DNA from: an uncultured Hyphomicrobiales bacterium
Lineage (GTDB): Bacteria > Bacteroidota > Ignavibacteria > Kapaibacteriales > UBA2268
Direction: 5' to 3'
Assembly: GCA_964464375.1 (NCBI GenBank)
Contig: CAYXFU010000012.1
Location: forward strand, 15,800 to 79,799
Length of the DNA: 64,000 nucleotides
Below, piece by piece: positions 1 through 64,000 of this stretch. A model generated the notes under the pieces. It was not told the DNA's origin. It did not search any database and saw only the letters and a list, made by a program, of their open reading frames with translations. The position numbers were made by a program, and so were the translations under genes. How positions within the stretch are numbered: position 1 is the first letter of the stretch; the number at the start of each line of letters is the position of its first letter.

Positions 1-352
1 TCCGCCAGAACGACTTTATCGCGTAGCGATTATATATTTAACCTCTCCGATGTAATAATTATTTCGTGGGTTCCGTTTTCTACCAATATCAAATCCCTAA
101 CGGGATTGATGAGAAAGATTAAATTGTATTCTGTATTTTCCCCTCTTGAGAGGGGATTAAGGGGTGTGAAGATTTCAGAAATGTAGAACAAATCCCGTAA
201 GGGATGAAAATAATATCGCGTAGCGATTAAATATTGGTAGCACAATGTCCGCCAGAAAGAACTTATCGCGTAGCGATTATATATTTAACCTCTGCTAGGT
301 AATAATTATTGCGTGGGTTTGGTTTTCTACCAATATCAAATCCCTATGGGAT
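1..352. repeat. Cluster of REP-like palindromes with a ~105-bp imperfect direct duplication (1-105 vs 248-352)
   Basis: tccgccagaa..tatcgcgtagcgattatatatttaacctct..tttctaccaatatcaaatcccta recurs at 1 and 248. Short hairpins atcgc-gta-gcgat (x3) and atccc-N3/4-gggat (x3). GC-rich tcccctcttgagagggga..ggggtgtg at 139-168. Confidence 0.8.
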
Positions 353-562
353 AGAAGGAGAATTGAATTAAAATTAAATAAATGACCTGACATTTACTAA
401 TTAATCTTAATTATCCTTACATTCATATTATAAATTATTACTGTGCTTTAATCATCAAGAACATGGTAAACAATTTTTGATTAATATCTTTACTCAAACA
501 AATTGAAAAAAAAATGATATTTTTGTTAGATTGATTTTTTCAAGAAATTAAATTGACTCTTA

Positions 563-2233
563 ATGCAGAAATATAAATTCATTTTCACTATATTATTAAT
601 CTCGATCCTCTCTGGTTTTGTGCAGGCTCAGGACGAAGAATATAACCCTGCACCCGGATCGAAGTGCGGTACATTCCAAACAAGCAGATTTCAGCCTGAC
701 CCCAAAAAGAGAAATGACAGAATCCTCAATAGCAGACCGGCTTTGCAAAAACAAGAAGTTTCGGCATCAGGATTATTCCTGATACATTTTGACACTACTG
801 GTCATAATGCTGTTCCGATGAATGATGACGACAAGAATGGTAATTCTGATTTTGTAGATTCAGCTTTGATTTTCATTGATTATGTATATGATGTTGAAGT
901 TAATCAGATGCATTATCTGAAACCCAAAACTGACAATGGTGTAGGTTCTTCCGATGCCTATGATATCTATTTGGTTAATATTGGCGACGGTGGTGATCAG
1001 GGTGAAGGACTTTATGGATACACTGACGCTGAAGATGAATATTCATCTACTTTCAACAGACCAAAATTTACTTCCTACATAGTTATCGATAATGATTTCT
1101 CCCAAAGAGATTCTACGAACCAGAACGGGAAGAAATACAGAACCTTTAACGATACAGGATATACAGCTTTAAAGATAACCCTGGCACATGAATATCATCA
1201 TGCAGTTCAATTTGCTTACGGGCAGGATTACACTTCGCCTTCATTAAATGAGATGACAAGTACCTGGATGGAGATTAGATTGGTTCCTTACACAAAAGAT
1301 TATCTTCAATATGTCCGTTCTCTATTTCGTGAACCAAGATCATGGCCTTTTGGCAATGGAATAGCAGAAACAGGGTATAGATATTCGATCTTTGGAGAAT
1401 ATCTTCATACAAATTTCGGTGATAGTGTTTTACTTAGAATGTGGGAACGAATTGCTTTAGGAGTACAGGGATACAAAGCTTTGGATAGTGCTCTGATTGA
1501 TAAAAATACTTCGTTAGCAGAAGAATGGTGCAAGCAACTAGAATGGTTTTACTTCACAGGCAAAAGAGCAAAAGAGAATCAATATTTCAAAATGGCTTCA
1601 CAGTTTCCTTTAGTCACATTATACAAAGATGAAGAATTCAATGAACCATCCTTTACACATTCAGGTGGTCTGTTGGCTTATGAATTCCGCTTTCTCAGAG
1701 TAAGATATGATTATCCGGATTTCAACACAACATCCGATACTGCAGATATATTAATTACTGATACAGACACCGAATCTGCCGTAAAGCAAGGAACTAGAGA
1801 AATGCCATATACAGTTGCAGTTTCATCAACTCCACTGACTGATTCCCGCGAATTCGGCAAGAATAAAAAATACTATTATCAGTTGTTAACTCCTCAATCA
1901 AATATATGCGATGCGTTGTTCTATTCCGGTGGCGATATTACCAAGCTAATCGGTTATGCTTATCCAAACCCATTTGTCAAAACGCAAGATCAGGATATGT
2001 TCTTTCCCGCACCTGACGGAGCAACAATAAATTCTAAGGTGGAATTCTATATACTTAATTCTTCTATGGAAAAGGTTTTCGAATCATCAACGATGGTAGT
2101 TGGACTGGATAATCAACAAAACAGAGTAATAATCTTCAGCAAAGAGCTAATGAATTTTTCAACGGGAGTTTACATATTTCATTCAAAGTATGGAAATAAT
2201 GAATGCTCAGGAAAATTTGCTATAATTCAATAG
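563..2233 (+). CDS. Secreted zinc metalloprotease (MXAN_6640-like) with T9SS-type C-terminal domain
   Basis: Signal peptide; AHEYHH zincin motif followed by EMTSTWME; C-terminal YPNPF...GVYIF...GKFAII. Confidence 0.75.
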   Translation: MQKYKFIFTILLISILSGFVQAQDEEYNPAPGSKCGTFQTSRFQPDPKKRNDRILNSRPALQKQEVSASGLFLIHFDTTGHNAVPMNDDDKNGNSDFVDSALIFIDYVYDVEVNQMHYLKPKTDNGVGSSDAYDIYLVNIGDGGDQGEGLYGYTDAEDEYSSTFNRPKFTSYIVIDNDFSQRDSTNQNGKKYRTFNDTGYTALKITLAHEYHHAVQFAYGQDYTSPSLNEMTSTWMEIRLVPYTKDYLQYVRSLFREPRSWPFGNGIAETGYRYSIFGEYLHTNFGDSVLLRMWERIALGVQGYKALDSALIDKNTSLAEEWCKQLEWFYFTGKRAKENQYFKMASQFPLVTLYKDEEFNEPSFTHSGGLLAYEFRFLRVRYDYPDFNTTSDTADILITDTDTESAVKQGTREMPYTVAVSSTPLTDSREFGKNKKYYYQLLTPQSNICDALFYSGGDITKLIGYAYPNPFVKTQDQDMFFPAPDGATINSKVEFYILNSSMEKVFESSTMVVGLDNQQNRVIIFSKELMNFSTGVYIFHSKYGNNECSGKFAIIQ

Positions 2234-2251
2234 ATGGAATGAGAATTGAAC

Positions 2252-2881
2252 ATGAAAAAATTTGAACTGACCGGAAATAATTTAAGCAAAAGCTTTATTC
2301 GCAATAGATTTATCTTTCGCGATATTTCAATCAGTTTAACCAATTCTAAAATGATTTCAATCGGAGGCGAAAACGGTTCCGGTAAGACAACTATGCTAAA
2401 GATTTTATCAGGGATTATCCCGCCAACTTCCGGGCAGGTTACACTTAATATTGATGGGAAGCTGATTCCGAAGGATAAAATTTCTGAAAGTATTGGATTT
2501 GTTTCTCCATACTTAATTCTTTATGAGGAATTCTCACCCATCGAGCATTTGCAGCTTTTTGCGAAGTTCCATGCATTAACGTTCGACATGGATTGGGCAA
2601 TCAGTATGCTTAAATCTTTCAATCTTGAAAAGAGAAGAAACGATCAGATAAAGACTTTTTCATCGGGAATGAAACAGAGAGTTAAGTATTTGGTCGCACT
2701 ACAGCATAAACCTGATCTGCTGTTTCTGGATGAACCCTTTACTAATCTGGACAAAGCCGGAATTGACCGCGTGATCGAGATAGCCCAAAACCAAAGAGAC
2801 ATTGGTGGTGGTGTAATAATAGCATCAAATGATGAACGAGAAAAAGCTCTCTGCTCAGAAACAGTAATCCTGTCTTCTTAA
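2252..2881 (+). CDS. ABC transporter ATP-binding protein (CcmA-like)
   Basis: Walker A GENGSGKTT, signature FSSGMKQR, Walker B LLFLDEP. Confidence 0.85.
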   Translation: MKKFELTGNNLSKSFIRNRFIFRDISISLTNSKMISIGGENGSGKTTMLKILSGIIPPTSGQVTLNIDGKLIPKDKISESIGFVSPYLILYEEFSPIEHLQLFAKFHALTFDMDWAISMLKSFNLEKRRNDQIKTFSSGMKQRVKYLVALQHKPDLLFLDEPFTNLDKAGIDRVIEIAQNQRDIGGGVIIASNDEREKALCSETVILSS

Positions 2882-2950
2882 ACACAAAATTTGTATTATA
2901 CTTTATCAATCCTTTGAAAACACTTTTTCATTTGTGTCATTTCCGTGCAT

Positions 2951-3097
2951 GAGACTGTGTGAAAAGTCTGATTTAGAGGTCATTCCGAACGTAGTGAGGA
3001 ATCCATGTATTTGTATTTACTTGCAAAAAACAGCCTGGATTCTCACGGTCGCTACGCTCCCTCAGAATGACAAAATCTATAGTTTCCACATAGTTTC
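2951..3097. mobile_element. MITE-like element (imperfect 17-bp TIRs, AT duplication) containing a gtcattcc..gaatgac REP pair
   Basis: gagactgtgtgaaaagt (2951) vs revcomp of agtttccacatagtttc (3081-3097), 13/17 match. AT on both sides. Inner 2979-3073 nearly identical to 15791-15884. Confidence 0.6.
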
Positions 3098-3173
3098 ATT
3101 CGCAGGAATAACAGACTGGGTTCTGAATTAACTCAATTAATATTGTTTCACGGAATAAACTGGATTAGTACTA

Positions 3174-4151
3174 TTAGCCTACTGATTCAACAAGTTTAGC
3201 CACTATATCCATTGTGCTTACATTGTCGGCTTCGGCATTGAAGTTGGTAACGATTCTATGGCGAAGGACTGGCAGAGTAACAGCTTTCACATCATTGATG
3301 TCGGGAGTATAACGTCCGGAAATTGCGGCTCTGGCTTTTGCACCGAGAATCAAATACTGAGATGCTCTGGGACCTGCACCATAACTTATGAAATCCTTTA
3401 CCATCTGATGTGAATCCTTTGACGGACGTGTTGTTCTAACCAGATTGACACTGTAATTGATTACATTGTCTGCAACTGGGACACTACGGATAAGCTCCTG
3501 AAATTCAATAATCTGAGCGGCTGTAAGAACTTTGTGAACTTCCGGGTAGTACTGGGCTGTTGTGGATTTCACAATCTGTACTTCCTCATCGTGAGATGGG
3601 TAATCCAACCAGAGATTAAACATAAATCTATCTAATTGAGCCTCTGGCAATGGATACGTACCTTCCTGCTCGATTGGGTTCTGTGTTGCTAGAACAAAAA
3701 ATGGTTCTTCCAATTTATAAGTTGTGCCTGCTGCTGTAACTGCATGTTCCTGCATAGCTTCAAGTAATGCAGACTGAGTTTTTGGAGGAGTACGGTTTAT
3801 CTCATCTGCTAAAAGAATATTCCCAAAAATAGGACCTTTAACAAATTTAAATTGCTTATGACCTGTGCTGATATTATCTTCAATAATTTCAGTCCCGGTG
3901 ATGTCACTCGGCATCAGATCGGGTGTGAACTGGATTCTGCTGAACTTCAGATCCATTGCTTCGGCAAGAGTCCTGATTAGCAGTGTTTTTGCTAATCCCG
4001 GAACACCGATAAGAAGGCAGTGACCTTTTGAAAACAGTGAAATCAGCAACTGATCTATTATATCGGTTTGCCCGACAATTACTTTCGAAATTTCCTTTTT
4101 AACTTTATCAATAGCAGAACCAAGCTCGTGAATTTTTTGTACGTCGTCCAT
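3174..4151 (-). CDS. moxR: MoxR family AAA+ ATPase
   Basis: GVPGLAKT, RIQFTPDLMPSDITG, LADEINR, ATQNPIEQEGTYPLPEAQLDRF. Confidence 0.93.
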   Translation of the reverse strand: MDDVQKIHELGSAIDKVKKEISKVIVGQTDIIDQLLISLFSKGHCLLIGVPGLAKTLLIRTLAEAMDLKFSRIQFTPDLMPSDITGTEIIEDNISTGHKQFKFVKGPIFGNILLADEINRTPPKTQSALLEAMQEHAVTAAGTTYKLEEPFFVLATQNPIEQEGTYPLPEAQLDRFMFNLWLDYPSHDEEVQIVKSTTAQYYPEVHKVLTAAQIIEFQELIRSVPVADNVINYSVNLVRTTRPSKDSHQMVKDFISYGAGPRASQYLILGAKARAAISGRYTPDINDVKAVTLPVLRHRIVTNFNAEADNVSTMDIVAKLVESVG

Positions 4152-4305
4152 AAATCAAAATATTTTTAGTAAATAACAAGTTGATTTAGACGCAATACGC
4201 TTAAGTAAATTGAATTGTTTCATCAAAATCATCGTTTCCGAATAATCTGTTAATCGAATTTGTTGATATTTTTGTAAGTTTATATTTGGCTGGAAATGAA
4301 TTTTA

Positions 4306-4401
4306 GTAGAACAAACATCCTTGTTTGTTAACTAAATTGGTTTAAAAAAAATGAAAATATTTTACCGATTTTGATTTGGTCAAGCAGGATGCTTGACCTA
4401 C
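4306..4401. repeat. GTAG-type REP inverted doublet (REPIN-like)
   Basis: gtagaacaaacatccttgtttgtt (4306) and ggtcaagcaggatgcttgacctac (4378-4401) face each other. Same family at 13444-13501. Confidence 0.75.
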
Positions 4402-4424
4402 TATAAATTAATTTAATTTTGATT

Positions 4425-5654
4425 ATGAAAAAGTTAAGACATATTTATTTAGTTGTAATTCTTGTGCTCCTTGTCTGTGGCTGTTCCAAGCAAGAAGAAC
4501 CACAGGGATATAATTCCCATGGTGGGACCAACAGAACCAATAATTATGAGGAATTAGGGAGTTTTTACAAAAATGCTTTTTATATCGACAAATATGATAT
4601 TGCAGATAAATCAGGTTGTATGATTCCTCCTCTGGCTCTGGAACGCGGACGTATGGCTGTTACAACCGTTAATGGTACACTTGCAATGTTGTCGGGTCAA
4701 AAAGTTGAATGGATTGTTAAGCTCGATACTGGCAAAATTGTTACGGCAGGAATGGCTGGTGACAAAGATCAGAACATATATCTGATTACAAGTGATGGGA
4801 CTATAAGCTCATATTCAACCGATGGGAAACTTCGCTGGAAGTATCTTCACGATAGTCTGAAAGCACAGAATAAAATTTATTCTGATTTGCTGACTTTGAA
4901 GGATGGACTTGTCGTTGCAGCATCACCCGGTATCCTTTTCAAACTTGGTTTCGATGGGAAAAAACTATGGGATTACAATTTCGTTCAGCAGACAATGAAG
5001 ACATTCTGTGCCGATAAGAACGGGAATATCACGATAGTCGCTACCCAAAACATGTATGGAAAAGCAGATACGGTTCATTATGTTAATTCGAAAGGCAAAT
5101 TGATCTGGAAAAAGGGATTCGATAAAACCAGAATTCTTAAGGGAGCTATCACAACAGGCAAGCTAATCATTTTCCAGGCAAGTTATGATATTTATCAGGA
5201 TAAACTTTATAAAATAATCGCTCTCGATACAACCGGGGCACTGGCATGGGAAAAGGAACTGACGATTACACCCAGATACATTTCAGCAGGGACAGACTGC
5301 AGCATCTACTTTGTTGGCTATAATGCCGGGGTAGGTGAGTCTATAAGTGGCATTTACTGCTTTGATTTGAAGGGCAAGATGCTTTGGAAACAGTATCTGG
5401 ACAACACTATAACAACTCCTGTGCTTGTCAGCAAAGAAAATATTGCTGTTCTGGGAGTTAAGCGGAACACAATCGGAATGTTCTTTTTGGATAAAATGGG
5501 AAATCTTATAAAAACTGTGTCACTGAGCGATGCGCCAATTTTCACTCAAGTTCCGTTTGTTCTTCCTGATCCTGTCGTGGCTTTCGCCGGATCGGATGAA
5601 TTCTTCATCCTTAGGATTGATGACAATGCAGTAGATAAGATTCTGCCGTGGTAG
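4425..5654 (+). CDS. Lipoprotein with PQQ-like beta-propeller repeats
   Basis: Lipobox-like LVCGC; repeated DGKLRW/GKKLW/GKLIW/GKMLW motifs. Confidence 0.75.
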   Translation: MKKLRHIYLVVILVLLVCGCSKQEEPQGYNSHGGTNRTNNYEELGSFYKNAFYIDKYDIADKSGCMIPPLALERGRMAVTTVNGTLAMLSGQKVEWIVKLDTGKIVTAGMAGDKDQNIYLITSDGTISSYSTDGKLRWKYLHDSLKAQNKIYSDLLTLKDGLVVAASPGILFKLGFDGKKLWDYNFVQQTMKTFCADKNGNITIVATQNMYGKADTVHYVNSKGKLIWKKGFDKTRILKGAITTGKLIIFQASYDIYQDKLYKIIALDTTGALAWEKELTITPRYISAGTDCSIYFVGYNAGVGESISGIYCFDLKGKMLWKQYLDNTITTPVLVSKENIAVLGVKRNTIGMFFLDKMGNLIKTVSLSDAPIFTQVPFVLPDPVVAFAGSDEFFILRIDDNAVDKILPW

Positions 5655-5708
5655 TATAATAATTAAGAATTGATAATTAATAATTAATATTTAAGAATGA
5701 ATAATTAA

Positions 5709-5891
5709 GTGAAAAGCATGAAACTAAATAAGGATAATATGCCAATTAAAGATAAAGTCTCCCTAATAGAAAAATTGAGGGGTTCATTTAAAGCACCTGA
5801 TAATTTGGATTATAAACAAGAATTAACAAAGATCCTGTTAGAAAAATATGGAGAATTATCTGAAAACGATAATACTTTAAAGATTAGCTAG
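5709..5891 (+). pseudogene. Orphan or truncated DUF6364-like antitoxin (C-terminal half)
   Basis: LRGSFKAPDNLDYKQELTKILLEKY resembles the C-terminus of Bacteroidota DUF6364 antitoxins. No N-terminal DNA-binding part or PIN toxin seen. Confidence 0.45.
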
Positions 5892-5954
5892 TTAAACGAA
5901 AAAATATTTTTAAAGAGCCAAAATAAATTGGCAGATGCGTTGTCAATGAATATG
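5885..5954 (+). repeat. 70-bp direct repeat copy 1, contains sigma54-like TTGGCA-N6-TTG
   Basis: 68/70 identical to 6969-7038; motif at 5928-5942. Confidence 0.85.
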
Positions 5955-6044
5955 GATAAGAAAATGATGAGATTAGTTGAGTTTTTCATGATAAACTCGT
6001 AAGATTCCGGGCTGTAAATAGGGCAATTACAGCCCGTTTTTTTT
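5955..6044 (+). ncRNA. Candidate small RNA 1 (putative sigma54-dependent)
   Basis: Lies between the -24/-12-like motif and the hairpin cgggctgtaa/ttacagcccg + T8. Confidence 0.4.
6008..6044 (+). terminator. Intrinsic terminator
   Basis: 10-bp stem cgggctgtaa..ttacagcccg followed by 8 T. Confidence 0.8.
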
Positions 6045-6205
6045 ATACAATCTATTCCTCAGGCTCTCAAAACGTGGATAATTTTTCGCAGGCTGATACA
6101 AGTGTTATGAATAGTAATATTCATTAGTGGTTTTTCTTCAGAATCAAGGATACAATTTTTGATATATTATAAGTTAAATATTAGAAACAATTGATTCTTT
6201 GAAAG

Positions 6206-6523
6206 TTAAATAATTCTAATTCCATGGGCGAGAATTTCTTTAACGAATGGATTGTCCTCTGTAAAATCTTCAGGACGGTAGGGATGGGGTTCTATCTCAA
6301 AACTTGAATTATCTTTAGCATAAAAAAGCTTCTGATTGTCATAGAATCTTATACCTTCAAAATCATCGGATACAACTGCTAAGTCAATATCACTCCACTT
6401 GTGATTAGTTCCTTTAGCATAACTTCCGAACAAAACAGCTTGAGAAATTGAAATATTATCTTCTTGGGCTGCATCAATAAATTTTTTTATCAATTTTTTT
6501 ATTTTATCAGGGATTTCAACCAT
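6206..6523 (-). CDS. Minimal nucleotidyltransferase (MNT) antitoxin-like
   Basis: LFGSYAKG..SDIDLAVVS Pol-beta motif; overlaps the HEPN gene. Confidence 0.9.
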   Translation of the reverse strand: MVEIPDKIKKLIKKFIDAAQEDNISISQAVLFGSYAKGTNHKWSDIDLAVVSDDFEGIRFYDNQKLFYAKDNSSFEIEPHPYRPEDFTEDNPFVKEILAHGIRII

Positions 6524-6891
6524 GAAAAATGCTCCTTGATTTTGTTAAAATTTTGAAAAGTGAATTCTCTTGTAGCTAATTTATAAAATTTAAATTTATC
6601 ATCAGGATATCGACTTTCTAAATTAAATTCGGTGACAATATCCAGAAATTTCTTTTGTTCTGTAGTCAAAATTATATTAGAAAGCTCAGCTAATCTAACC
6701 AAATTATGTATTTTGGGAGGTATTAAATTTTTTGTTTCTTTAATAAAAATTGCTTTTAGAAGCTTTTCAATAGCCAAATGACTAATAAATAAACACCAAT
6801 CGTTGTGACCTATGTTTAAGTTATCTTGAGCCGCCTTCAGATTTTGATCAGCGCTTTCAATCCAGTAAGATATATGTTCTTCTATAGTCAT
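6499..6891 (-). CDS. HEPN domain protein
   Basis: W..SA..L..A, HLAIEKLLKA, PPKIHNL, ESRYP. Start taken at MTIEEH (ATG 6891). Confidence 0.88.
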   Translation of the reverse strand: MTIEEHISYWIESADQNLKAAQDNLNIGHNDWCLFISHLAIEKLLKAIFIKETKNLIPPKIHNLVRLAELSNIILTTEQKKFLDIVTEFNLESRYPDDKFKFYKLATREFTFQNFNKIKEHFSWLKSLIK

Positions 6892-6968
6892 TAATTTTAT
6901 TAAACGATATGAAATTAGAATTATTTCTTTTTTTAGAACACCCTGATGCAAAACCTTCATTAAAAAAA

Positions 6969-7038
6969 TAGCTAGTTAAACGAAAATATATTTTTACAGA
7001 GCCAAAATAAATTGGCAGATGCGTTGTCAATGAATATG
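6969..7038 (+). repeat. 70-bp direct repeat copy 2, contains sigma54-like motif
   Basis: 68/70 identical to 5885-5954; TTGGCA-N6-TTG at 7012-7026. Confidence 0.85.
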
Positions 7039-7110
7039 ATTAAACAATTATGTTAAAATAGGTTGATTCCTATACGGGCTGGTAAAAATTTAGTACCAGC
7101 CTGTTTTTTT
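7039..7110 (+). ncRNA. Candidate small RNA 2 ending in an intrinsic terminator (7074-7110)
   Basis: Same layout as copy 1; hairpin acgggctggta/taccagcctgt + T-run. Confidence 0.4.
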
Positions 7111-7120
7111 ATTTACTGTG

Positions 7121-7142
7121 TTTCGATACTGTCCTGAATGGA
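7121..7142. repeat. 22-bp direct repeat (second copy at 8054-8075), duplicated 3' end of the nuclease gene
   Basis: tttcgatactgtcctgaatgga is exact at both sites. Confidence 0.9.
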
Positions 7143-7149
7143 ACTGAAT

Positions 7150-8019
7150 TTATTTTGAATAAATGTATTCGTATTTCCAAAAAGGTTCATTGCGTTCATC
7201 AAAATCAATTTTTTCAATTAGATTTCCTAGAAAATCATATTGATATGTTTCTTTGAAAGTTAATTTTAAAACACCATGAATGTTTTGTTTTTTTTCTACT
7301 TCAACTATGTTCATATTAACATCATATTTGAATTTTACAATCTTATAAAGATATCCTTCATAATCGTCATATGTAATTTTTTCAATCAAACGATCTTTTT
7401 CATCATATTCAAAGGTCTGAACCAACCAACCTGACCCAGATTCTAATGTGTCGAAAGTCTTAATTTTTCTACCTTTATTGTCATATTCAAAATATAACTT
7501 ACTGTCAATATCAGGATCGAAGGTTTTTCTATCAGAAATTGAACCACTAACACCGTAATTAACTTCTTCAATTTTATTTCTTTTATCATCATACCTGTAA
7601 ATATTTTTATCGTAAAGTGTTCCATTTGGAGTGAATGTCAATTCTTCGATTCTGTTTCCCTTGTCATCATATTTATATACTTTTCTAGAAGTATGCTTTT
7701 TAGCTTCATACGAATTTTCTTCAATTTTGTTATTTCTATCATCATATTTAATATTTACTCTAATTCCATCTGGACCTTTGTTGTAATAATAATATTTGAC
7801 TACCTCAATAGGAAGACCTTTATTATTAAACTTGGAAAATCTGTACTTTTGTTTTGATTTTAGAGATAACTCACCGTATTGGAACTTATAGACAAAAACT
7901 GAGCATTTAGTATATCCACCTTTAGCACTGTCTATATCTCTATCATCAGATTGAGAAATAAGAAAAGATGACGGGAATAATAAAAAAAAGATTAAAACCC
8001 ACAAATAAACATTCTTCAT
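7150..8019 (-). CDS. Secreted YD/RHS-like repeat protein
   Basis: Signal peptide; repeated Y.YDDKGN.IEE motifs; very AT-rich. Start taken at MKNVYL. Confidence 0.75.
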   Translation of the reverse strand: MKNVYLWVLIFFLLFPSSFLISQSDDRDIDSAKGGYTKCSVFVYKFQYGELSLKSKQKYRFSKFNNKGLPIEVVKYYYYNKGPDGIRVNIKYDDRNNKIEENSYEAKKHTSRKVYKYDDKGNRIEELTFTPNGTLYDKNIYRYDDKRNKIEEVNYGVSGSISDRKTFDPDIDSKLYFEYDNKGRKIKTFDTLESGSGWLVQTFEYDEKDRLIEKITYDDYEGYLYKIVKFKYDVNMNIVEVEKKQNIHGVLKLTFKETYQYDFLGNLIEKIDFDERNEPFWKYEYIYSK

Positions 8020-8048
8020 GTTAAACCTACTATGAGTTTTATTAATCA

Positions 8049-8882
8049 TTATCTTTCGATACTGTCCTGAATGGACTTGGGTATTAAGCTAAGAAAATCA
8101 TAGCCGGTACTTGCTTCGATTCTATCTACAGTTGTTTTGTACTCATCCCAATTATGTTTAAGTATTCCTTTAATATTAGGCATTGCAATAGCTATTACCT
8201 GAGTATTGCCGTTAACATCCTTTAGTGATTGCCCGGGATTGAGTACGACAACAATTTTGAAACAAGAGTCCGGAACGACAACGCCGTTGCCGATAGTATT
8301 CTTAGTGTGGTTGATTCCTCCGGCAACGATAAACAGCTCCTTACCACTATCGCGGCAAAGACTATTGCAGTAATTCTCGAACTTAAGCCATACACCTCGG
8401 TTAAGATCGGGTGTTTGAGGAATTACATTAGTGAGAAGAAACGTTGATTTGTTGTCAGCCTTAGTTTGTGTTCGCTCTTCGGACATTACCATGTGACCGC
8501 GGTCATATCCTGAGTTTGTGTAGTCTGAATGTTTAACGCGGTAGAAACCTACGGGTAGGGAAGTATCGGAAATAAAACTCCCGGAATAGCGTGATACATC
8601 GCCAAACCAGCCGGAATCCAATTCCCATGCAACCCAATTGCAGATGTTAGTATTTTTATTATAACTTATTACATACTGATCACGTATGATGATGTAATCA
8701 TCCGAAGAATCTTTGTCGAACGGGACGCCAAGAACAGCATGAATACTCTGAACCCATGGATAATGGTTTATAGGTTTTGATGTATCTGTTTGGTTCGCAT
8801 TATCTCCAGGTCGAGTATCTTTCTTATCACCGCATGATATCAAAAAAATTATCATAAGCAGTGAGTATATGTAGCTTTTCAT
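8049..8882 (-). CDS. DNA/RNA non-specific endonuclease lipoprotein (NucA/EndoG family)
   Basis: Lipobox LISC; SGYDRGHM active site; N..PQ...LNRGVW. Confidence 0.92.
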   Translation of the reverse strand: MKSYIYSLLMIIFLISCGDKKDTRPGDNANQTDTSKPINHYPWVQSIHAVLGVPFDKDSSDDYIIIRDQYVISYNKNTNICNWVAWELDSGWFGDVSRYSGSFISDTSLPVGFYRVKHSDYTNSGYDRGHMVMSEERTQTKADNKSTFLLTNVIPQTPDLNRGVWLKFENYCNSLCRDSGKELFIVAGGINHTKNTIGNGVVVPDSCFKIVVVLNPGQSLKDVNGNTQVIAIAMPNIKGILKHNWDEYKTTVDRIEASTGYDFLSLIPKSIQDSIER

Positions 8883-8997
8883 AATATTTTAATAAATTGA
8901 ATTTATAATAAATAATTACAAAGATAATAGTTATGAAGTAGCAGGATGTCGCATGACTTCATAAAAAGTAATAATTACTAGAAATCCAAGATCGAAA

Positions 8998-9213
8998 CTA
9001 ATCATCATTCAGCGCATTTTCCCATAATACTCTAAAGTCCTGACGTGCTGTTTCAGCCTCTTCTTTGGTATCATAAGCAATACTTTCAACCGGATTATCG
9101 CAGACAATATTGAACGAAAATTTATCTGATGCCTGTTTTGACATTCCTACTTGTGATAACGAATGAATTGAGACCAGTTTTATATCAATTCCATTATATT
9201 CAATTATTCTCAA
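8998..9213 (-). CDS. Small hypothetical protein
   Basis: 71-aa ORF with SD-like GAGG before a TTG start and a TATATTTG-like box upstream. Confidence 0.55.
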   Translation of the reverse strand: MRIIEYNGIDIKLVSIHSLSQVGMSKQASDKFSFNIVCDNPVESIAYDTKEEAETARQDFRVLWENALNDD

Positions 9214-9366
9214 CTTTGAACCTCATTTATTATTAATTTTACCAATCAATACAAATATACTTGTTTTTAGGATGCAAAATGTAACAAGTTTAAAATAAGG
9301 TAAAAAAATCTAGAAATGCAAGTTATATATTCTGATCTTTATGCAGGATTATATGATAAACAACTA

Positions 9367-9401
9367 AAAAAGCCATGCAATTCAATGAATTGCATGGCTT
9401 T
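9367..9401 (-). terminator. Terminator of the tRNA operon
   Basis: aaaaaagccatgcaattca..tgaattgcatggcttt hairpin. Confidence 0.75.
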
Positions 9402-9406
9402 AATTG

Positions 9407-9479
9407 CTGCCCTGTTAGGGCTCGAACCTAAACTCTTCTGATCCAGAATCAGACGTGTTGCCAGTTACACCACAGGGCA
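9407..9479 (-). tRNA. tRNA-Gln (CTG)
   Basis: Cloverleaf TGCCCTG..CAGGGCA; anticodon arm tctga-tt-CTG-ga-tcaga; GGTTCGAG T-loop. Confidence 0.95.
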
Positions 9480-9523
9480 ATAATAATTTTATGTCAATTT
9501 GCGCTACTTGCACATCCAGTGCG

Positions 9524-9596
<73 letters not shown>

Positions 9597-9656
9597 AGAT
9601 AAGAATTCAAAATTAAGGAGAAATTTTGACTTTGCAAAATATTTTTGAGATTTTTA

Positions 9657-11426
9657 TTAATCTTTTGCTATATTAATATGCAGTTCATTCAACTGCTTCT
9701 CGTCCACAAGTGAAGGACAGCCGTCCATCAGCGAGAGTCCGCTTGTTGTTTTCGGGAATGCAATAACGTCACGAATATTATCTGTTCCTGTCAGCATCAT
9801 CGTAATTCTGTCCAACCCGAGAGCGATACCTCCATGAGGTGGTGCGCCAAATTTCAGTGCATCCAGTAAGAACCCAAATTTTAGTTCAGTTTCATCCTCT
9901 GCCATGCCCAAAAGTTTGAATATCTTCTGCTGTACATCATTGCTATGGATACGGATAGAACCGCCGCCAACCTCTGCACCGTTAAGAACAATGTCATAAG
10001 CCTTGGCTCTGGCTTTTTCCGGAGCTGAGTCAAGAAGATGTAAATCTTCATCCATAGGAGATGTAAACGGATGGTGCATTGCAATATATCTGTTTTCTTC
10101 AGCATCATATTCAAACATTGGGAAATCGACAACCCAATGGAATGAGTATGTATTCTTCACTTTTTCAAAAATGCCTGTTCTGCGTGCGATTTCAAGTCTG
10201 AGTGCACCAAGAATTGTATAACATCTGGTCCAGCCATCAGCGGCTATCAGGAGTAAATCACCTTCCTCGACTTCCGCTGTGGCTTTAAGATAAGCAATAT
10301 TTTCTTCTGATAGGAATTTTGCAATCGGAGAATTTATCTGACCATCTGCAAATTTTATCCATGATAGTCCTTTTGCTCCATATTTCTTGGCAAATTCTGT
10401 CAGTTCGTCCAGTTGCTTGCGAGAGTAGTTGCCGCATCCTTTAGCATTGATAAGAGCAATCACTCCACCGGCTTCTGCCGTGTCCGAAAAGACCTTAAAT
10501 TCAGTTTTGTCTGCTATTTCAGTGATTGTTTTTATCTTCATTTCGAATCTCAGATCGGGCTTATCCGATCCATAATTCTCCATCGCATCGTGATAGCTCA
10601 TTCTGAGGAACGGAGTCTGTATCTGAACTCCGAGCTGTTCTTTCCACAGTCTTGCAAAGAAGCCTTCGATAACGGTTTGTACATCTTCCCTATCAACAAA
10701 TGACATCTCGACATCGACCTGAGTGAACTCAGGCTGACGATCGGAACGCAAATCCTCATCGCGGAAACACTTTACAATCTGCATATAACGGTCGAAACCG
10801 GACATCATCAGGATTTGCTTGTAAAGCTGTGGTGATTGTGGAAGAGCATAAAACTTCCCTTTGTGAATACGGCTGGGAACAAGATAATCTCTCGCTCCTT
10901 CGGGTGTTGATTTCATCAGAACTGGTGTTTCAATCTCAAGGAAATTCTGATCTGCAAAATAACTATGAACAACCTGATAGACATTATTTCTGACGATAAA
11001 ATTCTTCTGTAGAATTGGTCTTCTTAGGTCCAGATAACGGTATTTAAGCCTGAGTTCCTCGTTAGTCTCAATATCATCGCTGATCTCAAACGGAGGAAGC
11101 TCTGCTGTGTTTAAAATGCCAAATTCATCTATTAGGATTTCGATCAAGCCGGTTGGTATTCTCTGATTGGGATTCTCTCTCATTCGAACAGAACCCGAAG
11201 CCCAGATAACGAATTCCTGCTTCAGTTCCTTTGATCTTGCTGCGAGCTCAGGTTGCAACTCCGGATGGATGACTAGTTGTGTAATGCCGTATCTGTCGCG
11301 CAGATCTATAAATATTAATCCACCCATATCTCTGACGGTTGAAATCCAGCCGTTAAGAACAACTTTTTCACCGCTGTTTTCAGGTCTTAATTCGCCGCAT
11401 GTATTTGATCGTCTTGGGAATGACAT
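9657..11426 (-). CDS. aspS: Aspartate--tRNA ligase
   Basis: FIDLRDRYG, STPEGARDY, LPQSPQ, FRDEDLRSDRQPEFTQ, GAPPHGGIALGLDR. Start taken at MSFPRR. Confidence 0.98.
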   Translation of the reverse strand: MSFPRRSNTCGELRPENSGEKVVLNGWISTVRDMGGLIFIDLRDRYGITQLVIHPELQPELAARSKELKQEFVIWASGSVRMRENPNQRIPTGLIEILIDEFGILNTAELPPFEISDDIETNEELRLKYRYLDLRRPILQKNFIVRNNVYQVVHSYFADQNFLEIETPVLMKSTPEGARDYLVPSRIHKGKFYALPQSPQLYKQILMMSGFDRYMQIVKCFRDEDLRSDRQPEFTQVDVEMSFVDREDVQTVIEGFFARLWKEQLGVQIQTPFLRMSYHDAMENYGSDKPDLRFEMKIKTITEIADKTEFKVFSDTAEAGGVIALINAKGCGNYSRKQLDELTEFAKKYGAKGLSWIKFADGQINSPIAKFLSEENIAYLKATAEVEEGDLLLIAADGWTRCYTILGALRLEIARRTGIFEKVKNTYSFHWVVDFPMFEYDAEENRYIAMHHPFTSPMDEDLHLLDSAPEKARAKAYDIVLNGAEVGGGSIRIHSNDVQQKIFKLLGMAEDETELKFGFLLDALKFGAPPHGGIALGLDRITMMLTGTDNIRDVIAFPKTTSGLSLMDGCPSLVDEKQLNELHINIAKD

Positions 11427-11544
11427 CGAAATTCTCCGTTTGTGCAATAAATGAATCACAAAAATAAGAAACTTGCATCTTAATTTTCAGAAGTTTATTA
11501 ATTTGCTAAAACTTATTTAACGATTTCTTTTAAAAATTCAAAAT

Positions 11545-12069
11545 ATGAACAAAGCAATTTTATTCGATAGAGACGGTGTCATTAATTTCCGACCTGTGAA
11601 AGACTATGTGAAAACTCCTGAGGAATTTCATTTTCTGCCTGATTTTCTTGAATTCTTCAAGTGGATAAAGGAGAAGAATTATTCTGCAATAGTAATTACA
11701 AACCAGCAGGGAGTGGGGAAGGGACTGATGACCGAAAAAGAACTCGCAAGTGTTCATGCCTATATGCAAAGCAAACTTAAAGAGTTTACCGGATATAATT
11801 TTGATGATATTTATTTTTGCACTGATTTATCTGACTCGGGAAGCACAAGGCGCAAACCGGAAACCGGAATGATTGACGAAGCCGCTGAGAAGTGGGGCTT
11901 TGATCGAAGTATCAGCTGGATGATAGGCGACAGCAAGAATGATGTGATTGCAGGCAGGAATGCCGGATTGAGAACAATTTATCTGACTAATCATCTGACC
12001 GAACCCATTGAGCAGGCAGATTTTGTTTTCAAAAACCTGATAGATGCTATGAACACGATTGAGGTTTGA
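11545..12069 (+). CDS. gmhB: D,D-heptose 1,7-bisphosphate phosphatase (HAD IIIA)
   Basis: LFDRDGVIN, ITNQQG, RKPETGM, MIGDS..D. Confidence 0.85.
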   Translation: MNKAILFDRDGVINFRPVKDYVKTPEEFHFLPDFLEFFKWIKEKNYSAIVITNQQGVGKGLMTEKELASVHAYMQSKLKEFTGYNFDDIYFCTDLSDSGSTRRKPETGMIDEAAEKWGFDRSISWMIGDSKNDVIAGRNAGLRTIYLTNHLTEPIEQADFVFKNLIDAMNTIEV

Positions 12070-12238
12070 ATTATAGCAACATGAACAAAATTCAGTAGTA
12101 TTTGGTATAGGATAAGTAGAATAATTATCATACATTTGTTATTAACAAAATAGATATTCAAAGAAATCTGATTAATTTGAATGCATTAAATCAGGAGAGA
12201 GAAGTGGCACTTTTTTATAAAGAATTTGGAGGTGCATA

Positions 12239-13441
12239 TTGAAAAAAATGATTCTTGTTCTTTTATTTGCTTTAATGCAAGTATCCTATTCCCAGTGGGA
12301 GCAATCAAATGGTCCTTTTGGAGGTATTATTCTGTCTCTCGCCGTCAACGGAAATAATATTTTTGCAGGGACTGGTGAAGGTGTCTTTCTATCGACAGAT
12401 AACAGCATTAGCTGGACAGCAAAGAATTCGGGCTTGACTGATGCATATATCTTTTCATTAGCCATCAGCGGAAATAATATCTTTGCAGGGACTAAAAACG
12501 GTGTCTTTCTTTCGACAGATAACGGAACTAACTGGACAGCAAAGAATTCGGGATTGACTAATACAGATATCAGGTCATTAGCCATCAACGGAAATAATAT
12601 CTTTGCCGGAGCGGATGGCAGCGGTGTGTTTCTATCTACAGATAACGGAACTAACTGGACAGCAAAGAACTCGGGCTTGACTAATAAATATATCAAGTCA
12701 TTCTCCATCAGCGGAAATAATATCTTTGCCGGGACTAGTACCGACGGTGTGTTTCTATCTACAGATAACGGCAACAACTGGACTGCAAAGAATTTGGGCT
12801 TGACTAATAAATATATCTCATCAATAGCCATCAGAGGAAAAAATATCTTTGCCGGGACTGAATTTGAAGGTGGCGGTGTGTTTCTATCAACAGATAACGG
12901 TATCAGCTGGACAGTGAAGAATTCGGGCTTGACTAATAAATATATCCTGTCATTAGCCATCAGCGGAAATAATATCTTTGCTGGGACTTATGGTGGTGTC
13001 TATCTATCAACAGATAACGGCAACAGCTGGACAGAAAAGAATTCGGGCTTGACTATTACAACCATCACTTCATTAGCCATCAGCGGAAATAATATCTTTG
13101 CCGGGACTTTTGGCAACGTTGTATCCCGGGCAAAGCTGAGCGATTTTGGTATTAGTGATGTACAGGAAAGCTTTAAAATTTTGGGAGCAGAAATTAATAT
13201 TTTCCCTAATCCTTCAGAAAATACAATAAAGATCAAATATACGAACGATATGTCCGGGCAGGTTCAGATTACATTGACTGACATTAATGGTAATATTAAA
13301 ATGGAACGAGTACGGAATTCTGAAGTATTGGGTGAACAAACGGATATAATAGACACAAGTGCTCTTGAGTCTGGAACATACTTTGTGAAAGTCCAAGCCG
13401 GAAAAGTCAGCGGAGTAAATAAAGTCGTGATAGTGAAATAA
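12239..13441 (+). CDS. Secreted Asp-box/BNR beta-propeller protein with T9SS C-terminal domain
   Basis: About 7 near-identical ~40-aa repeats (GNNIFAGT..GVFLSTDNG.NWT.KNSGLT); CTD IFPNP...GTYFVKV...KVVIVK; SD GGAGG before TTG. Confidence 0.88.
   Translation: MKKMILVLLFALMQVSYSQWEQSNGPFGGIILSLAVNGNNIFAGTGEGVFLSTDNSISWTAKNSGLTDAYIFSLAISGNNIFAGTKNGVFLSTDNGTNWTAKNSGLTNTDIRSLAINGNNIFAGADGSGVFLSTDNGTNWTAKNSGLTNKYIKSFSISGNNIFAGTSTDGVFLSTDNGNNWTAKNLGLTNKYISSIAIRGKNIFAGTEFEGGGVFLSTDNGISWTVKNSGLTNKYILSLAISGNNIFAGTYGGVYLSTDNGNSWTEKNSGLTITTITSLAISGNNIFAGTFGNVVSRAKLSDFGISDVQESFKILGAEINIFPNPSENTIKIKYTNDMSGQVQITLTDINGNIKMERVRNSEVLGEQTDIIDTSALESGTYFVKVQAGKVSGVNKVVIVK
12325..13110 (+). repeat. Intragenic ~120-bp tandem repeats
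   Basis: ggaaataatatctttgc..ctatc.acagataacgg..tggacagcaaagaattcggg.ttgact recurs about every 120-129 bp. Confidence 0.85.
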
Positions 13442-13443
13442 TT

Positions 13444-13750
13444 GGTCAAACAAGGATGTTTGAACTACCAAATACACGTAGGACAAGCATCCTGCTTGTC
13501 CACCTATTTGTTTTGTAAACAAAATAAGTTGTGGTTCAGGAGGGCACAGCACGCTGTGCCCCTACAAAAACAGAATAAATTAGATTTCTCACTTCGTTCG
13601 AAATGACAATACAATAAATTCCTGCATTCGCAGGAAAGACAAGCTCATGACAGTATTTCACTTCGATATTCGGTGTTCAGTGTTAGTTATTCGATATTTG
13701 TATTCAAGAGAACTTCTACATAAAAATCATGTGAATCAAAGTTTAGACAA
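13444..13750. repeat. Mixed REP cluster (GTAG-type, TGTC-type and tcgatatt microrepeats)
   Basis: Hairpins at 13444-13468, 13478-13501, 13541-13565, 13582-13608 and 13619-13641. Confidence 0.75.
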
Positions 13751-13791
13751 AGGAATCAGATGATATTGAATATACAAAATTCACATCTTCA

Positions 13792-13887
13792 CTATTTTTC
13801 CTTAATGCATCGCACAGAAAAACCATAACCATTATCATAACTGTCAGATTCGATGTTGGTTGCAAAACTGATGACGCTGAGCCTGAG
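13792..13887 (-). pseudogene. Stranded C-terminal fragment of a FISUMP (Fib_succ_major) domain gene
   Basis: Reads LRLSVISFATNIESDSYDNGYGFSVRCIKEK*; GFSVRCIK is the typical FISUMP C-terminus; in-frame TAG immediately upstream. Confidence 0.6.
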
Positions 13888-13897
13888 CTATCCGGTT

Positions 13898-14275
13898 CTA
13901 CCAGATAGCCTGTTCGATATGATTCAGTTTGGGAGGAACTGATCTATCCCGAACGTCAATCGTAATTACATCGAATCTAATTTCTCTATTCGTGATTTTG
14001 TTGACATAAAGATAACCTTCAGCTGTTTTCCTCATACTCTGGACTTTTCGCGGATTAATCGCAAAAAGAGGATCGCCGTACTTATCGGAAGTTCTGTACT
14101 TCACTTCGACGAATACCAGTTTAGAGTTTTTCTCGGCAATAATATCAACTTCACCCACTCTGCCGAAAGTGAAGTTACGCTTAACGATCGTATAGCCGTT
14201 CTCTTCCAGGTACTTACCGGCGATATCCTCACCAATATATCCCTTTTCTCTAGTTGTTTGATTATTTGGTTCCAT
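13898..14275 (-). CDS. yraN: YraN family endonuclease-like protein
   Basis: G..GE..A..YL, GEVDII, LVFVEVK.R, RFDVI. Confidence 0.92.
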   Translation of the reverse strand: MEPNNQTTREKGYIGEDIAGKYLEENGYTIVKRNFTFGRVGEVDIIAEKNSKLVFVEVKYRTSDKYGDPLFAINPRKVQSMRKTAEGYLYVNKITNREIRFDVITIDVRDRSVPPKLNHIEQAIW

Positions 14276-14367
14276 AACAATTTAAGTTTATTATATTTCA
14301 AATCCAATATCGATAATCTTCATAAAATACATGCCAGAGCCAAGTTTGAGAAAACGATTGAAATGAA

Positions 14368-15198
14368 TTATTTCAATAATTTCTTTGTCAGATTCTGTTT
14401 GACTAATACCTTCATTTGTTCAATAGCTGTTTTGTTAAGTATTGTTAATCTTTCTTCAGGCAAAAGACCTTGTTTGATAATAACTGCATTTAAGCTCTCT
14501 AAATTCGTAAGAACAATCAATTGTTCCAATGTAGAATAGTCTCTGATATTGCCATCTGAATCGGGATTCTGATCTCTCCACTCTTTTGCTGTTTTTCCAA
14601 ACAATGCCAGATTCAACAAATCAGCTTCATTTGCATAAATATATTGCTGCTTCAAAATCGAAAGATCAGGCGGGATCAGATTATCCTTGATTGCATCTGT
14701 ATGAATATGATAATTAACCTTTGCCAAAGTTCTGGATAAATTCCATTCGAGTTTTAATCTGTCATTTTCTTCATCCTTGAGTCTTTGGAATTCCATTATT
14801 AGATATAACTTGAATTCAGCACTTATCCATGAGGCGAACTCAAAAGCAATATCCTTATGTGCAAATGTACCACCGCCATACCTTCCAGCCTTTGTAACCA
14901 TTCCAATTGCTTTTGTAGAATCAATCCATTTTTGTGGTGTTAATACAAAAGAATTTGAACCTGCTTCATTCTTAAACGTGTCGAATTCGACACGGTTAAA
15001 ATGTGGATTGTGTAGTATTTCCCAGAAACCTAAAAATTCAACAGTAAATCTCGTTTTCATCCAGTTTTGAACAACATATCTTGGTTCATCAGGATTTTTA
15101 GCTTTTGCTATGTCAGTAAGAGAGAGAAAATCATCTTGATTGTTTGTTATCAGAATTATTTCTGTTCCTTTAACTTTTATTTTAGTGGATTTGCTCAT
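14368..15198 (-). CDS. KilA-N domain DNA-binding protein
   Basis: SLTDIAK, NWM, GRYGGGTFAHKDIAFEFASWIS. Confidence 0.9.
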   Translation of the reverse strand: MSKSTKIKVKGTEIILITNNQDDFLSLTDIAKAKNPDEPRYVVQNWMKTRFTVEFLGFWEILHNPHFNRVEFDTFKNEAGSNSFVLTPQKWIDSTKAIGMVTKAGRYGGGTFAHKDIAFEFASWISAEFKLYLIMEFQRLKDEENDRLKLEWNLSRTLAKVNYHIHTDAIKDNLIPPDLSILKQQYIYANEADLLNLALFGKTAKEWRDQNPDSDGNIRDYSTLEQLIVLTNLESLNAVIIKQGLLPEERLTILNKTAIEQMKVLVKQNLTKKLLK

Positions 15199-15397
15199 AA
15201 ATTTACTTTCAGAAGTTTATCCTATTTCTTAATTATAAGTTTTTTGATAATCTTTTTATCTGCTTTTTATTAATTAGCATATCTCTATTCATGAAATTCT
15301 TAGATCGCTTTACTTATAGTTCTACAAAATTAAGGAAATTCACTTAACAATATTAAAAAGTAAATTTTTTTCCTCCTCACAAAATATTCCCGCAGTC

Positions 15398-15427
15398 TAT
15401 TCGTTTCGTCATTTAGCTAAATGAATA
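15398..15427 (+). promoter_or_regulatory. Putative ArsR operator
   Basis: Perfect 16-bp palindrome tcatttagctaaatga (15409-15424) within the imperfect IR tattcgtttcg..ctaaatgaata, directly upstream of arsR. Confidence 0.55.
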
Positions 15428-15439
15428 AACAAGAAAAAG

Positions 15440-15787
15440 ATGATGAGAGATAAAACTGAAATATTCAAGGCGATATCGGAGCCAAGCAGAGTTAGAATTC
15501 TAATGATGCTTCTCCAAAAGAAGCTCTGTGTCTGCGAGATCACTCACATTCTCGGGCTATCGACAGCTACTGCATCAAACCATCTGTCTCTGCTCAGGGA
15601 TAAAGGTTTCATCGAAGACGAGAAGCAGGGAAAATGGATAAACTATATGATAGCAGATAGTCCCAAAGATCCGATCGTGAAGCAGATATTATCGCAGATG
15701 CCGCTCTGGTTTGGAGATGATGATATTATTCAAAATGATCTGAAGCAGATAGCAACTGTTGACCGGATGGTTATTTGCTGTAGTTAA
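15440..15787 (+). CDS. arsR: ArsR/SmtB family repressor
   Basis: FKAISEPSRVRIL, LCVCEI, SNHLSLLR; C-terminal CC. Confidence 0.9.
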   Translation: MMRDKTEIFKAISEPSRVRILMMLLQKKLCVCEITHILGLSTATASNHLSLLRDKGFIEDEKQGKWINYMIADSPKDPIVKQILSQMPLWFGDDDIIQNDLKQIATVDRMVICCS

Positions 15788-15790
15788 GGC

Positions 15791-15884
15791 TGTCATTCCG
15801 AACATAGTGAGGAATCCATGTATTTGTATTGTCTCCGATAAACAGCCTGGATTCTCACGGTCGCTGCGCTCCCTCAGAATGACA
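15791..15884. repeat. TGTC-type REP inverted pair inside the ars operon
   Basis: tgtcattccgaac..ggaatcc...ggattctc..tcagaatgaca; near-identical copy at 2979-3073, partial copy at 49149-49183. Confidence 0.85.
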
Positions 15885-15918
15885 AGAAAAAAATATTTAT
15901 TAACATAGAAAAAAAATT

Positions 15919-16335
15919 ATGAAAAAACTAGTATTCTCAGTCATCGTGCTTGTGCTTATGATTGCATCTGTCGTAACTTCAGAAGCCAAAAAGGAAAAAC
16001 CTTACGTAACAATCAATGTTATGTATTTCCATGGTCCGACTAGATGCCAGGAATGTCTGCTGATCGAACAATTTACCCATCAGACCTTAACTTCCAACTT
16101 TTACAGAGAACTTCAATCATTGAAAGTAACATGGAAGACGGCTGACTTCACTTCAGATTCGACTATGGGGTACGAAGAGCACTACAAACTCGAGACTCAA
16201 ACTCTTGTTATAGCAAGAATTGAGAATGGAAAAGAAGTGAAATGGGTAAAGCTCGAGAAAGTGTGGGACTATCTAAAGGATTATCCAAAATTCGAAAAAT
16301 ATGTAAAAACAGCAATAAAAAAATTAATGAAATAA
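15919..16335 (+). CDS. Secreted thioredoxin-fold protein (ArsF-like, ars-operon associated)
   Basis: Signal peptide; YFHGPTRCQEC CxxC motif. Confidence 0.75.
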   Translation: MKKLVFSVIVLVLMIASVVTSEAKKEKPYVTINVMYFHGPTRCQECLLIEQFTHQTLTSNFYRELQSLKVTWKTADFTSDSTMGYEEHYKLETQTLVIARIENGKEVKWVKLEKVWDYLKDYPKFEKYVKTAIKKLMK

Positions 16336-16417
16336 AACTGATTTTTCTATCTACGTAGATTTGATAAAGCTATGAATACCTGCGCAAAAAAAATCTATTA
16401 ATATTAAGGAGCAAATC

Positions 16418-17221
16418 ATGCAAACAGACAATTCAATCAAAGAAATGGTACGCGACAAATACGCCCAAATCGCACTCGATACAATCGACTGTAAGACCAC
16501 AGGATGCTGCGGCAGCCACAGCTTGCCGGAAGTTTATAACATAATGAGTGATGATTACACAAAGCTCGAGGGATATGTCGAGGACGCAGATCTCGGTCTT
16601 GGTTGCGGTCTTCCGACGCAATATGCAAAGATATCCGAAGGAGATACAGTTCTCGATCTCGGGTCAGGAGCAGGGAATGATGTATTTATAGCAAGAAGCA
16701 TTGTTGGTGAATCCGGCAAGGTAATCGGAGTTGATATGACTCCCGAAATGATCTCCAGAGCCAGAGCAAATGCTGAAAAACTTGGATATACAAACGTTTC
16801 GTTCTTACTTGGCGAGATCGAGGCAATGCCCGTTGAACGTAACACTATCGATGTTGTCGTCAGCAACTGCGTACTGAATCTAATTCCAAATAAAAGGGAA
16901 GCTTTTTCTGAGATTTTCCGTGTGCTAAAAAGCGGCGGTCATTTCAGCATTTCCGACATTGTACTCAAAGGTGAGCTCAATCCTAAACTTCAGGCACCTG
17001 CTGAAATGTATGCCGGATGTGTAGCGGGAGCTATTCAAATGGAGGATTATCTTTCGACAATCACCGGAACAGGTTTTGTTAATCTGCGATTGGACAAGCA
17101 GAAGAAGATTGATATTCCGGATTCGATCCTGAGTCAGTATCTGGATCCTCAAGAATTATCTGAATACAGAAATTCTGATTTTGAGATAATCAGCATAACA
17201 GTTTATGCCGAAAAGCCGTAG
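16418..17221 (+). CDS. arsM: Arsenite methyltransferase
   Basis: LGLGCGLP, VLDLGSGAG, SNCVLNL, AGCVAGA; N-terminal CC. Confidence 0.92.
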   Translation: MQTDNSIKEMVRDKYAQIALDTIDCKTTGCCGSHSLPEVYNIMSDDYTKLEGYVEDADLGLGCGLPTQYAKISEGDTVLDLGSGAGNDVFIARSIVGESGKVIGVDMTPEMISRARANAEKLGYTNVSFLLGEIEAMPVERNTIDVVVSNCVLNLIPNKREAFSEIFRVLKSGGHFSISDIVLKGELNPKLQAPAEMYAGCVAGAIQMEDYLSTITGTGFVNLRLDKQKKIDIPDSILSQYLDPQELSEYRNSDFEIISITVYAEKP

Positions 17222-17228
17222 AAGTGGC

Positions 17229-17450
17229 TGTCTTACCTGCGAATGCAGGTATCTCTGTATTTGTAGGGACACGGCGTGCCGTGTCCTTGTTTTTATTCTA
17301 TTTCCAATGCTGGTATCTATTACTTTCTGTGCCGTTGGCACATCAGATCGGTAGAAAGACGTATCCCCACAAAATCATCTGCCGTCCCGTACGGGACGGA
17401 ACTAAACAGAAGAAGAACGATTTTCTACCGATCTGTTCTCACATCGGGAG
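17229..17450. repeat. Mixed REP cluster
   Basis: acctgcgaatgcaggt; gtagggacacggcgtgccgtgtcc; gtgcc-gtt-ggcac; gtccc-gtac-gggac; cagatcggtagaaa..tttctaccgatctg IR. Confidence 0.75.
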
Positions 17451-17458
17451 AGCAGATT

Positions 17459-18112
17459 TTATTTTAATAATATTACCTTCTTCATTAAATAGTTTTGAGG
17501 TGTTATAATATATAGGATATATTCGCCATTAGTATTTTTAGTTATATCAATATAATATGAAAACTGGTCAACATCAGATGAGAAAATTGTTTTACCACTT
17601 AAATCACTGACAAATATTTTATAGACTTGGAAGTCGCTTTTTTTAGTAAGTGTAATAATTCCGTTTTGATTCAAATAATTGAAATATTCGTCCAATTTAT
17701 TGTAATTATAATTATTATTACCGTAAGATTCTGGTATGGGGTCAATTATTAGCTTTTTTAATGCACTATTATAATATAACTTTGCTACTGCTTTATCCGA
17801 CAATCTTTCCTTAATTATATACAAAAAATCAGGACCCTCATAGGTGCCAGATATTAAATGGGCAGTATAAAAATCTTTTATAGAATTAATACCATAATTG
17901 TCGGTTAGAGAATATTGCCTTTGAAAATCACCTCTACACCAAATATAATAGAAGGAATAATCATATCTACCATCATAATTATCATCAGAAAGAATCATTA
18001 TATCAGAGCAAATATTTGATTTTTCTTCTATATATATCACTGTTGGCTTTTCAGCATTGAGGATATTTATAGTAAATATTAGTAGAATTATTATGAAAAA
18101 TATTCTGTACAT
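17459..18112 (-). CDS. AT-rich secreted protein with T9SS-type C-terminal domain
   Basis: Signal peptide; DDNYDG Ca-loop-like motif; C-terminal VSDLSGK..IDIT..NGEYIL..KKVILLK. Confidence 0.7.
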   Translation of the reverse strand: MYRIFFIIILLIFTINILNAEKPTVIYIEEKSNICSDIMILSDDNYDGRYDYSFYYIWCRGDFQRQYSLTDNYGINSIKDFYTAHLISGTYEGPDFLYIIKERLSDKAVAKLYYNSALKKLIIDPIPESYGNNNYNYNKLDEYFNYLNQNGIITLTKKSDFQVYKIFVSDLSGKTIFSSDVDQFSYYIDITKNTNGEYILYIITPQNYLMKKVILLK

Positions 18113-18173
18113 GATTATCAAAATAAATAAAATTATTATGTGTTACAATATTATAAATAAGACCAATTTAATT

Positions 18174-19322
18174 TTACCTCTTCACAGATGCAATCTGCTT
18201 TACAGCATCGATGAACACTTGAATCTCTTCTTCTGTTGTGAAGTAGGAGTAAGAAGCTCTGACTGTTCCCCAAGGATATGCTCCGATGGGCTTTAGTAGT
18301 AGTGGTGCACAATGCAGTCCCGTTCTGACCAATATATCAAAAGAACTGTCAAGAATATATCCCACTTCCTCGGGTACGATATGATCGATATTAAAACAGA
18401 AATTCGTAAATGAATTTCTCTTAGATAAGTTGTAACAAGTCAATCCTTCTATGTCTTTCAATTCAGAGTAAATCAAATCGAATAATTTCTTCTTATGGGT
18501 GTAAATTTTCTCCAAGCCAATTTCAAGAACCCAGTTAACACCTGTTAGGAGCGAAATTATCCCGGGATTGTTTGGTGTGCCTGCTTCATAATGAATTGGA
18601 AATCCCAGAGGCTGAAAAAGATTATCGCTGTGTATGCCGGTACCACCAACTTTCAGAGGCTTAATATATAAACCCTCTTTTACGACTAATCCTCCTGTAC
18701 CTTGAATCCCATAAAGAGATTTATGTCCTGTGAAAGCCATAAAATCCAGATCCCAACCATCAAAATCAATAGGTACATTGCCGGCAGACTGAGAAGCATC
18801 AACCAAAATAAGTGCACCATTTTCATGGGCGATTTTTGCAATCTCCTTAATATCTGCTATTGCTCCGGTTACATTGGAACAATGATTAACGGCAACAAGT
18901 TTAGTATTAGTCCTCATTGCCAATCGGATATTCTCCGGATCGATATTGGCATGTTCATCACAATCGACAATGGTTAATTCTATTTTTCCTTCAGATTCGA
19001 GCCTTTTGAGCGGACGGATAACAGAATTATGTTCCAGACTTGTAATCACAACATGTCCACCGCCAAGTTCAAGACCACTAATTACTGTATTCAGAGCTTC
19101 AGTACTACCGGATCCAAGAATAATCTGCAAAGGATTTGCTACCTTAAATAACTTCGACAAAGCAACTCTGCACTGATAAACATGGTCGCCTATGTCAGCT
19201 TTAAAACCGGTTCTTACGCCATGATGAGCTGGAACAGAAAGACTGTCGTTAACCGCATCAATTACACACTTAGGTTTAGGAAAACTTGTTGCTCCATTGT
19301 TCAGATATATCATTCTGTCCAA
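18174..19322 (-). CDS. Cysteine desulfurase family protein (class V PLP enzyme)
   Basis: YLNNGATS, EHNS, DASQ, TGHK, VRTGLHCAP. Confidence 0.9.
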   Translation of the reverse strand: MDRMIYLNNGATSFPKPKCVIDAVNDSLSVPAHHGVRTGFKADIGDHVYQCRVALSKLFKVANPLQIILGSGSTEALNTVISGLELGGGHVVITSLEHNSVIRPLKRLESEGKIELTIVDCDEHANIDPENIRLAMRTNTKLVAVNHCSNVTGAIADIKEIAKIAHENGALILVDASQSAGNVPIDFDGWDLDFMAFTGHKSLYGIQGTGGLVVKEGLYIKPLKVGGTGIHSDNLFQPLGFPIHYEAGTPNNPGIISLLTGVNWVLEIGLEKIYTHKKKLFDLIYSELKDIEGLTCYNLSKRNSFTNFCFNIDHIVPEEVGYILDSSFDILVRTGLHCAPLLLKPIGAYPWGTVRASYSYFTTEEEIQVFIDAVKQIASVKR

Positions 19323-19458
19323 ACCTTATTTTAAGTTAAATATTTATGGTAGTGACGACTGAAAATAATTATTAATAAAAAAAATAAAAAAACTCTTTTT
19401 ATTAACTGGTAAACTTCGTATAATTGTTATTTGAAATATATCATAATCACGTAAGACT

Positions 19459-20454
19459 ATGCCATCAAACCAATATTCCACAAAATCATACTATGAACTT
19501 TCTAAGCACAATTTGTCTCAGGTAGTGCTTTTCATATTCCTATCCATTATTGGTATGGTGCTTGTTTTTGTTGTACTGATGCCGATGCTGGAGGAGTTTT
19601 TTAAAGGCTTTTTAAGTGGACATGTATTTAATCATGGAGAAAAGATTTCGTATTTAATTGATTCAAAAGACAATCTCCATACCACAAATTATTTAACCAA
19701 TTGGTCTGTTGACATCTACAAAAACACACCGCAGGAGTCGCGCTATTGGTTCAATCCTGTTCTTTCGTTTTTCCCGATTGCATTTATTATAAGTCTTTTC
19801 ATGTCCATTTCTCTTAGTGCCCTTATGCCGGTTTCGGCGGGATTTATAAGGCAAAAAATTGAGCGCGAAATTGCTAATTTTATCAACCAAATATCCGCAA
19901 ATTATTTCGGATCAACTTCTGACCATGAATTAGCTGAAATTGCAATGATGATCAAATCAGCTGATCTCCAGCAAATGCATGAATACACTGATGACTGGGA
20001 TATCAAGCTTGAAGATCTTAAAATTCTGCAAAGAGCTCTTATTTGGCAGGATTCAAATCTTTTCTATAAAATGGTACATTTGAATGACGGTCTCACTATG
20101 TATATGCGATTTTACTTCACTATGAAGTATAACAATGCTGTGCTAGGTCTGGTCTATATTGGTGCGGCAGTACTTATCATTATTGTTGGTCTGCGTGGAT
20201 TGAAGTTCGTACCTCCAACTCAACCATCGATTGTTCTGTTCGCATTAGGATTGGAATTCACCTTGCTGGTTACTTACGCTTTTACTTTGATGTACACCAG
20301 ACAGGAAGAAGATATGGATAGCGCTGTCGGATCAGGCAATTCATCAATGAATAGTGATTCTTTGTTCATGAGCAGTGATTTCGGCACATCTCGAGAAATT
20401 GAAAAATTACTGAGGGTTTTCATAAAATCTTCTCCCAAGAAGCCGACTAAATAA
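19459..20454 (+). CDS. Membrane protein of unknown function (4 TM; C-terminal pair GldL-like)
   Basis: Four hydrophobic segments; YIGAAVLII...LGLEFTLL motif. Confidence 0.7.
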   Translation: MPSNQYSTKSYYELSKHNLSQVVLFIFLSIIGMVLVFVVLMPMLEEFFKGFLSGHVFNHGEKISYLIDSKDNLHTTNYLTNWSVDIYKNTPQESRYWFNPVLSFFPIAFIISLFMSISLSALMPVSAGFIRQKIEREIANFINQISANYFGSTSDHELAEIAMMIKSADLQQMHEYTDDWDIKLEDLKILQRALIWQDSNLFYKMVHLNDGLTMYMRFYFTMKYNNAVLGLVYIGAAVLIIIVGLRGLKFVPPTQPSIVLFALGLEFTLLVTYAFTLMYTRQEEDMDSAVGSGNSSMNSDSLFMSSDFGTSREIEKLLRVFIKSSPKKPTK

Positions 20455-20460
20455 TAAAAG

Positions 20461-21249
20461 ATGATTGAAATCTCCAATATCAATGATTCTAGAATTGAAT
20501 TATACAAAAGTCTGCGCTTCACACCTAAATCTCATACAGATGCTAACGTCTTTGTAGCCGAAACTGAAAAAGTAGTCTTAAAGATGCTCGAAAGCTCAAT
20601 CGAACCGGTTTCTGTATTTGCTGTTCCCGAATTTTATGAAAAATATTCAGATTTGATTAAATCTAAGGATTTTCCTGAAGGAAATCTCTTTATGGCAAAT
20701 AAAGAGCTTATGAATGAAATCGTAGGTTTTCGCATTCACAGCGGCATAATGGCTATCGGTAAAATTCCACACGACACTCCAATATTAGAATTAGATTCTA
20801 AAATAGTCATATTAAATGGAATTATTGATGCAGAAAATGTCGGTGCCATCGTCAGGAATTGTGCGGCATTCGGATTTAATTCCTTAATAACAGATGAAAA
20901 AAGCTCTTCGCCTTATCTTCGAAGAGCCGTCAGAGTATCGATGGGAAACGTCTTCGAGATTAAAGTCCACCATAGCAAAGATATAATAGCTACTATCAAT
21001 GATCTGAAACGGAATGGAAGTCAGATTTTAGCTGCTGAAATCTGCGATGGATCTATTGCATTAGAAGAAGCTAATTTCAGCGATAAATTCTGCCTGATCT
21101 TCGGCAGTGAAGGTAATGGAATACAAACAGATATTCTAAATATTTGCGATAACATTGTACATATTCCAATATCAAATATTGTTCCTTCTATCAATGTAGC
21201 CGCTTCTAGTGCAGTCTTTCTTCATCATATCAAGAACAAGTTCAGCTGA
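20461..21249 (+). CDS. TrmH/SpoU family RNA methyltransferase
   Basis: [26 protein letters not shown]. Confidence 0.9.
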
Positions 21250-22348
21250 ATTTTTTGCAGGCAATCGGCAGAATATTTCCTTTTGATTCGCTGTACATTG
21301 ATTCTGCACATTCATCACCTTCGCAGGACATGTGGCAGACTCTTTTGAAAGCATGGAAGTTTAATAATTCGACATCAACTGATAAGAAATCAGCTTTAAC
21401 GGGCTCGTCTCTGAGTAAATCTGTACTAAGATACTTTTTATTATCATCAGAAAAAACTGTGGCTATAATAGCATCATGCCCCATCTCATTCATTAGCTTC
21501 AATGCACCGATGAAGTTAGCTCCGCTTGAAATTCCGACAGCTAATCCCAGCTCGGAAGCAAGCTTTTGTGCCATTATGATTGCATCACCATCGTCAACAG
21601 GTATAACTTTATCGAGTTGATCCAGTTTCACAATCTCAGGGATAAATTCGTCTGAAATCCCTTGAATTCTGTGCTTACCAACTTTGTAACCCGTTGTAAG
21701 TGTTGGAGAACTTGCCGGTTCAAGAGGATGAACCTTAACTCCGGGATATTGCTCCTTCAGATATTTCCCAACACCCATGATTGTACCACCAGTTCCAACG
21801 CCTGCGATGAAAGCATCCAGCCTGTGTTCCCTGAAAGCTAACTGCCACCATATTTCGGGTCCGGTTGTCAGATAGTGAGCCTCAACATTATCGTCATTAG
21901 AAAATTGACATGGTAAAAATGTATTGTCCATTTCAGTAGCTAATTCTTCAGAAAATTTGATACTGCCCAGAAAACCACCCTGAGCCGCAGATACTAATCT
22001 GATATCAGCACCAAGACTTTTCAGAAGGTTCTTTCTTTCTTCGCTCATCCAGTCAGGCATAAAGATAGTTACAGGAAACCCAAGCGATCTTCCGATTGCA
22101 GCAAATGAAATACCGGTATTGCCGCTCGTAGCTTCAATTATTCGAGTATCGTCTTTGAGCGACCCATTGTCGATGGCTTTTTTTATAATATGATAAGCCA
22201 TTCTGTCCTTGATACTGCCAGTCAGATTGACGTGCTCAGCTTTTACAAAAATACGTCCTGGTTTACCCTTGAATTTAAAATTAATCTCCATCATAGGAGT
22301 ATTGCCAATCAAATACTTTAAACCATCTACTCTTTTCTGAATATTCAT
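21242..22348 (-). CDS. cysK: Cysteine synthase family PLP enzyme
   Basis: [39 protein letters not shown]. Confidence 0.88.
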
Positions 22349-22635
22349 ATTTAAATAACTTTCTGCATTTTTGATTTACTAAGACATGCAAATTAATCAA
22401 TTTTTTGAAAAAATTATTTGAGATAATCTTTAAATAACTTTTTATAGCCACTTTAGTACATAGCTAACAAAGAATGCTTGATTTGTGAACTGATTCTCTA
22501 CAGTTAAAGATTTTATTTTGCCACTTCTAACCTTAGTAATTGCAAATCACCACAAAAAAAGCATCATACTATCTTATGAAAATGAATAAATTATCTGATA
22601 AGGTTTTGAAGACAAAAAGGACTTACTCGGATTTT

Positions 22636-24102
22636 CTATCCCTTGATCTCAAACCAATTCTTAATCTTCTCTTCATCACTATCAACAAAACTTCTGTGAT
22701 TGAACTCATTAGTCAAGGGGTTATGAATATATTCCTTTTCCAGATCAGCTATATTTTCAACGATGTATTTGATTGAATCGCATACGTAATGTACTTCCTC
22801 GTCTGTCGTAGTAGGATGGAACGATGCCCGAACCCAACCTGGTTTATCAAATAGACATCCGTTCTCGATCTCTGAGGTTATTTTATTTGAAGTATCAACA
22901 TTTACATGGAGAAGATAATGTCCGTAAGTGCCAGCGCATGAGCATCCGCCCCTGGTCTGTACACCGAACATATCATTCAGCAATTTCACAATTAAATTAT
23001 AATGGATATTCTCGACATAGAATGACATAATTGCAAGTCTATGCTCAATATTATCAGCTAAAATATGCAGATTAGGGATTTTCCTCAATTTTTCAAATGC
23101 TATCCGAACAATCTCCTTTTCCCTTATCAGCATATTTACAACCCCCATTTCGTCCTTCAGCTTTATAGCTAATGCCGCTCTTATAGTCTGAAGGAATCCA
23201 GGTGTGCCTCCATCTTCGCGTGCTTCAATATCCTCTATAAAACTATGTTGCCCCCAGGGATTAGTCCACTTAACTGTGCCACCGCCAGTATTATCCGGAA
23301 TTTTATTGTGATATAATTTGGAATCGAAAATCAATACTCCCGAAGATCCCGGACCACCCAAAAATTTATGAGGAGAAAAGAAAATAGCATCAATCTTTTT
23401 TGTTTCATCTTCTGGATGCATGTCGATATCAATATATGGAGCAGATGCAGCAAAATCTACAAAACAATAACCACCATACTTATGCATCAATTGTGCCATT
23501 TCATGATAATTTGTCTGTATTCCGGTAACATTTGAACAAGCTGTGAATGCACCTATTATAGTCTTTCGATTTGCAAATTGTTTCAGGTTGTTTTCCAGGT
23601 CATCAAGATTGACAAGACCTTCCTCATCAGGCTCTAAATGCACAACGTCTGCCATTGTAACAAGCCAGGAAGTCTGATTGGAATGATGCTCCATGTGTGT
23701 AACGAAAACAATTGGTCTGTCCTCTTCTGCGAGATGAATAAACTTCTGCATCTGCTCCGGGACCTTCAATCCAAGTATCCTCTGAAATTTATTCACAGCT
23801 CCTGTCATACCTGTATCAGGCGTTATAATTATATCAGTTGAGCTAGCATTGACATGCTTTTTAATAATTTCATGAGCAAGATGATAAGCAATTGTCATAG
23901 TCTTCCCTGTTTTTGTTGCCTCAGTGTGGGTATTGGCAACGAATGGGAAGAACTGCTCTATCAATTTCTCTTCTAACGGCTTGAACAATCTTCCGCTTGC
24001 CGTCCAATCAGCATAAATAATCTTTTTTTCACCAAATGGTGAACGGAATGTTTGGTCAATACCTATAATTCCATCACGATAACCACTAAAATAATCTTCC
24101 AT
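22636..24102 (-). CDS. Class V aminotransferase / cysteine desulfurase-like protein
   Basis: YADWTASGR, EHHSN, SPHKFLGGPG, RGGCSCAG. Confidence 0.88.
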   Translation of the reverse strand: MEDYFSGYRDGIIGIDQTFRSPFGEKKIIYADWTASGRLFKPLEEKLIEQFFPFVANTHTEATKTGKTMTIAYHLAHEIIKKHVNASSTDIIITPDTGMTGAVNKFQRILGLKVPEQMQKFIHLAEEDRPIVFVTHMEHHSNQTSWLVTMADVVHLEPDEEGLVNLDDLENNLKQFANRKTIIGAFTACSNVTGIQTNYHEMAQLMHKYGGYCFVDFAASAPYIDIDMHPEDETKKIDAIFFSPHKFLGGPGSSGVLIFDSKLYHNKIPDNTGGGTVKWTNPWGQHSFIEDIEAREDGGTPGFLQTIRAALAIKLKDEMGVVNMLIREKEIVRIAFEKLRKIPNLHILADNIEHRLAIMSFYVENIHYNLIVKLLNDMFGVQTRGGCSCAGTYGHYLLHVNVDTSNKITSEIENGCLFDKPGWVRASFHPTTTDEEVHYVCDSIKYIVENIADLEKEYIHNPLTNEFNHRSFVDSDEEKIKNWFEIKG

Positions 24103-24217
24103 TTTACAATTTTATTATTTTTTACAATACCATTTACAAAATTACTAAAAATAATGATGGGACTATTTTAAAAAGGATATTATAAGCTAAATGGATGTAG
24201 GGGATCAATTTTTTCTA

Positions 24218-24254
24218 AAACACAGAATCCCGTCGGAACGGGATTCTGTGTTTT
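24218..24254. terminator. Bidirectional terminator
   Basis: aaaacacagaatcccgt..acgggattctgtgtttt. Confidence 0.8.
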
Positions 24255-24272
24255 AAAAAATAAATTCGACAT

Positions 24273-25313
24273 TTACGCACTTTTTAATTTTTTCAGAACA
24301 TTGTTGACGTTGTTGATTGTCTTCAGCATTTGATCGGGCATATCCGTAATGTTTACCATAGTGTGAGGAATTCCGGCCTGAACGATTGTTCTCGGCATCG
24401 ATGGAGCTACTGCAGTCTCGGGATCCTGTACGAGTAGCTGTCCGCCAACGTGTACGATATTCATAGCACCCTTCATCCCGTCACGTCCCAATCCGGTGAG
24501 AACCACACCAACAGTGAATCTGCCGAATGCCTCTGCCACACTTCTGAAAAGGGGATCTGCTGATGGTCGTACAAAATTCTCTTTCGGACCGTCGTCAATT
24601 GTAATTCTGTAGGATCTGTTGTTTACTCGCATGTGTTTGTCACCAGGAGCAAGATATACAGTACCTGCATTGCTTTCCAAGCCTCCTGATGCGAGCAGAA
24701 CATTGAGCGAAGTCTCTCTCTGCAGTCGCTGAGCGAATGTTTCGAGCATCCATGGCGGTCCGTGCTGTACAATATAAAATGCAGTATTAGCAGGATTGCC
24801 CAAAGTTTCGAGATTCTTAAAGATATCGATCAATGTAGGAGGTCCACCTGTACTTGTGGCTATGCAAACAGCCACAAAATTTGGATACTTAGTTTCGTCA
24901 GCTTTTATCACTTCAATATTATCTAATTGTAAACTTTGATTTTTTCTTGCTAATCCATCGCGGAGTCTAGACATCAGATCGTCAACGTCTATTGGTTTAG
25001 CTAAATAGTCATCTGCTCCGGATTCCATCGCATAGTTTCTGGCACCTTCAGAAACCAATGCGGTGATCATAATAATTAAAGGCAGAATATCCATCTTTTC
25101 TCTCATACGACGGATAAGTTCTATGCCGTCCATCTGTGGCATCATCCAGTCGGATAAAATGGCATCAAAGCTTTCTGTTTCGAGCACATTAAGTGCTTCC
25201 ACACCATTATGAGCAACCTTGACATCATATCCGGCTTTAATCAAAATCCGCTTTAGAAGCAGAGAATTGGTCAATTCGTCTTCAACGACGAGTATTTTTG
25301 AGTTATTTCCCAT
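24273..25313 (-). CDS. cheB: Receiver domain + CheB methylesterase
   Basis: REC (VVEDE, DWMMP, KP); catalytic S-H-D in TSTGGP, VQHG, LTGLGRDG; RPSADPLF. Confidence 0.85.
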   Translation of the reverse strand: MGNNSKILVVEDELTNSLLLKRILIKAGYDVKVAHNGVEALNVLETESFDAILSDWMMPQMDGIELIRRMREKMDILPLIIMITALVSEGARNYAMESGADDYLAKPIDVDDLMSRLRDGLARKNQSLQLDNIEVIKADETKYPNFVAVCIATSTGGPPTLIDIFKNLETLGNPANTAFYIVQHGPPWMLETFAQRLQRETSLNVLLASGGLESNAGTVYLAPGDKHMRVNNRSYRITIDDGPKENFVRPSADPLFRSVAEAFGRFTVGVVLTGLGRDGMKGAMNIVHVGGQLLVQDPETAVAPSMPRTIVQAGIPHTMVNITDMPDQMLKTINNVNNVLKKLKSA

Positions 25314-25443
25314 TAAAAAAAATATAATTTAAATATAACTTAAGATATTATCGGCATTAAATTTTTAATATTTAATAAAAAAAGGGACAAAAGCCCCTTT
25401 TTTTTATTTTTTATCTGTAAGTATTATACTTTATTGCAATTCT

Positions 25444-27516
25444 TTATTGAACGGGCTTAAATTCATTTTCATCTATAGGTTGATTTGTCTTGTAGGTATG
25501 CTCGAATTTCAATGTGTACATTGGATTCGTTGTTTCGTTAACACTTGGAAGTTTAACTCCGTCAACATCGATATAATTGCTGAAAACATCTGTTACCGGC
25601 ATATCGCCATCTTTAGATTTAAGCATGGATTCAATCTTTTTTAGAAGAAAAGACTGAGAATCGAAGTAATATGTACTTTCTGAGCCTTTGGGTGAAACGA
25701 CTTTCATTTGAATGTCACTTCCTTGCTTACCAAGTACCAAACATTTGTAACCAAGATCGATAAGTTTTGTATGGTTGAATAAAGTAGCATCAAATAACGC
25801 AGTTTCCAAATCTTCGCCCTCTTTTTTATTCAATCCACTGGGGTCCTTTGACCAGAAATCTTTGCCATCTGACCATGTGGTTTGCTTTGTAACTTTAAGG
25901 TCTAGATCCATAAAAAATTTATTTGGTGACATATTCTTCATTATCATTTGCCCCTGGAATTCCTGACCACTGATGGCTAATGTTGTCTTGGACTCAGTGA
26001 TTAAAGTCTTAACCTTGGCTAGAGCATCTTTTCCACCTAAGGCTTTTACGTAATTTTCAATCAACTCTTCGGCATCGAGAGAAACCTTTTCGAATTTAGC
26101 TTTTTCGCCTGTTAATGGGTTCAGGTCGAGATCAAATTCATATATCTTACCGAATTTCTCCAATTTCGACTTTACATCAGCATTGCCAACAACTATGATG
26201 TACGCATTCTGTGGATTCATCAGCTTTTCTGCTACATTTTTCACTTGATATGCAGAATAATTCATATATCTTGATGGATAATTCTTTACCCTATCAATTG
26301 GGATACCCATGAAATCAGCATTCTGTATCAAACTTGCGAGGAAGCTGGAATTTTCGAATGACATCATGTATTGGCCAACTCTGAATCTTTTCACTCTGCT
26401 GATTTCTGTTTCTTCAGATGGTTCTGTTGCCAGGTCACGCATAAGATCAAGAACAACAGTAATGGCAGAATCAGTAACGGAATTTCTGACATCAGCCTGA
26501 CAGCTGAATCTGTTTCCGTATTTATTCTGTGAAAGTGAGGCTGAAGGACTATAGGTATATGAATGCTTTTCTCTTAGTGTTCGGAATAACCTTGATCCAA
26601 AACCACCACCCATGATTGCCGAGCCAAGTCCTTGAATTTCAAATTCAGGATCATTATAACGAAGACCCTTTGTTGTAATCATTAGAGTTGATTGAACGGA
26701 ACCGGGTCTGTTAACAAAATAAACACCAATTGGCATCGGTTTAGGATCCGGCATAGTCGTCGAAGCCTTTTGTCCGGACTTCCAACCATCCAAAGCTTTG
26801 TTGAGAGCCGCAATTATTTCGGAATCGGTTACGTCACCAACAACAATTATTGATGCATCATTTGGTTTGAAGACAGCTTTGTAATAACTTTTGACATCTT
26901 CAAGTTTTATATCCTTCAACGAAGCTTCTGTTTCATATTCTCCATAAGGATGCATGTCACCGAAGATAACGCGTCTTGCCATATTAGAAGCTATGGAAGT
27001 TGGATTCGATTTCGATTGTTTCAATCCGGCTAATTTCTGAGGAATTAATTTATCGAATTCATCTTCTGGAAATGTAGGTCTCAACAATACATCAGCAAAT
27101 ATTTCAAGAATCATATTCAAATGCTTTTTTAATCCTGATGCAGATACAGCTATGTAATCGCTATTAGTGGAAACATTTACATCAGCACCGATTCCATCAA
27201 GGGTATTGGCAATATCCAATGCTGACAGTTTGCCGGCACCCTTAATCATTAAATCAGTTGTAAGATCGGCAACACCATTTTTGTTTTCGAGGCTCGAACC
27301 ACCTGGAATAAGCAATCTAATCGAGAATGTTGGTTGTTCATCATCTTTTACGATGAAAAGTTTTAATCCATTGCTAAGTTTAGTTTCTTTGTATTCCGGG
27401 AATGCAAAGTCCTTTGCCTGCAATGGTTCCGGTTTCTTTGTAATATCTTCTTTTTCCTGAGCAATTAATGAAAAACTCATAGCTACCAGAAAAATAAGAC
27501 TTAATAATTTTCTCAT
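25444..27516 (-). CDS. M16B peptidase non-catalytic subunit with extra C-terminal domain
   Basis: LSNGL, no HxxEH, SRLFRTLREKHSYTY; C-terminal KALGG domain. Confidence 0.82.
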   Translation of the reverse strand: MRKLLSLIFLVAMSFSLIAQEKEDITKKPEPLQAKDFAFPEYKETKLSNGLKLFIVKDDEQPTFSIRLLIPGGSSLENKNGVADLTTDLMIKGAGKLSALDIANTLDGIGADVNVSTNSDYIAVSASGLKKHLNMILEIFADVLLRPTFPEDEFDKLIPQKLAGLKQSKSNPTSIASNMARRVIFGDMHPYGEYETEASLKDIKLEDVKSYYKAVFKPNDASIIVVGDVTDSEIIAALNKALDGWKSGQKASTTMPDPKPMPIGVYFVNRPGSVQSTLMITTKGLRYNDPEFEIQGLGSAIMGGGFGSRLFRTLREKHSYTYSPSASLSQNKYGNRFSCQADVRNSVTDSAITVVLDLMRDLATEPSEETEISRVKRFRVGQYMMSFENSSFLASLIQNADFMGIPIDRVKNYPSRYMNYSAYQVKNVAEKLMNPQNAYIIVVGNADVKSKLEKFGKIYEFDLDLNPLTGEKAKFEKVSLDAEELIENYVKALGGKDALAKVKTLITESKTTLAISGQEFQGQMIMKNMSPNKFFMDLDLKVTKQTTWSDGKDFWSKDPSGLNKKEGEDLETALFDATLFNHTKLIDLGYKCLVLGKQGSDIQMKVVSPKGSESTYYFDSQSFLLKKIESMLKSKDGDMPVTDVFSNYIDVDGVKLPSVNETTNPMYTLKFEHTYKTNQPIDENEFKPVQ

Positions 27517-27564
27517 TTGTTTATCCTATTAATATTATTTTCAAAATGTGTGTTTGATAATTAA

Positions 27565-28902
27565 TTATTTCTTAGCTTTGGGCATATAGTATAAAACTAC
27601 CCTGTTGGGTGTGTCCAGATAATCTTTAGCGACCTTTTGTAAGTCAGCTTTGGTCACACTCTGATATTTATCAAACTCATTGTTAATCATTCCGGCATCG
27701 TTAAAGTAAGTGTAATATCTTGCAAGGCTCTGAGCCTTATCTAATACATTTTTCTTGTCGGCAATGAATCCAACTTCAGTTATATTTTTAGCTTTTGTAA
27801 GCTCCTCGTCAGTAACTCCGTTTTTCACTACTTTATCAATCTCTTCAGTCATCACTTCGAGCACTTTCTTTGGATCTTTACCAAGTGCAGGAATACCGAT
27901 GAGCATAACTACGCCGGTGTATTGAAGATTTATTGGATTAAGCTGGGCAGCAACCGCTATCTGATCCTTATCAACCAGTCTTTGATACATTCTTGAGCTT
28001 TCACCACTGGCAAGAATTTCACTCAATAATGACATTGCATAATAATCTTTGTCACCTAGCTTTGGACCTCTATAACCGATGAACACACCTGGTAGCTGAG
28101 CTTTTGAATCTTCGATAGTTTCTGTTATTGGAGCGGCAAGTGGAGTGATACGAAATTTCTCTCTTTTCGGCTCTTGAGCTCTTGGGAGTACGCCGAAGTA
28201 CTCTTTTACATAATCTTTTGCCTCTTTTATGTCAAAATCACCTACCACAGCTAGAACTGCGTTATTTGGCTGATAAAAATTATTATAAAAATCACGGAAC
28301 TCCTGAATATCAGCTTTGTTAATATGCTGTTCGGATCCTATAGGTGTCCATTCATAAGATGTACCATTAAAGAGGTATTTCATCATATTTTCGAATAACG
28401 TGCCGTAAGCAGTATTATCATTTCTCATCTTGCGTTCTTCTTTAACAACTCCGCGCTGTGTTTCCACACCAACTGAATCGACAAGTAATCCTCTCATTCT
28501 CTGGGATTCAATCCAGAGAGCAAGTTTAATCTCATTGGATGGTACTCTGAATTTGTAAACTGTTTCATCAAATGCTGTGTGAGCATTGAGCCATCCACCA
28601 GCTTCTTCGACATATTTATCAATAGTAGCTCTGGGGATATTTGTAGTGCCTTCGAACATCAGATGCTCAAAGAAATGAGCAAAGCCTGTTCTTTGCGGGT
28701 TTTCATCACGCGATCCGACACGGTAATGAACAACTGTTGAAACAACAGGTGCACTTTTGTCGATGCAATAGATTACCTGTAAGCCATTGGGAAGAGAGTC
28801 CCGTTCAAATTTTATCGGTTTGAAATCACCTTTGGCAAAGACCATTTGTCCAATACCAATCGATATCACCAATAAAACAGTTATCATTCTGATTTTCTTC
28901 AT
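27565..28902 (-). CDS. M16B zinc peptidase, catalytic subunit
   Basis: GFAHFFEHLMF (HxxEH), NAHT..D.T.Y, VVKEER. Confidence 0.92.
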   Translation of the reverse strand: MKKIRMITVLLVISIGIGQMVFAKGDFKPIKFERDSLPNGLQVIYCIDKSAPVVSTVVHYRVGSRDENPQRTGFAHFFEHLMFEGTTNIPRATIDKYVEEAGGWLNAHTAFDETVYKFRVPSNEIKLALWIESQRMRGLLVDSVGVETQRGVVKEERKMRNDNTAYGTLFENMMKYLFNGTSYEWTPIGSEQHINKADIQEFRDFYNNFYQPNNAVLAVVGDFDIKEAKDYVKEYFGVLPRAQEPKREKFRITPLAAPITETIEDSKAQLPGVFIGYRGPKLGDKDYYAMSLLSEILASGESSRMYQRLVDKDQIAVAAQLNPINLQYTGVVMLIGIPALGKDPKKVLEVMTEEIDKVVKNGVTDEELTKAKNITEVGFIADKKNVLDKAQSLARYYTYFNDAGMINNEFDKYQSVTKADLQKVAKDYLDTPNRVVLYYMPKAKK

Positions 28903-28965
28903 TGATTGAAATCCTTGAAAATATTAAAATTGAAAATTCGATTTTTTTAATCTAGTTATTACGTT

Positions 28966-30615
28966 TTATTTTATTCTTTGTTTCATCCACACAGTAATTA
29001 ATCCAAACGCAGTTACAGCCAGACATAGAAATGCCAGCCAGTCACCGAACTGTGTGTAAATACTCTTTTCTTTCAGACAAACAACTTCTCCGCAAAATCC
29101 AATAGATTTGTACTGTTCTGCTCTGCTCAATGTTCTACCATCCGCCCCGATAATCCCGCTAACACCACTATTCGCACTGCGTGCAACGTACCGTCTGTTC
29201 TCAATTGCCCGCATAACAGCGATTTGAAAATGTTGTTCAGGACCAAATGTGTAATCATACCAAGCATCGTTTGTGATAATTGTAATGAAATCGGCATTAA
29301 GATTAACAAAATCTCTGACGAAACCGGGGAAGATAGATTCAATGCAGATAATTGGAGCAATTTTAGCCGTTTTCCCATTATTCTCCATAGTAAGCAGTTT
29401 CTGTTCTTTCCCTCTATCCCAGGAAGATATTCCGACACCCCATTCGATCCATTTCCTAAGGAATGAAAATACCTCCATAAATGGAATTCTCTCACCGAAT
29501 GGTGTTAACTTCATCTTATGGTAAATCTGAGGATTTAGTTTATCTGATGGAGCCGGATTGAGCAATAAAGCTGAATTATAGGAATCGTACACCATTGTCG
29601 TATCATTCATATAAGCTTTTGCGGCAATCGATGGTTTCTCGCCAGGTTTATAGAAATACATATCTGCATAGCCGGTCAGCAGGGATGTTTTATAACCGTT
29701 TATCCAACCCTGTAATGGAGAAAAATCATGATCTGCATTCATTTTTAAGCTTAGCTTTAAGACAGCAGTTTCACTCCAGAGGAACAAATCCGGTTTTGCC
29801 CCAGTCGATATCAGCGAATCCTGTATATGCATGTGCTTGTAAACCTGCTGCGAAGCACTCATTTCCCATTTCTGCCATGGGTTGATTGTTGGTTGAATAA
29901 TTCCGACTTTTATAATTTGATTCCCTTCAATCAATTTCTGATGAACGAATTGATTCACTCTTAATGCACCATAGATGTAAGGAATTATAATAAGTGAAAT
30001 TAAAGGTATAATGAGTTTTTGGAAATTTCTGTTTTTGATTAAAATATTTAGCTTTTTTCTATCGGGGGTGAGCTCTCTCAGCAAAAATATAGTTTTTAAT
30101 AATATGACATTTATCAGAACAATCACAAATCCGACTCCATATACTCCGGCAATATCGGCAAATTGTACCCAATTCAGATTGAGTGTTTGTGTGTAGCCAA
30201 TGTTTAACCAGGGATATGCCAGATCGCTGATACTGTGAAGCCATTCAAAGCTAATCCAGATAAACGGGAAATACCAGATCGCTTGATTGAAATCAATCCT
30301 TCTGCGGATCATCCTATAAATAAGAAATGGAAAAAGAAATAGGAATGGATGAACTAATGCAACAGCTAATCCCGATATAAAAAGATAGGGATCAGTCTCA
30401 GCCTGCCAACTGCTTATCCACCAGTTTGCTCCTGCATGATAAATGAAAAAGACCAGGTATATAATCAGAAGCTGACGCTTATGTTGTTGTTCTAACCAGA
30501 ATAAAAGTGGTACAAATGCTACAAAAGCAAGATTACCGAATGGCATTGGTGGAAAAGATAATGCTAGAAGTAATCCGGTGACCAAAGCCAATAATATATT
30601 ATTCTTTTTATCCAT
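28966..30615 (-). CDS. lnt: Apolipoprotein N-acyltransferase
   Basis: WSET, YHKMKLTPFGE, ICIESIF, TNDAWY, RAIENRR..RSANSG. Confidence 0.95.
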   Translation of the reverse strand: MDKKNNILLALVTGLLLALSFPPMPFGNLAFVAFVPLLFWLEQQHKRQLLIIYLVFFIYHAGANWWISSWQAETDPYLFISGLAVALVHPFLFLFPFLIYRMIRRRIDFNQAIWYFPFIWISFEWLHSISDLAYPWLNIGYTQTLNLNWVQFADIAGVYGVGFVIVLINVILLKTIFLLRELTPDRKKLNILIKNRNFQKLIIPLISLIIIPYIYGALRVNQFVHQKLIEGNQIIKVGIIQPTINPWQKWEMSASQQVYKHMHIQDSLISTGAKPDLFLWSETAVLKLSLKMNADHDFSPLQGWINGYKTSLLTGYADMYFYKPGEKPSIAAKAYMNDTTMVYDSYNSALLLNPAPSDKLNPQIYHKMKLTPFGERIPFMEVFSFLRKWIEWGVGISSWDRGKEQKLLTMENNGKTAKIAPIICIESIFPGFVRDFVNLNADFITIITNDAWYDYTFGPEQHFQIAVMRAIENRRYVARSANSGVSGIIGADGRTLSRAEQYKSIGFCGEVVCLKEKSIYTQFGDWLAFLCLAVTAFGLITVWMKQRIK

Positions 30616-30644
30616 TGTTTTTTTTTATTAGTTTCTGATTGAAA

Positions 30645-31331
30645 TTAAGTGCCGGCGAAGGCATCGAGAACATCTGCGAGTAGTTCATTATTTAGATTAC
30701 AGTTATTGACATGGCTCATAATATGGTCACGTTTCTGAACATATAATTCTTGGTTTAATTCAGATTCATAACAGTTTAGCATAGATTCTATCATTTCCTC
30801 GGTGAATTCCATGTGGAATTGCATAGCAATTACATTATCCCCGAATGAATAACCCTGATTTACGCAACCGTCGGATTCTGCAAAAGGAATTGCTCCCGCT
30901 GGTAGATCAAAAGTTTCTCCGTGCCAATGGAAGGTTACGAGTGTAGGAGGTAAACATTCAATAGCTTTATTGCCCTGATATGTAATCCAGATCGGATACC
31001 AGCCAATTTCCTGATGAATATTATAATTGACTTCCGCTCCTAAAGCTGTTGAAATCAATTGACTTCCAAGGCAGATTCCAAAGACAAGTTTGCCAACTTT
31101 TATGGATTCCTTAATTAATAATTTTTCCGGTTTGAGCCAGGAGTAGCGGACTTCATCGTTCACACTCATAGCACCACCCATAATCATAAGCATATCAAAA
31201 TCATCTATCGAGGGCAAAGATTCGTCCAAATGTAGATTTGTACTAGTGTAATCATGATCATTGAGAGCAATCCAGTCACTAATTGCACCAATCCCTTCTT
31301 GAGGTAAGTGTATCAGAGAATGTACTCTCAT
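30645..31331 (-). CDS. Type 1 glutamine amidotransferase
   Basis: MGGAMSV, GICLGSQL, WHGETF, QFHME. Confidence 0.9.
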   Translation of the reverse strand: MRVHSLIHLPQEGIGAISDWIALNDHDYTSTNLHLDESLPSIDDFDMLMIMGGAMSVNDEVRYSWLKPEKLLIKESIKVGKLVFGICLGSQLISTALGAEVNYNIHQEIGWYPIWITYQGNKAIECLPPTLVTFHWHGETFDLPAGAIPFAESDGCVNQGYSFGDNVIAMQFHMEFTEEMIESMLNCYESELNQELYVQKRDHIMSHVNNCNLNNELLADVLDAFAGT

Positions 31332-31352
31332 ATAGTACTGATAATATATGGA

Positions 31353-32438
31353 TTAACCATGTCTGACATGGAGGATATCTCCATCTTTAACTATGTACTC
31401 TTTTCCCTCAAGTCTGAATACTCCTTTTTCCTTACACTTCGCAAAATTCTCATATTCAAAGAAGTCTTTTAGTGCAACAACTTCAGCTCTTATGAATTTA
31501 TTATAAAAATCGGTATGAATCACTCCGGCAGCTTCCTGAGCAGTCATTCCTTTTTTTATAGTCCAGGCTCTGTTTTCGTCCTCACCAACTGTGAAGAAGG
31601 ATTGTAAGCCGAGCAGATCATAAGCACTGGAGATTAATCTAGACAATGCTGAATCTTTAAGTCCATACTCAGCCATAAACATATCTTTTTCTTCTTGTTC
31701 AAGCTGAACTAGCTCCATCTCTATCTTGGCAAAGAACGGCTCTATTTTAATATTTTTCCCAGAAAACTTCTGTTTGATATCCGCAACTATTGATTCACTG
31801 TTTTTTATATCAGCTTCATCGAGATTAAGGGCAATAAGAAGTGGTTTTACAGACAATGGTTGATAATTCCTGATATATTTGCTTTCTTCTTCTCCGAAGT
31901 CAAGCTCTCGAAGCGGAGTTTCATTTTGTAATGCTTCGTTCCAGCGAAGAATATATTCCTTTTCTTTTAAAACAGTATCTAAATTCTTGTGTTTGAAAAT
32001 ATCCTTCTCTATTTTTTCAAGCCTACTTTCGCAGAATGACATATCCGCTAGAATAAATTCTTCCTCCAGTGTTCTAATATCTCGCATTAGGTCAATACTA
32101 CCTTCTACATGAGGAACAGAGTCGTCACGAAAGCCGCGGACAACATGGATGATTGCATCGTTAGTCCTTACTTTGGTTAAAAAGGTCGAATTAAATGCAG
32201 ACTGATTATTTTCACTCTTTTGCACTCCCACCAAATCTAATATTTCTATGGTTGCATTGATTCTTTTCTTTGGGTTGAATATCTCATTTAGTTTTTCTAG
32301 TCGATCATCCGGAACCTTTACTATTGCAAGATTTGATTCTCTTTTCTGAAGCGCATTAACGTCGAGATGTGTTTCAGTCAGCGTTTGAAAGAATGTAGTT
32401 TTACCTGAATATGGTAATCCAACGATACCTATTTGCAT
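31353..32438 (-). CDS. ychF: Ribosome-binding ATPase YchF
   Basis: GIVGLP..GKTT, FFTVGE, AAGVIHTDF, RLEGKEYIVKDGD. Confidence 0.95.
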   Translation of the reverse strand: MQIGIVGLPYSGKTTFFQTLTETHLDVNALQKRESNLAIVKVPDDRLEKLNEIFNPKKRINATIEILDLVGVQKSENNQSAFNSTFLTKVRTNDAIIHVVRGFRDDSVPHVEGSIDLMRDIRTLEEEFILADMSFCESRLEKIEKDIFKHKNLDTVLKEKEYILRWNEALQNETPLRELDFGEEESKYIRNYQPLSVKPLLIALNLDEADIKNSESIVADIKQKFSGKNIKIEPFFAKIEMELVQLEQEEKDMFMAEYGLKDSALSRLISSAYDLLGLQSFFTVGEDENRAWTIKKGMTAQEAAGVIHTDFYNKFIRAEVVALKDFFEYENFAKCKEKGVFRLEGKEYIVKDGDILHVRHG

Positions 32439-32643
32439 ATATTGCCTGCTTTTATGATTATTCTAGTTTTGTAGATTTTGAATCACAAAACTACGTAAAA
32501 TATAGGACATAGAGAAAATAAGAATGTCAAAAAGATCATTGACATGACAATTCTCTGACATTAGAAGCGAAATTAATGGTTGATACATATGAGTGTTGTA
32601 AAAGATGTATGTGTGGTCTCTGGAATTCAATTTGGAATAATAC

Positions 32644-32671
32644 AAAAAAAAAGCCGGCGAGCGCCGGCTTT
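32644..32671 (-). terminator. Intrinsic terminator
   Basis: A-run + agccggc-gagc-gccggct downstream of 32691..33101. Confidence 0.75.
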
Positions 32672-32690
32672 ACATTTTAACTGCATCAGA

Positions 32691-33101
32691 TTATTTCTTT
32701 ACTGGTGCTTCTTTTTTCTCTACTTTGGGTTTCATTTCTGTCTTTACTTTTTTAGCGTCTTTTTTAACAACTTCTTTTGCAACCTTAGCGTCTTTTTTTA
32801 CAACTTCTTTAGCAACCTTAGCGTCTTTTTTTACAACTTCTTTAGCAACTTTAGCGTCTTTTGCAACCTTAGCGTCTTTTTTAACAACTTCTTTTGCTAC
32901 TTTTGCGTCTTTTTTGACAACTTCTTTGGCAACTTTAGCATCTTTTTTAACAACTTCTTTTGCAACTTTAGCGTCTTTTTTGACAACTTCTGTTTTTGGC
33001 TTTACATCTTTTTTCAATTCTTTCTTTGCTGGTGCTGGCTGTGCGAAAACTGTTGTTGCAACGAATGCAACTGCGACTAATAATGCAATAAACTGTTTCA
33101 T
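32691..33101 (-). CDS. Secreted Lys/Ala/Val-rich 11-mer repeat protein (Asr/LEA-like)
   Basis: Signal peptide ending VFA; 7 x EVVKKDAK in AKEVVKKDAKV units with synonymous variation; SD AAGGAG; own terminator. Confidence 0.85.
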   Translation of the reverse strand: MKQFIALLVAVAFVATTVFAQPAPAKKELKKDVKPKTEVVKKDAKVAKEVVKKDAKVAKEVVKKDAKVAKEVVKKDAKVAKDAKVAKEVVKKDAKVAKEVVKKDAKVAKEVVKKDAKKVKTEMKPKVEKKEAPVKK

Positions 33102-33171
33102 ATAAAAACTCCTTATTAAAAAAATATTAGAAAATATTGTTCATAATTACGGTTACAAAATTCGGGAATTT

Positions 33172-33190
33172 AAATGAAAGCAAAATGAAA
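33172..33190 (-). promoter_or_regulatory. Putative OmpR-family tandem binding box
   Basis: aaatgaaa-gca-aaatgaaa, an 11-bp periodic direct repeat just upstream of a -7-like box (GAATTTTG on the minus strand). Confidence 0.45.
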
Positions 33191-33251
33191 ATAATTGTTT
33201 GAGTATTATTATGAATAAATATTAATCGTTTTGATAGAAAATTTTCTAAAA

Positions 33252-34652
33252 TTATCTATTATTTTCTAAAATTGGAATACTTATATTCATTGTGTTCACT
33301 GTTTCAACCGATGTAAAAACAACCTTACCACCATGTGCTTCAATGATTGCCTTTATTATTGGCAGACCCAATCCATATCCTTTCGTAGTTCTCGAATCAT
33401 CTGCTCTTTGGAATCTATCGAAAAGTTTTGATAGCAATTCGGGAGATAGTTCATTGCCTGTATTTATTATCCTGATAATGGTATTACCATTGTCAAGTCC
33501 ATTATAAATTCTTATTGGATTACCCGAAAGTGAGTATTTAATAGCATTATCAATTGAATTTATTATTGCCCTTTTCATCATATCCTTGTCGGCAAATAAC
33601 TCAACAGGCTCATCTATGTCAATAATGAATGTTTTATTTTGAGCTAAAGCTAGGTTGTTAAAGTTCGAGACACAATCCAGCAACATTTCATCAAGTCGAA
33701 AAACAGTTTTTTTAAGAACTAACAGGTGTGCATCTGTACGAGCCAATAGTAGCAGATTCTCTGCCAGACTACTAAGGCTCTTCAACTCTTTGATGCACTT
33801 ATCAAGAGGTTCCCTTATTTCGTCACTTAAATCCATTCGGTTAGTCAGAAGCTCTAACTCAAGTCTTACGATGGTGAGTGGTGTACGGAAATCGTGGGAT
33901 GCATCAGCTATAAACCTTCTCTGACTTGCGAATGTTATATCTAATCGATCTATCATATCATTGAATGTACGAGCCAAAAGGGATATCTCATCCTCTGCCT
34001 GCCCAACTGGTACTCTGCGGCTGAGGTTCTCGCCTGAAATCTGCTCTGCTGTTTTGGTTATATCTCTTACAGGTGCAAAGGCTCTTCGGGAGATAAAATA
34101 TCCTACTATTGCCGCGGCTAGTAAAAACAATGGGCTAATAATGAACAGAATGTAGCCTAGTGTGCTTAGAGAATTATTGAATCTTTCGAGAGAAGTAATC
34201 ATCAGCAATTCAAGATCATCTTTTTTTGCTCCATGTATTCTCTTTTTAAATAATCGGAATTCTTCATCCTTAATTGTAATTGAACTGAAACGTTCCTCCA
34301 TAACTTTTTCATCAGCTTCGAAAATTGGCCTTATCAAAGAATCAATTTCAATTTTTTCATCTGATTCGAATATTATGGAATCCTTGTTTGCTAGAATAAA
34401 GTTATAATTCATCTGCAGAGGTTTTTTTCTTACATCTCTTCTACTGGTCAATCGCTTGAATACGTAGGATAGATCACGGCTCTCCAGGTATTGGTTTGTG
34501 GTGAGGAATTCCGCATAATCCTGCAATTCGGCATCTATAGAGGAAAGCCGCTGTGCATAATAGATATAATACATCGAAATTCCCATCATACCAATGATGA
34601 TGGTCGATGCTGTTAGATAGAGGAGCGATATTCTAGTAGAAATTTTTAACAT
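33252..34652 (-). CDS. HAMP-domain sensor histidine kinase
   Basis: Two TM segments, HAMP, ADASHDFRTPL H-box, NAIKYS, GYGLGL. Confidence 0.93.
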   Translation of the reverse strand: MLKISTRISLLYLTASTIIIGMMGISMYYIYYAQRLSSIDAELQDYAEFLTTNQYLESRDLSYVFKRLTSRRDVRKKPLQMNYNFILANKDSIIFESDEKIEIDSLIRPIFEADEKVMEERFSSITIKDEEFRLFKKRIHGAKKDDLELLMITSLERFNNSLSTLGYILFIISPLFLLAAAIVGYFISRRAFAPVRDITKTAEQISGENLSRRVPVGQAEDEISLLARTFNDMIDRLDITFASQRRFIADASHDFRTPLTIVRLELELLTNRMDLSDEIREPLDKCIKELKSLSSLAENLLLLARTDAHLLVLKKTVFRLDEMLLDCVSNFNNLALAQNKTFIIDIDEPVELFADKDMMKRAIINSIDNAIKYSLSGNPIRIYNGLDNGNTIIRIINTGNELSPELLSKLFDRFQRADDSRTTKGYGLGLPIIKAIIEAHGGKVVFTSVETVNTMNISIPILENNR

Positions 34653-34660
34653 TAATAAGT

Positions 34661-35329
34661 CTATTCCATCAATTTATAACCAACGCCACGCATAGTATGA
34701 ATAAGCTGTGTATCAAAATCCTTATCTATCTTCAATCTGAGAAATCTTACAAATGAATCAATTACGTTTGATTGTGGATCGAAGTTCATATCCCACACAT
34801 GCTCAGATATCATCTCTCGCGTTAATACCTTATTCTTGTGCATAACGAAGTATTCAAGCATGGCAAATTCTTTGGCAGAAAGATTTATGTCCTTACCTGC
34901 TCTGGTAACGGATCGTTCACTCGTATCCATTGTAAGGTCAGCCACCTGCATTATTGTAGTTTTCTGATCAGTTTGTCTTCTCATTAGAGACCGCACTCTT
35001 GCTAGCAATTCTCCCAAATCGAATGGCTTTGTCAGATAATCATCAGCACCTTCGTCCAAACCACGTATCTTGTTTTCTATTGTGTCGAGTGCTGTTAACA
35101 TTAGTATTGGAGTAGTAAATTTATTCTTGCGTAGCTCTCGGCATACCTCCCAACCGTTGATGTCAGGCAGCATTATGTCCAGAATAAGCAGGTCATAGTC
35201 ATTAACCTCTGCCAGCTCCAGTCCGTCCTCACCTGTGCCAGCGACATCAACTGAATAGTGTTGTTCTGCAAGTGCTCGTTTTAGAGCATCTGCAATATTT
35301 ACTTCATCTTCAATAATCAGAATACGCAT
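34661..35329 (-). CDS. OmpR family response regulator (CusR/ArlR-like)
   Basis: LDIMLP, GADDYLTKPF, LR.KID, IHTMRGVGY. Confidence 0.95.
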   Translation of the reverse strand: MRILIIEDEVNIADALKRALAEQHYSVDVAGTGEDGLELAEVNDYDLLILDIMLPDINGWEVCRELRKNKFTTPILMLTALDTIENKIRGLDEGADDYLTKPFDLGELLARVRSLMRRQTDQKTTIMQVADLTMDTSERSVTRAGKDINLSAKEFAMLEYFVMHKNKVLTREMISEHVWDMNFDPQSNVIDSFVRFLRLKIDKDFDTQLIHTMRGVGYKLME

Positions 35330-35470
35330 AAGATTAACACCAAGTAATTAATAATGCTCAAATTTAAGAAAAAGACTCATCAAAACGAAAAGCAATCATA
35401 ATAAATACTGTTTATCTAGCCAGGCATCTATCTGGAAGCCGAAGATTTATCAAATAGTCACTTTGTGTAG

Positions 35471-36334
35471 TTATATCTCTTCAAATTCCATGTGGATGTT
35501 GGCTCCCATGACGCTGTGAGTCAGTGCTCCGATTGAGATTGCATTTATTCCCGTATCAACGTAGTCCAATAGATTTGTAAGATTGATTCCTCCGGATGAT
35601 TCGATAAATATCTCGTTTCCGTTTGGATAGGTACGAATCAGTTTAACTGCCGATATTGTTCTTTCTCTGTTCATATTGTCGAGTAGGAAACCATCGAGAC
35701 CGCACTCAAGTGCTTCTTTGATCTGATCTTCGTTTTCTACTTCAAGTTCAATCGGTAATCCGAAATTCTTAGATTTGACGGTTTTGAGTGCATTGGTTAT
35801 GCCTCCGGCTGCCTGTATATGATTATCCTTAATGAGTATTCCAGAGGACAGATCAAGCCTGTGGTTATAGCCACCACCCATGGTTACCGCATATTTTTCA
35901 AATAAACGAAGTCCGGGAGTGGTTTTGCGTGTGTCGAGTATTTTAACATTGTGGGGTTTGGCTATTTCTGTATACTTTGAGGTAAATGTGGCGATACCGG
36001 AAAGTCTCTGCATAAGATTGAGAATAGTTCTTTCCTTGGTTAGGATTTCTGCTGCATCTGTCTCGATTACGGCTATGATTGCTCCGTTCTGTACAAAGTC
36101 GCCATCATTGAAATTCTGTTTTGCAAAATCTCTGTAGAAAAAAAATGGAAGACAGTTAGCTCCTGCAAGTACCAGATCATCTTCTGCCTGGATAATTGCT
36201 CTAACTTTATGAGTGCTGACATAGATGCCCTCAGTTGTTTTGTCGCCATCGGGAGTGTCCTCCTGAAGAAACTCATCGATTTTTCTGAGTATATAATCTT
36301 CTGGCAAGGTTCTGATTTGTTCATATTTTATCAT
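35471..36334 (-). CDS. nadC: Quinolinate phosphoribosyltransferase
   Basis: LDTRKTTPGLR, NHR..LS..ILIKDNH, LLDNM, SIGALTHS. Confidence 0.95.
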   Translation of the reverse strand: MIKYEQIRTLPEDYILRKIDEFLQEDTPDGDKTTEGIYVSTHKVRAIIQAEDDLVLAGANCLPFFFYRDFAKQNFNDGDFVQNGAIIAVIETDAAEILTKERTILNLMQRLSGIATFTSKYTEIAKPHNVKILDTRKTTPGLRLFEKYAVTMGGGYNHRLDLSSGILIKDNHIQAAGGITNALKTVKSKNFGLPIELEVENEDQIKEALECGLDGFLLDNMNRERTISAVKLIRTYPNGNEIFIESSGGINLTNLLDYVDTGINAISIGALTHSVMGANIHMEFEEI

Positions 36335-36957
36335 ATTGTTTCTCTGGATGGAGTTGATATTTCATTGTTAAATTTATTGAGCATGGAATAAAGCATCTCG
36401 AGCGGAAGACCGACTATGTTGTAGTAACATCCCTCAATGCGGCTGATGAATACAGCCCCCATATCATCCTGAATGCCATAAGCTCCTGCTTTGTCGAGCG
36501 GTGAACCACCTGCCACATAGGCTTCGATCTCATGCTGCGCTAATTTTCTGAATGTAACTTTAGTTGTTTTTACTTCAGTTGTTGACTTACCAGTTACAGA
36601 ATTGACAAGTGAAACACCAGTATATACTACATGTGTGTTGCCGCTTAGCATACTCAGCATCCTGACTGCATCGGCTGCATCAGTTGGTTTATTAAGAATA
36701 GTATTATCGAGACATACAATAGTGTCTGCTCCCAAAACAATTGCAGGATAATCAACTCGTGAAGCGACTTCCTGTGCTTTTTTGAGTGACAGTTGTCCTG
36801 CATAATCAACTGGGTTGATGTGAAGCGGATGTTCGGATTCATCTATTGATGAATGAATAACATCGAACTTCAGAGAAATCTGAGTCAGGAGCTTACTTCT
36901 TCTTGGTGACTGTGAAGCAAGGACTAAAGGTAGTTTCAGGTTAAAAATATCTATCAT
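36331..36957 (-). CDS. maf: Maf family nucleotide pyrophosphatase
   Basis: LASQSPRR, GADTIV, DKAGAYGIQ, NIVGLP. Confidence 0.95.
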   Translation of the reverse strand: MIDIFNLKLPLVLASQSPRRSKLLTQISLKFDVIHSSIDESEHPLHINPVDYAGQLSLKKAQEVASRVDYPAIVLGADTIVCLDNTILNKPTDAADAVRMLSMLSGNTHVVYTGVSLVNSVTGKSTTEVKTTKVTFRKLAQHEIEAYVAGGSPLDKAGAYGIQDDMGAVFISRIEGCYYNIVGLPLEMLYSMLNKFNNEISTPSRETI

Positions 36958-36974
36958 TAAATTCAGTCGATTTT

Positions 36975-37610
36975 TTAGTTAAAGTAAAAAGTAAGTATAA
37001 ATCCAAGTCCACCTAATCCGGTTTTAATATCAAAAGTAGATGGGAAATCGCGAGTCTGCTCTAATGTTCCCGACTTGTAAAGTGTGCTGCCAGAGCTATA
37101 CACAAAGCTAACTGAATATTCGAGAGATAAACTTAGACTTTTAACCGGGAACCACTCTGCTCCGGCGAACAAGGCACCTCCGAACTGATAGATACTAGAT
37201 GTAATCGATTGATTCTTGTTATTGATACCGGAAGTATCAAGATTCTCATAAGATGTGATTAATTCAGCTCCATAATATGATATTATATTCCAGCCTCTCG
37301 CTGCATCAGTTCTTATTCCGGGTGTTATACTGAAACTATAATTAGTTTCTGAGTAGGCTGATTCTGTATTATCAGGCTTTGGCAAGGATGATGATCTATA
37401 GCTTACTCCAATTGGAAGGCGTATTGCTGTACTTTTATTAATAAAAAACTGATAGCCAATTCCCCCCTTGAAATTTCCTGGTGTGATACCAGCACCTGCA
37501 AAATTGAACATGAGCGACTGATTGCCGATTCTGAGCGTGTCTGCCAGCTCAGCAGATGTTGCACTGATTGAAATTGTGATTAATAGAATTAATATTATTC
37601 GTAACTTCAT
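36975..37610 (-). CDS. Outer-membrane beta-barrel protein
   Basis: Signal peptide, alternating amphipathic strands, GAEWF..SLSLEY, terminal FYFN. Confidence 0.75.
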   Translation of the reverse strand: MKLRIILILLITISISATSAELADTLRIGNQSLMFNFAGAGITPGNFKGGIGYQFFINKSTAIRLPIGVSYRSSSLPKPDNTESAYSETNYSFSITPGIRTDAARGWNIISYYGAELITSYENLDTSGINNKNQSITSSIYQFGGALFAGAEWFPVKSLSLSLEYSVSFVYSSGSTLYKSGTLEQTRDFPSTFDIKTGLGGLGFILTFYFN

Positions 37611-37731
37611 TATCTTTTAGTTAATATTGAAAAATCTTTTTGAAAAAATAACAAAAAAATTATAATTTTCTTTTATCAGAATGTAAAATTAATCAAATAT
37701 TTAGACTTAACCATTAACGATGGAGTAAATC

Positions 37732-38412
37732 ATGTTGAAGTTAACCTACTTAAGTCATTCAAGTTTCCTTCTTGACGATGGAAATGAAAAGCTGATCATT
37801 GATCCGTTCATAACAGGCAATCCAAATAGTCCAATCAAAAATGTGAATGACATCAAAGTCAATTACATTGTGCTGACACATGCTCATGGCGATCATCTGG
37901 GTGATGGAATCGAAATATCAAAAGCATGTGGAGCAACTATCATAGCTGTTAACGAGCTTGCAAACTATGTCACCGAGAAAGGTGCGAAGGCACACAATAT
38001 GCACATTGGAGGCGGATGGAACTTCAGTTTCGGCAGACTGAAATTCACGATAGCCCATCATGGATCGGCAACTCCGGATGGGAAATATATGGGAGAGCCT
38101 GCAGGTGTAGTGATTAAAATGGGTGGAAAAACTTTATATCATACAGGAGATACGGGATTGTTCCTCGATATGAAGCTAATTGGCGAAAGAGACAAGATTG
38201 ATCTGCTTTGCTTGCCGATTGGAGATAACTTCACAATGGGGATAGACGACGCTGTTAAAGCTACTGAGTTCGTCAAACCTGTTCTAGCCATACCAATGCA
38301 TTACAATACATTTAAAATAATAGAAGCCGATCCTCACGAATTTGTATTAAAGGTGAAAAGCATTAGAATCAATAGCCTGGTTATGGAATTTGGTCAGACA
38401 TTGGAGTTTTAG
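37732..38412 (+). CDS. Metallo-beta-lactamase fold hydrolase (UPF0173)
   Basis: THAHGDH, YHTGDT, PIGDNFTM, PMHYNTF. Confidence 0.9.
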   Translation: MLKLTYLSHSSFLLDDGNEKLIIDPFITGNPNSPIKNVNDIKVNYIVLTHAHGDHLGDGIEISKACGATIIAVNELANYVTEKGAKAHNMHIGGGWNFSFGRLKFTIAHHGSATPDGKYMGEPAGVVIKMGGKTLYHTGDTGLFLDMKLIGERDKIDLLCLPIGDNFTMGIDDAVKATEFVKPVLAIPMHYNTFKIIEADPHEFVLKVKSIRINSLVMEFGQTLEF

Positions 38413-38418
38413 AAATTA

Positions 38419-38982
38419 ATGAGTCCCGAATTCAGAATAAATACAGCCCGACTTGTCCTCCGACCATATACATTGGAGGATGTAGATAATTTGTTTGCAC
38501 TCTGGGGTGATGCCGATGTTATGAGGCTCATCCCCGAGGGTGTAGCTGAACGTAGTTTCATCGAAATGATAATGCCATTCATCGTTCAGAGCTTTGCTGA
38601 CTGCCAACCTGATAATTTCCAGAACTTTGGTATGATGGTAACTCTGCCTGCTAGCGGGGAAGTCGTTGGCTGGTGCGGATTAATAAAAATGTTCCCATTT
38701 CCTGAGAATATTGAGCTGTATGTTGGATTTGCAAAGTCTTATTGGGGTAAAGGTTATGCAGAGGAAGTGGCAGAAGGGTTAATGGATTATGGATTTAATG
38801 TCTTCGGATTCAGTGAAATCACGGCGGTAGTTGTACCTGAACATAATGCATCTAAACACATACTCGAAAAATTGGGAATGGATTTCCGGTATATCGTATC
38901 TGGTTCACCCGAACAATGGCAATACTACGATGGATTATTGCTTTATTCGAAAAAGAATACCAAGAAGATTCTATCAAGTTAA
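38419..38982 (+). CDS. GNAT/RimJ family acetyltransferase
   Basis: TARLVLRP, YWGKGYA.E, N.AS..LEKLG. Confidence 0.88.
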   Translation: MSPEFRINTARLVLRPYTLEDVDNLFALWGDADVMRLIPEGVAERSFIEMIMPFIVQSFADCQPDNFQNFGMMVTLPASGEVVGWCGLIKMFPFPENIELYVGFAKSYWGKGYAEEVAEGLMDYGFNVFGFSEITAVVVPEHNASKHILEKLGMDFRYIVSGSPEQWQYYDGLLLYSKKNTKKILSS

Positions 38983-39200
38983 AAACATTATCTGCTTTCA
39001 CAAGTAACTGTGTTTTGGAACACAAAGAGTCCAGTTATAGTATCGGTTAAAAAATTGATACATTGCAGAAGGAAGTTATCTAAAAATTTATTTTTAATAC
39101 CCTAATTTTCAAAACTTAACTTTTTTAAATTTTTATTATGTTCTTCTGTTTTGTACTTTTGCCTATTAAAATTTAATAAATTAAAAAATCAATCAAATCT

Positions 39201-41183
39201 ATGAGTGAAGCAACCAATAGCATAAAAAATGAAAAAATAGAAAAAAGCCTACCAAAGTTTGGATTAATTGGTATAATTATTACAATGGGTATTGTATATG
39301 GAGATATTGGGACATCTCCACTATACGTAATGAATGCATTAATTGACGGAACAAGACTTTCTCCGGATTTTATTATCGGTGCCATTTCCTGTGTAATTTG
39401 GACATTAACTTTTCAAACTACTATTAAATATGTTTTAATTACGTTAAAAGCACATAATAACGGTGAGGGTGGGATATTAGCTCTATATGCTTTACTGAGA
39501 AAGAAAAAGAAGTATTTATATATTTTTGCAATGATTGGAGGAGCAGCATTACTGGCTGATGGGGTAATAACACCTGCAATTACAATTACTTCTGCTGTTG
39601 AAGGATTAAAGCTTATTAATCCACAGATAACAGTAATACCTATTGTTTTAGCTATTTTTATTGTTCTGTTTTTTTCTCAGCAATTTGGAACCAATATATT
39701 GGGAAAATCCTTCGGTCCCATTATGTTAATTTGGTTTTCCGTAATTGGAACCATTGGTTTTGTAGAAATATTTGAGTATCCTCTAATATTAAAAGCATTT
39801 AATCCATATTATGTCTTTGTCTTTCTCACTGAATTTCCCGAAGGATTAATATTATTAGGTGCTGTATTTCTTTGTACAACTGGTGCAGAAGCATTGTATT
39901 CAGATTTAGGGCATTGTGGTTATAAAAACATTAAAATATCTTGGATATTTGTTAAGACCGCATTGATTTTGAATTACTTAGGTCAGGGTGCATGGATTCT
40001 GACACATCCAAATCTAACAACCGCGACTACTAATCCTTTTTTCGCAATAATGCCCCAATGGTTTCTTTTGCCTGGTATTATCCTTGCCACTCTGGCTTCG
40101 ATAATAGCCAGCCAAGCATTATTGAGTGGTACCTTTACATTAATTTCTGAAGCTATTCAATTGAATTTGTGGCCAAAATTAAAAATTGATTATCCTACAC
40201 AAGTCAAAGGTCAGATGTACATTCCATTTGTCAATTGGATGTTGTTTTTTTCCTGTATTTTTGTTGTACTATTTTTTAAAGAATCTTCCAATATGGAAGC
40301 AGCGTACGGATTAGCAATTACCATCACAATGTTGATGACAACTATCCTTGTAACTTATCACCTCAAATTAAATAGAAAAATAAATGTATTTATAATTTCA
40401 GCATTCTTATTTATATTTCTAACTATAGAATCTACTTTTTTATATGCTAATGTAAATAAATTTATTCATGGAGGATGGTTCTCTATTCTCTTATCGTTTG
40501 TTTTCGGTTTGATAATGTATGTATGGTTCAATGCAAGGGAAATTAAAAAAAGATATTTGCAGTTTACAAATTTATCACAGTATTTGCCAGCTATAAGCGA
40601 TTTGCAAAAAGATAAAATGGTACCCTGCTTTACTTCTAACTTAGTTTATTTAACCAAAGCTGATAGTCCCACTGAAATTGAGAGCAAAATTGTATATTCA
40701 ATTTTAAATAAATTCCCCAAAAGGGCAGATAAGTACTGGTTTATTCATATTAACTATACTGATGAACCAAGCGGAATTGCATATACTGTAACAAAGCTGG
40801 TGCCTGATATAGTTTTTAGAATAGATTTCCATATTGGTTTCAGAATAAATCCTAAAATTAATGTGTTTTTTCGAAAAGTCATTGAAGAAATGATTTTAAC
40901 CAAAGAAATTGACATAACAAGTAGTTTCCCTTCATTGAGAAATCACAACATAACAGGAGATTTCAAATTTGTACTGATAGATAGGATTCATAATTACGAT
41001 TTTGATTTAAAAATCTCAGATAAATTAATAATGAAATTTCATGAATTAATAAATAAGATAAGTATTACTGATAGTAGTGCCTTTGGTTTAGACACCAGTG
41101 TTGTAATTGACGAAAAAGTTCCATTACATCATAAAAATGTAATACAAGTTGATTTACATAGAATTCTACCAAAAGAAATTTAA
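39201..41183 (+). CDS. kup: KUP/HAK potassium transporter
   Basis: GIVYGDIGTSPLY, GEGGILAL, DGVITPAI, TGAEALYSDLGH. Confidence 0.95.
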   Translation: MSEATNSIKNEKIEKSLPKFGLIGIIITMGIVYGDIGTSPLYVMNALIDGTRLSPDFIIGAISCVIWTLTFQTTIKYVLITLKAHNNGEGGILALYALLRKKKKYLYIFAMIGGAALLADGVITPAITITSAVEGLKLINPQITVIPIVLAIFIVLFFSQQFGTNILGKSFGPIMLIWFSVIGTIGFVEIFEYPLILKAFNPYYVFVFLTEFPEGLILLGAVFLCTTGAEALYSDLGHCGYKNIKISWIFVKTALILNYLGQGAWILTHPNLTTATTNPFFAIMPQWFLLPGIILATLASIIASQALLSGTFTLISEAIQLNLWPKLKIDYPTQVKGQMYIPFVNWMLFFSCIFVVLFFKESSNMEAAYGLAITITMLMTTILVTYHLKLNRKINVFIISAFLFIFLTIESTFLYANVNKFIHGGWFSILLSFVFGLIMYVWFNAREIKKRYLQFTNLSQYLPAISDLQKDKMVPCFTSNLVYLTKADSPTEIESKIVYSILNKFPKRADKYWFIHINYTDEPSGIAYTVTKLVPDIVFRIDFHIGFRINPKINVFFRKVIEEMILTKEIDITSSFPSLRNHNITGDFKFVLIDRIHNYDFDLKISDKLIMKFHELINKISITDSSAFGLDTSVVIDEKVPLHHKNVIQVDLHRILPKEI

Positions 41184-41350
41184 TTATCATGAAAATTGAT
41201 GAACAGATGAGTGAAATAAATATATTGGCTTTATAGAACATTTTTTTGGCTCTTTTGTTTGAATTCTTTTAAGTCCAAGAAAAATTGGGAAAAATAAAGG
41301 AATTTAGTGATTTCTAAACTCAACAGTAATTAATTACTATTTTTGTGTTT

Positions 41351-42088
41351 ATGGATATACCATTTACCAATAAATACACCGTACGGTCTTATGAATCTGA
41401 TCTTAATAATAAGGTTAAGATCAGCTCTATCTTTGATTATATGCAGGAGTCAGCTTCACTCAATGCCGAATTGTTAAAGTTCGGCTATGAAGACATGCAG
41501 AGAGAAGGTCTGTTCTGGGTTCTCTCTCGTGCTAAAGTAATAATCCATGAATATGTTTCTGCATGGGATGAAATTATTATTGAAACGTGGCCCAAGAACA
41601 TTAATAGCTTTTTCGCCAATCGTGATTTTCGTTTCTATAATTCAGAGAAAGTCTGTATCGGAGCCGCTACAACTGCATGGTTAATGGTTAACCGTGAAAC
41701 GCTTCGTCCTGTTAAACCCGAAAATCTACTCAAGGATATTCATAAATATGATATTCCTCCCGGAATAGTTGAGTTTCCAGAGAAAATCCCCGAGCTAAAA
41801 ACGAAAACATTTTCAGCAGAATTCAATATCGGATATAAGGATATAGATATCAACCAGCACACAAACAATGCACGCTATATAGATTACCTTCAGGACTGCT
41901 GTCTGCATAAGTTCTCGCAGAACAAGCAGATTGAATCCTTACAGATTAATTTCCTGAATCAAACCAGAATCGGTGACACAATTCGATTATTTGTCAATGA
42001 AGATGAGAAATATCCTGAGAAAACTTATATAGAAGCGGAGAATCAGGAAAACGTTAAAGTATTCAATTCAATTTTAAACTGGAAATAA
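41351..42088 (+). CDS. Acyl-ACP thioesterase
   Basis: VRSYESD, double hot-dog layout, DIDINQHTNNARY. Confidence 0.88.
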   Translation: MDIPFTNKYTVRSYESDLNNKVKISSIFDYMQESASLNAELLKFGYEDMQREGLFWVLSRAKVIIHEYVSAWDEIIIETWPKNINSFFANRDFRFYNSEKVCIGAATTAWLMVNRETLRPVKPENLLKDIHKYDIPPGIVEFPEKIPELKTKTFSAEFNIGYKDIDINQHTNNARYIDYLQDCCLHKFSQNKQIESLQINFLNQTRIGDTIRLFVNEDEKYPEKTYIEAENQENVKVFNSILNWK

Positions 42089-42146
42089 CCCAAGCACATT
42101 TCATTTTTGATTAGACTACAATTTATTCATTGACTTTTAGGACAAC

Positions 42147-43382
42147 ATGGATAATACTAAAACAAATAATATATTAAGCAGGCTTATGACTGTATCGGTC
42201 ATTGTGGCGTCATTAGGTTATTTTGTGGACGTTTACGATCTGATTCTCTTCAGTATAGTCCGCTCAGCAAGTCTCAAATCAATGGGATATCAGGGGCAGC
42301 AGATTATGGATTATGGTGTTCTTCTTCTGAACGTTCAGATGGTTGGAATGCTTCTTGGTGGGATAATCTGGGGAGTTCTCGGAGATAAAAAGGGCAGAGT
42401 AAAAATCCTTTTTGCATCCATTCTGCTTTATTCAATAGCAAATATTGTAAATGGATTTGTGCAGACAATTGAAGGATACACGATTTGCAGATTCATTGCA
42501 GGATTAGGTCTTGCCGGGGAGCTGGGTGTTGCGGTAACGCTTGTCCTGGAAATTCTACCGAAAGATATTCGTGGTTATGGTACTATGGTTGTCGCTACTA
42601 TCGGAGTCAGCGGAGCTGTGGCAGCTAACCTTGTCGCAAAATTCTTCGACTGGAGAAGTGCTTATATTATCGGTGGAGTTCTTGGTACATTGCTACTCGT
42701 CCTACAGATGAAGGTTAGCGAATCAGCAGCTTTCACACATTCTCAAAACACAGCAGTGAAAAAGGGTAATTTCTTTGCATTTTTTACGAATAAAATCAGG
42801 TTCTATCGCTACATGAAGTCAATATTCATAGGGTTACCGATATGGTTCAGTTTGAGTGTACTGATTACTTTTTCACCGGAGTTTGCAAAAGCATTGAAGA
42901 TCAACGGAGTGATCAATGCTGGCGATGCAGTAATGTACTATTATATCGGTGCTTCGATCGGCGATCTTGTAACAGGATTCCTAAGTCAGTATCTGAAAAG
43001 CAGAAAAAAAATATTGTTCTACTCAATTACTCTACTGGCATTGATGATAGCTGTATATCTGATCCAGTATGATATATCGGTATCGACATTCTATATAATC
43101 TGTTTTTTGACGGGACTTCCAGCCGGTTACTGGGCAGTCTTTGTAACTGTGTCGGCAGAACAGTTCGGTACGAATCTCAGGGCTACAGCAGCATCGACAA
43201 TACCAAACTTTGTAAGGGGTTTCGTTGTACCGATAACACTTCTATTCCAGATGTTCGTTTATATGACAAATATAAAGATGAGTGGCGCAATAGTCGGCGG
43301 AATCTGCCTTGTGATAGCATTCATAGCCCTGCTACGCTTAGAAGAGACATATCACAAGGAATTGGATTACGAGGAAGAATAA
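42147..43382 (+). CDS. MFS transporter
   Basis: 12 TM; GVLGDKKGR, RFIAGLGLAGE, AEQFGTNLRAT. Confidence 0.92.
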   Translation: MDNTKTNNILSRLMTVSVIVASLGYFVDVYDLILFSIVRSASLKSMGYQGQQIMDYGVLLLNVQMVGMLLGGIIWGVLGDKKGRVKILFASILLYSIANIVNGFVQTIEGYTICRFIAGLGLAGELGVAVTLVLEILPKDIRGYGTMVVATIGVSGAVAANLVAKFFDWRSAYIIGGVLGTLLLVLQMKVSESAAFTHSQNTAVKKGNFFAFFTNKIRFYRYMKSIFIGLPIWFSLSVLITFSPEFAKALKINGVINAGDAVMYYYIGASIGDLVTGFLSQYLKSRKKILFYSITLLALMIAVYLIQYDISVSTFYIICFLTGLPAGYWAVFVTVSAEQFGTNLRATAASTIPNFVRGFVVPITLLFQMFVYMTNIKMSGAIVGGICLVIAFIALLRLEETYHKELDYEEE

Positions 43383-43537
43383 AATTGAATTAATCCAAGA
43401 ACTATGAATTAGCCTTTATCTTTCTCAGATAATACTCATCATTTGTGTCCTTCTTGTGCATACGGGTACCTAAGATCTGCGTAGCGCATCTATGATTATC
43501 TTTACTAAAAAGAAAGCTGTATGTGCAGAAATAACAT

Positions 43538-43573
43538 AAAAAATAGGCTGTCTCGTAAGCGGGACAGCCTATT
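43538..43573 (-). terminator. glyA terminator
   Basis: aaaaataggctgtctcg..cgggacagcctatt. Confidence 0.75.
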
Positions 43574-43593
43574 GTGTTATATATTAATGTATT

Positions 43594-44889
43594 TTATAAA
43601 TGAGCAAATAACGAGAAATTGCTAGTAAATTGAGCAACTTCGTCATTTATTTTCTTCAGTTCATCATCGTTTGAATGATTAGTGATAACTCTGTCGATCA
43701 GGGAAACGATTAACTCCATGTCCTGCTCCTTCATTCCTCGTGTAGTTACAGCCGGCGTTCCAAGTCGTATGCCTGAAGTAACCAGAGGTGGTTGATTGTC
43801 GTTGGGAACAGCATTCTTGTTGCATGTGATTCCTGCTTTGTCCAATGCAATTTCTGCCTGCTTGCCTGTAACCCCTTTGTTCCGCACATCTACCAGCATC
43901 AGATGATTGTCTGTACCACCGCTAACGAGATTGTAATCCTTGTCAGACAAAGCTTTTGCCATCGCTTTGGCATTCTTCATCACCTGTAAAATATAATCAT
44001 TGAATCCATCTGTCAGACATTCCCCGAAAGCTACAGCTTTGGCGGCTATAACGTGCATCAATGGACCTCCCTGAATGCCCGGCATGACCCATGAATCAAT
44101 AACTTCACCCATTCGTTTGATTCTGCCTGACTTAGGAGCGACTATCCCGAATGGATTATCGTAATCCTTGCCAATCATTATTATGCCTCCGCGTGGACCG
44201 CGTAGTGTTTTGTGTGTTGTACTTGCAACAACATCGCAATATTCCATCGGACTTGTAAGATGTCCCTTAGCAATCAATCCGGCAGGATGAGCAATATCTG
44301 CAAAAAGAAATGCTCCGACTTTGTTTGCAATAGTTCTGAAAGCTTTGAAATCAATATCTCTGGGATAAGCTGATGCACCAACGGTTATCATCTTTGGTCT
44401 GTGCTGAATTGCAAGTTGCTCAACTTTGTCATAATCTATTCTGCCCGTTTCAGGATCTAATTCATAAGGAATAAAATTGAAGAATTTTCCTGAAAAATTA
44501 ACACTAGAGCCGTGAGTCAGATGTCCACCATGAGCCAGACTCAGCCCCATAACTGTATCTCCGTATTTCAAAAACGAGAAGTAAACAGCCATGTTCGCAT
44601 TACTTCCGCTGTGCGGTTGAACATTTACATATTCAGCACCAAATAGTTTCTTTAGTCTGTCTCTGGCGATATTTTCTGCAACATCTACCCATTCGCAGCC
44701 ACCATAATATCTAGCTCCGGGGTATCCCTCAGCATATTTATTAGTAAGCACAGAACCCTGTGTTTCCATTACCGAAGGTGATGTAAAGTTCTCACTTGCA
44801 ATGAGTTCGATCTTGTTGCTTTGTCTTTGGAATTCTTTAATCAATATTCCCTGCAATTCAGGGTCAGTTTTTAAAACTAAGTCGTACAT
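43594..44889 (-). CDS. glyA: Serine hydroxymethyltransferase
   Basis: [36 protein letters not shown]. Confidence 0.98.
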
Positions 44890-45017
44890 CTCAATGTCCT
44901 TATATGTATTATGTTTTGTATGTTCTAACCAATATTAAATTTAAGGAAAGTTTAGGAGTAAGGCAAATAATTTTGAAAATTCTATTGAACACTAACTAAT
45001 TATTTGATCGTACAATT

Positions 45018-46145
45018 CTAATTTTTAGTTAGAATTTTTAAATAAAGCTCGTGACCGTGAAGAGAAAAATGTTCCCAATATGCAGTGAACCATTGATTTA
45101 GAGATATACCTGATTTTTCGGATTCAGCCAGGTCTTCAGCAGTTTCTATTCCTCCGGTTCGGATAACATGGAACTCATGCTGAGGATTCATTGACTTCGC
45201 AAAATATACCGCCTGTGCCGCTAAAGCATAAGATGATGATTTCAATGTCCTGCCGCTGACACCTCCGCCAAAAGTTTTAGTGAAGTATTCAAAAGTTTTC
45301 TTCTCATTTCCCGATAATCCGTTCCTGTGATGGCTGTAGTTAGTTGAAGTATTCCCGAAGTTTACACCATCAAAGCCCAAAGTCAGAAGTAGATGAATCA
45401 AGGCAGGAACTTGTTCAGGACTTGTATCATTTGAAAATTTAACAATTACCGGAATAAATGCTTTTCTCTTCTTTAAAAAATTAACTGATATGTACTCAAG
45501 CCTGTCCACCAACGATTTGTCAATTCCGTCTATCAACTCTTCTGAATGTTCATGGACAACATTAGGACAGCTTTCATTTAATTCAATAAAATCGCATTTT
45601 GCCTGTGAATATAATTTGAATCCATCCAAAACACCATTGAGCGACAATAATCCTGTTTGTACCGGGTCAGCACTTATGCTGGCTCCAATCGGGCACCCAT
45701 TCTGCTTTTCGATACGGGAGAGTCTTGATGCAACTGTCTCATGTCCTTCGTTGGGTAATCCCATCCAATTAACCGCTATTCCGGATTTAAGAAAAGTAGC
45801 AACAGGATGAGTGATGTTGTTTTTTGTGTTGCCCTTCCGGTATTCCGCCGTTGTTGTACCAGCAAGATAGGCTCCAGCACCTTGTGAAGCTACTGTATAA
45901 TATCCTTCACCCTTCTTAAACATACCAGCAGCATTAAAAATAGGACAATTGAACTCCAAATCCCAGAATTTTCTGCCGGCTTCCGGTGGTAAAATAATCT
46001 TTTTCATCGGCTTATCCTGAGAAAGGACGCTGATAAAAGCTTTTCTGCCAAACGAAAAAAGCCGGATGCTAAGCTCCGGCGGAAGATTATAAAAGTAGGG
46101 TCTTATTTTATGTTCGATTCTTGCAAAAAATTCAACTGGTGTCAA
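45018..46145 (-). CDS. pyrD: Dihydroorotate dehydrogenase (class 2-like, Cys base)
   Basis: AAGMFK, NWMGLPN, ELNESCPN, VKFS, GNT, GGVSG, TGGI. Start taken at TTG 46145 to avoid overlap with rpoN. Confidence 0.8.
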   Translation of the reverse strand: MTPVEFFARIEHKIRPYFYNLPPELSIRLFSFGRKAFISVLSQDKPMKKIILPPEAGRKFWDLEFNCPIFNAAGMFKKGEGYYTVASQGAGAYLAGTTTAEYRKGNTKNNITHPVATFLKSGIAVNWMGLPNEGHETVASRLSRIEKQNGCPIGASISADPVQTGLLSLNGVLDGFKLYSQAKCDFIELNESCPNVVHEHSEELIDGIDKSLVDRLEYISVNFLKKRKAFIPVIVKFSNDTSPEQVPALIHLLLTLGFDGVNFGNTSTNYSHHRNGLSGNEKKTFEYFTKTFGGGVSGRTLKSSSYALAAQAVYFAKSMNPQHEFHVIRTGGIETAEDLAESEKSGISLNQWFTAYWEHFSLHGHELYLKILTKN

Positions 46146-46167
46146 TTTATTATTCCAGTTATTATAA

Positions 46168-47871
46168 TTAAAGTTCTTTACGAAGACGAGCAACCGGTAT
46201 TCTCATTTGCTCTCGGTACTTGGCAACAGTTCTTCTGGCAACAAGATATCCCAATTTCTTGAGTTCCATAGCGATTTTGTCATCACTAAAAGGCTTTTCT
46301 TTTGATTCGCTCTCAAGCATGTCTTTTATGACTTGTTTAATCACTGTAGTTGCTATTTCTTCACCATCTTCATTCGGTAAAGATTCTGAGAAAAAATACT
46401 TCAACTCGAGTGTACCAAAATCTGTTTGAACATATTTATTGTTCACAATTCGGCAAATAGTTGATATGTCTAACCCGGTCTCCTCAGCAACATTTTTATA
46501 AATCAATGGTCTAAGCCCTGCTGATCCTAAATAAAAGTAATCACGCTGAAGACCTGCAATAGCTGTCATCACTTTGAGCATAGTGTTTTTTCTTTGCTTG
46601 ATTGCCTGAATAAGGAACTTTGCATCTTCATATTTGTTACGAATCCAGTCGCGAGTATCCTTATTGAACATTCTGAAATGTGCTTCTTTCTTTATCTTGT
46701 CATAAGCGTCAGAAAGTTTAAGAACAGGTAATCTGCTATCATTAACAGAGATAAGAAGTTCATCGGTTTCTTCGTCATGTTCAATTATGAAATCCGGTAT
46801 AACAGTCTGAAAAATTGCTTCCATTTCACCGCCACCGGGCTTCGGATTAAGTCTGCGGATTACATCCAGAGCTTCCCTAAGGTAATCATCAGTTACTTCA
46901 AGCTGTTTTTTTATTAAATGAAAATGCTTCATTGTGAAAGGTTCATAAGCATGCATCAGAATTTCAAGAGCCAATTTCTGCGCTGCATTTTTGTTAGGTA
47001 GAGCTTTGCACTGAGCAAGCAGGCACTCCTTTACTGTTCTTGAAGCGATGCCGGGTGGATCAAGTGTCTGAATTAGTTTTAGAACATTCTCAGCCTGATC
47101 GAAGAAAACTTCGTGGAGTTTGTTGTTATCAATCGGTTCGGGTGCTTCAACTGTTTCAGCTACAACTGATCCTAGTCTCCTGGATTCAATCAAAGCAAGA
47201 ATTTCAGGTGATATAGCATATTGTCTTGCCGGGTTGAAGTCAGTATTACCTCTATTTTCTCTTGCTAGTCGAGCCTCACGGCGTTCATTGTCCAGATTTA
47301 GTTCAGCTATATCTTGATTTGTTTCCTCCACTATATCCTGAAGTTCACGTCTTAAGTATCCGTCATTATCTACATTGCCGATTATCTGTTCACCAATCAG
47401 AAATTCTTCATCTGTCAGCGGCAGCAAACGAAGCTGTTGAATAAGATCATCATAAAAAGTAATAAAATCCTTTATCTGAAAAGAATCGCCATTGTCGTCA
47501 TCGTAAGCTGAACGTGCTTTGTTGCCATATTCATTGTCATCCTGAGCAATCATCTTGTAGAATTCAAATGGCTCAGCTTCATCATCTATCATCTTGCTGG
47601 GAGTAGCATAATCTTCATGATAATCATCATCATAAGTACTTGTTGCTTTGTCCATATCTGAAAACTCTGGTGTTTCCCCGGTTGGAATTGCATCATCATC
47701 ATAAACAGAAGTTTCAAAATTTGATTCTTCGAGCATTGGGTTCTGTTCAAGCTCTCCTATGACGTGTTGCTCCATTTGCATAAGAGGCAACTGTAATAGT
47801 TTGAGATACTGAATCTGTTGGGGAGTCAGTGTCTGGCTAAGTGATGTCCGTAAATCTAATGATAATTTCAT
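46168..47871 (-). CDS. rpoN: RNA polymerase sigma-54 factor
   Basis: LTPQQIQYLKLLQLP, NPMLE, GYLR, RpoN box ARRTVAKYRE. Confidence 0.97.
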   Translation of the reverse strand: MKLSLDLRTSLSQTLTPQQIQYLKLLQLPLMQMEQHVIGELEQNPMLEESNFETSVYDDDAIPTGETPEFSDMDKATSTYDDDYHEDYATPSKMIDDEAEPFEFYKMIAQDDNEYGNKARSAYDDDNGDSFQIKDFITFYDDLIQQLRLLPLTDEEFLIGEQIIGNVDNDGYLRRELQDIVEETNQDIAELNLDNERREARLARENRGNTDFNPARQYAISPEILALIESRRLGSVVAETVEAPEPIDNNKLHEVFFDQAENVLKLIQTLDPPGIASRTVKECLLAQCKALPNKNAAQKLALEILMHAYEPFTMKHFHLIKKQLEVTDDYLREALDVIRRLNPKPGGGEMEAIFQTVIPDFIIEHDEETDELLISVNDSRLPVLKLSDAYDKIKKEAHFRMFNKDTRDWIRNKYEDAKFLIQAIKQRKNTMLKVMTAIAGLQRDYFYLGSAGLRPLIYKNVAEETGLDISTICRIVNNKYVQTDFGTLELKYFFSESLPNEDGEEIATTVIKQVIKDMLESESKEKPFSDDKIAMELKKLGYLVARRTVAKYREQMRIPVARLRKEL

Positions 47872-47892
47872 TTATTCTTTTTTAAGTATTTA

Positions 47893-48465
47893 CTATTTAT
47901 TTTCCGATTGTGATTGAACATAAGTATCTAAAATTTCGTACCAATTTTCGCCATAAGCTCTTATTAGAGAATCCTTTACAAATTGATATATCTTGGTCTC
48001 CTTCCTGTCACCCAGTTTCAGTGCAGGAGCACATTCACTGAACTGTGAATAAAAGATATATTCTCCTCCAAAATCAGATACCCTTATAGGAAACAAATGA
48101 CAAGACAAAGGCTTTCTAAACTTACTTTTTCCATCGAAATATGCTTTTTCAAGAGCACATTTTGCTATCTCGCCTTCATAAAATACAAAAACACAGTCTT
48201 TAGCATCTATACATACCGTAGAGTAATTGCCAGGCGTTCCTTCATAGAATCCTTTACTCTTAATTACATTTATCGACTTCTTTGTCAAATACTCAAATGC
48301 AACCGGAAGTATTTCTTCAATAATTGGAATCTCATCTTCATTTATCGGAGCTCCGAATTCACTTTTGAATGTACAGCAGGCTCCTTTGCATTGTTTTAGG
48401 TCACAATGAAAATTCGTTTCTATTATTTCTTCGTTAACTAGTATTTTATCAATTAAAATCATCAA
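47893..48465 (-). CDS. DUF3109 family Cys-rich protein
   Basis: FHCDLKQCKGACC, CVF, CALEKAY, KPLSCHLFPIR. Confidence 0.85.
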   Translation of the reverse strand: MMILIDKILVNEEIIETNFHCDLKQCKGACCTFKSEFGAPINEDEIPIIEEILPVAFEYLTKKSINVIKSKGFYEGTPGNYSTVCIDAKDCVFVFYEGEIAKCALEKAYFDGKSKFRKPLSCHLFPIRVSDFGGEYIFYSQFSECAPALKLGDRKETKIYQFVKDSLIRAYGENWYEILDTYVQSQSENK

Positions 48466-48688
48466 ATATCACAATATTTTAATGCAAAAATAATCATTTC
48501 TTAGGGGATTACAAAGCTGAAGTTGAGTTTGCGGTATAATTTTTGATAAATGTCGATAATATAACAAATGATTTCATATATTTATTTCTGTTTCTTTATT
48601 TTGATTTAAAATTTACCTTAACTCAATTAGATACTTTTTACAATAGAATCAGCGCAACTAACTCTAATATAGAAAAATTTTGGACTTT

Positions 48689-49096
48689 ATGGGACAATTA
48701 ATAAACAGACTTAAGAATTTTGCCAAAGTGCAAATGTCAGATACTGATTCACCAAATCCAATATCTGCAGATTCAATATTTGATGCAGATGATTTGGATC
48801 TGAAGCGTCAGATTGATGAAGCCGCCAGAGGAAAGAGTTATCAAAGTTCGAACAATGAAAATAAGCAAAAAGATAGTGGTTCCGGAAAATTAACATTCAA
48901 AAGTGCCTGCGAAGTTTTGTCAATTAGTCCTGATGCTACAATTGATGAGATAAAGTCTGCTTACAAAAAGCTAATGATGGAATATCATCCGGATAAAGTT
49001 GCAGGATTGGGTGCTGAAATCAAAGAAGTAGCAGAAAGAAAAACAAAAGAAATCAATGCCGCTTATAGTTTCCTTATGTCTGCTATGAATCAGTAG
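48689..49096 (+). CDS. DjlA-type J-domain protein
   Basis: IKSAYKKLMMEYHPDKV..AERKTKEINAAY. Confidence 0.85.
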   Translation: MGQLINRLKNFAKVQMSDTDSPNPISADSIFDADDLDLKRQIDEAARGKSYQSSNNENKQKDSGSGKLTFKSACEVLSISPDATIDEIKSAYKKLMMEYHPDKVAGLGAEIKEVAERKTKEINAAYSFLMSAMNQ

Positions 49097-49107
49097 ATAT
49101 ATTTATT

Positions 49108-49230
49108 TGAATATCGAACATCGAATATCGAGGGAAATACAGTCGTGCTGTCATTCCCTACTTGATTGGGAATCCATGTATTCACTAGAACGGGGTGGTA
49201 TCCGCCTTTTATCCACCCACTCCGATCGTT
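49108..49230. repeat. REP cluster
   Basis: gaatatcgaa microrepeat; tgtcattccc..gggaatcc; aacggggtgg..ccactccg..cgtt. Confidence 0.55.
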
Positions 49231-49332
49231 TGATAGAGCATGAGAAAATTATTTCTGCATTTGTAACTTTTTAATCGGTTTGTGTGTCTTGTAATTAAAA
49301 CAAAAGAAGAATAATTTTAAAAGGTAAATATC

Positions 49333-49935
49333 ATGATTTCAATTATTATGTTTGTTACTAATATTTTATTATCGTTATATCAAAGTAAAAGTGATTACGA
49401 TATTTTTTTTAATAAATTCAGTGAAGTTAAAACACCCTTTTCTATAGATTCTTCATTTATTGAAAAAAATAGATTGGACGAAGAAATTACTTTTGCAAAA
49501 GTAAATTATAAAAGTTCTAAATATATTATAAATAACATAATAGGATTACGAGATAGCATTGATGAACTTTTTAATCCCTACGGCGATAATTTCTATTCTA
49601 TTGGCAAATTATATTATAAAGATTATTATATCACTATCATGTATTTCCAAGGTGGCGCAGGTGGATGTGATGAAGAATATTACCTAAGTATATTTAATAA
49701 CTTTGGTAACCTAATTTCTTCAAAAGTTGTTGCATACAAACTCTGTGAAGGAAATATTATTTATTCATGCGAATGTATAATTAAAAAGAACTTTAAAATA
49801 ATTTTAACAAAAAAAGAGTATCGTTCAGCTAATTACAATAATTATAAGTTTTTTAAATCAAAAAAAGAATTTTATATAATAAATAATAATGGCGTTATAA
49901 CTAAGCAAAAAAAAGATAATAGGATTAATAATTAA
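49333..49935 (+). CDS. AT-rich hypothetical exported protein
   Basis: 200-aa ORF with hydrophobic N-terminus; REP clusters on both sides. Confidence 0.65.
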   Translation: MISIIMFVTNILLSLYQSKSDYDIFFNKFSEVKTPFSIDSSFIEKNRLDEEITFAKVNYKSSKYIINNIIGLRDSIDELFNPYGDNFYSIGKLYYKDYYITIMYFQGGAGGCDEEYYLSIFNNFGNLISSKVVAYKLCEGNIIYSCECIIKKNFKIILTKKEYRSANYNNYKFFKSKKEFYIINNNGVITKQKKDNRINN

Positions 49936-50014
49936 ATTTATTCCACTTAAATTTCCTTTTAAAACCGTTTCTTTGAAATAATCGCTCCAATTTCACAAAT
50001 TACATCGGGTATTT

Positions 50015-50225
50015 CTCCCTTCCTCGAGGAAGGGTCGGGGTAGGTGTTGTATTATTTTTTAGTGAAAGAGTGATTAGTGATTAGGAAAAAATCCCTAATT
50101 CAAAAAACACCATGAAATTGACTTTCTCTGTGGTTCTCTCAAAGATTTATTAAAAAATTACACAGAGTTGCACAGAGGAATACAAGAGTTACACAGAGGA
50201 ATACAAAACTCTGTGGCTCTCTTTG
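50015..50225. repeat. REP cluster
   Basis: cccttcctcgaggaaggg..ggggtagg (50015-50044); cacagag/ctctgtg repeats at 50124-50222. Confidence 0.6.
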
Positions 50226-50314
50226 TCATTGTATTTTTTTTATGAATATTGATTAACAAAAAAGCTTCCGGAAATATTCAATACCTCCGAAAGCTTCTAA
50301 ATCTTGACTCTTGT

Positions 50315-52285
50315 TTATTTAGTCAGCACAACTCTCTCATAGAACATGTTTTTACCGCATGTGAAACGGATATAGTAAGTTCCGCTGGTTAGCGAACTCA
50401 TGTCTATTTCTTTGGTTGTCTGTGTCTTTTCTGATTGAACATTTGAATTCATAACTCTGGCACCATAAAGATCGAAAATTTCGATTGCCGTTTCCGGGCA
50501 GTTTGGTGTTTGAAGTTCAATTCTTATAATGCCGCTTGTTGGATTAGGCGATACATTAATAATCGTCTGAGAAACCGGATCGTTTACCGATCTGTAATTA
50601 TAATCAAACTCTTCAGACATTTCACTAATGCAGCCCTGATCACTTGTTACCTGGACATAATAAAGTCCCTCTTCAGTCAAATCATACAATTTATCGGTAG
50701 CACCCTCCACCTTAACGTCGAATTTGAACCATTGATTGCCCTTGTTAGCACTTGATACGAGCTGTCCACCCATTCTGGTTATAACAGGCTTAACGGGTGC
50801 TTTGTAAATAATGATCTGTAATGGCATTGTATCAAGACATCCTGTAATGGAACTCATCTTTACTACACTAAGTGTCGCAGGTTTAGATGGTCCCCACATT
50901 ATGTCGATAGTATCTTTATTGCTTGCGCTCTTTATTTCACCGCCTGTAACAACCCACTGTGTGGTTACACCGGGCTCATTTAGAACATAATATTGTTCCA
51001 GTGTATTTTCGCATACTTCAAGCTTACCGGTAATCTCTACATGAGGTAGTGGGTTAATAACTATAGCACTATCAATACCAGCCCCTTCTTCTTTAGGATT
51101 CGAAGCTACAACTCTTATTCTATAGTTTTTACCGGGGATAATACTTTTCGGAATTTTGCCGATAATAGTTCCTGATGTAGTACTCTGGATTGAGCCAATA
51201 TTAATAGTCTTCAGGAAATTTCCTGAGCTGTCTGACAATTGAGCTGTGAAGATGTTATCTGCTTGATAAACAATATTAGTGGTATATCCAATCGATATTT
51301 CACCACCCGGGCAGAATGACTTGCCTGTTACTACTGTTGTTATCGCCGGTTCCTGTCCCTTGAATGCACCTGAACCCCAGGTGCCGCAGTAAAGTTCCTG
51401 AGTGGTAGCTTGTGTAACAGACATAATAGATAAATTCGAAAGCCCGTCGTTAATGTTTTGCCAGGTGATGCCATTGTCATTGGAACGATAAATACCCTTT
51501 CCATAAGTACCTGCAACGATAGCACCATTCTGAGTAACAATCAAAGAATAAACCTGAACTCTTTCCTGAAGCTCCAGCATTTTCTCCCATTTGTTACCGT
51601 TATCTGTTGTTCTCCATATTTTGCCGTCTCTGGTTCCAAAGAATACGATGCCATTGGAACGAATACCAATAGAGTAAACATTCTGTCCGATAGGCATATT
51701 GTTCTTCATCTCCTGATATGCCTTCCCCTTTGAATTAGATCTGTAAAGACCTGAAGTAGTTCCAACATATATTTCGCCGGTAGAGCGAACTGCTACTGCG
51801 TTGACGGCTCTGTTCGTATCTAATCCATCTCTAACCTGAGACCAGGTTCCGCCTTTGTTGGTGGAGAAGAACATACCCGAATAAAGTGTACCTGCGTATA
51901 TAGCATCATCTTTGTATGCATTGATTGTCGTTATGAATTTGTCTTTCAATCCGTTATTTACTTCCGTCCATGAACCACCCTTATTGGTCGAGAAGAAGAT
52001 TCCGCCAAGTGTACCACAGAATAAATCGTTGCTGTTCAATACTCCGATAGAATAAACCTTTGTGTTCTTTAATCCGGAATTAGTTAATTCCCATGATGCT
52101 CCGCCGTCTGTTGTTCTGTGAACTCCTGCAACGGTACCGGCGTAAATGGCACCTGACTGACTGGCAATGATGTTTACGTTGCCACTTAATGATTTATCAG
52201 TCTGTTTCCATGTGATTTTCTGGCTCCAGGATAAAGTACTCACACTAATGAGTAGTATCAGTATAATAGTCAATTTTTTTATCAT
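50315..52285 (-). CDS. Secreted Asp-box beta-propeller + Ig-like protein with T9SS C-terminal domain
   Basis: Signal peptide (MIKKL start); T.DGG.SW / S.DNG.TW repeats; CTD VSPNP...GTYYIRF. Confidence 0.88.
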   Translation of the reverse strand: MIKKLTIILILLISVSTLSWSQKITWKQTDKSLSGNVNIIASQSGAIYAGTVAGVHRTTDGGASWELTNSGLKNTKVYSIGVLNSNDLFCGTLGGIFFSTNKGGSWTEVNNGLKDKFITTINAYKDDAIYAGTLYSGMFFSTNKGGTWSQVRDGLDTNRAVNAVAVRSTGEIYVGTTSGLYRSNSKGKAYQEMKNNMPIGQNVYSIGIRSNGIVFFGTRDGKIWRTTDNGNKWEKMLELQERVQVYSLIVTQNGAIVAGTYGKGIYRSNDNGITWQNINDGLSNLSIMSVTQATTQELYCGTWGSGAFKGQEPAITTVVTGKSFCPGGEISIGYTTNIVYQADNIFTAQLSDSSGNFLKTINIGSIQSTTSGTIIGKIPKSIIPGKNYRIRVVASNPKEEGAGIDSAIVINPLPHVEITGKLEVCENTLEQYYVLNEPGVTTQWVVTGGEIKSASNKDTIDIMWGPSKPATLSVVKMSSITGCLDTMPLQIIIYKAPVKPVITRMGGQLVSSANKGNQWFKFDVKVEGATDKLYDLTEEGLYYVQVTSDQGCISEMSEEFDYNYRSVNDPVSQTIINVSPNPTSGIIRIELQTPNCPETAIEIFDLYGARVMNSNVQSEKTQTTKEIDMSSLTSGTYYIRFTCGKNMFYERVVLTK

Positions 52286-52412
52286 AGCATTTCCGGATAT
52301 TTTTGAACTTGGATTTTTTAAGTTTGATAATAACAAAAAAAATAATATAATGTATTATCAGTGAAATAACAATTAATTAACGAATAAGTTACAAGTTAAA
52401 TTTAATTTTATA

Positions 52413-52442
52413 AAAAAAGGCAGTACCAAATAGATACTGCCA
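52413..52442 (-). terminator. nfnAB terminator
   Basis: aaaaaaaggcagta..tactgcc. Confidence 0.65.
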
Positions 52443-52466
52443 GAAAAATTCAAATTTAATATCTGA

Positions 52467-53891
52467 TTACCAGACTTCGGTATTCTGCAAATATTCATCA
52501 ATTGCTTTAGCCGCTGTTCTCCCTGCACCCATTGCGAGAATCACAGTTGCACCTCCTGTAACGATGTCGCCACCGGCAAAAACACCTTTCTTACTTGATT
52601 TCATCGATGCAAGGTCAACAGTTATGTTACCCCAGCGATTCACAACCAAATCAGGAGTTGTCTGACTGATAATAGGATTCGATCCGTTACCGATTGCCAC
52701 AACAGCTACATCAAGCGGAATAATCTCAATTGCTCCTTCGATTGGAACAGGTCTGCGTCTTCCGGAAGTATCAGGTTCTCCAAGTTCCATCTTCTGCATC
52801 TTCATCGATCTCAGCCACAAATCGTCATCACCAATGAATTCGAGTGGAGCTGCTAAGAGCATAAATTCAACACCTTCTTCTTTGGCGTGCTTAATTTCTT
52901 CAATTCTTGCCGGCATTTCGGCTTCTGTACGACGATAAACGATCATTGCACGTTTGGCACCAAGTCTGATTGATACTCTGACGGCATCCATGGCTGTGTT
53001 CCCACCACCAAATACTGCAACAGTTTTTCCTTTAACGTCGAACATTGGAGTATCAGATTCAGGGAATTTATATGCTTTCATCAGGTTAACTCTTGTAAGA
53101 TACTCATTTGATGAGTAAACTCCGTTAAGATATTCACCGGGTATATTCATAAAATAGGGGAGACCTGCTCCAACACCAATGAATAATGCGTCATATTCAC
53201 TCAGCAATTCATCAACGGTTCTTGTCAATCCTACAACGAAGTTTGTAACAAACTTAACCCCTGCTTTTTGTAATGCGTCAACTTCAGCATGAACTATTTC
53301 TTTTGGAAGTCTGAATTCGGGTATTCCATAAAGAAGAACACCGCCAATTTCATGCAGAGCTTCAAATATGGTAACATCATGTCCAAATTTAATTAAATCG
53401 CCGGCACAGCTTAATCCAGCAGGACCACCACCAACGATGGCAATTTTTTTCCCGGATTTTTCTGATATTTCAGGAATCTGGATTCCGATATTTTCTCTTT
53501 CCCAATCAGCAACAAATCTCTCAAGATATCCGATAGCAACCGGTTCGTTTTTCTTACCGATTATACAAACTTTTTCACATTGTTCTTCTTGTGGGCATAC
53601 TCTTCCGCAAACTGCCGGTAGAGCATTATCGCCCTTTAGAATCTTTGCGGCTTCTTCATATTTTCCTTCAGTTATCATCTTGAGAAAATCAGGAATTTTA
53701 ACTGCAACAGGGCATCCGGCAATACAGAGTGGCTTTTTGCATTGAATACACCTTTCTGCTTCTTCTTGTGCCAGCTTAATAGTATATCCAAGGTTTACTT
53801 CGCTGAAATTCTTCGCTCTTGCTAAGCCTTCCTGCTCTATCATGTGATGGCGTGGAATTGCCATTCTCTCTTTATTTGTCAACTCAGCCAT
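52467..53891 (-). CDS. nfnB: NfnB / SudA / GltA-like flavoprotein (electron-bifurcating transhydrogenase large subunit)
   Basis: RCIQC..P.C..GCP, CGRVCPQE.QCE, GGGPAG, GGGNTAMD, FAGGDIVTG; coupled to nfnA. Confidence 0.85.
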   Translation of the reverse strand: MAELTNKERMAIPRHHMIEQEGLARAKNFSEVNLGYTIKLAQEEAERCIQCKKPLCIAGCPVAVKIPDFLKMITEGKYEEAAKILKGDNALPAVCGRVCPQEEQCEKVCIIGKKNEPVAIGYLERFVADWERENIGIQIPEISEKSGKKIAIVGGGPAGLSCAGDLIKFGHDVTIFEALHEIGGVLLYGIPEFRLPKEIVHAEVDALQKAGVKFVTNFVVGLTRTVDELLSEYDALFIGVGAGLPYFMNIPGEYLNGVYSSNEYLTRVNLMKAYKFPESDTPMFDVKGKTVAVFGGGNTAMDAVRVSIRLGAKRAMIVYRRTEAEMPARIEEIKHAKEEGVEFMLLAAPLEFIGDDDLWLRSMKMQKMELGEPDTSGRRRPVPIEGAIEIIPLDVAVVAIGNGSNPIISQTTPDLVVNRWGNITVDLASMKSSKKGVFAGGDIVTGGATVILAMGAGRTAAKAIDEYLQNTEVW

Positions 53892-54738
53892 TTGTCACCT
53901 CTACTGCCATCTTGTCGATATTACAGAAATGATCCACTGATATCTTTTCCTGCGTCATGTACATTCTGTTTCTCTTCAACAATAATGAGAAATCTACAGC
54001 GTGTGCATCAAATTCAGGTCCGTCAACACATGCGAAGACTGTTTTATTGTCCACCGAAAGTCTGCATCCGCCACACATTCCGGTACCATCGATCATAACC
54101 GGATTTAGACTAACAACAGTGTGAATACCATATTTTTTTGTCAGGTTCGATACTGCCGCCATCATTGGGATAGGACCAATAGCAAGTACGAAATCAATCT
54201 TTTTCCCACTATCTATCAGTTCCTGAAGTTTCCCTGTAACAAAGCCATGATAGCCATAAGAGCCATCGTCAGTTGTTGGATAAACCTCATCGCATACTGA
54301 TCTCATTTCATCTTCGAGTATAACAAAATCCTTGGTTCTTCCACCAATTATACTGATTGTGTGATTTCCTGCTTCTTTCAATGCCTTGGCTGTTGGGAAT
54401 GCAATCGCAGTTCCAACACCACCACCGATGCTCACAGCTGTACCGAAATTCTCGATATGTGATGCTTTCCCTAATGGACCAACCAAATCATGAATATCAT
54501 CACCGGCTTCCAGCGTGTTCAAATGCTTGGTTGTCTTGCCAATTCCCTGAACAATTATTGTAATCGAACCATCTACGGTACTCGAATCAGCAATAGTCAA
54601 GGGAATACGTTCGCCGTCATCATGGACTCTCAGAATTATAAATTGTCCTGCTTTGCGCTTTTCTGCGATCAAAGGGGCATCTATCCTGAATAACTTGATG
54701 TCAGGCGCCAAAAAACGTGCTTCAATTATTTTGTTCAT
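53884..54738 (-). CDS. nfnA: NfnA / SudB FAD/NAD-binding 2Fe-2S subunit
   Basis: ERIPLTIAD, GPLG, GGGVG, DGTGMCGGCR..CVDGPEFD. Confidence 0.87.
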   Translation of the reverse strand: MNKIIEARFLAPDIKLFRIDAPLIAEKRKAGQFIILRVHDDGERIPLTIADSSTVDGSITIIVQGIGKTTKHLNTLEAGDDIHDLVGPLGKASHIENFGTAVSIGGGVGTAIAFPTAKALKEAGNHTISIIGGRTKDFVILEDEMRSVCDEVYPTTDDGSYGYHGFVTGKLQELIDSGKKIDFVLAIGPIPMMAAVSNLTKKYGIHTVVSLNPVMIDGTGMCGGCRLSVDNKTVFACVDGPEFDAHAVDFSLLLKRNRMYMTQEKISVDHFCNIDKMAVEVTNG

Positions 54739-55012
54739 TTAACTTTAACCTTACTGTTTTGACTATAAATCAATAAAATTCGCTGATACTTTTTACGTTT
54801 TGAGTAGCAACAAATATAAGAAAAAAATAAATCATAATGAAATTTGATTGTCTTTATTCGTCTTATTTATAGATGATTTAACACTATTATTTCATTGTTT
54901 GGTACTCAATATATCAATTTCTTGAATATTTTTAATTTTATTACTTTGCTATTTGTTAAATTGTAATAATGTTAATATATTTAATTTCTGATCACTTGTA
55001 ATTTTTAAAAAT

Positions 55013-56329
55013 ATGAATTATAAATTTTTATTATTTTTTATCTTTCTGATTCTGTCTTTTGTTTTATTCGCTTGTAAACAGAAGGAAAAAGAACCAGTAG
55101 ATCAATCACCCAAATACTCCAGTATCGAAAGGCTCTCAAAATCGCAGTTTGCTGAAGGTGATACAATCGAAATATTCGGCAAAAGATTTGGTGCAGTCTT
55201 AGGAGATCAGTATCTTGAATTTTCCGGAGAAACATCTGAAGATCCGAAGTACCTGAGCTGGTCGGATACACTTATAAAAGTTATAGTCCCTAAACGAGCC
55301 GCCAGTGGCGATATTGCTTTAAAGCATCAGCTCAGCAATAGTGTTGAATACACAGTCAACCGTGGATGGCTCTATCGTATCATAGATTTTCTTGTTAATA
55401 TTTCTTTGTTTATTACATTGATCTACATTTATCTCCGTATTAACAAGATATGGAAACGTAAACACGAAAAGGAAGTTGCCGATTCCCAATCTCTTGCAGG
55501 TATGTCAATATATATAGTGAATTGCATCCTATGGGTAAGTTATTACATACTTGTCGAACCAGACACAAAAAGCTTGATCGATACTTCAATCTACATATTC
55601 GAAGGCTCTATCATATTCCTTATTGGTACCGGATTCTGGGTAAAAGGGCAGAGAAGTCAGGGATTATGGTTACTTATTAAGCAAGCTCTCAGACTTGAAC
55701 GCAAAGAAGCTGACTATCTTTTGAAGCGCGTATTTAAGCCTCAGAATGCCGAAATTATAATAAGTATTCTCCATCAGTTGGCTATGATAGACGATGAGCT
55801 TGATGATAAAGAAATCAAAATGATTCAGACATTTGCCAAAGATTGGAATATCGATTACTCAATCGATAAACTCAACAAGGAAAGAGCTAAAGATACGGAA
55901 AATAATTTTATTCAGTTGAGGCAAAGTCTTATCAGTTATCTCGACCGCGAACCGCCGGCTGAGCAAGCCGCCCATCTCAAGGATATGGTTCAACAGATGA
56001 TCAAAGCTGACTCAAAAATCACTCATGAAGAAGAATTAATATCTGACGAACTTTCGGGTATTATCGAAACTTATCTTTCTCAGGATTCTGTACTAACCAG
56101 ATTCCATGTTATCATTGTACCTCAGCATTCAGGTCATGAGGCAAAAATTCTTGAGTTGCTCCCCGATTCTGTTAAGATTCAGACTGCCGGTGGTATAGCA
56201 TATTCAATCGGAACTTTCTACTCACACAAATACGCCGAAATGATTTGCCGTCAGTTCCGTAAGAACAATCTGTTCACAATTGTTTATTCACCCGAAGAAA
56301 ATGATGAAGTCATCATCTCTGATGAATAA
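55013..56329 (+). CDS. Multi-domain membrane lipoprotein (IPT/TIG + PQ-loop-like TM bundle + TerB-like domains)
   Basis: LFAC lipobox; WSDTLIKVIVP (IPT); 3 TM; LAMIDDELDDKE and MIKADSKITHEE TerB-like motifs. Confidence 0.7.
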   Translation: MNYKFLLFFIFLILSFVLFACKQKEKEPVDQSPKYSSIERLSKSQFAEGDTIEIFGKRFGAVLGDQYLEFSGETSEDPKYLSWSDTLIKVIVPKRAASGDIALKHQLSNSVEYTVNRGWLYRIIDFLVNISLFITLIYIYLRINKIWKRKHEKEVADSQSLAGMSIYIVNCILWVSYYILVEPDTKSLIDTSIYIFEGSIIFLIGTGFWVKGQRSQGLWLLIKQALRLERKEADYLLKRVFKPQNAEIIISILHQLAMIDDELDDKEIKMIQTFAKDWNIDYSIDKLNKERAKDTENNFIQLRQSLISYLDREPPAEQAAHLKDMVQQMIKADSKITHEEELISDELSGIIETYLSQDSVLTRFHVIIVPQHSGHEAKILELLPDSVKIQTAGGIAYSIGTFYSHKYAEMICRQFRKNNLFTIVYSPEENDEVIISDE

Positions 56330-56432
56330 ATTTTTCCTCTTCTAAAAAATAAAATTGAAATATGTTTACAAATTTTTGGTAAATTTGTAATCTATTATAA
56401 TTCAATTTCATATTTACTTGGAGTTTATTAAA

Positions 56433-57230
56433 ATGACTATTAAAACAATCATTTTTGCATTTATTGCAACATTTGCTATTACCGCATGCGGTAACAGCGG
56501 TTCTAATCCAAATCCCGGTTCACCCAAAGCCTTTATGGATTCTGTCAGCTATATGATTGGATTCAACATTGGTTCACAGATGGCAAAAGATTCATTGGAT
56601 ATCAAAATGGATTTCTACATTAAAGGCTTAAACGATGCCAAGAAAAACGATACAACATTCCTTTCCCCCAAAGCAATTCAGGGTGTGGGGATGAGATTCC
56701 AGGAAATGTTGATGAAGAAGCAAGATGAAAACAAAAAGAAGGACGAAGCTAAGTTGATGGCTGAAGCTTCTGGCAACAAAGAAAAAGCTGTTAAATTCCT
56801 TGCAGAAAATAAAAACAAACCCGGTGTGAAAGTAACCGAAAGTGGTCTCCAGTATGAAATTCTTAAAGAAGGTAACGGTAAAATTCCGAAAGATGACGAC
56901 ATGGTTAGCTTCCACATCCGTGCTTATCTTACTGATGGCAAAAAGTTCGATGATTCCTACGAAAAAAACCAGCCCATTAAAATTGGCGTAAAAAGCCAGG
57001 TTAAAGCATGGGAAGAAGCTTTCCAGAAAATGAAAGTCGGTTCAATATGGAAACTTTATGTTTCTCCTGAACTCGGATGGGGTGAACGCGGTGTACCGCC
57101 AACAATTCCACCTTCGACTGTTACTATATTCGAAATTGAATTGGTAAGCATCGACGGTAAAGCTCAGGCACAGAATGCTCCGCCACAGATGCCTCCTACA
57201 GAAGCACAGCCTCTTAAACCCGTAAAATAA
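56433..57230 (+). CDS. FKBP-type peptidyl-prolyl isomerase lipoprotein (FkpA/Mip-like)
   Basis: ITAC lipobox, DSVSYMIG, TESGLQYE, FDDSY, IPPSTVTIFEIEL. Confidence 0.92.
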   Translation: MTIKTIIFAFIATFAITACGNSGSNPNPGSPKAFMDSVSYMIGFNIGSQMAKDSLDIKMDFYIKGLNDAKKNDTTFLSPKAIQGVGMRFQEMLMKKQDENKKKDEAKLMAEASGNKEKAVKFLAENKNKPGVKVTESGLQYEILKEGNGKIPKDDDMVSFHIRAYLTDGKKFDDSYEKNQPIKIGVKSQVKAWEEAFQKMKVGSIWKLYVSPELGWGERGVPPTIPPSTVTIFEIELVSIDGKAQAQNAPPQMPPTEAQPLKPVK

Positions 57231-57253
57231 TATCTAAAGATATAAGATTCAAT

Positions 57254-57286
57254 AAAATGCCATACTGTGAAGTGTGGCATTTTTTA
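57254..57286 (+). terminator. Bidirectional terminator
   Basis: aaaatgccatact..agtgtggcatttttt. Confidence 0.75.
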
Positions 57287-57427
57287 ATGCTTTAACTCAA
57301 TAATAATTTAGCTAAGACTAAATTATTATATAGATAGGAAAAGTCAACAGAATAGGAATATTATTTGCATGGTGTTTAAATAATAGCTATTTTAATATGA
57401 AATTAAAATCTCATTTTAGGATACAAA

Positions 57428-59596
57428 ATGAAAAAAACATTATTATTATTATTAATAGCTTTCCCTTTCTTTCAGATTAGTTCAGCATTATCCTTAGATG
57501 CAAAATTAATTTGGAATAAGTATAGCAATAATGGCTCAATTAATCAAATCGAAACAAATTCAAATTCTGATATTATTTTTACAATAGGTCGAAGTATAAG
57601 AATATTTAATCAGATTGATAGAACTTTTCGATTTATTAAAATTGATTCAGTTAATTCAGTTCAAAAAATAAAATTGAACGAAAGTGAAAGCAAAATCTAT
57701 TGCTTTCATGATATAAAAGGAAATCTTAAATCACTCAGATTATCTGTTATTGATTTTGTAACCGGAAAAATTGTGAGTTCAATACAACTGGAATATACTT
57801 CGAATAAATTAAAATTTGTAGATGTTTCTTTTGACAATAAATACATTGTTGGTCTGGACGGAAATAAACAAGTCTATATTTGGGATTTTAAAACAGGATC
57901 TTTAATTAAACAATTTACTTCAAGTTCAGATTATTGGGCATATAATATTTATTTGTCACCAAAGAAAAATGTTTTGGTCGCGGCTCAGGAAAAAAAGATG
58001 TATTTGTACGATTTAGATTCAGGAAAGATTATCAACTCATTTAAAAGTAGTTCTTATAAAGATATTTTATTAACTTTTACAAATAATGATTCTCTGTTAG
58101 CTGAATATGACTGCTATGGTTACTTTTTGATTTATAACTACTATACCGGTGAAGTAACAAAAATGTTTAATATAGATATAAAGGAGTTAGGTTTTATATA
58201 CAGTTCTGATTTTGTTTTAAATGATTCCTTAATCCTTTATCGAACTTACTCTGGAATAGGTCTATACGATTTGAAATTTGATTCTAATGTTAAAACCATT
58301 TTAACTAAAATTGGTATGGTAACATCGTCTTATCTTGAGGTGAACAAAAGTAAAAGTAGAATACTCCTTGGTGGCGAACAATTGAAGGTATATGATTTTC
58401 CAGCCCTTAATCAGATTGACAGTGTATATGATTTCTTAAGGAGTTCAGAAACTAGTACTTTTTATAATTTTAGTAGTGATGATAAAAAACTGAATATTTT
58501 TACTACTTACAATTCTTATATGTCACCAAGCAATGATTATTATGCATTAGACATTGCTTCTACTCAATTCGAGAGACAAACAGGCTATGTAAACGATTCA
58601 TCGACTGCATATCAATTTCTCTCCAAGCTAGACTTAATAGTTTTGTTGCATAAAAACAAAATATCTCTTTTCAACACAAAAGAATCAAAATATGATCAAG
58701 TATTATCTTTTAATGATTCAATTTCTGAAATAAAGTTGTCTGAGGATATCAAATACGCAACATATCGTGATATAAGAACAAATGTCTGGAAAGTTATTGA
58801 TCTTAATAATGATTTGATTCTATTTGAACAGCCTGATAATTCTTATGGCTTCTATTTTTCTGAAACACAAAAATATTTTCATAGCTACGAAGGTAACGAC
58901 AAGATGAATTTAGTTGTTCGTGAAAGCAAAAATGGGAATGAGATTTTCAGAAAAAATGAAATCGAATCTTATGGAAGTTTCTTTTCAAAAGATGATAAAT
59001 ACTTTTTTAATCTTATTGATAAGGACATTATTAAGTATTCATTGGAAACAGGAGATTCTTTACAAAAAATTCCTGCAAATGAAAATTGGACCGGCTGGCC
59101 CTTTATTTTGACAAAAGATTCAAAATATATGATAGTGTCAACAAATAATGGAATGATTGAATTCTTCGACATGGATTCAATGAAAGTAACAAAAAGATTT
59201 GGAGGGGATTATGATTATCCCATCGGAGGATTTGTTTTAAGTCATGATGAGAAGAAATTAGCAATTCAATTTCAGGATAATTCACTTTTCTTGTATTCAC
59301 TTGATACAACAACATCTATTGATAGTCCCAACACTTTAGATGTTAGATCAAGTCAAATTTCCCCTAATCCAGCAACGGATTTCATAGAAATATCTTATCC
59401 CCCTCTTGAGAGGGGGGCAGGGGGTGTGATTATAAAAATATATAATGTGTTTGGGCAAATACAGACCACCCCGTCACTTCGTGACACCCCTCCTTGGAAA
59501 GGAGGGGAAAAAGTCAGAATCGATGTCTCCTTGCTTCCAGCCGGCATCTATTTTGTTAGAATTGGGGATAAAGTGCAAAAGTTTATAAAGTTATAA
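57428..59596 (+). CDS. AT-rich WD40-like beta-propeller protein with T9SS C-terminal domain
   Basis: Signal peptide; IWDFKTG/LYDLDSG repeats; CTD ISPNPATDFIEI...RIDVS.LPAGIYFVRI..KFIKL. Confidence 0.85.
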   Translation: MKKTLLLLLIAFPFFQISSALSLDAKLIWNKYSNNGSINQIETNSNSDIIFTIGRSIRIFNQIDRTFRFIKIDSVNSVQKIKLNESESKIYCFHDIKGNLKSLRLSVIDFVTGKIVSSIQLEYTSNKLKFVDVSFDNKYIVGLDGNKQVYIWDFKTGSLIKQFTSSSDYWAYNIYLSPKKNVLVAAQEKKMYLYDLDSGKIINSFKSSSYKDILLTFTNNDSLLAEYDCYGYFLIYNYYTGEVTKMFNIDIKELGFIYSSDFVLNDSLILYRTYSGIGLYDLKFDSNVKTILTKIGMVTSSYLEVNKSKSRILLGGEQLKVYDFPALNQIDSVYDFLRSSETSTFYNFSSDDKKLNIFTTYNSYMSPSNDYYALDIASTQFERQTGYVNDSSTAYQFLSKLDLIVLLHKNKISLFNTKESKYDQVLSFNDSISEIKLSEDIKYATYRDIRTNVWKVIDLNNDLILFEQPDNSYGFYFSETQKYFHSYEGNDKMNLVVRESKNGNEIFRKNEIESYGSFFSKDDKYFFNLIDKDIIKYSLETGDSLQKIPANENWTGWPFILTKDSKYMIVSTNNGMIEFFDMDSMKVTKRFGGDYDYPIGGFVLSHDEKKLAIQFQDNSLFLYSLDTTTSIDSPNTLDVRSSQISPNPATDFIEISYPPLERGAGGVIIKIYNVFGQIQTTPSLRDTPPWKGGEKVRIDVSLLPAGIYFVRIGDKVQKFIKL
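59398..59508. repeat. Two in-frame REP-like palindromes within the T9SS CTD coding sequence
   Basis: cccctcttgagagggg..ggggtgtg (59398-59428) matches intergenic 139-168; ccaccccgtcacttcgtgacacccctccttggaaaggagggga (59466-59508) is a related element in the opposite orientation. Confidence 0.8.
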
Positions 59597-59760
59597 AGTC
59601 TGTAAAGTAGTAAATTTGTATTCAGCTACGGAGTAGCGACCTGATTATAGAAAATAGTCAATAAAACGAACAAGAGCTCCATCGGAGCGGTCTGAAAAAA
59701 TTGCTCCACACAATTCAAATTTTGAAGATGTCCTACACCTCTCAGTTGTAGGACATCTAT
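59578..59760. repeat. aaagtt(t)at microrepeat plus REP cluster
   Basis: aaagtttataaagttataaagt (also at 60929-60950); gctac-gga-gtagc; gctcc-atc-ggagc; agatgtcctaca..tgtaggacatct. Confidence 0.65.
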
Positions 59761-59857
59761 AATTATCCTTCATTCCATCATTCATTTCTTGTGATATAAC
59801 CAAAAATTCTTTAAATTAATACTTTATCGCAATCCACTCACTCAGATAGATATTCTT

Positions 59858-60919
59858 ATGAAGAAAATCCACAGAAACATAAGTGCCGGCGAAGCCCCCG
59901 AGAAAGTCATTTTCATCGGTGACAAGAAAATGGATAAGACAATCCTACGCCGTCTTTGCTACTCTCATGACAATGTCCAGGAAACTGTTCACGATGACAA
60001 GCGAGATATGTCGGAATTTACCCGGTGCGACGGTATCAGCTGGTTCCAGGTCTATGGTGTGCACGATGTCGAACTACTCTCTCAGCTCGGCAAGAGCTTC
60101 GATATTCACCCTTTGATTCTCGCTGACATCGCCAACACCGAACACAATCCCAAAATGGATATATTCGATCATCAGATATTCATCGAGCTGAAGCGCATGA
60201 CCTACAATGCTGAATCCCGCATTATAGACTCAGAGCAGTGCAGTCTTCTCTTAGGTAAGAACTATGTTATGTCGTTCCTTGAGCGTGATGATGATGTGTT
60301 CGATTCAATAATTAAACGCATAAAAGCCGGAAAACAAAAGATTTCATCTGCTTCTTCTGGCTTTCTTGCCTATTCACTTATAGATGTTATTGTCGATGAT
60401 TACTATTCCATTCTCGAGCAGATTGGTGAGGACATCGAGAATCTTGAGGACAGCATCATCGAAAAGCCAACAATCAAAGATATAGAGCAGATTCACAGCA
60501 TCAAACATTCACTGATCTATCTCCGCAAAGCAGTCTGGCCCCTCAGGGAAGTCGTCAAAAAGTTCGATGTCGAAGCTGCAGATTTCTTCGATAAGTCCGA
60601 CTATATCTACCTCCGTGACCTTTATGATCATATTATCCAGATCATAGACACAGTTGAAACTCAGCGCGAAATCCTCGCTGAGATACTCGATATATATCTT
60701 TCCTCAGTCAGCAATAAATTAAATCAAATAATGAAAGTGCTAACAATTATATCAACCATTTTCATCCCCTTAACATTCATTTCAAGCATCTACGGTATGA
60801 ACTTCAAATTTATGCCTGAACTGGAGTGGCAGTGGAGCTATCCTATCCTCTTGGTATCGATGCTTACATTAGGTTTGATTATGCTCTTCAAGTTTAAGAA
60901 AAATGGGTGGTTTAGTTAA
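59858..60919 (+). CDS. corA: Magnesium/cobalt transporter CorA
   Basis: FDIHPL, YLRDLYDH, MKVLTIISTIFIPLT, YGMNF..MPEL.W. Confidence 0.96.
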   Translation: MKKIHRNISAGEAPEKVIFIGDKKMDKTILRRLCYSHDNVQETVHDDKRDMSEFTRCDGISWFQVYGVHDVELLSQLGKSFDIHPLILADIANTEHNPKMDIFDHQIFIELKRMTYNAESRIIDSEQCSLLLGKNYVMSFLERDDDVFDSIIKRIKAGKQKISSASSGFLAYSLIDVIVDDYYSILEQIGEDIENLEDSIIEKPTIKDIEQIHSIKHSLIYLRKAVWPLREVVKKFDVEAADFFDKSDYIYLRDLYDHIIQIIDTVETQREILAEILDIYLSSVSNKLNQIMKVLTIISTIFIPLTFISSIYGMNFKFMPELEWQWSYPILLVSMLTLGLIMLFKFKKNGWFS

Positions 60920-60977
60920 ACAGTTTGTAAAGTTTATAAAGTTATAAAGTTGAAAGTTTGTAAAGAGGTTAACCACT

Positions 60978-61523
60978 ATGAAATTATTAAATTTTGCTAT
61001 TTTTCTCTTGATTCTCGGTTTTGCTTCTTGTGCAAATACAAACAGAATCGAGAAGAAAACCTACTATCCGAATAACGCTCCGGATGAACATTATTATTTA
61101 AAAGATGGGAAGAAGGATGGTGAATATAAAAGTTATTATGAAAATGGAAAATTAGCAGGATATGGTTCTTTCGAGAATAATTTAATGGTTGGTGAATGGA
61201 AAACCTATTATGAAAATGGGAGCTTGCTCAGTGTTGTTAATTACGTTTTAGGATTACAAACTACAATGGATGCATGGGATCAAAAAGGAAATCATGTTAT
61301 TGTGAATGGTACTGGTACTCTAACTGTTTATTATGAAAATGGCAATCCTAAACACCAATCAACTTATAAAAACTCCAAGGGTACAGGTAAAAATATTTCA
61401 TGGTATGAAAATGGTAAAAAGAAACTAGAGTTTGAAATCAAAGATGGCAAAGTGATTAGCTCAAAATCTTGGGACGAGGATGGAAATCTACTTGAAGATG
61501 AAATAAAATGGAATAATAAATGA
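60978..61523 (+). CDS. MORN-variant (YwqK-like) repeat lipoprotein
   Basis: FASC lipobox; repeated G.WK.YYENG. Confidence 0.85.
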   Translation: MKLLNFAIFLLILGFASCANTNRIEKKTYYPNNAPDEHYYLKDGKKDGEYKSYYENGKLAGYGSFENNLMVGEWKTYYENGSLLSVVNYVLGLQTTMDAWDQKGNHVIVNGTGTLTVYYENGNPKHQSTYKNSKGTGKNISWYENGKKKLEFEIKDGKVISSKSWDEDGNLLEDEIKWNNK

Positions 61524-62437
61524 AAAAGTATTTTTTATATCTAATGGCATTTGTTTCAGTATTCTTGTCTTCTTCAATTCTGATGTATTCAGGAAATACT
61601 AAATCAACTTATGATGAATTTTTAATAGAAAGTGACTCTATTAAAGTAAGATTGATCATAAATGAATTCAAGAAAAAATCCTTGAATTTTACATTAGAAA
61701 ATATTGATAAAATAACAGGTCGAAATGTTATTATTGAAGGAAAGGCAAAAAATACCGACAACATTAAATTTGGAAGTGAAAGTGTTGATGATGAAACTAC
61801 TGGTATAGGTATTCCAGTAAATGTGTTTGTTTTTAAAAACAAAATTTACTATTTGGAATTAAAATTCTCAAGAATCATAGGTAAATGTTTTATTTCCTGC
61901 TTTACTGACGACGAAAAGCACCCTATATTCAAAGACTTGTTATTAAAGAGAGTAATATATAAGGATACTATTGATAGAAAGGAAAAATTAGACAAAATAA
62001 AAAAGAATTCTCTATTCTATAAAGAATATAAGCCGATAAAGATCATTGGTCTTTCAGGTTGCTGGGGGGCTGAACTGCATAAGAATGACCTATTTTCTTT
62101 AAGTTGTCGAGTTTGGTATCTCACATATTATCAAATTTATTTCGAAATAGAGTCAGTGAACAAAGAAACACATTATAAGTGTCAAGCCAGTGGATTTGCA
62201 TTACTGCAGTTAAACGGTAATGACTATCTATATAGAAAATCCGATAAGAGTATTATTGAGAGTACTGAAAAAATAGAATCATTTATTTCTTTTATAGAAT
62301 ATAAGACTTTTGAAAAAAATGAGAATTTTAGCTTAAATTTTGATGCAATTGATGCTGGTTCATTAAGAATAATATCTAACAATATAAAAGATAAGGATTG
62401 TGGTTTTAATACTTATCTCCCTTTGGTTACTTTTTAG
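61520..62437 (+). CDS. AT-rich hypothetical exported protein
   Basis: 305-aa ORF with signal-like N-terminus, 4-nt overlap with the upstream gene. Confidence 0.7.
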   Translation: MKKYFLYLMAFVSVFLSSSILMYSGNTKSTYDEFLIESDSIKVRLIINEFKKKSLNFTLENIDKITGRNVIIEGKAKNTDNIKFGSESVDDETTGIGIPVNVFVFKNKIYYLELKFSRIIGKCFISCFTDDEKHPIFKDLLLKRVIYKDTIDRKEKLDKIKKNSLFYKEYKPIKIIGLSGCWGAELHKNDLFSLSCRVWYLTYYQIYFEIESVNKETHYKCQASGFALLQLNGNDYLYRKSDKSIIESTEKIESFISFIEYKTFEKNENFSLNFDAIDAGSLRIISNNIKDKDCGFNTYLPLVTF

Positions 62438-62509
62438 AAAGTTACCTTAACAATTGTATCTTACAAGATTAAGATGTTGGCATGTGAGCTAGAGTAGAGA
62501 AATTAATAA

Positions 62510-62833
62510 TCAATTAACAACTATACCTGTTTTTAGTATTTCTGCGATGATACTGGCTGATTCTGCACTTTCAATTTCGTCAATGAAAAAGCACCTTGGC
62601 TCAAATCTTAAATCAATATTCTGGGCAATTTTATAAAGATTTTTTGTGATAGCAAAACGACCCCCATCATTGCGACCATTGAGTACAACCGCAACGTCAA
62701 TATCACTCATACTATTAGCATATCCTTTAGCATAAGATCCATAAAGAATCAACCTGTTGACATCATACTCAGATGACACAAGCTTCAAAAACTTAGGTAT
62801 AAGTTCTTCAATTATGTATTCTTTGTCAGCCAT
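62510..62833 (-). CDS. Minimal nucleotidyltransferase (MNT)
   Basis: LYGSYAKG..SDIDVAVV. Confidence 0.9.
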   Translation of the reverse strand: MADKEYIIEELIPKFLKLVSSEYDVNRLILYGSYAKGYANSMSDIDVAVVLNGRNDGGRFAITKNLYKIAQNIDLRFEPRCFFIDEIESAESASIIAEILKTGIVVN

Positions 62834-63201
62834 TCAATTAATTCCTGTGTTTGATTATAGATTAATTCAGCTTTCAGTTTATCAATCTCTTTAGATAATT
62901 CCTCAATATCTTCTGTATATCTTGCTTCAATATAATAAGTGTTCAATTCTAAAATAAATTCATTCAAGTGTTCAGGAATTATTTCATTCAATTCAATTAA
63001 AGCAATCAACCTTTTCAGATTGTGAATATATGGAGGAGTTTCAGCTCTTTTCTTTATTACTATGGATTTTAATAATTTCTCAACTGACTGCTGGCACATA
63101 AAAGCAACATACAAATATCTACCAGATTTTAGCATTGCTAATGCTGTCTGATTGTCATAATCCGATTGACTAAGCCAATTGTTTATAGTTTTTTCGTTCA
63201 T
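62812..63201 (-). CDS. HEPN domain protein
   Basis: FMCQQSVEKLLK, PPYIHNL, IEARY. Confidence 0.9.
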   Translation of the reverse strand: MNEKTINNWLSQSDYDNQTALAMLKSGRYLYVAFMCQQSVEKLLKSIVIKKRAETPPYIHNLKRLIALIELNEIIPEHLNEFILELNTYYIEARYTEDIEELSKEIDKLKAELIYNQTQELIEWLTKNT

Positions 63202-63281
63202 TAAAAATCTACTATTTATTATAAACGCTAAATTATAATTAATATTTAATATTTCAAAAGATTCCTTTGTAATTGGAGAAT

Positions 63282-63324
63282 AAAAAAAACTACCAGGAAG
63301 TTCAAACTCTCTGATAGTTTTTTT
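63282..63324 (-). terminator. ftsH terminator
   Basis: aaaaaaaactaccagga..tctgatagttttttt. Confidence 0.6.
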
Positions 63325-63345
63325 ATTTTAATAAATCACTAGACG

Positions 63346-64000
63346 CTAGTCATTATTCACTACATTGGTTCCATTCACTTTTATAGATCTCAGAGCATTC
63401 AGCTTCTTGAGATTTATCGGCGGAAGTTCTTCTTTGTTAATAATCATGTCCAGTTCTTCGCCTTCCAAAGTCTCACGCTCGAGAAGAACCTTGCTCGTTT
63501 CGTGGAGCAGATCTATTTTATCTTTAAGGATCGTCTCTGCTCTTGCATAAGCGGAATATAATATCTTTCGCACTTCGGTATCAATTGTCTGAGCTGTTGC
63601 CTCACTGTGATCTCTTGGCTGTGATAGTTCACGTCCTAAGAAAACTTCTTCGTGTCTGTTCGCAAAAGTAACAGGACCCAGCACATCGCTCATTCCCCAG
63701 TCACATACCATCTTCTTTGCCAGCTGCGTAGCTCTTTCAAGGTCATTCGATGCACCGGTTGACTGATGATCGAACACAAGCTTCTCTGCAGCTCTTCCAG
63801 CCATAAGTATTGCCAGTTGCCCTTCAATATAGTTTTTAGAAAATGAATGATGATCCTCTGTTGGAAGCTGGTACGTTACACCCAAAGCTCTTCCGCGTGG
63901 AATAATTGTAACTTTGTGAACAGGATCTGCATTTGGTGTGAATCTGCCGACAAGTGCATGACCCATCTCGTGATAAGCAGTATTTTCCTTTTCCTTATCC
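63346..64000 (-). CDS. ftsH: ATP-dependent zinc metalloprotease FtsH (3' part; gene extends beyond the window)
   Basis: AYHEMGHA, KVTIIPRGRALG, GRAAE, TGASNDLERAT, LLERETL. Confidence 0.96.
   Translation of the reverse strand, partial: DKEKENTAYHEMGHALVGRFTPNADPVHKVTIIPRGRALGVTYQLPTEDHHSFSKNYIEGQLAILMAGRAAEKLVFDHQSTGASNDLERATQLAKKMVCDWGMSDVLGPVTFANRHEEVFLGRELSQPRDHSEATAQTIDTEVRKILYSAYARAETILKDKIDLLHETSKVLLERETLEGEELDMIINKEELPPINLKKLNALRSIKVNGTNVVNND

Follow-up and report, generated by a model that had tools for sequence, protein, structure and literature searches.

The window, meaning the whole 64,000-nucleotide stretch analysed here, contains a 722-residue open reading frame (57428..59596, +) whose reading includes FIEISYPPLERGAGGVIIKIYNVFGQIQTTPSLRDTPPWKGGEKVRIDVS and whose product, a T9SS cargo protein, combines a signal-peptide-like N-terminus, a passenger resembling a WD40-like beta-propeller by Pfam matches that nearly all lie under the curated cut-offs, and a type A C-terminal sorting domain (CTD) at its end. 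Profile matches over residues 644-719 of 722 (PF18962, 35.1 bits, Pfam cut-off 27) and 644-721 of 722 (TIGR04183, 26.4 bits, cut-off 23) place this domain at the extreme C-terminus, and by these profiles the gene is a bearer of a T9SS type A CTD. The T9SS sorting tag is cut off after export, and the translocon component SprA is encoded in the same genome (G000) by a full-length open frame of 2314 residues (G000:C5; TIGR04189, 912.6 bits).

The CTD envelope, obtained with a custom HMM, spans 79 residues (59357..59593, +; residues 644-719 in the Pfam match) and follows the subfamily pattern NPATDFIEIS[slot 1]V.IKIYNVFGQ[slot 2]RIDVSGLAPGMYFVRIGDKVSKFVKL. Slot 1 (59393..59431, +) measures 39 nt, encodes the peptide SYPPLERGAGGVI and has a GC content of 0.59 versus 0.33 in the remaining part of this CTD, and slot 2 (59459..59515, +) measures 57 nt, encodes IQTTPSLRDTPPWKGGEKV and has a GC content of 0.54; between them, segment B (59432..59458, +) is AT-rich ordinary coding DNA for IKIYNVFGQ. 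Four further genomes (G001, G009, G018 and G024) gave matches to the CTD alone and none to an orthologous passenger, and no contig from four public runs mapped on 58700-59750 spans the CTD, where contigs break and collect paralogs.

Paired hairpin repeats in the sorting domain and their intergenic relatives

Each slot holds a GC-rich hairpin element, as the earlier note had described from the letters of the window. Element 1 (59399..59428, +; its start differs by one base from that given before) is a class II repeat in sense orientation, built from a 7-bp stem CCCCCTC/GAGGGGG with a TTGA loop, a spacer and the tail GGGGGTGTG. Element 2 (59467..59507, -), antisense to the gene, consists of a 9-bp stem CCCCTCCTT/AAGGAGGGG, TG, an inner hairpin GTCAC-GAA-GTGAC and GGGGTG, and its 41-mer recurs identically in 11 of 19 CTD copies of the same kind. 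The two thus share the architecture "hairpin plus GGGGTG" on opposite strands, both in frame within the CTD, as had been proposed, and their encoded peptides do fall in variable inter-strand segments, namely in gap-rich, unconserved columns of an alignment of 49 CTDs and of the solved CTDs. They are inverted and lie about 40 nt apart, with tails able to pair across segment B. Folded as single-stranded DNA, element 2 (-12.7 kcal/mol, z -3.7) and the 120-nt stretch holding both elements (-26.1 kcal/mol, z -4.8) were each matched by 0 of 200 shuffles, whereas element 1 by itself does not stand out (-7.2 kcal/mol, z -1.5, matched by 16 of 200 shuffles). The repeats have no Rfam match at E values up to 1 and no terminator-like site or build.

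The proposed kinship with intergenic sequences was also borne out. The 16-nt hairpin of element 1 is letter-identical to that at 140-155 and is followed at both sites by GGGGTGTG; this relative, previously placed at 139-168 (here 140..168, +), belongs to a spacer-ATTAA subtype and sits within a 1.7-kb gene-free array of composite repeat units (TRF, run on positions 1-900, reported no tandem repeat). A class II-like element of the same build, CCCTTCC TCGA GGAAGGG TC GGGGT (50017..50044, +; formerly 50015-50044), with a 7-bp stem, a 4-nt loop, TC and GGGGT, lies about 270 nt downstream of the CTD gene 50315..52285 (-), and a copy of a GTAG-headed family that fills slot 1 of other CTDs (GTAGGGACACGGCGTGCCGTGTCC) is found at 17262..17286 (+). 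The element 1 pattern has four matches on both strands versus 0.03 expected, a number reached in 0 of 100 shuffles. Its subtype recurs in 10 other CTDs at a matching offset (42 nt, except for one at 39 nt), and all 11 CTD copies carry a subtype distinct from that of all 8 intergenic copies, so that the element 1 family shows no recent exchange with intergenic copies.

Two slots filled by many repeat families

Genome-wide, a finder for "hairpin + GGGGTG" returned 98 matches; as controls, the genome read in reverse gave 1 and a first-order Markov copy of it gave 2. The 97 class II elements (25-41 nt) form short palindromes in many dispersed copies, as expected of REPs (20-40 bp), and elements 1 and 2 carry GGGGTG in place of a GTAG/CGTC tag. 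Forty-two of the 97 lie in CTDs and 55 outside; within CTDs, sense copies cluster at an offset of 39-42 nt and mostly antisense copies at 107-128 nt.

The genome encodes 257 CTDs, of which 51-62 belong to the slot-bearing subfamily, and both slots are occupied by GC-rich REP-like hairpins in 49 of 51 subfamily members (mean slot GC 0.57 and 0.54, compared with 0.37 for the remainder of the CTD and 0.34 for the passenger). Elements 1 and 2 are in-frame copies of REP-like repeats in the two variable inter-strand segments of one type A CTD subfamily. Each slot draws on at least six repeat families, 21 of 42 possible slot-1/slot-2 combinations occur, and one family fills slot 2 in both orientations, yielding unrelated peptides. 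Filled slots span 13-16 and 13-26 residues, compared with about 7 and 9 in the two "empty" paralogs and in solved CTDs; empty and half-empty slots are found in intact CTDs, and half-filled ones also occur in metagenomes. Placed by alignment, the slots appear to be permissive loops. The view that the REP family had been "domesticated" inside the secretion signal is not supported: one and the same slot accepts many unrelated families, one of which occurs there in either orientation, and some slots are empty.

In the scan that the earlier note had called for, the families occur both between genes and in CTDs: of 266 repeat loci, 129 lie in CTDs (58 kb), 96 in non-coding DNA (433 kb) and 18 in other coding DNA (3.26 Mb), with gene calls and family definitions of our own and a CTD enrichment that is inflated because the families were ascertained from CTD fillers. 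Fillers S1b, S1c, S1f and S2d begin with GTAGGG. The 22 intergenic S1c copies have a recurring left flank of their own, without CTD flanks, and share an identical 24-nt core with the CTD copies. Beyond this genome, the double GGGGTG motif is present in 38 of 301 genomes of the phylum, and in other genera of the family a 251-nt CTD query matches through its two repeats only, not through the CTD flanks, with the inspected loci being non-coding or within another gene.

We also considered the slot pair as a composite element. A REPIN, with the inverted doublet as the mobile unit, was rejected, given that the arms differ and the partners assort freely (21/42 combinations) and that an antisense class II partner accompanies element 1 in 9 of 11 CTDs versus 33 of 49 overall, without enrichment. 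A BIME-like triple, made up of both slots plus a repeat immediately past the stop codon, is found in only about 9 of 49 genes. Neither the terminal inverted repeats of an IS element nor target-site duplications, the marks of a MITE, were noticed by eye at the slot borders.

Repeats are conserved beyond their coding flanks

Within the genome, fillers are 0.94 identical, as opposed to 0.75-0.78 for the flanks and 0.54-0.61 for third codon positions, and across two species the corresponding values are 0.89-0.93 for fillers and 0.74-0.82 for flanks; intergenic copies are conserved to the same degree as CTD copies. Coding DNA that is about 76% identical around hairpins that are about 94% identical contradicts the idea of near-identical CTD cassettes, as it is only the repeats that approach identity at the DNA level. 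Segment B copies are 69-77% identical among paralogs, and filler type is barely linked to the flanks, with segment C identity of 0.761 for the same slot-2 type versus 0.757 for different types (p 0.31). At least 25 identical bases are shared by 311 of 1275 CTD pairs and by 66 after masking of the fillers; the repeats are not the sole long tracts, as 150 of 509 identity tracts of at least 20 nt lie within segment C.

Two clear compensatory stem changes were found (CCCACTC/GAGTGGG and ACAGC/GCTGT), but broken pairs exceed compensatory ones within families, in a count that is noisy because partial matches were extended without gaps. Strong conservation of the repeats across species is in itself equally compatible with selection on the hairpins.

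RAYT-type genes accompany the GTAG-headed fillers

Four RAYT-type transposase genes (G000:C33, C4, C42 and C36) match NF047646 with 65-87 bits, one of them above the cut-off of 80. Slot-filler families (S1b and S2d; S1c; S1f/S2e) flank three of them, and each of these three also has its own repeat in frame within the ORF, at a position common to all three. The REPtron arrangement, a cognate RAYT flanked by the same repeats, is thus present for the GTAG-headed families S1b, S1c and S1f/S2e. The expectation that a RAYT would be flanked by these repeats is therefore confirmed for slot-filler families but not for elements 1 and 2, as the class II repeats are represented near a RAYT by a single related copy, 85 nt downstream of the C42 gene.

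Orthology between sister species tends to stop at slot 1

Among 16 gene pairs with related passengers across genomes, at least one slot differs in 14. High DNA identity between this genome and its congener ends at slot 1 in three of four ortholog pairs, a small sample in which orthology nonetheless tends to stop at that point. In the pair of C6_34_2190 (G000) and G001:C147, identity of at least 95% extends as far as TCTGTAGGG, the head of the slot-1 repeat, and is followed by paralog-level identity and then by unrelated downstream DNA; C3_76036 and C16_68788 show the same break pattern, and C33_9255 is the exception, with orthology continuing across the entire CTD. DNA searches for five other passengers (C42_2996, C29_30814, C3_21539, C4_22999 and C23_29569) found no match of at least 80% in G001, and C34_8533 has a 72% match there that extends through the CTD. 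One CTD allele (88% identity) is carried on different passengers in the two species.

Orphan 3′ fragments of CTDs are over-represented in the subfamily (about 14 of 67, versus 6 of 186), and 6 of the 14 start with the slot-1 repeat. Together with the three breaks at slot 1, these fragments support the proposal that REP-bearing CTDs act as recombination handles. They do so in a more restricted sense than first suggested: all mapped breaks fall within the CTD or where it begins, so a recipient must already carry a CTD, and the grafting of CTDs onto newly acquired passengers is not supported.

Discussion

These observations are probably best accounted for by selfish repeats that are tolerated in permissive loops and serve as points of ectopic recombination. 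Repeats would have entered loops that put up with extra residues, a tolerance attributable to the poorly conserved CTD surface and to the removal of the tag after export. A poorly conserved contact surface and a plastic binding pocket are described for CTDs in the part of the source drawn on here (PMC10994853). Once in place, the repeats would have formed stretches of almost complete identity, in frame at one shared position across dozens of scattered genes, from which ectopic recombination and gene conversion may begin. With the two partners in frame at a common position, recombination would yield intact chimeric tags, so that tails, fillers and downstream neighbourhoods could be shuffled at little cost. 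The uniformity of the repeats would be upheld by the same conversion or by RAYT activity, and the encoded peptides would be by-products. Conversion alone leaves unexplained the first arrival of different families in the same two slots and, likewise, the presence of the same element in both orientations.

A different process would be site-specific filling and swapping of the slots by hairpin-specific HUH transposases (RAYTs or other Y1 enzymes), which would target the slot borders or the resident hairpin without homologous recombination. The RAYT-type genes with their flanking filler families and internal repeats fit such a process, as do the S1c core common to intergenic and CTD copies, the two orientations of one element in slot 2, the half-filled CTDs of metagenomes and the one break that falls exactly at the GTAG head. 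We nevertheless consider it unlikely, as the class II elements that occupy the gene described here have no clearly tied RAYT, element 1 subtypes differ between CTD and intergenic copies, no target-site duplication or shared target word was seen by eye at the slot borders, and the differences between orthologs run beyond the hairpin to cover the whole 3′ part and the downstream flank. The repeats might also form a maintained, enzyme-serviced exchange system, comparable to a shufflon, that remodels both secretome and chromosome: a RAYT or other hairpin-specific nuclease would nick repeat heads, cargo genes would exchange tails, fillers and the neighbourhoods downstream while staying in frame and functional, and selection for this role, rather than mere tolerance, would account for the unusually strong conservation of the repeats. 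We regard this as a distinctly unlikely extension.

Alternatively, the hairpins could be kept for a function, be it RNA or DNA structure that governs how T9SS cargo messages are stabilised, translated or co-regulated, or loop peptides that take part in sorting. Fixed positions, stable hairpins whose tails can pair across segment B, two compensatory stem changes and repeat DNA that, within as well as between species, is far better conserved than the coding DNA around it would all be expected of functional structures, yet the slots accept at least six unrelated families each, interchangeably, in both orientations and with unrelated peptides. Intact CTDs with empty or half-empty slots, the confinement of the subfamily to 51-62 of 257 CTDs, the equal conservation of intergenic copies, the lack of an Rfam match or terminator-like build and the (noisy) excess of broken over compensated stem pairs further render this explanation improbable. 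The reverse direction, in which the sequences first arose as codons of CTD loops and the "intergenic repeats" represent debris left by decayed CTD genes, could accommodate the several non-CTD copies that are CTD remnants or lie at contig ends; it is largely refuted, and hardly credible, in view of the 22 intergenic S1c copies with a left flank of their own and no CTD flanks, the matches in other genera that are confined to the repeats, at inspected loci in non-coding DNA or another gene, and the spread of the double GGGGTG motif to 38 of 301 genomes of the phylum.

Repeats of the REP type, usually viewed as intergenic, are here a systematic part of coding DNA, at two sites of one domain in dozens of genes and at least two species, and the neighbouring codons provide an internal clock, which makes the system a natural test of what keeps REPs uniform. 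For the T9SS, the subfamily amounts to a ready-made mutagenesis series, in which two parts of the sorting signal have room for 6-17 additional residues of nearly any sequence. Dispersed genes that share in-frame repeats at homologous positions may be able to recombine without being destroyed, which may help explain the poor synteny around cargo genes between sister species. In assembly and annotation, the repeats break contigs and seed spurious similarity among unrelated cargo genes.

Comparison with known systems

Rickettsia palindromic elements (RPEs) are palindromes inserted in frame in genes that remain functional. The likeness to the present in-frame palindromic repeats is one of behaviour only: the two are presumably unrelated in sequence, differ in host and size, and RPE sites are scattered over unrelated proteins, whereas the repeats here are stacked at two positions of one domain. 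To our knowledge, cassette exchange has not been described for RPEs. Background on RPEs is also given in the part of PMC3733652 consulted.

REPIN-RAYT systems, as far as covered by the portions of PMC3337134, PMC3116915 and 10.1101/2021.07.10.451892 used here, comprise an inverted repeat pair of high uniformity that persists over long times by vertical inheritance and a single-copy transposase beside its own repeats. Our elements resemble them in being two inverted repeats a short distance apart. They differ in being coding, in having arms from different subfamilies that pair freely with other families, so that the slot pair is not one mobile unit, and in the class II repeats lacking an assigned RAYT.

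The domain itself shares its family (PF18962/TIGR04183), C-terminal position, conserved motifs and a lysine near the end with the type A T9SS CTDs of known structure (8glj_D, 8glk_D and 7pzj_A; Lauber et al. 2024, PMC10994853, in the part drawn on). The solved domains have short slots of about 7 and 9 residues, in contrast to the longer, repeat-encoded ones of filled CTDs.

Intragenic REPs as such are already known. In the sections used of Di Nocera, De Gregorio and Rocco 2013 (PMC3733652), GTAG-/CGTC-tagged REPs are mostly intergenic, with some in frame inside genes, whose neutrality the authors suggest to result from location in loops or linkers, and GTAG families associate with RAYT genes as REPtrons. 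We found no paper linking REPs with T9SS domains, and the supplements of PMC3733652, which list intragenic REPs, may hold such a case. Short palindromes and in-frame copies are common to those REPs and ours, and several slot fillers likewise start with GTAGGG and flank RAYT genes. In the same sections, the decorated genes are diverse, many of them of replication and repair, and the insertion sites differ save for one recB case. The present case is set apart by its fixed slots: one domain subfamily carries, at two sites and in dozens of paralogs, repeats of many families that replace one another.

Two in-frame hairpin repeats in the sorting domain of gene 57428..59596

The window corresponds to G000:C12:15800-79799, and the studied open reading frame (57428..59596, plus strand) thus lies in a 3.75-Mb genome (G000) of 79 contigs and 35.5% GC, which also encodes a full-length SprA translocon gene (912.6 bits). 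Its 722-residue product ends in a 79-residue T9SS type A C-terminal sorting domain (CTD; PF18962, 35.1 bits with a cut-off of 27; TIGR04183, 26.4 with a cut-off of 23), preceded by a passenger whose WD40-like propeller matches are nearly all under the curated cut-offs. Two hairpin repeats are translated within the CTD: element 1 (59399-59428, plus strand) and element 2 (59467-59507, minus strand). The earlier note had described element 1 as almost identical to an intergenic copy and related to a further element in the window, and both likenesses are borne out: its 16-nt hairpin recurs letter for letter at 140-155, with GGGGTGTG following at both sites, and an element of the same build lies at 50017-50044. 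Folded as single-stranded DNA, element 2 is far better than its shuffles (z -3.7), element 1 alone is not (z -1.5), and the 120-nt stretch with both reaches z -4.8, the GGGGTG/CACCCC tails pairing across the spacer. The repeats match no Rfam family.

GC-rich repeat families occupy two slots of a CTD subfamily

Our own HMM identifies 257 CTD-bearing ORFs in the genome, and all 150 of the 321 CTD candidates scored in a Pfam search exceed the cut-off. One subfamily has the form NPATDFIEIS[slot 1]V.IKIYNVFGQ[slot 2]RIDVSGLAPGMYFVRIGDKVSKFVKL and comprises 51 members under a strict pattern or 62 under a looser one; the two other CTDs of the window (13199-13432 and 50324-50554) carry no repeats and belong to other subfamilies. 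GC-rich hairpins fill both variable inter-strand slots in 49 of the 51 strict members, with a mean GC of 0.57 in slot 1 and 0.54 in slot 2 against 0.37 in the remaining CTD and 0.34 in the passenger, and two members have short, AT-rich, unstructured slots (HNPNYEK, TIFTSSELS) of the lengths seen in solved CTDs. Slot 1 encodes peptides such as YPPLERGSGGV, VGANGRSPLQ, VGTRRAVS, INPMLKHGV, TRWAPLAKWSP and VGAGSEPAL, and slot 2 TTPSLRDTPPWKGGE, NPTPTLPASREG, STPVCSADTPASGG (or, from the same DNA inverted, SPAGGGVSSADGGG), VGAIHELPL, VGVQNFEPL and AGLEPA, in 21 of 42 possible combinations. A database query with the CTD returned 89 proteins with many kinds of passenger and a wide range of filler peptides, among which some slots are empty, half-filled or doubly filled.

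Every filler kind except one also has copies outside CTDs, and the GTAGGGACACGGCGTGCCGTGTCC kind has 22 intergenic copies with a distinct left flank that recurs among them. Once merged, the tracked families make up 266 loci, 129 of them in CTDs (58 kb), 96 in non-coding DNA (433 kb), 18 in other called genes (3.26 Mb), 15 near contig ends and 8 at gene edges; these counts rest on our own crude gene calls, and the CTD enrichment is inflated because the families were selected as CTD fillers. The 18 loci in other genes include three within RAYT genes and several CTD pieces at contig ends. The 15 terminal loci lie less than 150 nt from a contig end (e.g., C38:1-110, C42:1-110, C23:33-63, C45:1-28 and C71:3-36), and several contigs terminate inside CTD repeats; the assembly breaks at these elements.

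The earlier note had proposed counting intergenic and in-CTD copies of both palindromes, which share the "hairpin + GGGGTG" architecture, hereafter class II. A finder requiring a CCC-started hairpin and GGGGTG within 24 nt gives 98 matches, compared with 1 in the reversed genome and 2 in a Markov copy, and after merging these form 97 elements, 42 in CTDs and 55 outside. Within CTDs, class II copies occupy fixed positions. Measured from the start of the CTD, ten sense copies of the same kind as element 1 lie at 39-42 nt; the 30 antisense copies fall into three kinds and are mostly found at 107-128 nt, apart from two fragments at 59 and 77 nt; and two sense copies of one of these three kinds lie at 109 nt. 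Class II is old and widespread. The motif GAGGGGTG-N8-22-CGGGGTGG, whose inner part is a small palindrome, different in every case, is present in 38 of 301 genomes and 26 of 144 genera of the phylum (reversed control: three genomes, one match each). In a genome of another genus of the family (G018:C119:5393-5440, locus L010), an in-frame class II repeat is found within an ORF that its translation (...DLPALRAPLLAKEGKK...VIGNIPYY...) marks as putatively rsmA/ksgA-like. Window positions 1-560 belong to a 1.7-kb gene-free stretch (G000:C12:14650-16360) of degenerate composite units of ~250 bp, each combining a single class II repeat with several small hairpins (atcgcgtagcgat, atcccNNNNgggat); TRF reported no tandem repeat in window positions 1-900.

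Repeats are more conserved than the coding sequence around them

Among 17 CTDs with the same slot-2 kind as 57428..59596, slot 2 is 0.943 identical, compared with 0.775, 0.766 and 0.750 for the three coding segments before, between and after the slots (A, B and C), 0.54-0.61 for third codon positions, and 0.31, the random level, for the 300 nt of passenger upstream. Other filler kinds give a like contrast, as does the comparison with a congener genome (G001), where 17 usable CTDs from 20 loci show 0.89-0.93 identity in fillers and 0.74-0.82 in flanks. The CTD paralogs are therefore old, and the notion of repeat-bearing CTDs as near-identical DNA cassettes, put up for testing in the earlier note, is wrong. 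What holds the repeats constant acts at the level of DNA or RNA and not of the protein. Two clear compensatory stem changes occur within families, and in a crude count broken pairs outnumber compensatory ones.

Sequence breaks tend to fall at the slot-1 repeat

Filler type shows almost no linkage to the flanking segments: identity in segment C is 0.761 between CTDs of the same slot-2 kind and 0.757 between different kinds (p 0.31), and sharing a kind adds 5-7 points of identity in segment B and 2 in segment A. Among the 89 database proteins and the genome's own, 21 non-identical rows with matching passengers reduce, in our reading, to 16 distinct pairs (one within-genome; those at 51-60% identity may be paralogs), of which 2 keep both fillers and 14 do not, with a difference in both slots in 8 pairs, in slot 1 alone in 3 and in slot 2 alone in 3.

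At the DNA level, four of ten subfamily genes have a passenger match of at least 80% in the congener. C6_34_2190 is at least 95% identical as far as the sequence TCTGTAGGG that heads the slot-1 repeat. From there on, the rest of the repeat, segment B, slot 2 and segment C are no more alike than between paralogs, and the two genomes share no related DNA downstream of the gene. The C3_76036 match stops at query base 803, where slot 1 begins, as the alignment confirms; C16_68788 drops in identity at either the beginning of the CTD or slot 1; and in C33_9255 identity persists over the whole CTD, up to the stop codon. The CTD of C23_29569 is 88% identical to a congener CTD that follows a passenger orthologous to another G000 gene, and one tag allele is therefore found on different passengers. 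The downstream flanks of five genes have 81-92% matches on congener contigs that hold neither the passenger match nor the CTD match, which, with the C23_29569 allele, points the same way, in favor of exchange. One such region, G001:C58:19856-20221 (L103), matches the downstream flank of C34_8533 at 92%; next to it, only 41 aa from the end of a CTD are left, and the cargo gene seems to have been lost or moved in the congener.

Orphan CTD fragments (ORFs <150 aa) make up ~14 of 67 in the subfamily, including five re-sorted by eye, compared with 6 of 186 elsewhere. Six of the 14 start within the slot-1 repeat or right at its edge and are preceded on the left by DNA that does not resemble a CTD, six keep segment A, and two fit neither group clearly. 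Exact identity tracts of at least 25 nt join 311 of 1275 CTD pairs, and 66 when fillers are masked. Downstream of the studied gene, 59597-59760 contains small hairpins (gctacggagtagc, gctccatcggagc, gtcctacacctctcagttgtaggac); its first 100 nt are also found downstream of the CTD genes C14_5025 and C35_18846, and in C14 they run into an orphan CTD fragment beginning at a slot-1 repeat.

Three RAYT-like genes carry filler families

Fifteen Y1_Tnp matches in the genome include four RAYT-like genes (NF047646, 65-87 bits). Three of these, G000:C33:31474-32007 (minus strand; L089:575-1108), G000:C4:8706-9287 (plus; L090:1007-1588) and G000:C42:16644-17141 (plus; L087:645-1145), are paralogs of 50-56% identity, and each adjoins a filler family that is also present in frame within its own ORF, at the same site directly after the HUH strand (VGANGRSPL, TARRVPTE and RTGLEPVPT); the profile match is split in two of the three. 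The RAYT flanked by the repeats of the studied gene, as envisaged in the earlier note, has counterparts in other filler families; for class II, no combined flanking and in-ORF link was found among the four genes, one copy lying 85 nt downstream of one of them. The genome also contains five copies of an IS200-type TnpA of ~117-130 aa (NF033573, 74.9 bits; e.g., C10:2175-2558, C55:13141-13527, C44:1265-1615 and C47:23541-23930) and a second Y1 group of four genes (152-164 aa), one flanked three times by GAACTCCATCGGAGTTC hairpins.

Tolerance, recombination and known systems

The T9SS tag is discarded after export, and REP-type elements may be tolerated in two of its loops. The CTD contact surface is described as poorly conserved and bound by a plastic pocket (PMC10994853). 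A role for the filler peptides themselves is unlikely, because unrelated peptides, even those of both strands of one element, serve the same slot. Tolerance plus recombination at the repeats is the simplest account of the filled slots: lying at the same in-frame site of many dispersed genes, the repeats would provide the main long identity tracts and could act as sites of ectopic recombination and conversion, processes that would shuffle the tails and keep the repeats alike.

In-frame REPs and Rickettsia RPEs are already known (PMC3733652). A search of the accessible literature found no report of REP-filled T9SS sorting domains. Beyond these precedents, what is new here is that repeats of many families systematically occupy two sites in a single secretion-signal domain, that their conservation contrasts with that of the coding DNA beside them, and that sequence breaks have been mapped at the repeats.
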